From Lama glama (taxonomy: Eukaryota): DNA of 64,000 nucleotides. The notes beneath the pieces are model-generated. The model saw only the letters and a list, made by a program, of their open reading frames with translations, made no database searches and was not told the DNA's origin. The stretch is from contig CM052824.1 of assembly GCA_028534125.1 (NCBI GenBank), positions 60,202,001 to 60,266,000 on the forward strand. The letters are read 5' to 3'. A program made the translations under genes and the position numbers. Of the stretch, positions 1 through 64,000 are shown piece by piece (the stretch's first letter is position 1; every line of letters begins with the position of its first letter).

Positions 1-1698
1 GCTGCCCAGGCGGGCGCTGCCCCAAGTCCAGTGTCTTTGCGATGAAACCTCAGGGAGCTCCCAGGTGCAGCCAGCGGCCACCCCCACAGGCGTCCAGCAG
101 TACACACCCCCAGCCCCCGCGCCGGCAGCTATCAGCAGCCTCCGTGTGATTTCCAGTTGTCCCCCGCACTTCTGCCTCCTGGGCGTTGTCGAAGTGCCCA
201 AAGCACGTTCTGGCGCTCAGACGCTTCTGTGTTGGGAACACACGTCCAACCCTCACAGCTCATCAGGCAGGCGAGAATCCCACTGCCCTTCCCGGGCCCA
301 GCTCTGCTTCCAGGGGCGGATCAGCTCCCTGCTCCCCACCCCGCCCCGCCCCCCCCCCGGAGGGATCTGTGTGGGAGCCGGTCTGTGCCCGGAGATGGGA
401 CCCTCAACCAGAGACCAGCCCTGGAAGGGACCCCTCAGCTCTGTCCCGTGAAAAGGCCTCTGTCCTCCAGCCAAAGGCTTGCAGCGGGAGGTTTCCTCAT
501 GCCCAGGACAGAGAGAAGCAGCTGAAGTAGAAGTGATTGTGCAATCCTCGCGGAAAGAGTGATTTTGGTTCCATGTAATCCCCAGCAGAAATGCTGGAGT
601 CATTTCAGACCCTGTCCGTACACGAGTTTCAGTTGGTGACGGGCAGCTGGACGGGGTCAGGAGCATGAGGGTCCACGCGACGGCAGAGCAAATGAAGTCC
701 CGGGGTCCTTCCACCGAGTCGGGCTGAGGGAATTTCCCACAGACATATGTGGCTTCTGGAAAGGAGGCCCTCGATTCCTCCTGGGCAGTCCAAGCCAAGA
801 TGCAAAGTCCAGCTCCATGGCAGCGGCTCACCACACCCTCCCCCACCCTCCCCCCACCCCACCCCGCTAGTCACCGCAGGCAGGCCCTGCTGGAGAGGAT
901 GCCCTGTGAAGAGACAAAGGGGGCGGGGCTGGGGACACTGCTCTTCCAGACTTTTGGGGTCAGGGGCAACATTTACCCTCAGGCTCAGTCCCAACACCCA
1001 GGATGAGCAGAGACCTCTTTCTCCAAGCACCTCTCTCCTGGAAACTTCAGATTTAAGGAAAACCAAGCAGGGGCCATGCTTACGGTTCCCAACGTATCCT
1101 CCCGGCTGGGACCGCGGGGGCTGCTTCCCCGGGGGCGAGCCCGAGCTCCTGAGTGGAGAAGCCCCCCCAGGCGCCCCTGCAGCCCCATGGCCCCCTGCCC
1201 TCAAAGCGGGCCATTGCCTGCGGAACGAGCACCTGGTCCTCCTTTCCGAGCATCTCGTGCCCCGGCCTGAGTCGGCGCCCCCTTCCCACACCCTCTGCTC
1301 CCAGAGCCACCAGACCTGGCGGAGAATCTGGGTGGGAACCATGCACGGTCGGGCCTGGAGGCTACTTCCTGTTACTCTTCCATGACAGCCCACTCTGGGG
1401 GCTCCTGCCGCCCTGGGCACCCGAGACCTGCTGGAGGACCCACGTGGCACCCTCGGGGCCAGACAGGGGCAGGCGTGTGTGCACGTGCTCGGAGGGCCCC
1501 ACCTGCCACCAGCCATCTCTGGGCTTGTCCAGGAAACCAGCCTCTGCAGGATGGTTCAGGCCGCGGAGCCCATGTTTTCACTGTCTCTGGCTGGTCACGT
1601 GCATCCTCTCTGCAAACCTCTGGCACTTCATTTGCTCAGCGAGGAACAGCCGTCACGGGGCCGGGTGGAGGCTGATTGTTACTATGGGGCCTCACTCA

Positions 1699-1960
1699 GT
1701 GTGTGTGCACCTGTGTGTGTGCATACATGTGTGAGTGTGTGTGTCTGCGTGTTTGCAGGGGCACATGTGTGCACGTGTACACATATAGGTGTTTCTGCAT
1801 GTGGGAAGCACACTGCTTGCACGTGTGTCTGTGCTTCTGTGTGCATGCACACACGTGTCTCTGCATGTGTGCACAAGCATGTGCACGTGTGTCCACACGC
1901 ATGTACATGTGTGGGTATATGTGTGTGTGTACCCCAGCCTGCACCGCACGTCTGCACACA
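1699..1960. repeat. Degenerate (TG/CA)n alternating purine-pyrimidine low-complexity tract
   Basis: About 260 bp of gtgtgtgcac/acatgtgt/gcatgcac units; it translates as C/V/H/T-rich junk ORFs. Confidence 0.9.
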
Positions 1961-4900
1961 CCCAGAGGACCCCCAAGATGCAGGAGGCTGACCGGGGAGA
2001 GGACCAGGAGCCGCCGGGTCCTTGCGGCCACTGAGGACAGAGTCACAGCCCAGCGACGGGTCACCGAAGGCCCATCAGCCAAAGGGGTCTTGTGGCTCCT
2101 CTGCTGACTGCCCTCCGGGGCCGCAGCACTCCCCTCTGTGGGCCGGCTTCGACAACACAAGGGGGCTACGTCCCCTAAACCTGGGCTTTGCTGCGGTTCT
2201 GCTGCAGGAGCTTGCAGTTTCTGTCTGTGCTCCAAAAGCCTGACTCCTACCTCCTCTTTGTCAGTTTTCAGAAAAGTGAGTTGGTTCCTGCAGGAGGGGC
2301 TGAGCCACGTGTCGTGAGGTCTGAGCCCGTGCCATCGGGAACGCGGGGCACGGAGGGCTTGGAGGCCCCAGACATGCGTCCCTGGATCCGGGCTGAGGTC
2401 CAGCCTCTCACTGGGCTCCCCCATGGCCAACGTCACTTCCTTGTGTGTCGCCCTCGGGCCCAGGTGCCTCTGGAGACCCTGAGATCTGTGTGAACCCGGG
2501 AGGAATCTGGCCCCTGCAGGCTCACGGGCATGTGTCCACCAAGCCCCCAGCAAACACGCTCCCCCTAAGTGCCGAGTGAGGCAGGCTCAGTGGCGGGCAG
2601 CGAGCTGGATTTCAGCAAAGGGACCCCAGCTGATGGGCGTGAGTGCCCACCTCCCGCCCCGGGTGTGGCTGCCCGGCCCGGCTCTGCCCGGCTCAGGCCC
2701 CAGAGCTCTCCTGGGGGCCACCCCGGGCACCCTTGCACCACGGGACACACTCAATAGCACGGGTATTTTGAGCGGAATGCTCGTTGCCCTAAATGCCATA
2801 AACATTTCCCATTGCGATCGGTGTTAGTCTGGGTCCTCTGGGGAAACAGAAGCCATTGAGGGGGGTGTTGGGTGGGGTGGGGGAACCAGGGAGCTGGTGC
2901 AGCTCAGGCCCGAAGGCCGTCTGCTGCAGAACGCCTTGCTCCCGGGGATGGTCTGTCTTGGTTCTGGCTCAGGCCTTCGACTGCTCAGATGTGACCCAGC
3001 ACAGTCCACAGAGCCGCCTGCTTCACTCAGTGTCCACTGACTTAAATGCTAAGCTCATTACCAAACATCCTCAAAGGAACTTTCAGACCAGTGTGGGACC
3101 CGATGTCTGGCTCTGTGGACGTCTTGCCGAGTAGACGCAGGAGATCAGCCGTCACGACCCCGTGCAGATACACCAACACAGGAGAAGCAGAAACCCAGGC
3201 AGCACTGAGTTTTCCAAGAAAACAAAGGCAGGAGTGGATGAGCGTATGGACCAGGCCGGGGAGGCCCGATCACCCGGCCTCCTGGCCGGGGCCCTGGGCT
3301 GTCGGGGTGCGAAGAGCCCTCTGGGCTGGATGCGAGGACATTAGGGCGTCCCCAGACGGGACACGACAGGAGGACCTGGTGTCTGTCCTGGAAAAGTACT
3401 GCATGGCTTGCCGAGCCGTGGGCTTCCAGCGCCCCCTTCTCTCCAGACCACCAGCCCAGGAAAGACCAGCTGAAGAGCTTGAGCGCGGGGAGCGTGGGCC
3501 CCGGCACAGGCCTGGGACGGCTCGCAGTCCAGCGCAGGAACGGCTCACACAGGCAGAGATGCTGGGTAAAGCCATCACTATGCGGCTTTCTGTCGAGGCA
3601 AAAGTCTTTGTTTTCGGTGACCAGCGCCTTACCTGTGACCCTGAAGCCTCCGCAGCACATACCCCTGTCTGTGGGCACGTCTGCAAAGGAAAAGCGGAGA
3701 GCTCCTGGCTGGATGGACAGGGAAGGAGGGGCTGGGGAGCCAGGCCTGGAGCCGGGCAGCCCCCTGCTCCAGGCCCATGAGCCCCCTCCAGGAGGGCCGA
3801 AGGGGCCCACGGAGCCTGCTGGCATCGCTGCAGCTCCTGGGATGCCCACGCTGCCGACAGGAGTGCCGTGAGGGGGGCGGGCATGCCTGGACTGGGAGCC
3901 TGTGGGCAGCCACCTCCGTGATGGCGGCTAGAACTGGGGCCAGGGCTCTCAAGCAAGGGACCTGCCCGGGACCCAGAGAGGACCACTGGCCCCCCAGTGT
4001 CTTGCCCCTGGGTTCCCCAGGCCCACCCGCCCCTCCCAGCCCAGGAGCCGAATCTCTTGCTGCAGGAAGCTTCCGGGCAGCACAGCCCAGGGCTGTGTGG
4101 CGGCTTCCGCCTTTTGCAGACAGCTGCTGGTCCGGAGGGGCAGGTGGGCCACTTGCCCCCACTCTGCTCACCCGAAGAGAAAGCCTCGCAGGGCTCTGAG
4201 CGCCGAGGCCCTGGAGGCTTTGTGGGGAAGTCACTGGCTGCGGTCCTTCCACTCCCTGGTGGCCGCACATGGAGCTGAGGCTCCGGGGCCTCCACTGGGA
4301 CAGCGGCGTGGGGCTGCGGTGCTGTCCCCTGCTGCGGGGTCTCCGGCGGGGAGTTGGTGCTGCTCTGGGGGCTCCCTGCTGGGCTTCAGGCGAGAAGAAG
4401 ATGGCAGGAGCCTCGCTGGGCCAGGGTCTCACCGCCCCGGCGGGGCCACGCGGCAGGGTCTGCGGGCCTGCCGGCCGCTCCCTGCTTCCCGGGGCCGTAG
4501 GAACCAGGCCTCATGGGCTCACAGTTTTTCTGGTTAAGCTGCTTACCTCCCACGTGCTGGGGCCACAGCCAATATTTTCAGGTCTTACAGAGTCTTCCTT
4601 CCACTTTCTGATTGATGCTCCTGCGGATGGGTTTTATGTGAAACATTCTCCAAGCTCCCTGCGAGATAAAAGGCCTGCCCCGGCCCCCGCCCCGCCCCGC
4701 AGCGGGGTGCAGTGCCTCCCTCCCCCTCATAGATCTTCATAAAGCTCCACTTCCACTTCCTGGCCGGCTGGCCGCCTGCACAGGCGCAGGGTGGTGGCTG
4801 CACTCTGCCGGGGCCACCTCGCCCTCCTCTGCCAGGACCCCAGCCTGGAAGGAGGGGGCACACGGGGTGCCCCCAGTTCCTCCTCCGCCTGCAGACCGTG

Positions 4901-7900
4901 CAGGGCGCTGCTGTCCCCGCGGGTGGGCGACGCCTCCACCTGGTCCTGCGGCAACTACCGCACATTGTTGGCTCGGAGATGCACTGGCCAGAACAGGGGC
5001 CGCTTCCGCTGCACAAAGAGGGCCCTGAACAAGGGTGTGTGCTCCCTCCCATTTGCCCCCTTCCCGGGCCCTCCCCATCATCCTCTCACTCAGAGCCAGG
5101 GCCAGAGCCAGCCTGCGGCAGCTGGGCATCCCTCCTGCTTAGCGCCCCCGTCCGGCCCACGTGGGTCTGTCCTCTGTGCTCCAGGCCCCTAGCAGGCTCA
5201 GACGCCCTGCTGAAGAGGGGGCAGGGTCCGGTCCTCCCTGAGTCGCTGGTGGCCCCTGACACTCTGGTGTGAATTTCCAGCGACAGCCAGGCTGTGAGCC
5301 TGGAGTCTGGGCCGCCCCGGCTCCTGTCGGAACCTCCAGGGCCCGCTTGGCCCAGAGGAGAGCTGCTGCTTGGTGAGCAAGTGTTAAGTAAGCAGACTGG
5401 ACTGTAAGGTCCCTTTGGGCAGAGCAAGGGAGGTAAACATCTCTCCATCCGTGTCCCCACCCCTGGCACGCAGGGTTTGTGTGGGAAATGTCCAGTCTAA
5501 TCAGTGGGGAGGGGAGAAGGCTCTGGAAGCCCCCACCCCACCAGTCCCCCCCAGGGTGTAGGGCGGCCTTGGGCCCAGGCTGGCCTGGGTGGCCTGCAGA
5601 ACGGACCTCACTGTGCAGGCCTGTCCCGGGGAGGCTGCAACCCGTGTGCAGCCCCTGCCCCGCCTCCCCACGCCTCCCTTTAACTGGGCCCAACAGTTCC
5701 ACACTCGAGCCGGGTCGGTGCTTGTTTGGGCTGGCGGAGCCCGCCCCATCCCCGCGACCCTGGCTTGCATAACTGTGAGGGATCCACTTACTTGGGCTGA
5801 CGCCTCTCAGCAAAGGCCTGACCCGGGCGGCCGCGGTGGGCAGACCAGCTTCTAGCGCTCCCTCCTTCCCAGGCGTGGGGTGGGGTCTCCCTAAGTGGCC
5901 CCTGACCCCGTGGGCAGGCTGGTAGCCACGGACAGAGCTCCCAGCTCTGGGGACCAGGAGCGGTCACCTCTGACCAGAGTTGGCCAGCTCAGGGGGCGGC
6001 AGGCCGCAGGGCTGCCTCCACCCTCTGACCGCATCTCGGTCCAGCGTCATCCCTGGCCCTGCCAGCACCGCGGGCCTCTGATCAGGAGACTGCAGTGGGG
6101 GAGGGAGCAGGGCCCAGAAGTGCTCTGCCCGTTGTCCCTGTCGCAGGCCAGTGCCCTCCCCAGCTGCTCCCTGTGCACCCACCGAAGGCCCCCAGGGGCC
6201 CTGGATGAGGCCCAGCTGCCCATGGGGGATGTCCCAGGGTCCCCGGCCCTTACAGTCCCACCACCCTCTCCCTTCAGCTGCTGCCGCCAAAAGGTGGGGC
6301 GAGGGAAACAGGAGATCTGAATAATGGGAGAAAATTATTATGTCTTCGTGCGAGCTGGAGCCAAGCCCTGTTCCCGGCGAGGGTGATAACTGGGGACGCA
6401 GTGTCTAGCGTTTCTGAGCCCCGAGCCAGGGCCGGCCGTGACAACAAGTGCATTGTTCCCTGTGTCGGGCATTGCTACCGGGTGGCAGGGCCCCAGACAC
6501 CCAGCACCCATACACACGGGAAACCGGGCCGATGAGGAGCTGGGCGTCACCAGACACGAGCCGCAGTGGGGCCGAAAGCAGCAGAGGCGGGAACCGTGCC
6601 TGCTGCCGACAGTGCTGCGGGGTGGCCTGGGGACAGCGCTGCCCGGGGCTGCGATAGAGGCTGTGACAGGTGGGAGGCTCAGGGGCGCCCTTGGAGTGGG
6701 GAAGAGGTTTGCATTTTTAGCAAACCTGTGAGGCTGGCACTGGCTCTGGCCCCCCTGCCTGAGAGCAGGTGAGGGGCCCAGGAGCCTGGGGCCTGTCCTA
6801 GGAGGTCGCCTCTTGGGACAAGAGCTGGCGTCATGCCAGGCCCCACACCCAGTCTTCCAGGGAGCCGATTCCCTGCAGCAGGGTCTCCAGCACCTCCACC
6901 AGCACCCCCGCTGCCAGAGCCCCCGGGACCTGGCGGGGCTGGGGGCACCGCCCCTCAGGGCCCACCAGCCAGCCAAGCACCACTGAACCCCAGCCCGCCG
7001 AAGCACCTGCCTGTGGTTCCCACTCAGACCGCCCCCCCTCCCCACCACCGAATGTTCTAGGAGCAGTGGGAAGAGCAGAGCCTCGCACCCTCAGCCCGCC
7101 CCGCCCTCCCTCCTGCACGCCCTGGGGTCGGTCAGGGGAGCCTGGCTCTCAGTCCCTGCTGGGCCCGCCCTGAGCCCCGGACTCTGTGCCCACCTCCTCC
7201 TCTTGTGGCTTCAAACACACTTGTTCCTTCGAGGACAGGCGCCCGCTCTGCCCGGTGCCCAGGACAAGACAGCCACCTGCAGCAGACGCACTCCTGGGAG
7301 CACGGCCTCTCTGTGCCGGCACCGGGCAGGCAGGGGAGGAAACTGAGGCCTCACCCAGGCCTCGGCAGGACGGTCCGGCTCCTGCCTGAGGCCCTGGGCT
7401 CTCCTGCCCCCAGGACCTCGGGCTCTGATGTCATCTCCCAGAAGCACCAGTTTTGTGCAGTCCCCACAGGCCCCCCACAGCCTCGGCCCCCAGGAGGCGA
7501 GTGGACTCCCGGCTCGGCCCCTCTGCGGCACCCCTCCACGTGCCATCCCGCGGAGCCAGGGTGCTGGGCCGCACGCACGCGCCTGCACTGCCAGGGGGGC
7601 CGCCGCCCAGCCACGCACACGAGTCCAGAAGCCGGGGCTCCAGGGCACCACACCGACCCTTCTCCTTTGGGCCTCGGGCAGCCTGAGAGTCCAACACGTG
7701 TCTTTTGAGCGTCGAGGCCATCAGCCACCTCTGCCCACAGGTACCTGGCTGGGGCCCCGGTGCTCCCCTCAGAGAACCGCCCGGCTCCTGTGCCTTCAGA
7801 GAGGTCAGACAGGGCGGGGGTGTCGGGGGTGTCCTGTGTCCTAGGGGAGGGTCCTGGCTTTGTGCGTTGGCCTCCAGCCCCCTCCCCGTGGCTTGGGCTC

Positions 7901-10900
7901 CACCAGCAGCCCCCATTCTCTCCTTATCTGTGTTGGATTCCTGGAGGGCGAGTCTAAACTCTTAAGCGCCCGTAAATCCCCTCTCGTGTGGAAGTCAGCA
8001 AGCTGGATAATATTTGAACTGTCAACACTTACACCTCATTTGTTTACCAGTTTCCCGTGCCGGCAGGGGGCCTGGGACCCCGCCACCCTGTGGCCAGAGG
8101 AGCCCGTTCCTGCGGTCCTCGGGGAAGGGCAGGGGTGGGGGAACACGGCAGGGTGCAGGTGCGGATTCAGGGCCCGAAGGCATCCCCTTGCCCCAACTCA
8201 GCTGCTGGCTGTCCGGCCTCAGGCCCTGGCTCCGCCCAGGCAAAGGACGGCGCGGAGGCTCAGCCTGTCCAGCCCTGCTCGCCTCCTCCAGGCAGAAAGC
8301 TGGCGCCCCTTCCAGTGGCCGCTCTGCCAGAAGGCCCTGGAGAGAGTGTCCCGGCAGGCCTTCAAACCTCAGGGCAGAGTCTAGGGGCACAGCTGAGGGC
8401 AGGAGGGGTGCCGAGCCAGGGGCGGCTGGACCCCAGCAGTTCCGTGCTTCTCAGGCTGGATGCCCCGGTCCACGCAGGTGTGCGGACACTGCACATGGAG
8501 GGAATCGCTCACGGTTCTGGTGCCGCCCCGACTTCGGGGGCTGGGAGGCATGTGTGGAGCCTGCTGGCTGCAGGACTTGGACACCCCCACCCTGCCCCTC
8601 CCGGGCTCCGGTGGCTGTAGAGCGAGTGAGCCTTTCACGGCACGTGGTAGGGTGGTCCAGGTACCCGCCTCTGCTCACTGCCTGCCCCCACAGCCCCAGC
8701 AGCCGTGTCTGCTAGAACAGCATGTCTGCTCCCCGCAGAGCCCACGGCACATGGATCGCTGCCTAGAACTTGGGGGCCTCTCCCCCTGCCTCTGTGGGAT
8801 GAGTGAGTGATGAGTGATGAGCTGTGGTCCCAGCTGTGGGGACCAGCCTTCCCACATCTAGGAAGCACTTTGAGGATGAAGCTCCCTGGGGCTGGGGGCA
8901 CGTCCTGGGGGGAAGGGGAGGGAGGCCAGGCTCCCCCGGCCCCATGTGTCTGCGTGTGGGCTGCCTCCCCTCCGTCTCCCTGAGCAGGAGCCTGCAGCCC
9001 CGTGCCCCAGGCCTGCCCTGATGGAGGGGAGGTCTCCTGCTCTCCTGAATTCGGGCTTGGTCACAGGGGTCTGGGGGCCCGTGGGGGGCTGAGCCCCGGG
9101 CTCTCCTGGGCTCCCCCCTCCCAGCAGCCAGGAGGGAGACATGAGACAGCTGTGAGTCTGGGGCTGAATTCTGTCCTCCCAGGCGAGCGGAGCTGGGCCC
9201 GGGTGAGGGGATGGGGTGGCAGTCCCACTCATTGGTTGATAGCCACTTTGTGCCTGGACACTGGCTGTCCAGGGGAGGGCCCGCACCTGGCACACCTCTG
9301 GGGACCGTAGGGCCCCTGTCAGTGAGGCCGCGGTCGCTGGCGCTCACCCTTACAGGCGGCTGGGCTGTGTCCAGGGCTGGCCCTGGAGACCCTCACTGCG
9401 GAAACCGTGGACTCTGGGGCAGGCAGTGTGGCACAGAGCTCAGGGGGTACTCCTGGTGGAGGCTCTGTCACCCGACCTGGTCCAAGGCCAGGACCCCCTG
9501 TGCCAACGTGTAGCCATTGTGGCTTTGGGCAGAAGCCTGAATTAGATCGCAGGGAGCCTGCTGGTGACCAGTCCAGTGTGGGAGAAGCATTGTCAGGGTG
9601 CAGGGCTGCACCGGCCTCTCAAAGGTGGGACAGGTGACCCGCCACCTGGAAGGTAGGGAGCCTGGGGTACTCTGGGCACTTCCAGGCGTGTCTGCAGACG
9701 TAGCCACGTGCCTCGGCGGGCCCAGTGGATGTCTTGTCTGCACTTGGCCCCACCGTTAGGACCGGCTGTGAATTCAGGGGCCTCTGCTCCGGGTGGTGTG
9801 GCCCTGGGAAGTCACACCTGTCAACCTCAGTCCTTTCTGCTTCCTCTGCGGGGGGCTGGTGGCCTCTCGTTCGTACTCTGCCCAATTGTACCCTCAGCCC
9901 GGCCCACAGAGAAGGGACCCTGCTCCTGCAGGACAGAGGCACAAGGGACGTCTCGCTCTCCAGCTCAGGCCACATTGTCCTCATGGACAGGCACAGTGGT
10001 CGTCACAGTTTCCACACTGTCCCCAATGAGGCCTGGGTTTTGGCCAGGGGGTGAAGGGTCCTTGAGCATCAGGTCCTCCAAAGCAACTCCTTCACAGTGG
10101 CCCTTCCTCCGCGAGGCTCGCAACGCCTCCGTCAGAGGCCGGGCTGCTGGAGACCCTGGCGGGAGACGTGCCCCCAGATCCCCACCAAGTCCCAGGAGCT
10201 GGCCACGCCATGGGCTGGCTGCCAGGGTGTCTAAGCAGGGACACCCCATGGGCCTGAGTCTCAGCAAGGCAGCCGTCCTTGGGTCTGGTTCCCGCAACAA
10301 CAAGGGTTTAAGGGTACCCCACAATCACGGCTGGGATCTTTCATGGACCCTGCTCCTGAGGCCCCGGCAGGAACCTGAGTTACTGTCCGGGATGGCAGCC
10401 AGGGTCTGGGGGCACCAGAGTTGAACATCATGGCAGCAGCCAGTGTAGAATGTGGGGCAGCCCAGAGCACTGTCCACCCTCAGAACACGGAAGGGCCTGG
10501 ACTTTAGAGTCACACCAGCTGGCCTTCTAGAGATGAATGGTCATCTCTATAGGGCCAGGAGAGAGCCCTCGGTGGGGAGATGGAGAGGCTGACAGCATCT
10601 GGGCTCTACCGGAGATGCTGGTGTGTCTCACTCAGAACCAGGGTTTCCAGCTCCACATCCTCGCCTGCCCATGAATTTTGAAACTTGAGTGGAGCTGGCC
10701 TGCCCGCGGCATCCTGCCACTTCTCACATCCAAGTGTCACTTCACAGGAAGACATTGTTCAGGACCACAGGGATGGGAAGGGCAGGAAGGGGTTTGAAGA
10801 GGCCTCTGTCAAGATGTGGGGAGTGGGAACTCAGATCTGATAAACAGGGAAAAGGACTCGGATTCACTCCTTGGCCTCCTGGAAGGCAGCGTCTGAGGAG

Positions 10901-11253
10901 CTCAGTGCCAGAGGAAGGCTTCTGGCCACTCCTCCAGGACTTAGCCTCCCCCATCTCCAAGCCCTGACCTTTAACATTCGACATCTTCAGGCCAAAGCAG
11001 GGCTCAAGCTATGGACAGGAAGGCTAAAGCCAGGGCTACTCTCCTCCTCCTCCATCGCTAGCCACTGTCTAGCCTGCCTGACACTCCCCTGGACCTCTCA
11101 TGTCCTCAGGGAAGCCAGAATTGGAAGCCAGATCAGTTTCAAAGCTTCTGCTATGGACTCTGTCAGGGACTTGAGAAGCTACTTTTCCTCTCCACACTGA
11201 AGCACCCCAAGGACCTAAGTGCTAAAGATGACCTAGAGGTCAGAAAACCACTG

Positions 11254-11368
11254 TCATCACCACCATACCTACCACCACCACCATCACCATCATTACCATC
11301 ACCATCACCATCATCAGCATCATCATCATTACCACCGTAGAAATAGCAGCAGTAGCAGTAGCCACCAC
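11254..11368. repeat. Imperfect trinucleotide repeat (CAT/CAC)n then (CAG/TAG)n
   Basis: catcaccaccatacctaccaccaccaccatcaccatcattaccatcaccatc... followed by agcagcagtagcagtag. Confidence 0.9.
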
Positions 11369-11444
11369 ATGAGAAGCAGAGCAGCTTGCATGGGTGGAGA
11401 AGAAGTGTGCAAAGGGGAGGGAGCCCTGGACTGGGAATCGGGAA

Positions 11445-11530
11445 TGCGCTCTGCTCACAGTCCCTGTGTGGCTCTGGAAAACCACAACTCCTGAGCCTCA
11501 ACATTCTCTCCTGTAAAACAGTGACCCTTA
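11445..11530 (+). mobile_element. MIR SINE core fragment
   Basis: ctctgctcacagtccctgtgtggctctggaaaaccacaactcctgagcctcaacattctctcctgtaaaac resembles the recalled MIR core (ctgtgtgaccttgggcaag...ctgagcctcagtttcctcatctgtaaaa). Confidence 0.5.
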
Positions 11531-12269
11531 AAGAGAGGGCATTGAAAGTGGGGCCGGCGTCCCTGCCTAAGTTCCCTTGTGACCCTCAGGCATGATGGAA
11601 AGAAACAGAAACATTACTCAGGAGCCCATCCCTCCAGGTCCTCCCTCTTACAACTAAAATCCCCGGCAGTAACACAGTAAGTAAACCTAAGATGTGTCTG
11701 GAAGGTGGGAAGGCGGCAGGCTGCTGGGGCCTGGGGCGTGGGCAGCTCCCTGGGCTTCCTTATTGTCTCCCATGGATCCCCAGCAGGGCTCCAGAGACGC
11801 CTCCAGCCCAAGATCTCCAGCAGGCGCAGACAGAGCACTCGCGATAAATCCTGGTCCTGCTGGGCAAAGTGTGGCCCAAGAACAGAATTCATTTTAGGGA
11901 GCATCTTCCCTCCTCCAGCCAAATGCCAGAAAACCACACCCAGCTGTGTGTTTCCAGTGGGCAGAGTGGGCAGGTCATCTAATCTACCACTCCACCCCAG
12001 TCCCACGGTCTCCCCGCTTCCAGGGGCTCCATTTCCCCTGCTGGGGTAGTGTTGGTGAGGTCCAGAGGTGAACTGAGCCCCAGTCCCTCCCAGCGGCAAG
12101 GAGACTGAATGAGCTGGTGTGAGCAGGGTCTTCGCATTGCTGCACCCCCACCCCTGGTGTCTGGGGTGCCCAGCAGGGATGGGCCCCGCAGCTCGGCCCA
12201 GCATAAATAAGACGGAAGGTGGCAGTGGGAGGGGGGCTAGCTGACACTCCGCCCCCCAGCAGTGTCTGC

Positions 12270-14690
12270 GGGGCCCTGTAGGGAACTGAGTGTTCACCAC
12301 CACTCAGAGGCAGCGAGGTGATGTTTGTAGGTGCTTGCATTCCCCAGGAAGGTTTAGTGCGGCTGAGAGGCGAGCTGAGCCTCTGCTCCGCCTGTCTGAA
12401 AGCTGCGTGAGTTGCTGGGGAGGTGTCAGTGGGCCCGTTGCCGAACCCTGGCCCGCCCACCCGCCCAGCCCTCGTGCTCCACCTCGACCAAGGGGACTGC
12501 CTGCTACAAACAGATGAAATAGGATCCAGAGTTCCAGGCTCTACAAAACGTCTGGGGAAAAACAGAAAATCAGTCATCCTACCGAGAACCAGGAAAATCG
12601 TAACGTGGATGAGAAAAGACAATCAACAGATGTGATCGCTGGAGCAGATGGAGGTGAATCCGATGTTGGAATTATCTGGGCAAAGGCTTTCGAGCAGCCG
12701 TCGTAAAAAGGGGTTCAGCAAGCGATTACGAATTCCCTTGAGACAAAGCAAACAGGAAACTCTCAGCAAAGAATTAGAAGTTACAGAAAGAGAGCCGAGT
12801 GGAAATCACCAAACTGAAAAGCACAGCTCAAGTAAAAAGAAATGTGTTGGAAAGGCTCAACACTGAAAAAATACAAAACATAGTCGGATTTGTTTAGCTG
12901 GAAAAGTTTTGAAATAGAGTGTGTTGACAGAGGAGAGGATCACCGGCTTTCAGGACAGGTGGATAGAATTTGTCCAACCTGAAGACAGGGGAAGCAGACT
13001 GGAAAATGAACAGAGTCGCAGGGGCCCGTGGGACAGTAAGAAAACAGCAGACTTTGGTGTCCCTAGAGACCCAGAAGGGGAGAAGAGGAAGTGGACTTTA
13101 AAAACATAAGAAATACTAGCACCAACCTCCCCAGGTTTGGCCAAAGACACGTGCACAGATTCAAGAGGCTGGATAAACCCCAAATAGGGTAAATACAAAG
13201 ACAGCCATGCCAAGCCACGTCGTAATTAAACTTCTGGAAACTGAAGACCATGGAAAACTCTTGAAAGCAGCAGGGACAAACGACACACGACCTGTAGGGG
13301 AACACCAGTCAAATAACAGGATTTTTGATCTGGCCCCCCAGAGGCCACGGAGAAGGAACCAGCATTCGTCAACTGCTGAAAGAAAACGGCTAACTGTGAA
13401 TTCTGTGCCCAGTGAATACACCCTTCAGGGATGACAAGGAGGTAAAGACTTGCTCAGGGAATTTGTCCCTAGCAAACCGATCCTTCAAGAACTGCTAAGA
13501 AAGTCCGCTAAACAGAAAGGAAATAGCAGAGGGCAGCTTGGAACCGAAGTTCTAAGGGCGGAAGGACATGGCATCGGGCCAAAGTAGCGGTGAGCATGCT
13601 AGACTATCCTCGTGAGTTTCTGAAATCACTTGAGGATTGAAGGGAAAACGTAAGACAAGTCTATTTAAAAGCTGGCAGGATAAAGTGACTTAAACACACT
13701 CCACTTCAAGCAGAAAAACGTTACTCCCAGTGGGTGGTGGCGGCGGCCCAGAGCAATCACCAAGAAGGCAACACAAAGCAATGCCCCTAAAACCTTATCA
13801 ATAAGTCGAGATGGAAGCCTGCAAGGTGTTCAGGTGACCCACGGGAGGGGTTAGCCAGACCAGGAAGCCGAATGCTGAGACACGGAGGTTTGCAGCAGCG
13901 AAAAGGCTGATTCACAACGCACCAACCAAGGAGAAGGGAGACCCAGTCTCAGCTCTGCCTCCCCAAAGCCGGGGGTTGGAGGTACTTATAGGATAAAGGA
14001 GCAGGGTGGTCTCAGGTGTGGGGCAAGGCGATGGGAGGTCGGGAAGGGGTGAGATAACCGCTGTTCTGTGCAGGTGTGTCTGAGTTACTGCCTCCTCGTG
14101 GGACACATGTGCAAAAATGGCGGCTCTTAGCATGACCGGACGGGGGAGTGTTTGGTCCTCTGACGTCAAAGGCTCATTCATCAAACACCTGCTCAGCCCC
14201 GCTTTAGGGTCCGTGGTCCCAACCAGTCTCAGCCAGCTTGGGCTCAAACTAGGCACAGCTGGTTCCAAGCTCTCGGCCAGCAACTCCCGCATCTTACTGT
14301 TCGGGCTGCGTGGAAAGGAAGTGCAGCTTGCAACAGAATAGCTAAGGCAGCGCAGGCAGGCGACAGGAGGGGTTTATAACCAGGTGAGAGGTAAGTTCGA
14401 GACCTGCTGTTAGTCACCAGCCTGTTTGCCCTGTGGGGCGCGGTGACAAAGGGAAGAGAGGAGAAACGGGAACGAGAAACAGGCGAACAAGCAGAAAACA
14501 GCAGAATGGAACTCATTGCTGTAAATGTGAACCGTCTGCATCCGCCGATTAAAGGGCAGAAATTGGCGGGGCTTTTCAAATGGCCCACGACATGCCGTCT
14601 TCAGCACACCATACACACAGCTCAAATGTGACATAGTTTAAGGGTAAAAGGCTGGGAAAAGACACGCCAGGCCAACATTAAATGCACACC
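12270..14690 (+). mobile_element. Ancient LINE-1 remnant (L1MD-like): 5' region, ORF1, inter-ORF and start of ORF2, interrupted by an LTR
   Basis: A-rich plus strand. ORF1-like peptides such as PSHVVIKLLETEDHGKLLKAA (13207+; compare PRHIIIKL..KEKILKAAR) and the ORF2 endonuclease start IAVNVNRLHPPIKGQKLA...TTCRLQHT (14500-14631; compare ITLNVNGLNSPIKRQRL...ICCLQET). Many stops and frameshifts. Confidence 0.85.
13849..14448 (-). mobile_element. ERV1-type solo LTR inserted in the L1 inter-ORF region
   Basis: About 600-bp non-L1 insert; L1 sequence resumes on both sides. The right end gtgaca reads TGTCAC on the minus strand, and there is a near-identical 4-bp target-site duplication gagg (13845-48) / aagg (14449-52). 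It contains YY1 AAAATGGCGGC (14114-24) and CRE TGACGTCA (14161-68). Confidence 0.75.
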
Positions 14691-15571
14691 AGCACACGCG
14701 ATTCAGATCGACGGCTTTACCTCCTTCAGGCTGAATTTCTTTAGGAAAATGGTCTCAAAGAACATTTTTCCCTCCACCTGAACTACATCCCCCCCAGCCT
14801 GTGTCTCCCCGCCTTTCCGCACGTGCTCGCAACCTGTAAACACGCACATTCACGCACGTGTGTACCACCAACGTGCACGGTACGCTTGAAAAAACGCCCC
14901 TTTGTCAGAAAAGGGGGGATTCGCTTTACAAAGGCATCTCTGAGTTCTCCACCTCTCTCCTAATAATATTTTGCGAGAATTCCACCCCCTCAACGTGGAA
15001 AAATTCCCTTGATGCATAATTTATTCGAACATGACTTTGTTGATGGCCCTGAACTTTGTCTCCAGCGCTCACCCCTACACGATGCTGTAAACAGCTTTGA
15101 AAGGAAAAACAGACAGACACAGCGCAACGATCAAGGAGAGGTGCTGACGCTCAAACTCCCGCCAGGGCAGAGCCCTCACAGAGGCCTGAACGCACGGCCG
15201 CCTCCGCCCCTGCCCGGCCCCCCAGCCCGGGACGGGGCCGCAGCCCGCTCGGCTGCCCGGCCTCCTGAAAGCAGAGCAGGAGCCCTGCTGCGCTCCTCCA
15301 GGCACAGGCTTCGTGCCCCCAGCACAGGGCGGCGCTCCTGCTTGCTCCCGCCCGGCTCCTGGCCGATCTAGGAGGCAGAGTCCAGGTCCCGCCGGACCAA
15401 GCTCTGGGCACGAGGCCGGGGCCCCCGCTTTGGGTGCACAGTGTGCAGACGGACACAGCCTCAACTCAGAACCCAGAAGGGGGGGTCAGAACCACCAAAA
15501 AGAGATTCTTATTCTGCTGCTCCCTCGGATGAACCGAGCCCGACACGGCCGAAGACTGCACCGTTTTGTCT

Positions 15572-15577
15572 TTTATT
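15572..15577 (-). terminator. Polyadenylation signal AATAAA of ACTRT2
   Basis: Plus-strand TTTATT at 15572-15577 reads AATAAA on the minus strand, ~66 nt after the stop codon, followed by a GU-containing downstream stretch. Confidence 0.8.
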
Positions 15578-15643
15578 GAACGCCCTGGGGATGCTGAGCA
15601 GGGAGCCCGCGTCCCACCACGGCTGCTCCGGGAGCAGGGCCCC

Positions 15644-16804
<1,161 letters not shown>

Positions 16805-16979
16805 TCAAAATAGAGTCGGGAGTCTCTCAGGCCCCTTTGTGATGGAAGAGGCTCCTCTGGAAGCTTCGAGGGCACAGGGTTCTACGTTCCTGGGGCGTCT
16901 CCCAGGCAGGGCAACTATACGGCCGGTCCCCGGGCACCCTGCATCCTCACCCACAGGTGTGCTCTCCTCTCAGGAAGCC

Positions 16980-17050
16980 CGGGCCGCTGAGGCCTTTTCA
17001 GGGACGACCGTCCCTATGTAACAATCCAGCAAGGCAACAATTGTCCTCCA
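16980..17050 (-). promoter_or_regulatory. Candidate ACTRT2 proximal promoter (RFX X-box-like and SOX motifs)
   Basis: About 230-270 bp upstream of the ATG: GTCCCTATGTAAC 17010-17022 (X-box-like), GGCAAC 17033-17038, AACAAT 17020-17025 and 17036-17041, palindrome ACAATTGT 17037-17044. The TSS cannot be determined from sequence. Confidence 0.45.
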
Positions 17051-20000
17051 CCAGCATCAGCGGGCCTGCAGGGGAGGGGGCCCGGAGCCTGTGCCCCCCC
17101 CACCTGCTGAGACTCCAAACGAGGCGGCAGGCCCTGCCCGAGGACAGTGTTGATGGGCTTGTGGGCCTGAGGGCTACTAGCCTTAGAACCCAGTGAAGCA
17201 CCCAGCTGGGGCCAGCCCATAAAGCTGGCGTCTCTGACCCTCTGAGCAGCCATCTGGAGAGTGACAAACACTTTCCTTTGCTAAAGGGGATGCCCAAGAC
17301 CCAGGCACAGGTCCAGGCTGAGGGGCCGGGGAAAGCCCACTGCTCCTTCACGGCAGAACATTCTTTAATGCAGACTCCTCCAGGAAGCTCTCAGGGATTT
17401 CTTCTCTCTTTACCCCATGATCCCTTACTTGGCTGCACAGAGTAGACGCTAAACAGAGCCCTTTGAGTCTGTTGGCTCTCTCTCCCAGCACACGTATCCC
17501 TGCTCTGGCTTGAGATCAGGGCCCCCTTTGCTCTCTGCAGCCCCGGAAGCACTGGCACAAGCAATATCTCAGTGGTCCATGGGGTTGCAGACCCAGTGGC
17601 CTGTGAAAACAGGGATCTGAGGTTTCACGAGGGGGCAGCGCCGATCAGAGCCTGCCTCTGGCCCATCACACAGTTGGTAAAGCCCCCTGAAGCACGTTCA
17701 CAAATTACCAGGTCACCAAGGCTGAGGTTGGGAGGGAGGCCGGGAGGCGGTGAGGCTGCAGTCTAGCCAAGCCCAGGAGGGGCCAGGCAGAGGGGTGAGC
17801 TCCCGCCTCCTGGAGGAGCCGCGCCAGCAGCACCGGCACTCAGCCTGGGCTGGTTTCCAACTTGGGGGAGGACAGCGGGAGCGGTCAGACCTGGGAACCA
17901 GGGCCGCCTTTTTTCTGGAGCAGGGTGGAGCTGGTCCTAGAGAAGAAGATGCTCCCGTGATGGTCTTCCTTCCGGTGACATCCACAATCACCCTCCAGGC
18001 CAGCTCCCACTCTTCCAGGAAGCTCTCCCAGAGGACCGCCTCCCGGGCGCCTCCCACACCCCTCACTCCTTCTCCTGCTGGCCTCCTTTGCATGTCCTGC
18101 AGACCCTTCAAAACCCACCAGCAAACAATGGGTAAGTGCTGGCCGTGTGCCATTGATGCTGGTGGGGATGGTCAGCAGAACGTGGCGTCTTGGGGGTCCC
18201 AGACCGCTGGCATCACAGAAGCGCCGTGCACACAGGTTCTCGGGCTCTGCTGGAGCTCTCTCACTGTTGCCCGACACTCCGGGCTGAATCAGGAGGAATG
18301 TGAACTCAAGGTTTCTGGATTTTGGCCCTAAAAGTGGCCCACATGGATGGCGATGTGGCTGCACCGGGGTGGGGAGGTCACACACCGGGTCAGGGTGCTT
18401 GGGTATGTTCTGGGGGCCCCAAGCTTGGGCACCAGGTGTTTGCAAGAAGGACAGAGAAGGGAGACAACAAAGGCTCACACAGAGTTCAGACTGACCGGCT
18501 GGGGGTGGGGGTGCTCTGAGGCCACACCACACCGGCTGCTGTGACAGCACACAGTAACCTGGCTCGGGTCCAACACACAGCCCCCTCCCCATCTTCCATG
18601 GGCCTGGGGTGCACAGCACCCCAGAAGTAAGGTCCAGTCCCTGCCACTGGATGCAACCTGTGGTGGGCAGTCTTCTGTCCATCCGTGAGCCCTGCCCGTC
18701 CCAGACACGCTCAGACCCTCGAGGACAGAGCTGTGGAAGCCAGGCCGGCCATCTCAGCTGTGCTCCCAGCAATGTCATCTGAGGGTTTCCAGGATCCTTG
18801 TCCTGAACGTTCGCACTCTCCCCGCTGATCCTGGGCAGCAGGCTGCCCTCTGCCCTGGCCCTGGCACCCAGCCCCTCCTGGCCACCTGTGGCAGCCGTAG
18901 GGGGGCAGGGTGGGCCCCAGGATGTGGTCATCGCTTTGGTCCTCTCTGCTCACTTGGGAGGAGCACCCCCGCCGCAGGCCAGCTCCCTGCCACCATTTCT
19001 GGGTTTGCTGTCAGAGCCCCACCCCGGGCGCGGGGAAGGCGCCTGCTCCCCTGTCAAGGGTCTGATCCGGCTGGCGGGTTGCCCACTGCCTGGAGAGAGG
19101 CAGGAGGGCTCTGAAGACCCCACCTCCGAGAAGTGGGGTCCTCCCAGGTGGCCGCTGCGGAGATCAGTGGGTTTAGGAGCTCCGTGAGGCTGTGCTGGTA
19201 CCAAGCCCCTCCTGGCCCCGCCCTGCCCCCCTCCTCCCCCCAGGCTGCTGCCCATCACAGAAGCGCCTCCACCCCTCCGGCCACCTGGGTGCGGACGTCT
19301 CGGGGGGCCACGCGTATCTCGGCGCAGGAGTCCTCGGCCATGTCCATCCTTGCCACTTCAGTGGGTGCGGCGTTCTGCGCCAGACTCACACGTAGCTGCG
19401 TGTTCGCCGCAAGGGCTTGGTTTGCCGTTAGCGCGAGGAGGTTCTCCCGGCTCCAGCCAGAAGCCTCCGTCGGGGCCGCCCCACCCCCACCCGCCCCCCC
19501 ACCCGCCAGCCACACCTTGTGAGTCGTTGGGGCGAGTCTATGGGAGAAGCGGCTGTAACTCCATCTCCCTCCGCAGGGCAGGGCTCAGGCCGCTATTACC
19601 CGGGAGGGCCTCCGTTTCCGCCCCGTGCAGGAGGGCTCGCTCTTATTTCTGCTCCAGTGGTCGCGCCCAGCGGCAGCCGCCCCAGCTCCCACGCGGCCCC
19701 CACTGCCCAGGCCCCTGATGGGGATGGACAGCTACTGGGCAGCCTTGGGCAGCTGCCAGGCATTTGGACTTGGGAGTGGGCAGCCCCGGGTCTGCTGGAC
19801 AACCCTGCTTCCCACTGCCCTGGCTGCTGGGCCCGGGCCACCCAAGCCCTGAGCCGGGGCTGCCCTGTCTGTCCCGCCGTCCCTCGTTCCATCTGTCACT
19901 GGCGCCCAGGGCTTCAGCCAATTAGTGACCAACAGACTGAGCTCACTAGTGCTGCCTGACATCTGGTGGCTGGATCCTGCGTGCAGAGGCCTGGTCCAGT

Positions 20001-20250
20001 CGAACTGGTCGGCAGCCCGGAGGCTGTAGATGGCAGATGGGCACTGCTTGTGCACGTGAGAATGCGGGCAGGTTTGAGGGAGCTTGTGGGAGTCCAGGGG
20101 CCATGAGTGCTTGCAGGATGCCCCCAGCAATGGCTTCTCTTCTACCCCTCTGCCCCGGGCGTTTCCAGAGGATCCCAGAGCCCTGAGCACTCTTCCTGGC
20201 AGCCTAGCCCCTTGGAATCTCTCACATGGAACTTGTGTCACCTACCCATT

Positions 20251-20409
20251 NNNNNNNNNNNNNNNNNNNNNNNNNNNNNNNNNNNNNNNNNNNNNNNNNN
20301 NNNNNNNNNNNNNNNNNNNNNNNNNNNNNNNNNNNNNNNNNNNNNNNNNNNNNNNNNNNNNNNNNNNNNNNNNNNNNNNNNNNNNNNNNNNNNNNNNNNN
20401 NNNNNNNNN
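20251..20409. other. Assembly gap (159 N) within a (CCAT)n-type repeat
   Basis: N run; the right flank 20410-20545 is degenerate ccat/ccac/ctat tetranucleotide repeat. Confidence 0.98.
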
Positions 20410-23400
20410 CTGCTATCCACCCACCATCCACTCATCCATCTACCCGTCACCTACTCATTCACCCCTCCATCTATCCATCCAACGTCCTGTTTAACTATCT
20501 TCCCTACTCCCGTCCCTCCATCCTGCCCTTCCATCCACCTTTCCTTTCTCAGTATCGGAACTGAGCACCTCTCCTGTCTTTGTCCACCTCCTTCCTCGGT
20601 GACCTTTGGGCTTCAGCAGAGCCTTTTGGGGCCCCACAGTTGCCAGCCAGGCACCCACGAGCCCTGACTGCTCTGCTGTTCCCTTCCAGCCAGCTGCGTC
20701 AGAAATGACACCCTAGGTCACCCCCTCTCAGCCTCCCGCGAGGCTGGCTCATTCAGTGGGACTGGACGGGGCAGGCCCGGCCTCGCCGGCCGACGTGACA
20801 CCAGTGGACGTGCTCATGGAGCAGAAGGAAGGAACTGACACCAACCCAGCCCTTGGTGGGGCCGCCTGTGTTCAGCATCGCTGACTGGAGCCCCCACTAA
20901 GTGGTAAACTGAGGCAGGCCCGTGGGGGGAGGGGCAGCCTCTGGCCAGACCACCAGTTCCCCCCACCCCTGCTTTTTGTCCCTAACTCTCCTGGAGCTTT
21001 GGTCCTGGCGCAAATGTTTTAAAATATATTTTCGCTGGAGAAAAGTTGGAAAACACAAGGAAAGCATCACACAGCTTGCTTGGCCCCAGCTTGCTAAGCA
21101 CGGCTGGCATCTCGGAGTCAAGGCCAGACGGGGGTGCTGTGCGCGCACCTGACCGCTCACTGTCTTCCCGCGGCGCCAGGTCGACTCCCGCGCCGGTCCG
21201 TGCGGTCCGCAGCCTGCGGGTGCACCGGAGTGCTCCACAGTCGCTTCCGCTGGCCCGTGCTGCGGGGGTAGGGCCCGCAGCCCTCCCCGCCCCGGCCTGC
21301 ACGGGCGCCCTTTCTCTTGGCCGGCCTCCCTTTCCTCCGTCAGCCGTGGGGAGGGGCCAGGTGGAGGCCTTGTGCTCCAGGACCCACGCAGGGCTGGGCG
21401 GCCGCGCGGTTTCTCTTGCATTCCAGGGGCTCTCACTCACGTGTGGAACGGGGGGGTCCAGGTGGCCCCAGGGCTGGCTGGGAGAGGATCCTGGGCTGGC
21501 CACCCCTCACCTGTCCCAGCGGGACTCCTGTGGGTGTGTCCACGGCCTCGAGGGCCAGGCGTTTCCTTGTTCATCACTCATCTGTGTGGAGGGCGGCTGG
21601 GGAGGTGGGCAGTTATGGTGGGAGAATCTGGAGGGGCCTCAGACCACAGGGGCCCGGCCCTTCGACCACCTCTAGCTGCAGGTCCACAGCGGAGGGTTTG
21701 GGGGCCCTTGCTCTGGCTGCCAGCCCCCCACCCCTGCTCCCCAGCCCCGCCCCCACCGTGTCCCCCTGTCCCCAGGCCCCTGTCTAATCCTCCCCACACA
21801 ACCTTGCACACTGCCCCCTGACAGGGGCTGCGGGAGGCCCCTGGTCATTTCTTCCCAAAGTGACAACTGGCTTTTGTCAGGCAGGTGGCGGGCCCTCCGC
21901 GGCGCCCCTCCCTCCGCATTCTGGTTAGGATCTGACTGCATCATGGCCACGTCTGCATCTGGGCCTGGGGAGGCCGTGGCCGGTGGGTAGTGACCTGGGG
22001 CGGAGAGCGCTGTGACACCCATCCAGCCCCACAGCATCTAGGCCGCTGCTGCCACACATCCTGACCGCAGCTTGGAGGACACGCACCTCTGTGGCCGGTG
22101 GGAGGGGGCCCAGCCCCGCCCAGCCCGGCCCGGCCGAGACACAGCAGGCCTCCCTGGACAGGGCATGAGCCCCACCTGGGCACATGCTGGGCCGAGAGGC
22201 GGACCCTCACCTAAGGCAGGTGTGGCTGGAACCCCAGGACTGAGGTTCCGGGGACCCAGGTTCTGGATCCATCAGCCGGGGCAGGAGAGCCACGGCCTCC
22301 CTTCCGCACCTCCCGCCTTTATTCTTCTTTGTTCCGAAGGTAACAGGCTTTTGACTGGAAGCATCAAGGCAATGAACACTGTGAAAGCGACAGAGGAAGC
22401 CTCCTCCCCCGCCTCCCCAGCAGCGCGTCTCTGAGCGTGGCCTCAGCCACCGGAGCGGAATCCTCCATGTGCCTCCTGCGCACAAGTGGGGCGCGGCTAA
22501 AACCGCAGTACCTGCGGTCCCCGTCTCCCGGGGCTGCTGTGACCAAGGGCCACCGGCCAAGGGGCGGAAACAGCACGCACGTCTTGTCTCGCGGCTTCCG
22601 TGGGTCTGGAGTCCCGGTGTGGTGCCCCCAGCACAGCGGCCAGAGCCCCTGCCCGGGCTGCTGTCAGGCTGCGGGCCAGGCCGCGGTCTCGTCTGAGGGC
22701 TGGACGGGGGCAGCAAGGGGGGCTTTGCCTCCCAGCTCACACACGTGCTTGTGGGCCAGCCCCAGGTCCCCGGCACGGGGCTCCTCCCAGGACGCCCCAG
22801 GCCAGGGCGGCTAGCTTCCGTCGGAGAGGGCAATCCTGGGGGTGAGGGTGAGTGACCCCCCCGGAAGTGAATCTCAGGAAAGGCGCCCCGTCACCTCTGC
22901 TGCTTTCCGCTGGCCGGAAGGGAGGCGGCCCAGCGCAGAGGATGGGGGGGCATCTACGGACAGGCACATGGGCCGGGGGCCGGGGCTGGCCAGGGTCGCC
23001 CTGCAGGCTGCCCCCCGCGGCACTGACCAGCGCACCAGGCCTGGGGTGGACAGTCCGCCGCGGCAGCTCAGACCCCAGCACGGCCTCTCGCCCCTCAGTG
23101 TCTGAGGCTCAGCAGGAAGACCGCCTCCTGCTGGCGACTCGGGGCACTGCTGGAGTTGAAGGGAAAGGGGCCTGTGCCATTACAGGAGAGCAAGGGACAC
23201 GGGCCGGGCGGCAGGAGCCCCCAGGCCGGGGGCGGCCTCATTTACTTAGCACATTGCTGTTGCCAGTTCTTATTACTTCCCAATGTCACGTCCTGACCTA
23301 GGACATCCCGGACAACGGGACAACCGAGGGTGCCCTCCCCCTGCACCCACGTGAGCCCCTCGGCCGCCCTGGCCGTGGGGGGTGGCTGGCCCCTTGGACC

Positions 23401-24547
23401 ACCCCCCACCCTCGGCCGCCCAGGGAGCCCACTCGGTGTGGCCCTCCAAAAAGCAGTCTCCCGCCCCCTGCTGGCACCCCGCGGGAACCGCACGAGATCT
23501 GGGGGGTTTGGGGGGCGCGAGGGGGGCGGGGCGGGCGGGGGAACAAAGGAGGCTTGTTAGCTTCGTGGCAGGCAGGACATTGGGGGAGGAGGAAAAAAAT
23601 CAATGTTTGCTAAATAGGGGGGGGAAATCACCCTGCCTCAGTGGGGAAAGGTTTGTTTTCAAGTGTATTAAAGTGATCACCCAGAGGACAAGCGCAGCAC
23701 ATGAACAAGAGCGCAGCGCGCGCGCCCCCGCCCCGCCCCGCCCCCCCCCCCCCGCTGGACGCGCCGGGCTTTCAGTTTTAAATAGTTTATAACATTTCAG
23801 GGGCCGCGTCTAAGTGAGGGCAGTCCCTGGAGACGCTTGGCAGACCTCTGCATTTAGCCAGTGATAAATAACCAGGAGAGCGCAGGGCCCGGAAGGATCC
23901 CAGATTTAATTCAAATAATTTAAAATCTAATGTTGAAAGAGCTCTTTGCATCCATGGGCCGTGCTCATTTCCAGCTGGAGAAAGAAAAGGCTTTGTGTTC
24001 GGGGCGGGGGCAGGGGGAGAGGCTGCGAGCCCAGGGTTCGGGGACTAACCTCTTTACCATGTGCTGCCTCCGGCCAGCGAGCCGGCATTTCTCATCTGGC
24101 GAGTGGCAGGCATCGGCTCTGAAAGCCAGGCGTCGGGGGGAAGGCGATTTATCATCTCCGCGGAGCTTTGACTCCAGGTGAAAGGATTTTTGTCCACGGC
24201 GAGGTTGCCTCCTCGCCAGCCAGAGGTGGGGAGCGGAGGGGCTGCCCCTTCGCCGTGGATGCTCACCCCTCACCGACAGCTCAGGTTTTCAGATGGAGGC
24301 AACTGGAGGCCGATGCAGCCCCGCCACTGCGTCCGTGCTGCTGGCTCCGTGGCCCGGTCCCCGTCGTGGTGGGGGGCTGAGGCCCATGCGAGAAGGGAGC
24401 CCCCAGTGGGCCCCACCCCTTCCAGCCTGATCCACCCATCAGGAAGGCGTCCACGGGCCACCAGGAGACGGGTTCCAAGAGACAGGAATCCTGGCTGATG
24501 CAGGCCTGAGAATCCATGTTCAGTTTTAAGAGATCTGTAAGCCTGTG

Positions 24548-24970
24548 TGTTGTGGGGTGAACAGAGTCCCCCCAGGATTTCTGGCCACCCAGAACCTCAG
24601 AATATGGCCATGTTAAAAATAGGGTCCCTGCAGATGCGGTGAGAGGAGTTAAGATGAGGTCATGCTGTATTAGAATGGGCCTTAAGTCCAAAGACTGGTG
24701 TCCTCAGAGGAAGCGAAAACAGACATGGGGAGCTGCTCCCGTGGCCATGGAAGCAGGGAGGGGGTGACGGGTCTGCCAGCCAAGGACTGCCGGCGACCCC
24801 GGACGCTGGGGAGAGGCACGTCCCGGGTTCTGGCTCAGAGTCCCCAGGGGAATCAGCCCCACCCACATCTGGACTTGAGACATCTGGCCCCAGAACAGTG
24901 AGGCAGCAGGTGTCTGTGGTTTTCCGCCCCCAGTTGTGGAGTTTGTTGCAAGAGTTCCAGGAAGATGCAG
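24548..24970 (+). mobile_element. MaLR LTR, MLT1C-like
   Basis: tgttgtggggtgaacagagtcccccca...aatagggtccctgcagatg...gactggtgtcct...ggccccagaacagtgag...cccagttgtggagtttgtt is collinear with the recalled MLT1B/C consensus. Confidence 0.8.
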
Positions 24971-26349
24971 GGAGTTTCAGCTGCGTGGCCACAGCTTGCA
25001 TCCACCCACTGATGTCACGTAAACACAGGTACGTGCATCGCCACCGCCTCGCTGGGCTCCGTCCCGCCCCCGAGCCTGCTCCCAGGCGGCCCCACGGACA
25101 CATCTCTGCCGCAGCTTTCCCCGCCCCCCTCCGCACATCCGCGGGCGTGAAACTCTCCCAGCAGCTTGTCTTCCTGCAGTGACCCATTTTCCGGTCCTGA
25201 GAGCTATGATTTTTCTATTTTCAAGAGAATCCATGGGACCGCCTCTTAAAAGGCACCCAAAAGGCAGCATCTCATGTCAGAGTTCATTCCCGGCTTGGGT
25301 GGCAGACTTCTTGGAGTGTCTTGAAGGAGAGGAGGCTGGAGATGCTCTCGGCCGAGGGAGGCTGTCTCCCCAACCCCATCTCAGCCCCAGGTCCCATCCC
25401 ACTGTTCCCCCAGCAGCGTCAGATTCTGGGTAACTCGTAACAGATCGAGGATGTCAGGGCCCGGGGACACGATTTCTGTAGAAATTAAGCACTGTCACCC
25501 TTACTAAGAGGGAGACATTCCAGGGCACCTAGGAGATGGCTCCCAGGACAGCCAGACCATGGGGCTGAGAACTCGGGGGGTGGGCATCTGAGCAGACAGC
25601 CCGCCCCTCCAATCACTGGGGGTTCCTGACGTGGCGCAGAGAGAGCCGCAGCCCCCGTGCCCTCTCCTCCAGTGTTCACTCTGCCCAGCTCCCTCTGGGC
25701 TGCCAACCATCTCAGTGCTGGGAAATGGGCAGCTGGAGTCCATGGGGACTACAAGGGCCTGGCCCCGCCTGCTGCCCGGACAGGGAAGGCGGAGCCACGA
25801 TGGGAGAACCGTGAAAATGTGTGGACCAGCGGATGGCATTACTGCCTCCATCCACCAGGATCCAGCCCCGCCCAGATGGTGTCCAGCGGCCCGAGGCGGG
25901 CTGGAGCCGCCCGTTCTCCTATGCCAGCTCCCACCCTCGCCCCCGGCCCTCTCTACCCCTGACACTGGCCTTCCTCCAGTTCCTCAGGGTTGGGGGGCCT
26001 CGCCTCCCCAGTTTGCAGAAAGTTCCCTCCACATTCCCAGACGTTTGCACAAGGGCTCAGAGGGGCCTCCTGGACCACCGTCTCCCCTGTGCTGCCCAAC
26101 AGGGTGGCCACAGCCACCTGCGACCACGTCCACGACATGCATGGTAATTAAACGCTCAGTGCCCCAGGCCAGCGGGCAGGAGCCACATGTGGCTGGCGGC
26201 GGGCAGACTGGCCGCGCCGGGGCGGGTCTGCCCCCCAGGGCACGGAGGTCTGTGCACGGCGGCGTCTAGGCCATGCCTCCAGCTTGCTGCCCGCGTCCCT
26301 GACACGCCTGGTTAATTGGGTGCACGGATTTCTGACGTGAGCCCCAGTC

Positions 26350-26460
26350 GGCACAGGTGGGGCTGCCGTATTCCGTAGGCCTAGCCTATGCTAAACATTC
26401 TCCCTTGTTTATCTGAAACCTGAATGTAACTGGGCGTCCTGAGTTTGTACGTGCAAACAC
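26350..26460 (+). mobile_element. MER53-like hAT DNA transposon fragment
   Basis: ttgtttatctgaaacctgaatgtaactgggcgtcctg matches the recalled MER53 3' half (gttgtttatctgaaattcaaatttaactgggcgtcctg). Confidence 0.6.
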
Positions 26461-27159
26461 GCCTGCCCCACCCGCGTGTGCCCAGCTCCCAGGCGCTGGA
26501 TCAGGGTCCTAAGCTCCACGGGGGGCCGGGGGTCTGTTCATGGCTGGTGTCCTTCCGGTAGGAGCCTCAGACACGGAGCAGCACCTGGTCTCAGCGGTCA
26601 GAGGGGAGCTGTCGTGGCCTCTGAAGGAGGCTGGCGAGGGATGGAACGTGGACCGTGGGGCACCCGGCGGGGGAGGGCTCTGCCCGCTGGGCATCCGTGC
26701 CAGAGACATGCCTGGAGCTTTCCAGAAGGGAATTCAACCTAAAAATGGAAAGCGGCCCCCTCTCCCCACGCCCCCGCCTGTCTGCCCAGACTCCCAAGAG
26801 AGGGACCACTGGAAAATCAGTCACACTGCACCAGCGACTCTCACCAGAGCCAGGAGGTAGCCGTCACCCGCGCTGGGCTCTTATCTCCACGTTCCCAAGC
26901 TCTCAGAGAGCTCGGTGAGCCTGAGGCCGCCGGAGCCCAGAGGCCTGGGAGCTCCGCGGGTGCCAGGAGCCGGGCAGGGGTCTGCTGCATGGTGGGGAGG
27001 ACGGTTCCCAGTGGACCAACGTGACAGACAGACTGCCTTCCCTGACGGTTTCCTTCAGTGGCCGAATCTTTGAGGATGTTTAAAAGATTAAGCATGGACG
27101 GGGCTGGGGTCCCCTCCTTGTCCAAATGCCCCTGCAGCCTCCCCACCATCCCCCCTCCT

Positions 27160-27420
27160 CTGTGGCATATACTGAGCACCGTGCTGAGTGTGCTGGGGAC
27201 ATTCGGGGGGCAGTGGGGCGACCTGGGGGACAAACACACATCCAGACAGTGTCAGAGTGGGGTATGGACTACAGAGAAAATGAAACAGAGCTGGGGACAG
27301 GCTGGGCTAAGGGACGAGTCCACTGGCGTTGCCAGGGGTGTCCCACTGAGCTGAGAGCCTACAGACAAGGCAGAGCGTGCCCGTGGAACAGGCCGCAGAG
27401 CACCCTGCGCGGGGAGGGAG
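27160..27420 (-). mobile_element. L2 LINE 3' fragment
   Basis: tactgagcaccgtgctgagtgtgctggggaca...gactacagagaaaatgaaacag resembles the L2a 3' end in antisense. Confidence 0.5.
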
Positions 27421-28104
27421 CGGCACAGGGCGGGCAGAGGCCCCGGGGCAGGGGTCGGGCCCCTCCCTAGTCCTCTGCTCCTCGCAGGCACTAGCGCTCA
27501 GATTTGGGGTGTTTCCCCGTCAGCCTTGACCTGGCATGTTAAAGAGGTCCACGTCAGGGGAAGCTGCACACCCAGAGCCAGCAGAGGGGCGGCCAGGCCT
27601 TGGGGTCAGGGCCGGGCTGGGCTGGGGCAGCCGGGAGCCTGCTCTGTGGGCTGAGCCCCAGGGCTCAGGTCCCCTCGCCTTCAGCCCCTTCTCTGTCTGA
27701 GCAGCCACAGTGTGGTCCTCCCCTCAGGACGCCGCTGTGTGGCTTGGGCTGCGGGAGACAGAGGCTGCAGGAAAAGCCATATTCCCACAGAGAGGCCCGG
27801 GGGGCCCCATCTGTAAAGGCCAGTGGTCCACAGCCTGTCAAGTGGCCCCAGCGCCCTGGCTGTGGCCCCCCCGCACCTGTGCACAGAGGGCCGGACTTGT
27901 GGGCCCGCCAGGGTGCCCCTCCCTGGCTTGAGAGTCAAGCTGAGCTGGAGGGAGGGAGCCACAGGGCCCCATACAAACTCTCGCCAGATTCCCTCTTGCT
28001 CCCTAGGACCCTACACCGCATCTCTGCAGGACGATGGGCAGGCGTGGGGACTTCTGGTGGGGAATGAACTTAAGTGACGCACTTAGACTCCCAAGAGCAG
28101 GTAG

Positions 28105-28215
28105 CTTCCCGCAGCGATGACCAGGGCTGCAGTGGGCAGCCCCGTGCACATGTCTTTGCGTGTGGCGTCATCCGCCCCAGTGATCACATACCTGAGGTGG
28201 GACTCCTGGGTCAGA
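28105..28215 (-). mobile_element. L1 ORF2 C-terminal fragment (GC-enriched)
   Basis: Minus-strand peptide TRKDMCTGLPTAALVIAA, compare L1 ORF2 HTKTCTRMFIAALFIIA. Confidence 0.55.
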
Positions 28216-28254
28216 CTCCCTCTAAACCAGCTGCCTGAGTCAGTTCGGGCCACC

Positions 28255-28505
28255 TCCTTGGGTGCCCTCACATAGTAGACAGGGACGGACGGGGGAAGGC
28301 AGAGAGGTTGCGGGGGGAGAGGGAGGGAGGGAGGATGAGTGCGCGGGCCCCTCCTCCTCCTCCAAGGACACTAACCCCATCAAGGGCCCCACCCTCCCGA
28401 CCTCATCTAAACCTAGTCGCCTCCCAGAGGCCCCACCTCCACGGCCGTCACACAGCGTTGGGGCTTCAACACGTGAACCTGGGGGACACGGTGCCGTTCA
28501 GAGCA
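28255..28505 (-). mobile_element. MaLR LTR, MLT1A-like
   Basis: aaggacactaaccccatcaagggccccaccctc...gacctcatctaaacct...cctcccagaggccccacctcc...ggggcttcaacacgtgaacctgggggacac. Confidence 0.75.
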
Positions 28506-29689
28506 CAGGGCAGCTGCAGAGGGGCTGGTGCCATCATGCTGCCCCACACGGGTGGCACTGTGGACACGGTGAGGGGCCGTCCTAGAGGGCAGAGGGATGT
28601 GGCCCAGCCGAGCATCTACTCGAAGCTTGCAGGCAGTGACAAGTGGCTTAGAGAGCTGCCCGGAGGACCGGGAGGGGGCCGACTAAAAGCTCGGGGACCA
28701 GGAGTTCCGGGGAAGAGGTGCGTGGATGGACACCTGGGGGTGTTCACATGCGCCCGGGGGCTCTCACTGCCCGGGGACACCAGCAGCCACATGGACGGGA
28801 ACGGCGTGACCGGTCCTCAGGTGGCCTCTGCCCTTGGCCACGCCCATGATTGGGCAGCTGCTTCATGAGCGGCGTGGCGTGCGCAGCGCCCACACGGCTT
28901 CCTCTCACTGAGGCTGGTGTAGCTCCTCCTGCTGCCGCGTGCCCGCCTCTCAGTGTCAGGGGTGACACACCGCACCCTCAAAGGGACCAGCCGGCCACTT
29001 GGTGGCCACTTGGTTACGTGGAACCGTTTCCGTGCTGGAAAGCCCAGGGGTCCATCCCAATGGCCTGGCACGTGTCCCAGGCTGGGTTCGCCTTTCCTGC
29101 ACAGGGCATCTCCTCGGGCACCACAGCCAGGAGCTCAGAGCGTCCAAGCCGCTCACACAGGGCCTGGAACCGCACTGCCTCCGACCGCGTGCCGCACACC
29201 ACACCACCGGGACGGGCAGCCTGGCGGAGGGAGGGCGCGGGCCCCGGTGACGCGGCTCGGGCACCGGCTTCGAGATGATATTCTGCAGGTGTGAGGTGCT
29301 AGTCCCTCCTTTGTGGTCAACTCCTTAAGCCAGAAACAAAGTTACACGGCGCTGTAGCCACACTGGACGAATTCACAGACTTCAGAATCGAGTAGACAAC
29401 AGGTGGTTCCACACGCCGTCACCCCACGGGACTCACGCTGGGAATACGGGCCTCCATCCTCACACCTCTGGCTCTGTGGTTCCCGGAAGGGCACGTTCCC
29501 CCGGGGGTTCCAGCAGCGAGAGTCCCAACAAACTCGGGACGGCTCTGTGCGGCTGCCTTTGCCTCACTGGACCAGAGGGCCAGCGGGCACAGGAGAGAGC
29601 CGTTGCGCTGGCAGGAGTAATCCGTCCCGATCCTTGGGGGGGCACGCTGCACAGCGGGGCGGGGAGGGACACGTCTGGCGTTCGTAGGG

Positions 29690-30200
29690 TCCACTAAGAT
29701 TATTCATGGGACCCCTTGGCCGTCCAGTCATAGCTGTGAACGGGCAAATGCAATAGTAATGTCCTGGAAAGACAGAGTCGCCAAGACTCAGGCCCCGGTG
29801 GGCTCCACGCTGGGCACGTCGGCTTGACCGGGAGGGCCCCTGCTGAGCGGAGGAGGCGCAGCGTGTGGAGTGAGCTCAGTCACCACCGGGGCCACTGCAG
29901 CGGTGGGGCTCCTGTGGGCCACACCGACCCTCTTCCTAGACATTCTCCCAGGAATTAAGATCGCCGGCTCTTGGAGAACTGTGGCCGGATAAGGTGAGTT
30001 TGCTGGGAGACGCCGGTGCCTCTGAGTGGATGCTGTCGGGGCCCCACTCAGATCCTCTTTCCTGGATCAGGGACGCCATCTCCCCGTCGCCTGGGCATTG
30101 GGTGCTAAGGGCTTACATTGCCTCCCGCTCTGGAGAATTGCTTCCAGTTGCCCCAGAAGTTATGTAACCCTCAGGGGAGCCCCTGGCCGGGACTGCAGAG
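29690..30200 (+). mobile_element. ERVL-class (HERV16/ERV3-16A3-like) internal 3' end plus LTR16-like LTR start
   Basis: agctgtgaacgggcaaatgcaa... resembles the recalled ERVL-16 internal 3' end. From ~30023, gtggatgctgtcggggccccactcagatcc...ggtgctaagggcttaca...tctggagaattg resembles the LTR16C 5' half. Internal sequence may extend left to ~28550. Confidence 0.55.
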
Positions 30201-30449
30201 GTCAGAGGACAGCCCTTCGTCTCTGCGGTGCACGTTGTGTTCCGGAACCCAAACCCCTTCCGCTCCAGAGACGTCGCGGAGGCCGCAGGGCGGCCCGCCC
30301 TCTCCCTGCGCGGCTCCTGCTCCCCCCTGGGGGCGTCCGGGGAAACGGGCACGGGGACCACGCACTGGCAGGTCCTTGTCGCTGGCTGGGCGACTGGGGG
30401 TCCCCCCAGAAAGGTGGGTCAGGGAAAACTCTTACAGTTACACTGTCCA

Positions 30450-30670
30450 CCCAGAGTGAGAAAACCCCGCGTTCAAGCCCCAGACCCCCGGCCCCTGGGC
30501 CCCGGCAGCGTCCGCACGGCCCGGACGCTCCTTCTCTGTCAAGCGCCGAGAATAACGGACGCCCCCGGAGGCCGAAGGCGGAAGTGACACGGAGCCCGTA
30601 CAGCACCCAGTGCACGTGGATGAGTGCTCGGACCGGCAGCCGCGGTCGGTGACGGCGATGACGGCAGGGA
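30450..30670 (+). mobile_element. Highly GC-converted MIR-like SINE
   Basis: The order of motifs gttcaagcccc / ccttctctgtcaag..gagaataac / cccgtacagcacccagtgcacgtggatgagtgctc follows the MIR core and 3' tail, but is heavily diverged. Confidence 0.4.
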
Positions 30671-31179
30671 CAGACCTGGCCCTGCCGCCGTGCACTCTCA
30701 CCAGTCTTCCCAGCACTCAGGTTTGAGCCAAGATAGGGCCCCGGTCACCTCAAGGCCGGAGCCTAATCCCAGCCCCTCTGCTGCTTCCCGGATTTGGAGC
30801 TCATGAAATTACGGAACGGCTGGAAGGCAAGGAAGAAGAGCAAAGCGGAGCTGTGTGAGTGTATGCATGTACTCAGACGCGGGCGCTGAGGGAGGCACGA
30901 TATTCACGCCCTGATGACTGGGGTGCCCCCAGACGCTTGTTCTCAGAAAACATCAGCCGTCTGACAGTTTCATGTCTCATTGCATCCTCGGTCCACACGG
31001 CTCTCCCTGCTGGCCTTTAAGCCCCTTAAGACAGACGCGCCCTTTTCACCAAAGGAGAGTCCCTGGCCACCCCCTCCCGGTCTCACCCTGATTCCCAGCA
31101 CACGAAGCTCTCTCATGCAAACAGATCAGCTTCCAGCAGCACCGGCGTCACCCTGACCTCCCCACCCCCGGGGCGTTCC

Positions 31180-31535
31180 CGCCATCTTAGCATGGACTGC
31201 CCAGCAGAATAACGCAGACAGGGGGCTTATAAAGAACAGATTTGCTTCTCGCAGCCTGGAGGCTGGGCGTCCTAGGTCAGGGTGCCGGCAGGCTCGGGCC
31301 TGGCGAGGGCTCACCTCCTGGCTCACGATGGCCATCTTCTGGCCAGGTCTCCACATGTTGGAAGGGGCAGGGGAGCTCTCTGGTGTCCCTTTGTAAGAGC
31401 ACTAACCCCATTTATGAGGTCTCCGCCCTGGTGACCTGATCTCCTCCCAAAGACCTCACCTCCGGCACCGTCACGTTAGGGCCTGGGATGCCAAGCGTGA
31501 ACTGAGGGAGCGGGAGGCGCACAGGCCAACAGCCA
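31180..31535 (-). mobile_element. MaLR LTR, MLT1A/A0-like
   Basis: ggcttataaagaacagatttgcttctcgcagcctggaggctggg..ggtcagggtgccggcagg...tggccatcttct...gagctctctggtgtccctttgtaagagcactaaccccatttatgagg. Confidence 0.85.
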
Positions 31536-32429
31536 GCCCGCAGCGCCCTTCCAGCACGTCCTGGCGCCGCCGTGCGAGCCGACGGCCCCCGCTGCGCTTT
31601 GCTCTCCGCTCCTTGCACTGCTTCTGAACGCGGGCAGGGAGGTGCCCGAGGCCCTGACCGTAGTCCCAGAGGGTCCAGGCTGCGGCTTCAGGAGAAGTGG
31701 GTCCCTCTGTGGCCAGGGGAGGCTCTGGGACCGCAGAGGCTCCCTTCGTCCTGGCTGTTGGCAGCACCCGAAACACCTCCCGTCACATTAACCCCTCCAG
31801 TGAGGGCCACGGCGGCCTGGGCAGTGCTGACGGCCCCCGGACAAGGGCAGGCTCCCTTATCTGAGTGCAGGATGATCAGGCTCGCGGTCCTCACCACAGC
31901 TGGGTGTTTCCGATCCCGCCTGCTGCAATTTGGTGGTTACGTGCGTGTGTTTGCGGGGCTGTTCACGTAGAGACATCTCCTTTTTTCCAGGAATATTCCT
32001 ATTGAGATAACCCAAGAACACTCCTGTTTTAGAAAACGGCTTGGAAATTCTGGGCAGATACGACCACATCTTTCAAACGGAGAGGTGGGCTTGCAGAAGA
32101 GCAATGGAAATTTCCAGGGGCCCCCAAATGAATCACCTGACCCAAAATAGTAACTGAGGTGAGCTGACACTGTGGCCGCCTGGGGACTGGCTCCCAGATG
32201 CTGGTCTGATATGAAAGGTCTTGACGTGGGCTCCTGGGACTGGGGATGAAGCCCGTAGGCACCAAAAGGGCAAACATTTGAACTGAGACTTCTGCGTAAA
32301 GCCACGACCCCCGTACAGCCTCCGTGGAAGGGATGGATGTTAACAAAATCCACCTGCCAGCACACACACATTACCAGGAAGCTTGTCAGGCTTTGCCTTG
32401 GCTGAGACGGAAATTTTGAAAATCTCTTC

Positions 32430-35400
32430 TGAAGAGGAGCATTTTCAGAATGGCGGCATAGGGACCCCCAAAACTGCTCCTCCAAAAGCAAGGAGAGCAC
32501 TTGCTACAACGGTCAAAATCAATTTTTGTTTTTAGAACTCTAGAAATTCGTCTAAGGCCTCCAACAATTTGAAGAGCCTTTGTTCAAAAAAGAATGGTTC
32601 AATCTTGGTAAGAATAGAGAGCTTTGTAGCATTTTAACTCGCCCCCTTCCCCCCTCCCAGCGGTGTCATGGCCTGAAAACCAACAGCGTATCAGCCGCGA
32701 TAGCTATGAAAACAGCAGCCTAACGGGCACTGAAGAGGGAAATGCCAAGACAGTCCTGAGGATCGAGAAAGTCACACGCCCAGGGGGCATCAGAGAGGGC
32801 CCTGGTCTCATCCCTGGCTGAGCCTGGGGCTCTGTGCAAGGAGGGGCTGAAGGCCAAGGCGGAGCTGTGACCTGCTTACAGAAGCACCGACACCCCTCAG
32901 CAGCGTCTGAGGTTATTGGTTAAAGGTACTCAGAGAAATCTCTGTCCCAACATTAACTGAAGAAAAAAAAAAAAGCAGTCAGAAATTTCCCCCGAGGAAG
33001 CTCGAGCATTGGACTTACTAGACAAAGATTTAAAATTAGCTACTATAAATATATTCAAAGAACTAAAGGGAATCACGGCTAAAGAACTAAAGGAAAGCCT
33101 GAGAATGACCGCTCACCATGAAGATACTATCAGTAGAGAGGGAGAAACGATAAAGAATGGAAAATAATCAAATACAAATTCTGTGGTTGAAATTATAATA
33201 ACTGAAATGGGAAAAAAATCACTAGTGGGTTCAACAGCAGATCTGAACTGACAGAATAAAGAACCATCGAACTTGAAGTGGTAGATTGAGATAATCTATT
33301 TTAAAGGACAGAAAGAAAAAGGAATTAAAAACAATGAGCGGAGCCTCAGACGTCTGGGGACACCATTACGCATGGCAGCACACATGTAACCAAAGTCCCA
33401 GAATGAGAGAGGCAGAAAGGAATTTGAAAAAATAATGCCCCAGATGTCCCAAATTTGATGGAAAACATTAATCTACACATCAAAGAGCTTCAGTGAACTC
33501 CAAGTAGAATAAACGTCAAGGTTCCCAAACCAAGACCCATCACAGTCAAACAGCTCCAAGTGAAAGACAAGAGACTCAGAATATTAAAGCAGCCAGAGAA
33601 AAGCTGACTTTCCATCAGAAACTTTTAAGTCAGAAGGCAGTGGGATCACACATTCAAAATGCTGAAAGGAAGATACTGCCAGCCAAGAAGCTATATCCAG
33701 AAGAGCTATCCTTCAAAAGGGACAAGAAATGAAGACGCTCCAAGGTGAGCAGAGCAGGATGGTTCATCCCTAGCAGACCCGCCCTGCAGGGAGTACGCAA
33801 GGACGTTCTTCAGGTTGAGATGGAAGCAAGTCGAATTCACATCAAGAAATTAAAATTACCTATAAAAGGAACTAGAAAGGTAAATGTAAAAGAAGGTATA
33901 AATGCATTTTTTGTTTGTAACCCTTTTCTTACTCTATTTGATTTAGAAGACAACTGTATATAACAATACTTATAAAACTGTGCTGATGGGCTCCAAATGC
34001 ATAAAGATGTAATTTTATGACAATCTGGCACAGATGAGGGAGGGAACAGAGCTATATAGGAAAGCAGATTTGTATACACTATAGAAATTAAGTTGATATT
34101 AGTCCTAACTGGCTTGTAATCATTTAAGATGTTTATTATAACAGAGAAAACACTAAGAAAATATAGTAAAAGAAGCTACAATAGAATTAAACTGCTACAG
34201 TAGAAAACATCTATTTTACACAAAAGAAAGTGGGAATGGAGAAACACAGGAACAAAAATGACATAAGACAGATGGAAAACAAACAGCAAAGTCACAGACA
34301 TGCATCTTACACTATTAACAATTACACTTAATGTAAATGGGTTAATTCCCCCGATCAAAGGGCAGAGATCGGAAGGACAGATTTTTAAAAATCATGATCC
34401 AGCTACACGTTGCATATAAAAGACACGCTTTAGATTCAAAGACACAAATAGTTGGAAAGGAAAGAGATGGGAGAAATACACCATGTGACCAGAAATCAAA
34501 AGCAAGCTGGAGTGGCTGTATTCATACCGAAGATAAGACAAACTTTATGACGACAATTGAGAAGCGAAGAAAGACAATTTCTAATGATAAAAGGAACACA
34601 TCAGGAAGATATAAAAGTTACAGACACATATGTATCTGAAAACAGAGCCCTGAAATACATGAAACAAAAACTGAGAGAAATAAAGAAAGAATTCACAATA
34701 ATAGTTGAAGGTTTCAACACCCCGGTTTTGACAACGAACGGAACCAGGGAGGGGATCGGCCGGGAAACGGAAGACGGGGAGAGCACTGTGGACGGAGCCG
34801 CCGGCCGACCTCGCGGGACGCTCGCCGCCGGTGGCGGGAGCGCGGGCGGCCTCCGGGGCGGACCGCGTCCTAGGTCACCACAGAACCGCCGTAAGTTTCA
34901 AAGCACTGAAACGATGCAAAGTAAGTTCTCAAACCACAATGGAATGAAAGTAGAAGTCAGGAACAGAAGAAATACTGGGGCAGTCACAAATGTGTGGAAG
35001 TTACACACACACTCCTAAATAACTCATGAATCCACGGAGTCAGGAAGGAAATGAGGGCCGACTTTGGGATGAGTGAAAATGAAAACACAACATGCAAAAA
35101 CTTACGGGAGGCAGCCAAGACAGAACAGCACGAAAGTTACAGCTACAAACGCAGACACTGAGAAACAAGAAAGATCGCAGATCAATAACCTCACCTTCCA
35201 GCTTAAGGCACCGAGAACAGAGGGGCAAACTAGCCCTAACGCGGGAGGAAGGGGTGGCGGGCACCGCCGTGTGCCAGCGCGGCTGGGCCGTGGGGGACCC
35301 ACGGGCCTGTCAGACGCGGCTCCGGGTGCGTCTGTGCGGACGTTTCTGGATGAGATTAACATCGGAATCAGTGACTCAGTAAAGCAGGTTGTCCCCCTAA

Positions 35401-36790
35401 TACAGACGGGTCTCGTCAAGCAGCTGAAGGTCTGAACAGAACAGAGTCTGGCAATCCCAGGGGTAGGCGGGAACCCCTCTGCCGGCCCGCCTGCAAGACG
35501 GGACCTCGGGCTTCTCCCGCCTCGGGCTGGAACTGAAACACCTGGTCCTCCAGGGTTCCCGGCCTGTCAGCTCTTGGGCTGGAACGACACCGTGAGCTCT
35601 CCTGGTTCTCAAGTTCCTTCCAAGCATTTAAAAAAGAACCAGCACAAACTCCTACAACAAAAAGAGGGAGCACTTTCTAGCTCAAGCTATGAAGACAGTA
35701 ACATCCTGACCCTGAAGCCAGACAAAGACACCCAGGACAAGAAAACCAGACTAGACTCTAGGAAAAAGGCCAGATCCCTTTATGAATATTGATGCAAAAG
35801 CCATCCAAAGACACCAGCAATTTGAATCCAATGGCACGTAAAAACGCTCATACACCACGACCAAGGGGAATCCACACCAAGACATTAAGGCTGGTTTAAC
35901 ATAGGAAAATCAATTAATCTAAGGCACCCAATGAATAGAATGAAGACAAAAACAACACGATCATTTTAATAAAAAAGACAAATCATTTAACAGAATCCAA
36001 TACCCTTTCGTGGCAAAACCACTCAACAAACTCGGAGTGTAAGTGCACCTCCTCAGTCTGAGAAAGGCTGTCACGGAAAGTCAGCAGCTCATCTCTGCTC
36101 AGTGCGAACGCTGACAGCAGCCCTCAGCGCCAGGAACACAGAAGGAAGGCAGTTCTCACCGCTTCTGTTCAGCACTGCACGAGGGGTAACAGCCAGGGCA
36201 GTTAGGCAGAAAAAAGAAATAAAAGGCATCCAGTTTGGAGAAGAAGCAAAACTATGTTTATTCACAGGTGACACAGTCTTGCACGTGGAAAAATCCTGAG
36301 GAATAAACACACTAGTAGAATCAGCAGGTTGTAGGACACAGGTTAGTACACAAACAGAAATTATATTTCTACACATGAGCAACGAACTGTCTGAAAATGA
36401 AATTAAGAAGTCCATTTCATTTATAATACATTCAGAAAGAATGAACTCCTTAGGAACAAATTTAACAAAAGATGTTCATGACTTGTACGTTGAAAACTGT
36501 AAAACACTGTTGAAAGAAATAAAAGTGGTAAATAATGAAAAGATACTCGTCTCCATGGATCCAAAGCCTTAATATTGTGGAAATGGCAGTATTCCCCTAA
36601 TTGGCCCAGGGAGTCCATGCAATCTCCATCAAATTCCCAGCTGGCTTTTCTCTTTAGACAGTAATTGCCAGTCTTACCTTAAAATTCATATGCGAATGCA
36701 AAGGAACCAGAAAAGTCAAAACAACCTTGAGAAAAACAGGGAGGGTATGTCCAAAGGACACGGGAACCAACCCAAAGAGTTTTCAGCAGC
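32430..36790 (+). mobile_element. Large ancient LINE-1 (L1M4/L1MC/MD class): 5' UTR, ORF1, inter-ORF, ORF2 endonuclease and RT fragments
   Basis: Begins with YY1-like aatggcggc (32449); strongly A-rich. The EN peptide FLMIKGTHQEDIKVTDTYVSENRALKYMKQKL..FTIIVEGFNTP...FSNHNGMKVEV (34557+) and the RT peptide [10 protein letters not shown]...[27 protein letters not shown] (36102+; compare GCPLSPLLFN..IRQEKEIKGIQ..KLSLFADD) are present. Confidence 0.93.
35250..35612 (+). mobile_element. ERVL LTR MLT2 (B/D-like), 3'-truncated, nested in L1 ORF2
   Basis: gtttctggatgagattaacat..gagtaaagcag-like..gaaggtctgaacagaaca...ctggaactgaaaca...gctctcctggttctca follows the recalled MLT2 consensus. L1 ORF2 resumes at ~35613 after an internal deletion. 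Confidence 0.8.
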
Positions 36791-36799
36791 CAAAGCTGG

Positions 36800-37520
36800 A
36801 ACAGTTTGAATGATATAATAAATAACAACAGCATTAGATGAGGGGGACCCACTCGTGAGTTCATAAACAGATGATTAAATAGACAAACAAATGTGGGGGA
36901 ATAGGAAGCTCTCCTCACAGAAACATTTCAACTAAGAGACGTAAAAATGAACGGAGGGAAATTTTAAAATCTCCGTTAGAAAAACCACAGTAACAACTGC
37001 TGCAGGCAGAGTCCACCAAGGAAGCTGCAATACGCAGGTGAAGGTTTAAGGACGAACAGGATATTTGCATAGCCTCAAAGTACTGCCCCCCAGATGTTCA
37101 TTAGTAACGTGGCAGAGTAAACCCTGACAGAGATCACCTTGCCCACAACGTCCAGGCAGGCATCGCCTGCAGTAAGACACAGTGACGTCGCTGCGCCCTG
37201 CTAGCGCACACTGAGAAAGGTGTGTCACCTCCGCGACAGTCTCTCCTCCAAAGGCACCATCTCCACACAGTCATGAGGAAACAAGACGAACCCACGCTGC
37301 GGGACATTCTGACATACCTGAGCTGTACTCTTCAAAAGTGTCGAGGTCCACGAATGCCGAGGAAAGACAAGGATGTCACAGGCTGGAGGAGACCAAGAAG
37401 GCATGACAACCAAAGATAGTGTACGATCCTGGAATAGAAAAAGCACATCCGGGGAAACACTGGTGCAATCCAAAAAAAGTCCAAAATTTAGCTTAGAAAA
37501 TAACTTAGTAAAAAAGAAAT
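36800..37520 (+). mobile_element. L1MC4-like 3' end
   Basis: aacaggatatttgcatagcctcaaagt...cactgagaa...tcatgaggaaaca...gggacattct...gtactcttcaaaagtgtc...catgacaaccaaa...gatcctggaatagaaaa are diagnostic of L1MC 3' UTRs. Confidence 0.8.
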
Positions 37521-37639
37521 ATACATTTCTGCAAAAATCTTTTACCATTAAATGTAATTCAGAGTACACCATGAAAACGCATCAGCAGGGTCACTGCATT
37601 TTAGAGGGTAATCTCCAAAATAGTCAATAAATAAAAAGT

Positions 37640-38350
37640 TCCAATTCTAAGCAATTTCAAAGAATATTAACAAAGAAAGACCCCTCCCAAATGATTTAAT
37701 GGAGCAAAAATCACTCTGTCAGAAACAGGAAAGGGCAAGAGGAGAGGAAAATTACAGGCTGACCACACTTACGAACGGATTTTTTTTTTAATTCATAAAC
37801 AGGACGGCCAAAAATTAAACCCAGCAAGGTGGAACACGCAAGCCAATAAAAGACAAAATGTCATCACACAACGGGATTTATCAGAGGAATGCAAATGGCT
37901 TAGCGTAAGAAAGCTGAATTCCCATTAGTTACCACAAGTGTTCATCAGGCTTAGGTCGAAAGCAATCGACAAAAGAGTCAACGCACAGTAGTTTCAACAC
38001 TAAGGTTTACCTCCCTGACGGCTGGAGAGAGGTCACCCACCGCTGGTGTGACAGTTCAATTTTAGGAGGCCATCCGAGGACAGGCTCCTTCCCTTTTGTC
38101 CTCGTCACCTCTAAGCGTGACCCTCAGCTGTCCAATCCAGGAAGACTCAAGACCTCAACCACGTGTCTCCATAAGACTGGACACAAGAAGGATCAGAATT
38201 CCCTAAGTGCTGAAGTTGTACGTCCACTTCCGCTCCAGTCAGTCAGATCGTCCCCACGGTCACAAGCAGGTACAAAGGAGGCTGGGTTGTAGGGCGCGTT
38301 CTGAGCAGCCACAGGCTGAGCGCACGAACAGCAATTCTGTTTCTCTGAGA
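37640..38350 (+). mobile_element. Old L1 (L1ME-like) ORF2 RT fragments
   Basis: aggaaaattacaggc, gggatttatcagaggaatgcaaatggcttagc and ggtcacaagcaggtacaaag..ctgagc resemble L1 ORF2 segments. Confidence 0.55.
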
Positions 38351-38419
38351 GCAGATCAGTCTCCCTCTGCCTGTGACACCACCCCCGACCTCAGGCTCCG
38401 CCAGTGACGCATGCTCCTC

Positions 38420-38940
38420 TCCCAGGATCGGCTGGAGCAGGGGAAGGCACGTTCCCGCCCCCAGCACATCCAGACCACAACAGCACAACAGGAGCCTATT
38501 TGTAGGGATGATTAAGGTGCCAAATCTGTCAGACGAGCCCTTGAAGGGAGCAGGGTTGTTCTGGCAGCAGAGGTTTGAAGCGTGAGAGACATCAGACACG
38601 CGGGACCGTCTTCCCTGCTGGCTGTGAGGATGGAGGGGGCCACATGGTGAGGACGCGACTGCAGCTTCTGGGAGCTGAGTGAGACAAGACCCTGGCAGCC
38701 AGCCAGCAAGGAAACAAAGGCCTTAGTCATGGAACCACAGGCAGCTGATTTCTGCCAATAACGGTGAGCCCCAAAGAGGATTCCAAGCTTCAGAAATGGA
38801 CCCAGTCCACCCGACACTTTGCCTACAGCCTTGTGCGACCCTGAGCAGAGACCGGTCAGGCTGTGCCGGATTCACGACCCGCAGAAGCTCTGAGATGATG
38901 GCTGGTCTTCAAAGCCACAAAGTGGCAGCGTAGGAGATGG
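38420..38940 (+). mobile_element. MaLR LTR, MLT1E/F-like
   Basis: gaggatggagggggccacatgg...ggagctgag...agccagcaaggaaac...ctgatttctgccaata...cagccttgtgcgaccctgagcagag...cagaagctctgagat. Confidence 0.8.
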
Positions 38941-39059
38941 AAAGTCTAGACTTTCCATCTCTGTTTACAACCGACTAGCTCCATGCCGACTTCATCCTCA
39001 TCCTTGCAGACTCACGGAGCAGGGGCCCCCTTGTACGGCCACTTGCTTCTGACAAGGAC

Positions 39060-40200
39060 AGAGACACAGAAGAGTAGGGAGAGGATGGTATTTTTCACCA
39101 GTTGTACTGGGTCGACTGGATAGTCAGTCAGCAAAACAATGACACTTGGCCATTACCTCCCACCACGTGAAAAACATGCACTCCAGGCGGAGAGAGCCCT
39201 AAATGTGAGAGGAAACCAGTGGGATGTCTGGAGAGAACCTCGTGAAAGGCGTTCACGACCTCGCCAGGCCGAGGCTCTGAGCAGGGCACCCAGAGTACTG
39301 ACCAGAAGAAGATTAATAAACAGAATGAAGTAAAATTGGGGAATTCCATCCCTTGCAAGACGTCCACGTGAGTGGGGCAGGAACTCTGCGGCAACATGAC
39401 TGGCCAACGGATGGCAGCCAGGACGGCGGGGAGCGAGCCCGTGTCGGGAAGACCCACAGGCAACCTGATGGACACGCGGGCGCGCCGTCGAGAGGACCTG
39501 CGTGAAGGCGGAGCGGCAGACGGCCGAGAAGCATGAAGCAGCCCCAGCCTCCTCCAGCTTCAGAAAAATGCAAACAGAGCCCACAGCCCGCTAGCTCGGC
39601 GCGGCTGAGCCGGGAAGACCAACGAGCTGCGTCTTGGCGAGCGTGGGGAGCAGCGGGGGTCGCCCCGTGCTGCCGGGGGACCGCGTTATAAGCCAAAGGC
39701 TCTGGGACCCCTGAGAGGAGACTGCACAACCAGCACACGCTCCGGGGCCAGCAGTCCGCCGCACGGTCGTACCCGGCGGGCACGGTGCACGGGTGTCACC
39801 GCCGTCACGGACAGGATTATCAGCAAAGACCTGTAATCCAAACACCGTCAAACTGGAAACACTCCATGTCAGACCAGATGGGTGAGTCACTCATTAAACA
39901 GGAAAACGCTCAAGGGGGTCAGGATGCACCAGCGATTGTTCCCAGTGAGAAACCGCGCGCCTGAGGCCCGTGGCAGCGTAACGAGCCGGGCAATGACTGC
40001 CTTCGGTCCCGAACGTGAGGTCGCGGTGGGAAGGACCCCAGGGGGCTGCTGGGGTTCCGGAATGTCATGTGCCTCCACCTGCGTGCTGGATGCATGAGTG
40101 TGCCCACTTCGGGAAAATTCACTCTCTGGCACACCTATGGCTTTTCATTTTTTCTGGTTGTGCGTTGTCTTCAAACAAAATGTTCATTAAAAAAAGACGC
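39060..40200 (+). mobile_element. L1ME-like ORF2 C-terminus and 3' UTR (GC-enriched), ending in an A-rich tail
   Basis: cagacggccgagaagcatgaag...agaaaaatgcaaa (compare caaatggccaataagcatatgaaaa...ggaaatgcaaa). The 3' UTR gggggctgctggggttccggaatg...gaaaattcac...ttttctg...ttcaaacaaaatgttcattaaaaaaa closes the element. Confidence 0.75.
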
Positions 40201-40204
40201 AGCA

Positions 40205-40920
40205 GGAAAAAGAACAATGCCAAAGCATTCCAATAGAAAATACGGCAGAGGGCATCAGGGACGTTCACAGAGGCAGTCACCCGAATGCCTGGACATCTAG
40301 CAGAGATGCTCAAAGTCACCAGCCACGAGGGAGCTGCTCATCAGAGCAGGGGGGACAGGCCCCCAGGACCTGGCCGGGCAAGGGCAGAGGCCTGCCGCCC
40401 CGTGCTGGTGCCCGCGGGCTCATGGCTGCGCTGGAGGCGCCGGGGCTGGGCAGCGCCTGCAAGCTCTTGGCAAGTGTCGTAGGTGAAGGTACCTGCCCAG
40501 CAGTCCCACCCCTACAAAGCTCACCTGTGGGCCACAAGGAATCGCTGCACGAAGATCTGTTTTGGCATCGTTCACAGCAGCAGGGCCTCGGAAGGGACCC
40601 GGATGCCGTCCCGGGAGACCAGGCGAGTGTGGCCGGAACTGCACAGCAGCCACACACGTAAGCACGGCCGTGTCCCTCGGGGACGCCGCCACCCCAACGG
40701 GCCCTTCAGGCAACGCGCCAAGCAGGGCTGAACGAGTGATGCCCAGCGGAGGGTGGGGACAGCCAAAGCCACGGTGAGAGATTCCGGTGGAAACAGAACG
40801 GGCTTGAGGGCTGTCCAAGTGACAAGTGGGACGAAGGTGGCGTCAGCGTGAGTGCGGGCCACTGGCACGTTATTCTCCACACTTTTTTCTACACTGGAAA
40901 GAGTCCATGGTTCTAAAAAA
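40205..40920 (+). mobile_element. Second L1ME-like ORF2-end/3' UTR fragment
   Basis: ccaatagaaaatacggcagagg..acgttcacagagg, cccagcagtcccacccctac and ttattctccacacttttttctacactggaaa..ctaaaaaa. Confidence 0.6.
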
Positions 40921-41987
40921 TCCTTTGAAGAAGCCATTGAAACGGGAACTAAGAGGTCTGCGAAAGAGCCACGACCCCCTTCTCCCGGGGGCCCTCCCTG
41001 CCCCGTCCGCCCTTCCCAGCCTCGCGGCAGCTGGTCCTCCAGTCTCCGCATCTGATGTCGCACCCGGGGCCCCAGCCCCCGCCAGCCTCTGGAACCCGTC
41101 CCCCAGGGGATGTGTCTCATGGGCCATCTTCCTCAGGGGCGTCTCGGGTCCCGAGAGAAACAGACCTGAGTTTTGACCCCAGCTCCACAAGTCACCGGCT
41201 CCTCGGCCTCCGTTGAACCCCAGGGTCCTCTCACTGCCGCACCCAGAGGGCGGCAAGTGCGCCGGCACGGGAAGGCTCCACGGGGGCTGCTGAGGCCCGC
41301 ACCTGCCAGCCCACTGGAGGGGCGATGGGCTAGCCAGAGCCAGGGTAGGGCCACCTGGGCCATGGTCATGGCGACACTGACTGTCCCCATTGTGACCCTG
41401 GGCGAGCCCTCTGCTGTCGGACGAACGAGGGTCTGGCAGCAGGACCCTGAAGCTCTCGGGATGCTGGGCCCAGGTTCCCACAGCCGGGGCCTCGGGGGAG
41501 AGGGTCACAGGATGGCCACCGCCCCGCTTGACCTGCATTTCCCTGGCCTGGGGCTCCGTGCAGGGCAGGAGAGGAATGGCTGGCCACCCCCGGTTAATGG
41601 CCCCTGACTCTCACTTCCCCGGGTGTTAAGCTCCCCCTCCTCTCGGCCCACTAATTATCTGGAGGTTTTCCAGAGCCCTGAGCCTGAGAAGCGATTTCTT
41701 GGGGGATTTGGTTTGGACGGGAGAGCCTTTCCTGCAGGAAGGGCCTGCAGGTGCCGGCCCCCAGCCCCAGACAGAGGACCCCTCCTTCACCTCACCTCTG
41801 TGCACGTGCAGAGTTTGCTCACTGACTTCCTGGTCCCCTGGCCTCCACTGGGCCACCCGCCACTGGCACAGGCCGCCCAGCCACCCCACAGCCTGTGCAC
41901 CAGCCCGGGAGTGTCCCGTGTGCACACTAGGCGGGGGGATTCTACGCGCCGCTGGACACTTAGTAGGAGCAGAGTGAGTACTAAGTA

Positions 41988-42050
41988 AGTGGGTAGGTGT
42001 GTGGACGGGTGGACAGATGGGTGGACGGATGAGTGGACGGGTGGACGGCA
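41988..42050. repeat. Short (GGAC/GGAT)n tetranucleotide repeat
   Basis: gtgggtaggtgtgtggacgggtggacagatgggtggacggatgagtggacgggtggacgg. Confidence 0.8.
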
Positions 42051-42539
42051 AAGTTGGATCCTACCTGAAGCTAAATGTTCCTCCTCAGACATTGGTGCTG
42101 ATAAACCCTCCCGACAGGTCCCTTGCGGTGTGTGGAGTGCCAGCGAACGGGAGTCCTCGCTGGCCAGGGAGCCGTGCTCATTTTAGCTTTTACAACAAAA
42201 ACTACGCTGTAGGGAACCTGAGGCGACGCGCAACGCTCGACAAGCCGGGTCGGGCGTGCTCTGGCCGGGGCCGGTGGCTCCGGGCCTGTCTGACGCCCAG
42301 CTGGGCGGATGGGGCAGGCAGGCAAGGGCCCCTCGGCACAGCCAGGAGACCGGCCCTTCCCAAGTCCCGAGAGGAGCTGGGAGCCCTGGGAGTGGCGTCT
42401 TTCTCTGAAAAAGCAGAAGGCACGGAACATGAGCGCCTTCTGTTCAGCGGGGCACCGGAGGCAGCGTGGCCGCCGGCAGCCCTGAGTCAGGAGGTTCCTC
42501 CCGCACCCGAAGACTCGGCCAAGACAGAAAAAGCGGAAG

Positions 42540-42810
42540 CCCTGGCGGGACGGCTGCAGTTCTAGCGCGGAGGCAGGGGTCCGCGGGCGTCGGCGCAGGG
42601 AGGCTGCCCGAGCGAGGCGAGGCCGTGTGCGGGACGGCGGCCCGGCCCCGCCAGGCTGCGCAGAGCCGGGGAGGGCGCGGCCCCGACGTCTGGAAAGGCC
42701 CGCAGCCCCGGCCGCGGAGGCGGCGGGCGCAGCGTCCCCCGGCGGCGGGGCGCCTGCGTGGCGGCCCCGGCCTCGCACCGCGGAGGTGTTCTGAGAGGCC
42801 GTCGCGGTCT
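42540..42810. promoter_or_regulatory. Small CpG-island-like segment
   Basis: Very high GC with dense CpG (gcgggcgtcggcgc, cggccgcggaggcggcgggcgcagcg) directly abutting an AT-rich motif-dense block. Confidence 0.55.
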
Positions 42811-43429
42811 TCGTGCAGAGTCTTAGTGAGTTTTGTATAAGCCAATAAAAAAAATAAAAGCCACTATTAAAGCGAACCCCTGGCACATACCTGGTTTCGA
42901 TCACATAGGAGCTGGCCTTTTGCACTGGAATTGGCTGCATCTGTTCCAATTAAGCCTTGCTTTTCAGCTTAAAGATATTAGCCCGATCGCTCGTGTTCTG
43001 TTTGGACATGAATAGTGCATTGTCTGCCCCGAGCAGCCCTGCAGCCGCGCAGACACCATTAAACGGCTTTGCGGCCCAATTAGAAGTGGAGGTGGGCTGG
43101 CGGTGGGGGCGGGGACTGACCACCAGGGCCAGGCGCTTCATGGACACAGGTTGAGGGGGGACGGCTAACGTGGACCATGTGTGGGACAGCGGGCTCCGGC
43201 AGGCACCCCTGGCGTTGTGGCAAGCGAAGACTCAGTCACGCATCTTGACGCGGGACGTGCCCTGGGCCTGACAAGGCAGGGAGTGGGCAGTCCCCGTGGG
43301 GCCTGATAAATGGATGTCTGCGCAGATGGTAGGACCCAGAGTTCTCGTGGCAGACCCACGGAGAGTTCATGCCCATGTCTGCCAGCCTCACACAACAAGA
43401 CCCCTCCACCCCTGGTGGCACAAGGACAT

Positions 43430-43570
43430 ACGTGCGCACGTCCACACGCACTCCTGCTCCCGTTCCCACCCACGCGCTCCCACTCACGTTCCCACACACG
43501 CACTCATGCTCCCGTTCCCACCCGCACACTCACAGACACGCCCATACACACTCTCACTCACACATACGAA
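43430..43570. repeat. CA-rich low-complexity tract
   Basis: ccacacgcactcctgctcccgttcccacccacgcg...ccacacacgcactcatgctcccgttcccacccgcacac; includes a duplicated ~35-bp unit cacacgcactc(c/a)tgctcccgttcccacc. Confidence 0.8.
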
Positions 43571-43717
43571 GCTGCAGTGCCACACCATCCCCTCTCCCAC
43601 CGCCTGTTACTAGCATGTTATTTTATGATTGGATTTTTTTTTCTGCTTAAATACCAGATCTAGGAAACACATCTGGGCAAACTGAAGGATTTGGTCAAGA
43701 GGAAAGTGTGTTTGGAA

Positions 43718-44058
43718 AGATGGATGGATGCATCAATGGATGGATGGAAGAAAGGATGTATGAATAGATGAATGGATGGATGAACCATGTATGAATGGAT
43801 GGATGAACCATGTATGTATGTATGGATAGTGGATGGATGGATGGATGGATGGACAGACTGAGGAAAGGAATGGACGGATGGCTTGCGTGGACGGATGGAC
43901 GGACGGATGGATAGTCTGCATGGACAGATGGACGGATGGATGAACGGACGGATGACTTGCATGGACGGATGGACAGACAGATGGCTTGCATGGATGGATG
44001 GATGGACGGATGGCTTGCGTGGACAGATGAACGGATAGATGGCTTGCGTGGACGGATG
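43718..44058. repeat. (GGAT)n microsatellite with higher-order 23-bp and 29-bp units
   Basis: gaatggatggatgaaccatgtat occurs twice. ggcttgc-type landmarks fall at 43880, 43913, 43954, 43983, 44012 and 44041. Confidence 0.92.
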
Positions 44059-45599
44059 AGGAGCTGCAAGGCAGGTGAGTGGAGCTATGTGACAGCAGAT
44101 ACTAGAAGCCAATGTAAGGGGGTGGGATTCTGAATACTTTCTGTCTCTCCCTCTTACTTCTCTAGATTTTCCACATTCTCTACAGTGAGCACCATTACTT
44201 CCATAATCTGACGTAAACAAAGACCCCAGCACTGGTCCTCTCGCTCCTGAAGCTGAGGGGAGCAGAATTCTGAGGCACCGAGACGCTGGCCCGTCCTGGC
44301 TCCTGGGTTTGAAACAGAGGGGCCTCTTTCTCCTCTGGCTTGGGTGGCCGCCGCTGTGACGTCAGCCCTGTGGCGGGTAACTCGAGAATCATGTTGGGAA
44401 GTGCTGGGACTGATTGATCACGCGTGCTGGTGTCCTCTCCCGGGGGCCTCGGGCCAGGCCTGATGGGCAGCTGGCCGTGTCTCTCACCAGCGCTCAGGCT
44501 GGGAGCAGCATCTTCACTCCGCGGGGCGGACGGAGCGTGGGGATCGCGTTTCAGATGAGCCCGGTGGGGCTGGCATCGGGGCACACATGCCGCGTCCGGG
44601 CCGGGGCCGCCCCACCCCTCCTCCAGCCGCCCCGGGTGGGCAGCAGCTGCTGCTGCTTCTCTACACAGGACAAGACAGACAGCAGGGACCACTGCGGGAG
44701 GCCGGCCTGGGCGTGCAGGGCAGCTGTGGCTGGACAGCTGGGTCAGGAGGTGGACGGGGTCCAGGCGGCCCTGTTAACACAGTCCTGTCTGTGTTTTCTG
44801 TCTGAGGCACGTCACAAGCAGGTGCCTTTGGGAGGCCCAGGCGTGCGGGCACTATCTGAGTAACTTCTCGAAGCCTCAGTGCTGAGGCTGCAAAATGGGG
44901 ACCCCGCCTGCCCCAGAGGGCGGTGTGGGAACAACACGAGAGGGCCACTGCACGCCTGGACCCAGGAAGGGACCGGCCAGGGGTCCTGCCTGTTCACCTT
45001 GGGTGCGACTCGGAGCTCCCATCTCTGGTGGGTTTCGGGGAGGTCCCACACCTGGCTGCAGATCCCCAGTAGGAAGGCTGTGCGGGACACCCCACCCCAT
45101 ATCATTTCTGTCCCCACACTGGGCAAGGTCCGTGCCCAGGAGAGGGGCCCCTCACGACGTGGGAGGGGTCCCTGCTGACATGCTCGGTTACTTTTTATCA
45201 GGGGTACACTCAAGACATGGGTCTCCCAGCTAGAACCACCCAGAACCTCTGATCACAGAGACCTCACGTGTCTGGAGCTGACAGAAGCCACTCAGCAGAC
45301 ACGCTGCCTGTCACCTCGGGAGCGCTGGGGCCAGCCCCTTCCGGGCGATGCCGGGGCCTGGTGCAGGCCTCCCACTGCCCAGAGCCCCGACTCCATCCAC
45401 CTCGGGGTCTCCAAGGCAACCGGCTGGCTGAGCCCAGGAGTCAGCCTCTAGTCTGATGCATCTTCTGAGCTCGCCGGGGAGGGTGGAGGGCCCATCACGG
45501 GCCCTTTGGGGTTTTTGAGCAACACCACCGGACACCGGGCCCTCGTGCTGACACCCACCAGGAAGCAGGTCTGACCGCCAGGCAGAAGGGCTGAGCGTG

Positions 45600-45735
45600 G
45601 ACCAGGTGCTCCTTCTAACCCTCATGACAACCCCTGGGGCCAGAAATTGTTCCTGTTCTCACTCCCACCAGGGGGACCTGGGGCTCAGAGAGGTGAGGCA
45701 GCCCGTCCAGAGTCACGCAGCTGTGAAGCAGCCTC
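45600..45735 (-). mobile_element. MIR SINE fragment
   Basis: taaccctcatgacaacccctgggg...ctggggctcagagaggtgaggcagcccgtccagagtcacgcagct matches the antisense MIR core. Confidence 0.6.
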
Positions 45736-47479
45736 GCGGGCCCGCTGTCCTCCCCGAACACACCCTCCCTGGCCTCTGGCGGAAAGGCCCGAGCCGGGCG
45801 CCGCGGCTCTGACGCCTGGCCAGCGAATGCAGGCACAAGCAGATGCTAAAGGCAAAAATCAGTTTATGATAAAACTGGCAGCTGGTTCAGGGCAAGACAA
45901 TTGCCTTTATGTTCAAGAGCAGTGAGGAGAAGGCGCTTATTCAAATCACTGCCTTACAACAACCCAAGGAGCTGTTTCCAGAAACTGTTCACTGTCTTTT
46001 CTCCTCCTGGAGAACTTCGCCTTCCCTGCGCCCCGCGTGTGCGGGCTGGGGCTGAGCGGCGCGTGCCCGCAGAGCACCCTGGGCCCCCTCTGGCGCCCTC
46101 AGCTCCCGCAGCACCCCCGACCCCGGGCCGAGCTGAGCGGGGGTCCCCAGGACTTTCCGAAGCCGTTGAAAGGTGAACTGGAGGCAGTTCCCTCCGTGGT
46201 GGGGGAGGTCGGCCGGGCCCCCCTCACCAAGGCAGTTAAAAAGTAAACACAGCCCCCAAACCACATTATATATGTTAAGCAAACACACGGCAGGCGGCGT
46301 GGATATTAGGTCATCTCTCATAAATATTAACACCGGAGTTTTCCAACGGGCACAATTAACGAAACAAAGATGCCTCTTCATTTGCAACCCCCTGTGCTTG
46401 CCGTCCCTGGAACAGGCCCAGCGGGGAGGGGAAAACCGAGCAACTCAGCCCAAAAAAAGGCTTCTCGGCGCTCCCGCGGAGGCCGCCAGTCAGGGTTGGC
46501 AGCGGTGGTCTCTCCAGAGCCGGGAGCTGGCTGCCCGAGGTGGGTGCCACGTCAGTGAGAAAGGGCAGGACGGGGCCCGGGGAGCAGCCCCTCCTGGCCC
46601 CGCACTCCTGCCCCCTCGCTGCCCCTCTCTGCAGGGCGTCCTCCCCAGCTCCCTGGGCCACCCCTCAGGGCAGGACCCGTGTGTGCCCCAGACAGGCGCT
46701 GACCCTCCAAAGCGCCTGGTGACGGCGCGCAGGACCTCACCTAGCTCCCGGCAGCAGCCGCACCCTGCAGCCTCTGTCTTCAGGGTCTGCTCGCTGCTGT
46801 CCACCTGCATGGGCCCTGGGTGTCGGAGAGGGTCCAGGCGCTCTGCCCTCAGGCTGCCAGCCCGCTGGCCCAAAGGCAGCCGGGACGGAGCAAAGGAGGC
46901 CGGTCTGCAGTGGCCACGTGGGCCGGTGCTGGATGCCAGGCCTGCTCTGATTCTCCAAATTTAGCCATCATGGCAGCCGCACCGGCAGCTTCTGCCCAGC
47001 TAGTCTGAGCAGACAGCGAAGAGAAAAGGACTCTGAAGTGAAGAAAACCTCACAGTAAAAGCTAAAAGCGTTTGCACAGTGTTAGCCGCACAGCTGGTGC
47101 AGGACCCCAGCAGGCCTCCTCGCCGGCAGACGGGGCCAAGGGAACATCCATCCAGGGGCCTCGCTGCCTCCAAGTGGGATGGCCCCCGAGGTCCCATCGA
47201 CCAGCACACATGGGCCGGGCCTGGCACCGCAGCCATGGGCACCGGCGCAGAACGAGGTGGATGGGGCCCAGGTTGCATCTGTGCCACCTGCCAGCCGGGT
47301 AACTGACCGTGGATCAGGTCCCGAAGTCCCTGTCCCCTGTTACCTGTTTACTTTTCATTTGAGAGGGTGGTTATAAAGGTTGATCATTTAGCACATGCTT
47401 AAAGAGAATGTGGCTGTAATCAGGAGGCTCCAAACAGGGACATGGGGACCTTTGACGAGCAGCCAACGAAGAGCCGTTT

Positions 47480-48010
47480 GGGAAAGCCGCGACGCGCACA
47501 GCAGCGCAGAAACGGAACAGTAAGGATGGCCGCAGCGTGCGTGTCTGAAACGATACAGGTGAGACGGCGGCGGAGATGGTCCAGGAAAAAACAGCTGTGA
47601 ACTCAGAGCCCGCATCCGGCGACGGCGCCTCTCCAACGCACCAGGGAGACAAAGCCTTTCCAGGCCCACAGCGCCCCTCGCCCGCTCGCGCTGCCAGGCA
47701 CGTTAAGGGGCTGCACAGTCGGCAGACAGAACGGGATGCTTCTCAAAATGACTTCTCGGAGTCAAGGAGCGCTCACCCCGGGTGGCTCTGCTTGTGCAAG
47801 ACTCTAGGAACGCCAGCTCTTCTGGCGGGTAGGACGCGGTTCCGCTCCCCGGGGCCGGGAGCTGGCGTGGAGGGGAGGCGATGGCGGGTGCGGGCAGCTT
47901 TCGGGCGATGGGTGTGTTCTGTCTTGACCGTGGTCGTGGTTTTGCAGTGTGTGCACGTGTCAGAACTTATCGGGGCGGGCTTTGAACAGTGCAGCCCCTC
48001 GGATGCCAAC
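47480..48010 (+). mobile_element. L1M (MC/MD-like) 3' end, GC-enriched
   Basis: ctttcgggcgatgggtgtgttctgtcttgaccgtggtcgtggttttgcagtgtgtgcacgtgtcagaacttatcg, compare the L1 3' UTR ggtgatggaaatgttctatatcttgattgtggtggtggttacac...tgtcaaaactcatcg. Confidence 0.7.
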
Positions 48011-51000
48011 CACACCCCGTAAAGGCCCCACCGAAGCCATCATGGAAGGACACGGGGCCTGGCACGTGAGCCTCCATGGCCCGAGAGGACTTGCGTTGCC
48101 CCGAACCCTTTATGGCAGGGGGTGAGTAAATGAATGAATGAGTTCACCCTCCATCACATCTCTCAGAGGCCCCTTTTGCAGACGGAGCCCAGGCAGGCTG
48201 TGGGACACAGGCGGGGGCCTGCCTCGCCAAGGCCCTGCCCACCACACTCCAGTAGAGCTGCCCCCGCTTATCCAAACTCCATGGCTTGGAGGAGCCCCCT
48301 GGGAACCTCACTCTTGTGGGGTTATTTTTGGAGCTGTTAATGATTCTGCTTGCCTTTCCAATGACCTCAAACGTTCCACTGCCCGAACCCCACCCCCTGT
48401 GCCGTGTGCCCAGCTGCCCCTCCTGCAGGCAAGGAGGCCCCGTGTGCACACCACCCTCCCTGCCTCAGTTTACTCTCCCGTTGGCATGGCCACGGGTCTT
48501 GGATGAGATGCACAGGTGGCGAGTGGTACCCACAGGTGTTGAAGGTTTTCTTCAGCTGTTGTGCTGGGATGAGAACAGGGGAGGCCGCCTCCCCGGCCAG
48601 GGAGCTGGGTCAGAGCCCGCTCGCCCTGGACTCTGAGCTGGGGCGCCCGGGCTCCGAGGACTTGTCAGCCGCCTTCCCCGAACACTCGCGGGGAAGGTGC
48701 ACGTAGCATTTTATTAGCTCAAAGCCGCTTTCCCCTTGATTTCCAAACCCATGTGTATTTATAAAGGAAATTTAATCGGGTTGTTTTTAATTCTCTCACA
48801 CTTAACTCATCAAAATGCTATTTGGTAAGAGCGAGACCAAACCAAGGGTTTCTCCGGAGTCGACGTTCAGAAGGGCCGCGCAGGGCTGGCCAGACACGGC
48901 CAGGTCCGGCCTGGAAGGACACGCGGGGGCTGAGGACGTGTTTCACTCTGCAGCGCTGCCTCCTTCCCTGCGGGGCCCGGGGAAAATTCCTGCGAGAACG
49001 TAAGGGTTAGGCCCTCTTCCATCGAGCATTTGGGGATCTTCAAATCTGGGTCCTGCACCCCAAGTTCAGCCCAAGTCCAGCCCAGCCCCCAGCTCTGAGG
49101 CCAGGTGGCCTAAGGATGCAGAGGGCTGACGTGGAGGCTGTGCAGCTTGCTCAAAGGTGCCTCCCTGAGACAGGAGACATCCCCAGGAAGGAGGGGAGGT
49201 CGTGTCCACAGCCGCCCTGCCTGAGCCCAGCCTCAGAGTCCAACTCCAGCAGGTGGACATCTCTGCTGTCCTCCAACGGCTGTCGCAGCCGGGCAGCCAG
49301 CTCTCCCAGCCATGTGCATCCCAGAACACAGTGACCATCCGTGGAACATGCCCTCCCTCTAACCCCTTGACCTTCCTTCTGCCACGAGAGGCCAGCTGGT
49401 CGTGCCAGGATGGGGAGGGGCAGCAGGAACATCCTCCCAAACCAGAGGGCAGAGGTCGCCTGTGAGTGTCCAAGAGAGGGACCCAAGGCAGCCAGGGCCC
49501 ACACATCCCTGCCCCAAGGTCGCTGCAAAGCTGCTGGAAACGGGGTGTGAAGTGCAGGCAGGGCAGGGCAGAGTAGCCACGGGAGCTGACTGGCCTGGGA
49601 AGCCAGGCTCCCGGGAGCGGGGTGTGTTGCCGGGGGCTCGAAGGGCGGGCAGCTAGGCCCCGGGCCAGGCAGAGTCCTCATGAGCAGGAGGAAGGTAGGG
49701 CCGCCCCTGTCCCCTGGGCACGGCCCCATCTCTCCTACCCCCCTGGCCTGGCTGGACTCCTGGACTCCCCAGTGGGGACCGGGCTCTCCACGTGCGCAAG
49801 CTCACACACACGTGCACACACTCCACACAGGCACTTAGCACCTTCACTGATGCCCGCACGTTGAGGCCCTGGGCCCCGCCTGCCCCCAGCTGTCCTTCCC
49901 CAGCCAGCTTGGCCAGCTGTGCGATGGGGGGCACCACCTCCCGAAATTCTCAGCCACTCCCTGCCGCCAGGGCCTCTCGGTTGCTTGGTGTCCAGTCCTA
50001 GGCTGTCTGGCCTCTCTTCCGTGTCCTCTTTGACACAGGGGAGCAGAGGGGGGAGGAGGGGAGATGCTGGGTGGGAGAGCCCCAGTGAGGACGCAGGCAG
50101 AGCACCTCGGGGCAAGGGGCTGCCCGACTCGCTCCTTCCTGGGTGACAAGTTCAGCGGGGCTGCAGCGCAGGGCCCAGGGCTCCTGGACTACCCTGAGAA
50201 GCCCTCCTGGAGGAGCCCAGAGTCCGCAGCCCTGGACCCCCGCCCTCCCCGCTGCTGCCCAGTGAGCCTGATGACCGGGGGCGAGGGGTCCCGGACAGGT
50301 GGCGGCTCTGTCGAGGGAGACGCAGGGCTCTGGCAGGTGGCTGCAGCCACCCAGGGGCAAGTATGGCCCCAGCACATGTGGGAGGACAGGGTCCACTGTC
50401 CCCTCCAGCTCCCTGGTGCCCTCCTTCCTCAAGCACACACTGTGCCCACTACTCAGGGCCTGACCTGTGTGGGGCCTGGGGACACGAGGACAACACGGGC
50501 TGGTCCTGCCTGGGAGTGGGGTCTCAGTCCAGTGGGGAGGTGACTGGTAGCTGGGAAGTGAGAGTCCAGGGTGGCCAGAGCTGGGACAGGGATGGACAGG
50601 GCTCGGGAAGACAAGGAGGCCCCAGTTCCACCTGGGGCGGGGCCTGGCCGAGAGGAAAGGACGGCTGAGGGGTTAGTGGCTTAGGCAGCTGGGCAGGGAG
50701 AACAATCCGGCGGGCGGTGTGAGGGAAGCCAGGGGTGGGCGGAGCTGCGGGGGTGGGAGCCGTGGCCTGCGGCCAAGCAGAAAGGCCTAGGTGACAGATG
50801 TCACCCCGAGGGCAACAGGCAGCCCCTGAGCAGGACGTGGGGTCTGGCTTGGGAGGACGGAGTGGCAGCCAGAGTCCCGGGGTCCCCAAAACCTCTCAGA
50901 AGTCTGCAGTTCTCCAGAGCAGAGGACCAGCCCATTACGCTGCCTTCGGCGGGCCAGCCTCTGCGTCCGCCATCTGAGTCTGATTCTGAGGTACAGCAGG

Positions 51001-51427
51001 CCCTTTGGGAGAGAGCCAGCTCCCAGGTGACAATCCGAGCAGCTGGCCGTGGCCCAAGGCGGCAGAGGCGTCTTCCACCACAGGGCGTTGGTGGCTGAGG
51101 GCAGGGACCCAGGGCAGACCCCTCAGGCCGCCAGCCCCAGATCGTTGGGGCCACACAGGCCACAGGAAGCTTCCAGCCCAGAGACCCAGAGACCCCTCCC
51201 CACCCAGGCGAGGGTCCCAGGTCGGCCCTCGGGAGGCAGACCTTGTTGCAGCCCCGAGGCCCGTGTCCTGCCCGTGGAGAAGGACGGTGAGCAGCTCCGG
51301 CCAGGGTGTCGGGCAGCCGACCCGGGGAGCTGCCGAACGCGGCCAGCCCGCCCCAAGGGGCCAGGGCAGGAGGGGCCCCAGGGAGCCTGCAGTCAATGGC
51401 CTTTTTATTCCATTTGATTTCACCTCC

Positions 51428-51623
51428 NNNNNNNNNNNNNNNNNNNNNNNNNNNNNNNNNNNNNNNNNNNNNNNNNNNNNNNNNNNNNNNNNNNNNNNNN
51501 NNNNNNNNNNNNNNNNNNNNNNNNNNNNNNNNNNNNNNNNNNNNNNNNNNNNNNNNNNNNNNNNNNNNNNNNNNNNNNNNNNNNNNNNNNNNNNNNNNNN
51601 NNNNNNNNNNNNNNNNNNNNNNN
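51428..51623. other. Assembly gap (196 N)
   Basis: N run with unique AT-rich flanks. Confidence 0.98.
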
Positions 51624-52029
51624 TGCCTTCCCTATATGGAGTTTCCAAATAATAAAATATCTTTGATTCCCTGCTGATGTCAGACGAGAACCTGTTAGTG
51701 TGCAAGCAAACTGTCATTTTTTTTAAGAGGGCCCATTAGCGTCTTAAAGACGCAGGCGAGCCCTTCGCGGAGGGCGAAGGGTCTGGGGAGAGCCTGTGCA
51801 GAACCGCCTGTCCGTCCGAGCTGCCCCTTCTCCTGCAGGGTCCCTGGCCTCTCTCCTGGGCACACAGAGGCCATGTCTCCAACCCTGGGGCCGGGTGAAC
51901 CCCAATGCCCCATCGGCCGCAGCACCACCTCCCCTAAGTTCAGTGGTGATGCCTCCTGTCCAGGCCGGGGAGGGCACCCATGCCCCCTGCTCCGGAGGCG
52001 GCCCCTCAGGAGCCCACACCTGGCGCTAG

Positions 52030-52160
52030 GCTCGGACTCGACCTTGCATAACTCCCAGGAAAACTCTCATTGTTTTCCTTTGCTGCTCACAAACCCGGGG
52101 AGGGGGGCCTCCCCATTTCACAGATGGGAACAACAAGGTTCATGGGGCTCAGAACTGCAG
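52030..52160 (-). mobile_element. MIR SINE fragment
   Basis: ctcacaaacccgggga...ccccatttcacagatgggaacaac. Confidence 0.5.
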
Positions 52161-55100
52161 CGAGCCTGAGGGGCCCAGGACCCAGGCAGCTGCATCCCCT
52201 GAGCCCAGTCATGCTCCCTTCGTGGCCCCCGGGTCCCGCCCCTCCCCGAGTTCAGGCTGGCGATGCGTCTGCTCCTTGGAGCGGAGTGCAGGCTGCGGGT
52301 CATCCCAGGGCGGAGACTCGGAGCCGGGGAGAACTCACCGCGAGCTCTGGCAGAGCTCCTAGCGCTGGCGACCCCACGCTGCGCAGCGGGGGCCTCGAAC
52401 GGAGGGTGGGGCAACCGGGAGGGCTTCCCTGCGACAGTGACGGTGGCCCAGCCCAGGGCTAGCTACCACTCTCTGGGTGGCATTTGGGTGGCAGCTCGCA
52501 CAGCCCGCACACCAGCCATCCCCAGGCTCACAGTGCCTGGAATCAGTGCACTGATTTCACGGTGCCAAGTTTGCGACAGGGCCCCGTGCCGGCCGGGAGC
52601 CCCTGTGTGGGGCACCCGCCAGGTAAGCACCGTTGCCGTCACTGCTGAGAGCCCTGGCCCTGCCGTGTCTTCCTCTCCGGCCAGGACAAAGCTTGAAGAC
52701 CACCTCCAAGGACGGGGCAGCCGGGGGCCCCAGGAGAACCAGCCCCTCCGGCAGCATCCCGTGGCTTTCCTGAGGCCCTCGGGCCTCGTCTGGACTGCCC
52801 AACAGCCCTGGCCCTTCTCCAGGGGATGGGAGGTGGGGACACAGACATACTCCTTCATCCAATTTCTGAGATATGGTCAGAACACACGCTGGGGCAGGAC
52901 AGGCCATCCAGAGTCCCCAGGCCTTGGCTGTGCCAGGACCGCCTTGGGGGAAGCCGAGAGGGTCGGCTCCGCCCAGCACCCCCGAGGGAGGACTTCGCAG
53001 AGCTTTGGGCTGTCCTGCCGCTCACTCCAGCCCCTCCCGCAGAGGGACCAGCTCCTGGGGTGCGGTCCGTCCGGGGAGCTCACTGCCCTTTCACCAGCCC
53101 CTCCCTCAGGAGCAGGCCTGCCCGGCCTCTCGGCCCCCTGCCGGGCGGGGTGCTGGGTGGAAACAAACGTGCCCCGTCTGTTCAGTTCTCTCCCCTCCAC
53201 CCCCCCCAAATCTCTGCCTCTCAGGAATAATTCTTTCTAGTAATTTACTTGCAAAACATTTGGCCATTAACACCCAGCCGAGAGTGGATGGCGGGTCACA
53301 GACTGTTAAACCCTCCACACCTGGGTCCTGTCGGCCTGTGTCACTCTGCCCGGGCGGGAGGCTGGCAAGTGCGGCCTCGTTCTCTGGCGGGCAGGAGTGA
53401 CCTGTCATTAGGGGGCCCCTGAGGCCCTGGGAGGACCCACTGTGGCCCCTTGGCAAGGGCCCGTGGGAGGAGTCCACGTCCCAGGTTTGTCTTCGGGGCC
53501 ACAGGAAGCAGAATGTCTGCCGAGCTGACCTGGATGTTTGCACCCAGCAGGGGCGGGAGACCCGGGACCCAGGACTCCGACCCCACCCAGCCAGGCGGGA
53601 GCCCCCACCAGTGCTGGCCGGCGGGTCCCCGCCCCCGGGAGAGACCCACGTCCTGTTGGGCTTCCCGTGAGCATGGTGCCCCCTGGGAGGCCTTGGTTTC
53701 CAGGGGTCTGAGGGACAAGGGGCTGCTGAGGGAGTCCCTGCACCCCAGGGGCCTGGGGGCAATGATCCTTCTCCCCTGGCCCCAAGGACTCAGCGCTGGG
53801 CTGCTCAGGGAAGGGGAAGCCTCCTAGTGGCCAGATACCCCCAACACACCCTCCCCAAGGAGAAGGAGGGGCACCAGGGGCAGCGCCTCCCCAGCCTCAC
53901 AGCAGGTGGCCGCTGCCCTCCCAGGTCAAGTTCAGTCACCTCTGTGTTTGTGGTCCAACCTGGTCTAGGACCCTCCCACCTCCCAGCCCTCAGCTCCCCA
54001 CAAACCCGCACACCACCGGAGACCAGGAGCACTGGGTGGACGCACGCGCGCATGTGTGTGTGGGGCAGGGCGTGGCCTCACACAGGACGTGTGCACACGC
54101 ATCTTCTTGTCCATGTGTCCGTGTGGGCGTCCGTGTGTGCGTGCATACAGGGTTAGTCCTCCCACAGGTACACACATGATTTGGTGACAAAGATCGACAC
54201 TGTGGGGTGGGGAGGAGCGGGGAGGGGAGCCCCGGGAGCCCTGAGACTGGGGTGTGGCCTGGTGGACTGCAGGGGTGGGCCTGCCCTGGCCGTCCCCACT
54301 GCACCACGAGCCTGGTCCCTGGACCCTGAGGGGACACTGGACTTGGAGCACCATTTAGGGACCCTGGTTCCATTTCAGGGACAAGAGACAGGACACAGCG
54401 CCCACAAGGGAGCCACTCAAGGTCATAGAGCTGCGAGGGGCATAGCCAGGCTTCAGCCCTGAGCTGGGGTCCAGGCTAGCTTTCGAGGTGGCCAAGGACC
54501 ACCCCCAAGACGGTCACTCAAAACCTTGAGCCCTCCGGGCTTTGGGACGTCCCAAGGATGCAGGGACTTGCGCGACCCCAGTCCTGTCCTCGCAGAGGTC
54601 AAAGCCACCAGGGCAGGAGTGTCACCCCCTGGAGGACTTGCGGTTCAGCTGGGCCTGCCGCCCTCCCCCTGCGCGGTCTCCGCTTGGGAAGGCCTGGAGG
54701 GAAGAGCCTCGCCCGCAGGACGTGGGAAACGGAGACTCGGAGCGTTAATTAGGACGCTGGATTGCAAGCGACAGAAACTCCACCCCACCCCGGCGTCACC
54801 CAGACCACCGGCACCGTGGCTGCCGTCCTGCCATTCAGGGTTCGCGGCTCAGGGCCCAGACAAAGCCGCCAGCAGCTGAGGGCACTCGGCCTCCAGGAAA
54901 GGCTGTTTCCAGACGCCCCCCACCGCACCTCTGCCGCGCCCCCTCCTGCCACGCCAAAGGCTTTATAGAGGCCCGCGCGGCGCACCAGAGAAAACCCCAC
55001 TATCATTAAGGGATTTAACGACAGCTTTGCCCAATATTGGGGATTTGTTACGGCTCTCATTACACATTTTAACAAGCACACTTCCCCGTGACACAGCCCC

Positions 55101-58100
55101 GCGTGAGGGCTGCCCTCGCCCTCCGCCGTGTGTTCCTTTCATTAGAATGCGTTTTATGGAGCCACCGATCACAGACGCGCGGCCAGCCCACAGCCTGGCT
55201 CGCCGGCCCGGTGTCGTGCGCCGGGTGGCCGGCGGTGCGCCCGTGGGTCTGTGCCCACCCCCGGGAGCAAGGAGAAGGGTCCCTGTGCCCGGACCCTGCC
55301 CTTCCGACGCCCTCGGCCCGGTGAGCGGGGAACGACCCGGGACAGAGCCCGGACCGAGGGTGAGGGTTCCGATCCCTCGGCTACATGATCCCAGATGGAC
55401 CTCAGTCTCCCCACGTGTGAGGACCGGGCATCCGAGCAGACAAATGACTTTCAGCTTATTTTAGCAGCTGGATTCTGTTTGGCCACAAACCACAAAATAG
55501 TTTAAAACAAAAAGTTAAGGCAGAAATGAAGCTGACTCCATAGAAGCAGAACTTGGCCGCCCTGCGCCCCACCCAGGAGGCCTTGGAACACCCCAAATAC
55601 CTGGGAGGCCTCAGGACACAGCCAGAAAGCCATTCGGTGGTTGAGGCCTGCGAGGGCCCCCAGCCCTGCGACTGGAGGCAGCCTGCCTCGGCCCCGGGGC
55701 TCTGCCCGCCTGTCAGACCTACCAGCTCAGCTCTCCAGGGCCCCAGGGCAGGTCAGGGCCCTAGGCCCAGGCACAGGTCTAGCTGATTCCTGAGGCCGAG
55801 CCCCAGCTTCCAAGGTGCACGTCCCCCCGGCAGTGTGTCTTCTGAGTCCTCTGCCCCAAGCCGCCCACGCCCGGGCCACGATGGACATCCGCCTGGTTCA
55901 CAAATGGGGAATGTCGCCTCCCTGGGGGGCAGTTGGAGGCAAGCCCACTCGTAGCCGAGGCTAATTCCTGCCAAGAAACTTCTAGATAAGCAAGATTTCC
56001 ATTGGAAGGAGCTGGAGGAACAGGGCACGGGTGGACCGGGAGCCCCTGCTCCCTCCAGTTCCACGCCCAGAGCCCCCTCGGGCACTGGCCACAGCCCACA
56101 GTGGCCACCCAAGCCTGGGATGGCAGCAGCCTCCGGGTGCCCAGAGTCCCCTGCACGTGGCCCCTCTGCAGCCTCCAAACGTGGGTGAGCTCCGTCAACA
56201 CCGCAACGGTCTCAGACTCCCCTGTGCCTGCAGTGCCAGTTCTGAAACTGTGTGTAAACTGTTGGCTCTGCGGAAGTCAGTGGTGGGGCCCGGGCGAGGG
56301 CCAAGGCCAGGGGGGCCCTGGCAGGTGGTCAGAGAGCAGGGAAGAGGGGCCATCTCCCGGGTCCCTGACGCCTCCGGCCTCCAGGGTGCAGGGACAAGCA
56401 GGGCCCAGAAAGCAGTCACGCTGCCCCTTATTCTGGAAGGATCCCTGGGGATGGAAACCGTCCCTGAGGTCACCCCGTCCTCCCTCCTGTCCCCAGGCAA
56501 AAGCCCCTGGGACAGAAATCTGCTGGAGCCGGGGAGAGAGCGGGGGACACAGCCGCGCTGTGACGAGCCCCCCCAGCCCGCCCCCCAGAAAGGAGCGGAG
56601 AGATAAATAAATAGCAAAGCCTGGCGATCGGGCTGGGCACGGCCCGGCGATTCTGTCCACAATACCCCGCATTCATTACGCGCCTTACAGACGTGTGCTG
56701 TGTCTGGGAAACAGGAAGTGGCCGTCAGTCTCCCGTGTAAACGCCATCCGAGGCCCGCGCACCAGGCATGTTCTCAATCAGGAAGCAGGCAGTAAATAAA
56801 CATTTACGTCCCGCGGCCGCGCGCACCGCCTGCCCCCGGGCTGCGGAGGGGCACGGAGAGCGGAAATTTGTTTAGTCCTATAAAAGCACAGGCCGTATAT
56901 CAATAGACGATTAAAAATGGAAATGCGGCCGCCTAATGGACGGTATTGATTTTAATAAGCGTTAAGTACAGGGAGTTCAAAGATAAGGGCTGCGGGGCCA
57001 TCGCTCCACGCTCCAAGAAAGCGACTCACGCGAAGCACAGGAAGCAAAAATCCTCTTTTCCAAATGGAAACTTTCACCTAGCCTGTTAGGGTCCGGGGGA
57101 GCGGCTTCCGGATCAGCGTCCGTTTCAGGGTATCAGCGTGCCGTGGATGGTGTATTAAGTTCTTTCTGCCCCGGGGTCAGGCACGCTGCCCTCCGAACAG
57201 CAGCGGCGCGAGCCGTGCACCGGGGCTCGGCCAGGTCCCCGCGGGGCGCCCGAGCCCGGCTGGTGTCCCCGGCTGCGCGACGCTCCCACCCACCCTGGTT
57301 GCCCCGTGTGGCTAGAGAGCCCCGGGGCCGCAGGGCTGCAGCCGGGCTGAACCCCTCTGTGCTCATCTCAGCTTCCATCCTAAATCCGAAAGCGGCCTGC
57401 ACGCTCTGGAGACGCTGAGGCCGCGCTAATTCGCACATGGAGGGCAGCTGAGGTCTGGGCTGGGTTCACTCAGGAGGCGAGAGCAAGGCTGCAGCCCCTG
57501 AACCCCGAGGCAGACTCGGGGCCCTGTGCTCCCCGCCTCTCAGCTGCAGCACTGGTCACTGAGGGACCACTCAGCCAGTGGGGTGTGAGCCCCACTGGCC
57601 CACCAGGGCACTCAGTGCCTGAGGGTCCGACCAAGCACAGCCCAGCAGTCACTCCGCTGCCCCATGGAGAGGCGGCCACAAACGTCCCCCAAAGTCCAGG
57701 CTCCCCTGACCTCTTCGTAGGAGAGGACCTGCTCCATCCGTAACACTGGCTCTTCTCCCCCAGCGGCCGTGCGGGGGTCCCCAGGGCGCCGGGCCCTGAG
57801 AGAGGACCACGAGGAGACACCCACCCGGAGCACCAGGCGTCTGCCTGGGGCCTCGCTTCCCGGCGGCCGAGGAGACGATGGCTCTGTGACAATGACCAGA
57901 CTGGCATCCACCCATCCACTCAGCCCTTAACCAAACCAGGACCAGTTTGCGGCCGACCGGGGCGGGACCAGGAGGTTCCCGGACTGGGAAAGACCACGGG
58001 GCACTCCGACCGCCACAGGCGGCCACTTAGACTCTTCTGATAAATTATTTCGTCTAGCGCCTGCTTTCCAGGCGACCTCTTTGGCTCCAAACGTCCTATA

Positions 58101-58334
58101 AATCACTTCTCTTCGAGTGGGAAACCGAATTTTACCCAAGTCTCAGCTCCTAAGTGGGTGAGTTTCTTTGTCTGGGGAGATCCCTCATCTGACCCCACCA
58201 GCTGGTCAGGCCGAGGCAGCGCCGTGGGGGTGATGGAGGGGGACGGGCTGGAGTGCCTGTGGCCCCGAGGGGCAGGTTTTCTTAGAAAACTGGAGGGCGA
58301 AAGCGTGGACAGGTGGGTTCTGGTGGGGGCAGGG

Positions 58335-58657
58335 GTGCTTCCGAGCCTCGGGGCTGCAAGAACGAACCACAAACTGAACCCTTATTCTCTAGCTATCTGG
58401 AGGCCCCAAGTCTGAGGTCAAGGCGTCGGTAGGGTCGCGCTTCCTCCAGACTCCAGGGGCGGGTGCCTCCATCTGCCCACAGCCGTCCGCTGTATGTCCT
58501 CCTCCGTGGGCCTGAATCTCCCTCTTCCTATAAGGACAGCCGTCACTGGATCAGGGCTCACTCTAACGACCTCAGCCGAATTTGACGACGTCTGCAAACG
58601 ACGTCCACAGGTTCCGGTGGACATGAATTTGGGGGACACTGCTTAACCCGTCCCACA
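58335..58657 (-). mobile_element. MaLR LTR, MLT1B/C-like
   Basis: tctggaggccccaagtctgaggtcaaggcgtcggtaggg...cttcctataaggacagccgtcactggatcagggc...tctgcaaac...ggacatgaatttgggggacactgcttaaccc. Confidence 0.85.
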
Positions 58658-59119
58658 GGGTCAGCTAAGTCTCCCTAGAGAGGGACCCTCTCCGTCTCCA
58701 TTCCCCGAAAGAGCGGGCTCTGCCCCTCAGTGGAGGCACTGAGCTCGGGTAGTGGGTGATTTGTTGGCGATGTAGGCCCCCTGGACCCCTCCACTTGCGC
58801 TAGCCCTCCCCAAGCCAGCAGGGCAGCTCAGCCCAACCTCAGACCTCTCACCGGTCAAGGGTCTTTTTACTCCTCAGCTGGAAGTCTTGGCTGGACACCA
58901 CCCCCTTGGAAATGCCGCCTCCTGTTGCCTTCCCCGGAACCTCCTGCCCTTTGTCTCTGGTTTTCACATCATAACTGGAACGACAGGCTGGGTCATTTCT
59001 ATTCCTGTAAGGCGTGAACGCCACAGGGGCACAGACTTACCTACTGGTTCACCTCCACATCCCTGAGCCGGCGTGGTTCTTGGTAAATGGCCACTTGGAC
59101 ATAGTCATTAAATGAAGGT

Positions 59120-59280
59120 GTGGAAGGATGGCTGAATGGATGGGTGTATGTGGATCGATGGGTGGATAGAGTAGACGATGCATTGAAGGATAGATGGATA
59201 CATGGATGGATTGATGGATGAATGGACAGATGGATGGATGAGTTAAATGTGTGAATGGGTCCTTGGGTGGTTGCATGGGT
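59120..59280. repeat. (GGAT)n microsatellite running into a gap
   Basis: ggatggctgaatggatgggt...gatggatacatggatggattgatggatgaatggacagatggatggatg. Confidence 0.9.
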
Positions 59281-59477
59281 NNNNNNNNNNNNNNNNNNNN
59301 NNNNNNNNNNNNNNNNNNNNNNNNNNNNNNNNNNNNNNNNNNNNNNNNNNNNNNNNNNNNNNNNNNNNNNNNNNNNNNNNNNNNNNNNNNNNNNNNNNNN
59401 NNNNNNNNNNNNNNNNNNNNNNNNNNNNNNNNNNNNNNNNNNNNNNNNNNNNNNNNNNNNNNNNNNNNNNNNNNNNN
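59281..59477. other. Assembly gap (197 N)
   Basis: N run. Confidence 0.98.
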
Positions 59478-59841
59478 CCTTACTCAATGTTGCATCTTCA
59501 GGTCCAGCACAGGCCACAGCACACAGATGCTGGGGGGTGAGCGGGTGATGGAGGACGTGGAAAGAAGGAAGGAACGCAGTGGGTAAGTAGGAAGGTTTGA
59601 CCCTCACATCAAGGTTACAGAAACAAGCACAGGGTATCACGCTTCCAGCCCCACCTGCTCCGGCGGGAACGGCGCGTTTTCACGGAGCTGGGCGCGCAGC
59701 AGCCCTGGGCATGGGCTGCCTGAGCACGTTCGTGAAGGACACCCTTATGCCTGTTCTCTCTTTGCTCCAGGGTCACAATGCACAATGGTCCCCACTAGGT
59801 AAGTGACACTTTTCAGTTTTGCCCTAAGACTTCCTCTTCTT

Positions 59842-60146
59842 CGGGGTCAGACAGTTTTCCCATAAAGGACCAGAAAGTGACAGTTCAGGCTGCGTGACCC
59901 TGAGTGACCTGCCTGCCGTTGAGACAGGAAAGCTGCCGTCGGTAACACGTGACAAGAGGGTGTGGCTGAATCCCCTAAAAGCTTTATGGACATGAGTTGG
60001 AATGTCATCTAAAGTTCAAGTGTCATGAAATTTAATTCCTCATTCTTTCCAACCTTTTAAAAATGTAAAGACCCTCCTTAGATTGTGCTCCATTCCAGAA
60101 CGGATGGCAGGCCAGGTCTGGTCTAGCGACTGCATTTGCAACCCCT
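59842..60146 (+). mobile_element. MER58B-like hAT-Charlie MITE, near full length
   Basis: Degenerate TIRs cggggtcagaca ... tttgcaacccct, with internal taaaggaccagaaagt, gggtgtggctg, ctttatggaca, caaccttttaaaaatgtaaagacc and ggcaggccagg matching the recalled MER58B consensus. Confidence 0.75.
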
Positions 60147-60924
60147 CTCCTAGGGCAAGTCACTGCCTTTTTTTCCCTAAGAGGCTACAGTTTGGGGAAC
60201 ATGAGTGTGCTCATTCCATAAATGATTCTCAGACTTGACAGACCACGGGCGGATTCTCCCCGCATTTCATCCTTTCCGACAGAAGTTCAAGTCACACACG
60301 CGTGGTGCTTAGTCAGCAACTGCTACGGTCATGCCGAGTAACGAAGCTCCCCGGGGCGGTCTGGCCCACCCCCAAGCACAGGCCCCAATCCTCAGCCCCA
60401 CGGTTTGCAGGCCCATGTGGTCTGGCTGGGCCACGCCGGGCCCAGCTGGGCGGCTCTGCCTGGGGCTGATTTGGGGGACCAGACTGTGTGCTTCTGGGGC
60501 CTGGGCTGCAGGGAGTGTGCCCAGCAGGCAGGCAGGAGACCTCTGCCCAAATCACGACGCCCACATGGAGAGAAGTCACAGGGCCCTGCCCAGAGTTCCC
60601 AGGGGAGCCCCACACCCGCCCTGAAGAGGTGGGGTGAGTATTTGCCGAGCAACGATCCAAACTAGCACATATGGTCTCGTTAGTTTCTCTAAGTGACTAT
60701 TAATTCCATTAATAGCCTGTGGGCTCTGCATCCTGGGGCCACGTCCGCGCTGCTCGCCTCTGGAAAGCTCTGAGCAAATATTTGTTTGGTGAGAGTGACA
60801 CCCAGATGTCTGCTCTCCCATTTACACGACGTTATTGCCCCGTTTCTCCCCAGCGTCCTGGAGCAGCTGCACTGGAGGAGTGATCTGGGCGACACTCCAC
60901 CCTCAGGACACCTTCCTGTCGGTC

Positions 60925-61305
60925 CAGCCCTGCAGGCTGCCCAGCTGCCCCAGCAAAGCACCACGGATCAGGGGTTTCAACAAAGACACTTACCCTGTCC
61001 CCGGCCCGGAGGCTGGGACCCGAGGTCAGGTGTGGGCGGGGCAGGGCTCCCCTGACGCCTCTCTCCTTGGCGTGTAGACGGCCGCCTTCGCCCTGCGTCC
61101 TCACACGGTCCCTCTGTGTGTGTCTGTGTCCTGATCTCCTCTTATGATAAGGACACCAGTCCTTGAATTAGGACCTGCCCGTAGGAACTTATTTTACCTT
61201 AATCACCTCTGTGAAGACCCCGTCTCCAAATGCAGGCGCACTCAGAGGTCTTGAGGGTTAGGGCTTCAACGTACACATCTGGCGGCAACGCGGTTCAGCC
61301 CATAT
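60925..61305 (-). mobile_element. MaLR LTR, MLT1B-like
   Basis: ggaggctggga..gaggtcaggtgtgggcgggg...gcctctctccttggcgtgtagacggccgccttc...tgtgtctgtgtcctgatctcctcttatgataaggacaccagtc...accttaatcacctctgtgaagaccccgtctccaaat...gggttagggcttcaac. Confidence 0.9.
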
Positions 61306-64000
61306 ACTGGAGCCTGCGGAGAGCGGGGCTCTGCCCCCTGAGGCAGAGCGAGGCGGTCTCAGAGGATGAGCGGCCAGCCCGCTCCCCAGAGCCCACAGCC
61401 GCCCGCGGGGCCGTCGGGCCGAGTGGCAGTCGGGGAGAAGTGTTCCCACGAGCGTCTGGTGAGGCTGGAGCCGAGCAGGAGCCCGCGTGCCGCTGGTCTG
61501 CTGGTCCCTCTAGTGTCCCAGAGTCGTGAAAATGCCGGTGGACTGACGGAGTGGTGTTTCTAGGCCAGCGAGCCTCTTGGAGGTTGGAGGCACACATGCC
61601 CAGCAGCACCACAAGCCGGCCTTCCCGGCCCGGAGACTCCAAGGGGGTGACGCGGCTTCACGACCCCCGGGAAGAGGCCGACGGGGACGTCTAAGGGACC
61701 CACTCAGCAGAGGTGGGCGCCGGCGCCCTGGCCCCCGACAGCGGTCCTGCCCAGAAACAGGGACCGGGAAGGGTGATGCTCGCAGGAGACCCGGGGCCCA
61801 CGCGGGAGGCCAGCGCCCCACGAGAAGGGACCAGGCCCTGGGGAAAGGCTCCCGCTGGCGGGCGTTGGGCCCCTGGTGAGGCCTGTTTCAGGCTATTGGA
61901 TGTAAAATGGGGCTTATGTTTGGAAAGGGGTGAGGAGACATCAGATCTCTCCGGGAACCTCATTTATACCTTCGCTTACGCCCTGGAGGAGAGACCCCAG
62001 GGCCCAGGAGACAGGTGGCGAGGGACTCCAGGCATCCTGGCACTGCCCCCTGCCCCAGCTTCCTCGCCCATCCTGCTGTTCACTGCGGATTCTGTCACAG
62101 ACAGCCAAGGATGACGATGCTGGTGTCCGAGCGTTCCCAGCTCCTTTCAGACCCCGGTGACCCCATGGGCAGTCGCAAGACCAATGCCCACCTCAGCACC
62201 TGCCCCAGCAGAGAATTCCGTGCGGAAAGGACAGCCCAGAACACAGGCCTGCTCGGCCCAGGAGCTCAGGGTCCCTTTGAGGGTCCTTGCTGGGTCCACT
62301 CTGGACCATTTGTCCTCTTGGACCAGCTGGGCACCCACTCGGCCAGGTGGGATGGCCCATGAGAAGGACAGAGCAGCAGTGCTCACTTGGCCCTGCTGTC
62401 CAAGCCTTAGCAGCAAGCCAGCCCTGTCGCTCACAACAGTTCCAAGAAGCGGATAGCACCCTCCCTCCCTGCCCTGGGCACCCAGGAGAGATGCTCTGTC
62501 TGTCCAAGGCCGCAGAGCGGGGAGGCAGGCAGGGGCCACCCGAGAGCTGGCAAGATGCCGGCCTGCTCCACCTCCACCTGCTCGCTTCCCCAGCGCGGGG
62601 ATAATCCTGTAGGAACCCACGTGCAAGCCTCTCCCAGGTGCTGGATGCTCAGAGACCTTCTCCACTCCCAGAGGTGGCCAGGTGAGGCTGCGGGAAGGCC
62701 CTTGGTGAGGTCAGGTGGCCTGGGCTGGCCGGGGAGACTCAGATGAGCTCCCCTGAGGCTCCATCAAGGCAGGCAGGATCCCCTCCTTAGCCGCGGGAGT
62801 TTTAAAACTGAATCACACACCTTGAACAATTTCGTTAACTAAATCTATCTGGGCTCCAAACGTCCCATCTGGTGTTTGCAACTTAGAGCAAACTCCAAAA
62901 GGATGAAAACGCCCAAGTCCAACGGCCGCCTCTCCCCCTGAGCCTGTCGGGGCCTGTCCAGGGCGCGTGGTCTCACGGCCCTGCGTGTGCCAGACGGGAA
63001 GGGGACCCCGGGGTTTCGCTGGGCATCGGGGAGGGTGGAGCTCACAGCAAGTGGGTGCAGAGGCCCCGTGGGGGGCCTGCATCTTCGCTCTTCCGGGCAG
63101 GAGACAGCTGTCCCACCTCTGACTTGGGGGCTGCTCGTGAGCCGACAACTGCTTGTCCTTGTTCCTGGCCTCTCGTCTCCTGGTAAAGCAGGAAGAGAAC
63201 GTGCGGTGACCACAGGCTGCCTCGGTATTTCTGAAGTGAGTTCTTCCATGACGTAGCTCCCCGTCAGCCAGCCAGCCAGCCCTCGGCGCCGCCCCTCGGC
63301 CGCACGCGCGCGGTCGGCCTGTGCGCGGCCCTCCTGCTAAGCTGGGACCCTGCTCTGATGAGCCGGCCACGCAGGACTCTCCGTCCGCCGCTGCCTGCCC
63401 CTGCCCACCCACTTCGCTCCCAGGACCAGCATCCTTCTCCACCCAGCGGTCCCCACGGCCACCCTGCATGGCTGGGATGGTGACGGTCACACCTGGGCTA
63501 GAGCCGAAGGTGGCCCACGAGGCCGGCACAGGCCCCGCCTGGCTACTTTCCCTGCATGTCCTGCACTCCAGGGAGGTGGCGTGGACCCTCCCCTTGCTTC
63601 TCCAGCCAAGGCACAGCTCCGGGGGCGCCACACACATCCCTGTGGTCGGAGACACGCCTGTTCACCGCAGTGCTCCCAGCAGACAGCGGTCACGTGTCTT
63701 TTAACTCAGCAAGCCCCGACCCGCCCTGGGCTGAAGAGGACGCTGTGGGCCTTCCGCGGGAGGACGGCTTCCCTCCCCTGGGCTCCAGCCCACGAGGCTG
63801 CCCAGGGAGCGACCCGAGGGAGCCCTGCCCGGTCCGCCATCGCCCTGCTGCCCATCAGACGCAGCCCCGGGGAGCCCGCCCTCCCCCACGCAGAGCTGAG
63901 AGGGCGGCCCCCCTGCCCGGGCCCAGAGCCCCAGGACCGGGCCACACGCCGTGTGGGTGGCCCCGCCTCTGCCCGGACGCCCGTCCGCTGTCTGTCCGTG

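What the first reader, a model, noticed from the sequence alone, without database searches (positions are those of the whole stretch)
34735..34880. Sharp GC/CpG peak written over an L1 endonuclease fossil: candidate gBGC hotspot scar and de novo CpG island
Seen: inside an otherwise very A-rich L1 ORF2, ~145 bp switch abruptly to extremely GC- and CpG-rich sequence (gggatcggccgggaaacggaagacggggagagcactgtggacggagccgccggccgacctcgcgggacgctcgccgccggtggcgggagcgcg...cggaccgcgtcctaggtc). It stays collinear with the L1 consensus as I recall it (aagatcaacaaggaaacagaagacttgaacaacactataaac...gaccatatgctaggtc), and the peptide returns to L1 EN on both sides. Known: old L1s normally lose CpG, and GC-biased gene conversion at recombination hotspots fixes A/T to G/C changes in short tracts. 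Inference: this is a strong localized gBGC scar that has turned dead L1 into a CpG-island-like patch, possibly unmethylated and self-reinforcing.
Basis: partly seen in the sequence, partly recalled or inferred. Interest (0 to 1): 0.7.

Follow-up and report, generated by a model that had tools for sequence, protein, structure and literature searches.

The report
GC-rewritten patch in dead L1
A 146-base stretch of an ancient, broken L1 jumping gene near a chromosome end is far richer in G/C than other copies of that element, with most differences running from A/T to G/C; this is likely the footprint of long-lasting, recombination-linked GC-biased gene conversion, a known process seen here in strong form.

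Summary
The patch is real: GC 0.76, 24 CpG, inside an old L1 endonuclease fossil. Against the majority state of 28 paralogous copies it shows 57 A/T->G/C versus 5 G/C->A/T changes; the paralogs are GC 0.30-0.45 with 0-3 CpG there. The two shoulders are clearly collinear with L1 (z about 10); the central ~55 bases are not proven collinear and carry a ~28-base deletion. It is not isolated: the window is 60% GC, lies 1.3 Mb from the scaffold end, the L1 flanks are also biased, and further peaks lie within 1.5 kb. Simulation needs B about 8 over the element's whole life or 16-50 over part of it, too much for one short-lived PRDM9 hotspot although PRDM9 looks intact: a long-lived or recurrent hotspot is likely. 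CpG richness does not show lack of methylation. Known process (gBGC-class CpG islands); the scan already noted L1-to-CpG-island cases in other genomes.

The parts
33016..36734 (+). Old, broken L1 (ORF1 end, spacer, ORF2 start), interrupted by the insert at ~35250-35620
   Evidence: blastn collinearity with paralogous copies; stops and frameshifts in all frames; paralogs differ ~21% from their majority state (rates)
34581..35015 (+). L1 ORF2 endonuclease remnant, open frame through the patch
   Evidence: phmmer to human L1 ORF2 endonuclease in PDB, E 2.9e-5; no Pfam hit at 1e-3
34735..34796 (.). Left shoulder of the peak, L1-collinear, W->S 21 of 41 ancestral W sites, S->W 1 of 21
34797..34855 (.). 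Core of the peak: 14 CpG, no CpA, 1 TpG; homology to L1 weak; ~28 L1 bases absent near 34793-34808
   Evidence: no donor found in the genome or the neighbouring 84 kb
34856..34915 (.). Right shoulder, L1-collinear, W->S 17 of 41, S->W 2 of 17
35240..35345 (.). Second GC/CpG peak (15 CpG), over the start of an interspersed-repeat insert
   Evidence: pairwise to 19 of 19 copies: target-S/copy-W 0.37-0.44 vs target-W/copy-S 0.02-0.04; CpG count
35250..35620 (.). Interspersed repeat inserted into the L1; looks like an MLT2-type LTR remnant (name recalled, no call names it); limits approximate
   Evidence: 39 other matches in the genome; coverage 35283-35613
35440..35600 (.). Third, weaker GC peak inside the insert
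   Evidence: pairwise 0.20-0.29 vs 0.05-0.08

Best explanation
The patch is a piece of an ancient dead L1 whose A/T bases were replaced in place by G/C, likely through GC-biased gene conversion at a long-lived or repeatedly reused meiotic recombination hotspot near a chromosome end. Mechanism: heteroduplex repair at meiotic breaks favours G/C alleles (established knowledge), so neutral A/T->G/C variants fix several times faster and G/C->A/T variants, CpG decay included, are purged. Shown here: L1 homology of the shoulders, the direction and size of the excess, a weaker excess across the flanks, neighbouring peaks, the telomere-proximal place. Inferred: recombination as the cause; persistence over millions to tens of millions of years (from the size of the dose); hence a PRDM9-independent, CpG-island-type hotspot or serial re-targeting rather than one PRDM9 allele. 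Untested: germline methylation, present hotspot activity, the lineage in which it happened, any regulatory role.
For: 57 W->S vs 5 S->W in the patch; none of 28 paralogs exceeds GC 0.45 or 3 CpG in the same columns. Shoulders alone: W->S 27 of 52 vs 79 of 395 in flanks, Fisher p 2.5e-6. Changes are mostly transitions (A>G 30, T>C 13 of 57); W->W 1 of 88 vs 0.052 in paralogs. Flanks also biased relative to paralogs (W->S p 1e-6, S->W deficit p 0.005). A second, unrelated repeat 400 bases away shows the same asymmetry, so the cause follows place, not repeat family. 1.34 Mb from the end of a 61.58-Mb scaffold; gBGC tracts cluster near telomeres (PMC3744432 passages). Simulation: B x fraction of lifetime about 7-8 is needed, whereas human hotspots last under ~1.3 Myr and the strongest 0.3% of that genome has B 9-15 (PMC4510005 passages). 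Default hotspots coexist with intact PRDM9 in most placentals (PMC11161765 section 8); PRDM9 exons here are open.
Against: Core homology is not proven (241 of 2000 shuffles). S<->S changes are raised (10 of 56 vs 0.035, p 2e-5; shoulders 5 of 38, p 0.01), which pure gBGC does not predict; no simulated model fits all five statistics well (best acceptance 0.07), and TpG+CpA (7) is lower than simulated (12-15). Ancestral states come from paralogs that BLAST chose for similarity and that may mix subfamilies, not from orthologs. No polymorphism, recombination or methylation data. The peak (~150-200 bases) is narrower than typical tracts (median 276-788 bases at B 10-3 in PMC3744432 Table 2), and it fails the dog 'GC-peak' rule (ratio 0.97). 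PMC11161765 (section 9) warns that substitution-based GC* is not suited to single loci.
Confidence: 0.75

Rival explanations
1. Composite: gBGC rewrote the shoulders, but the ~55-base core is a separate event, a deletion of ~80 L1 bases patched with GC-rich filler or slipped local sequence, as after break repair.
For: Core identity 0.32, purine/pyrimidine class kept only 0.68; strict single-deletion fit not significant; S<->S excess concentrated there (6 of 24); an 8-base direct repeat at 34797 and 34824.
Against: Affine-gap score still beats 299 of 300 shuffles, and 34790-34860 beats 1967 of 2000; W->S rises smoothly into the core from both sides; no donor found in the genome search or in 84 kb nearby (the genome search skips common words).
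Confidence: 0.12
2. A small germline-unmethylated regulatory element (enhancer or promoter, perhaps for the actin-related gene 18 kb away) arose in the L1 and selection plus loss of CpG decay made it GC-rich.
For: CpG o/e 1.17, TpG/CpA nearly absent; intact intronless actin-related gene at 15644-16804.
Against: Loss of methylation alone (B 0, no CpG decay) gives ~10 W->S and ~3 CpG, not 57 and 24; CpG-making transitions are not favoured over others (9 of 21 vs 33 of 60, p 0.45); selection on ~60 sites in one direction in several separate peaks is implausible; no Rfam match.
Confidence: 0.07
3. Locally raised and GC-biased mutation (not fixation bias) produced the peak.
For: S<->S excess; models with 2-3x mutation plus lower B fit as well or better; C->G excess is tied to meiotic breaks (PMC9575207 passages).
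Against: W->W is not raised (1 of 88) and S->W is reduced threefold; all fitting models still need B >= 3.
Confidence: 0.04
4. Assembly or sequencing artefact.
For: Fragmented assembly (1,072,352 contigs).
Against: Leaving out two possible source runs, 16 runs from 8 studies and 4 organism labels hold 0.84-0.95 of 103 sampled words of 34300-35300; about 18% of word positions touch the patch, so runs at 0.91-0.95 must hold at least half of those if sampling is even (inference). Graded, transition-rich, L1-collinear shoulders are not an artefact pattern.
Confidence: 0.02

Closest known systems
gBGC tracts (phastBias; Capra et al. 2013, PMC3744432, passages seen)
   Same: Short tract of W->S excess, clustered with other tracts, near a chromosome end.
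   Different: Cumulative load far higher (66% of W sites changed) because it is summed over the life of a very old repeat; polarised by paralogs, not by a species tree; narrower than the median tract.
BGC-class CpG islands (Cohen et al. 2011, seen only as described in PMC4121359 passages) and new gBGC-made CGIs in dog (Berglund et al. 2014, PMC4350167, part 1, passages, section 18)
   Same: CpG-rich intergenic segment built by W->S fixation, not necessarily unmethylated or functional; species-specific dog CGIs are a few hundred bases.
   Different: This genome keeps an apparently intact PRDM9; substrate is an L1 endonuclease fossil; fails the 500-bp/10-kb GC-peak rule because the background is already GC-rich.
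PRDM9-independent (default) hotspots in placentals (Joseph et al. 2024, PMC11161765, abstract, sections 8 and 9 part 1, supplements searched)
   Same: Long-lived GC* peak in a species with intact PRDM9.
   Different: Hypomethylation, the defining correlate, is untested; the site is not a conserved promoter; camelids are not mentioned in that paper's text or its 4 held supplements.
HAR1-type GC-biased accelerated regions (PMC2873926, PMC3278478; search listing only; details recalled)
   Same: ~100-200 base, subtelomeric, nearly one-way W->S burst.
   Different: Here the substrate is neutral repeat DNA, not a conserved element; no RNA family match.

Membership tests
L1 ORF2 endonuclease fossil | Homology to L1 ORF2 EN and to many genomic copies | tested here: met
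gBGC tract | Homology to an AT-richer ancestor (in-place change) | tested here: met
   Shoulders: 0 of 300 shuffles. Core separately inconclusive.
gBGC tract | W->S accelerated and S->W suppressed | tested here: met
   0.66 and 0.09 vs paralog 0.116 and 0.268
gBGC tract | GC-conservative changes (W->W, S->S) near neutral | tested here: inconclusive
   W->W not raised; S->S raised (10 of 56), partly in the poorly aligned core
gBGC tract | Fixation bias seen in allele frequencies | not testable with these tools
   No population variants obtained; read laying returned no contigs
gBGC tract | High-recombination, telomere-proximal context | tested here: met
   1.34 Mb from scaffold end; recombination rate itself not measured
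PRDM9-independent hotspot at hypomethylated CGI | Germline hypomethylation | tested here: inconclusive
   Simulations with and without CpG decay fit alike (summed acceptance 1.19 vs 1.10); no methylome
PRDM9-independent hotspot at hypomethylated CGI | Stable over long times | tested here: inconclusive
   Inferred from dose B x fraction 7-8; no orthologs to date it
PRDM9-independent hotspot at hypomethylated CGI | Meiotic breaks or crossovers at the site | not testable with these tools
   No DSB or linkage map
PRDM9-directed hotspot (single allele) | Intact PRDM9 in the species | tested here: met
   KRAB, SSXRD, SET and zinc-finger exons read open at C35:26.883-26.896 Mb; splice phases and one or two small exons not checked; only ~3 fingers in this assembly
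PRDM9-directed hotspot (single allele) | Short life (~1 Myr) sufficient for the footprint | tested here: not met
   Dose needs at least ~15% of the element's life even at B 50; age of element rests on recalled substitution rates
Computational CpG island | >=200 bp, GC >0.5, o/e >0.6 (criteria recalled) | tested here: met
   Met by 34650-34998 windows and by 34720-35620; the 146-base patch alone is too short
Dog-type GC peak | 500-bp GC 50% above 10-kb background (PMC4350167) | tested here: not met
   ratio 0.97

The most novel reading that the evidence does not exclude
In a camelid lineage with intact PRDM9, dead repeats in an intergenic subtelomere have nucleated their own long-lived, PRDM9-independent recombination hotspots at nucleosome scale (100-200 bases, several in a row), building CpG islands from nothing by positive feedback and leaving a break-repair signature (C<->G excess and a central deletion); camelids would be an unsurveyed lineage with very strong default-hotspot use.
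Probability: 0.15. Interest if true: 0.6.

Novelty: new member of a known kind. Interest (0 to 1): 0.3.

Why it matters
As it stands it is a clear single-locus example of a known force, and a caution: such CpG-island-like patches can arise with no function and without loss of methylation, and they hide repeats from similarity search (BLAST alignments to the paralogs stop at both edges of the patch). Old repeats give a built-in ancestral state, so a genome-wide scan of this kind could map ancient hotspot footprints at ~100-base resolution and test whether new PRDM9-independent hotspots are born outside promoters, in a lineage that the main mammalian survey does not mention.

Tried and rejected
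Laying public contigs of 4 runs on 34700-34912 returned 0 contigs in 4 of 4 runs; the tool says this can be a filter effect, so it is uninformative. Tandem repeat origin: none of 19 TRF rows overlaps the patch. RNA family: 0 Rfam matches in 32000-41000. Donor for the core: only the self match in the genome; best local match 12 bases. CpG-specific repair bias: CpG-making transitions not favoured. Methylation inference from CpG count: not discriminating. PRDM9 loss (canid-like explanation): not supported. Search for paralogs of 39100-40340 found only itself; relaxed alignments to 20 fetched L1-downstream stretches passed thresholds for 0 of 20 and for about 5 of 20 (weak). For some searches (score test), 42, 54, 58 and 68 I dropped 6 of 28 paralogs as poorly aligned (L010, L014, L016, L017, L023, L027); searches use all 28; L028 was dropped throughout as the same copy as L025. 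Literature searches for the same thing in L1 or camelids gave nothing on point; the library lacks most subscription papers, so this is no proof of absence.

Full report
Observation. The segment 34735-34880 has GC 0.76, 24 CpG and CpG o/e 1.17; the L1 on its left (34300-34734) has GC 0.35 and on its right (34881-35220) 0.44. The rise is graded on the left and steeper on the right. The reading frame 34581-35015 matches the human L1 ORF2 endonuclease before the patch and weakly after it. The wider window is not AT-rich: GC 0.60, CpG o/e 0.52, 46 CGI-like segments; still only 0.23% of 146-base windows reach 24 CpG. So the L1 is the AT-rich exception in its neighbourhood and the patch is an extreme inside it.

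Setting. The window is G000:C9:60202001-60266000; C9 is 61,580,757 bases, so the patch is 1.34 Mb from the scaffold end. An intact intronless actin-family ORF lies at 15644-16804 (-), 18 kb away, with GC3 0.90; I recall it as ACTRT2, and a PR/SET hit at C9:59.91 Mb would be PRDM16, which would make this the counterpart of human 1p36.3 (labels and synteny recalled, not tested). The species is probably a camelid: an earlier scan note on this genome says so and the scaffold count and a SINE near PRDM9 agree with my recall; I did not test it further.

Direction of change. A search of the genome gave 46 matches (40 of 414 candidates scored), 29 loci besides the self match, 28 distinct copies. BLAST alignments stop at both edges of the patch, but the copies span it with 161-193 bases against 146 here. 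Against their per-column majority, the patch has 57 W->S, 5 S->W, 10 S->S, 1 W->W and 69 identical sites, 4 unpolarised; the left flank 38 and 17, the right flank 53 and 10. All 28 copies are GC 0.30-0.45 with 0-3 CpG in these columns. With 22 well-aligned copies the paralog rates are W->S 0.116, S->W 0.268, S->S 0.035, W->W 0.052, against 0.66, 0.09, 0.18 and 0.011 in the patch. The patch differs from its flanks in W->S rate at p 2e-15; using only the shoulders, 27 of 52 vs 79 of 395, p 2.5e-6. The flanks themselves are biased relative to paralogs (p 1e-6 and 0.005). Paralogs were picked by similarity, which favours unrewritten copies; they estimate the ancestor but are not a fair sample of how rare such peaks are.

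Is it collinear? Any GC-rich string forced onto AT-rich L1 would show W->S excess, so I tested homology. Shoulders 34735-34796 and 34856-34915 keep identity 0.61-0.63 and purine/pyrimidine class 0.88-0.90 and beat 300 of 300 dinucleotide shuffles (z 9.5, 10.6). The core 34797-34855 has identity 0.32, class 0.68, z 3.4 (1 of 300 shuffles reaches it); under a strict one-deletion model 241 of 2000 shuffles reach it, and 33 of 2000 for 34790-34860. About 26-28 L1 bases are missing, best placed at 34793-34808. No donor for the core was found. The core is therefore either near-saturated L1 with indels (preferred, since the excess climbs smoothly into it) or a small replacement.

Not alone. An interspersed repeat inserted at about 35250-35620 (39 other matches; MLT2-like LTR by recall) shows, in pairwise comparison with 19 of 19 copies, target-S/copy-W 0.37-0.44 against 0.02-0.04 at 35240-35320 and 0.20-0.29 against 0.05-0.08 at 35440-35600, with a near-balanced valley between; weaker peaks lie at about 33700-33800 and 36000-36200 (the L1 profiles there include poorly aligned copies). 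Two unrelated repeats share the bias, so it belongs to the place. Joined, 34720-35620 is 901 bases, GC 0.58, o/e 0.84.

How strong, how long. Forward simulation from the majority state with paralog-calibrated rates needs B about 8 for the element's whole life (between the B 6 and B 10 rows), about 15 for half, or about 40 for the last fifth. A grid fit on W->S, S->W and CpG prefers late, strong episodes (B 24 over 0.3, B 50 over 0.15, B 16 over 0.5) or lower B with 2-3x mutation. Copies differ ~21% from the majority (from rates), of the order of 80-100 Myr at recalled mammalian rates. Human hotspots last under about 1.3 Myr and the strongest 0.3% of that genome has B 9-15 (PMC4510005 passages). 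One PRDM9 allele cannot plausibly supply this dose; the site must have stayed hot or been reused (inference; camelid population sizes unknown). PRDM9 looks intact: KRAB exons, SSXRD, SET exons (E 2e-53 to human PRDM9) and an open last exon with about three fingers. That fits coexistence of default hotspots with PRDM9 in most placentals (PMC11161765 section 8).

Methylation. With gBGC this strong the simulated CpG count barely depends on 10x CpG decay (24 vs 23 at B 10; summed acceptance 1.19 vs 1.10). CpG-making transitions are not favoured.

Unexplained. S<->S changes are raised (10 of 56, p 2e-5; 5 of 38 in the shoulders, p 0.01), C>G 7 and G>C 3. Late-acting gBGC explains about half (means 4-6), misalignment in the core some more. 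C->G excess has been linked to meiotic breaks (PMC9575207 passages); with the central deletion this is suggestive only.

Artefact check. Excluding two possible source runs, 16 runs from 8 studies and 4 organism labels hold 0.84-0.95 of the sampled words of 34300-35300, which is hard to reach without patch words if sampling is even. Direct laying was uninformative.

Comparison. The process is in print: gBGC tracts cluster at telomeres (PMC3744432), gBGC creates new intergenic CGIs in dog (PMC4350167), and a BGC class of CGIs is recognised (PMC4121359 passages). The patch works like these and meets the testable features except GC-conservative neutrality (inconclusive) and the dog GC-peak rule (not met). 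The scan has already recorded L1 fossils rewritten into CpG islands in other genomes and gBGC footprints elsewhere in this genome (unchecked notes); nothing near this place. Searches for L1- or camelid-specific reports found none, and camelids are absent from the text and 4 held supplements of PMC11161765; supplements of the other papers were not opened.

Verdict. Real, mostly as described, best explained by long-acting gBGC in a subtelomere (0.75); a new member of a known kind; interest 0.3.

Noticed in passing
window 15644-16804 (-): Intact intronless actin-related ORF (377 aa from the first Met; ACTRT2 by recall) with GC3 0.90 inside a 1.9-kb CGI-like block.
   Followed up: partly
window 39350-39800 and 40200-40800: Long CpG-rich stretches that look by eye like GC-rewritten L1 3' ends; weak alignments to 3 fetched L1-downstream stretches reach 39600-39700 with target-S/copy-W 0.3-0.44 vs 0.03-0.07; the genome search finds only itself.
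   Followed up: partly
window 33700-33800 and 36000-36200: Smaller GC/CpG bumps in the same L1 with the same pairwise asymmetry.
   Followed up: partly
window 12458-14188: Another AT-richer repeat remnant with copies elsewhere in the genome; substitution bias not profiled.
   Followed up: no
window 37212-37495: A further interspersed repeat downstream of the L1; family not identified.
   Followed up: no
G000:C35:26883000-26896200 (L040, L041): Apparently intact PRDM9 at the very end of a 26.9-Mb scaffold with only about three zinc fingers; the array may be collapsed in this assembly or truly short.
   Followed up: partly
window 43719-44059, 59121-59240, 11255-11336: GATG/GGAC-type and CAC-type simple repeats; the 43.8-44.1 kb array has gained CpG-containing variants of the unit.
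   Followed up: no
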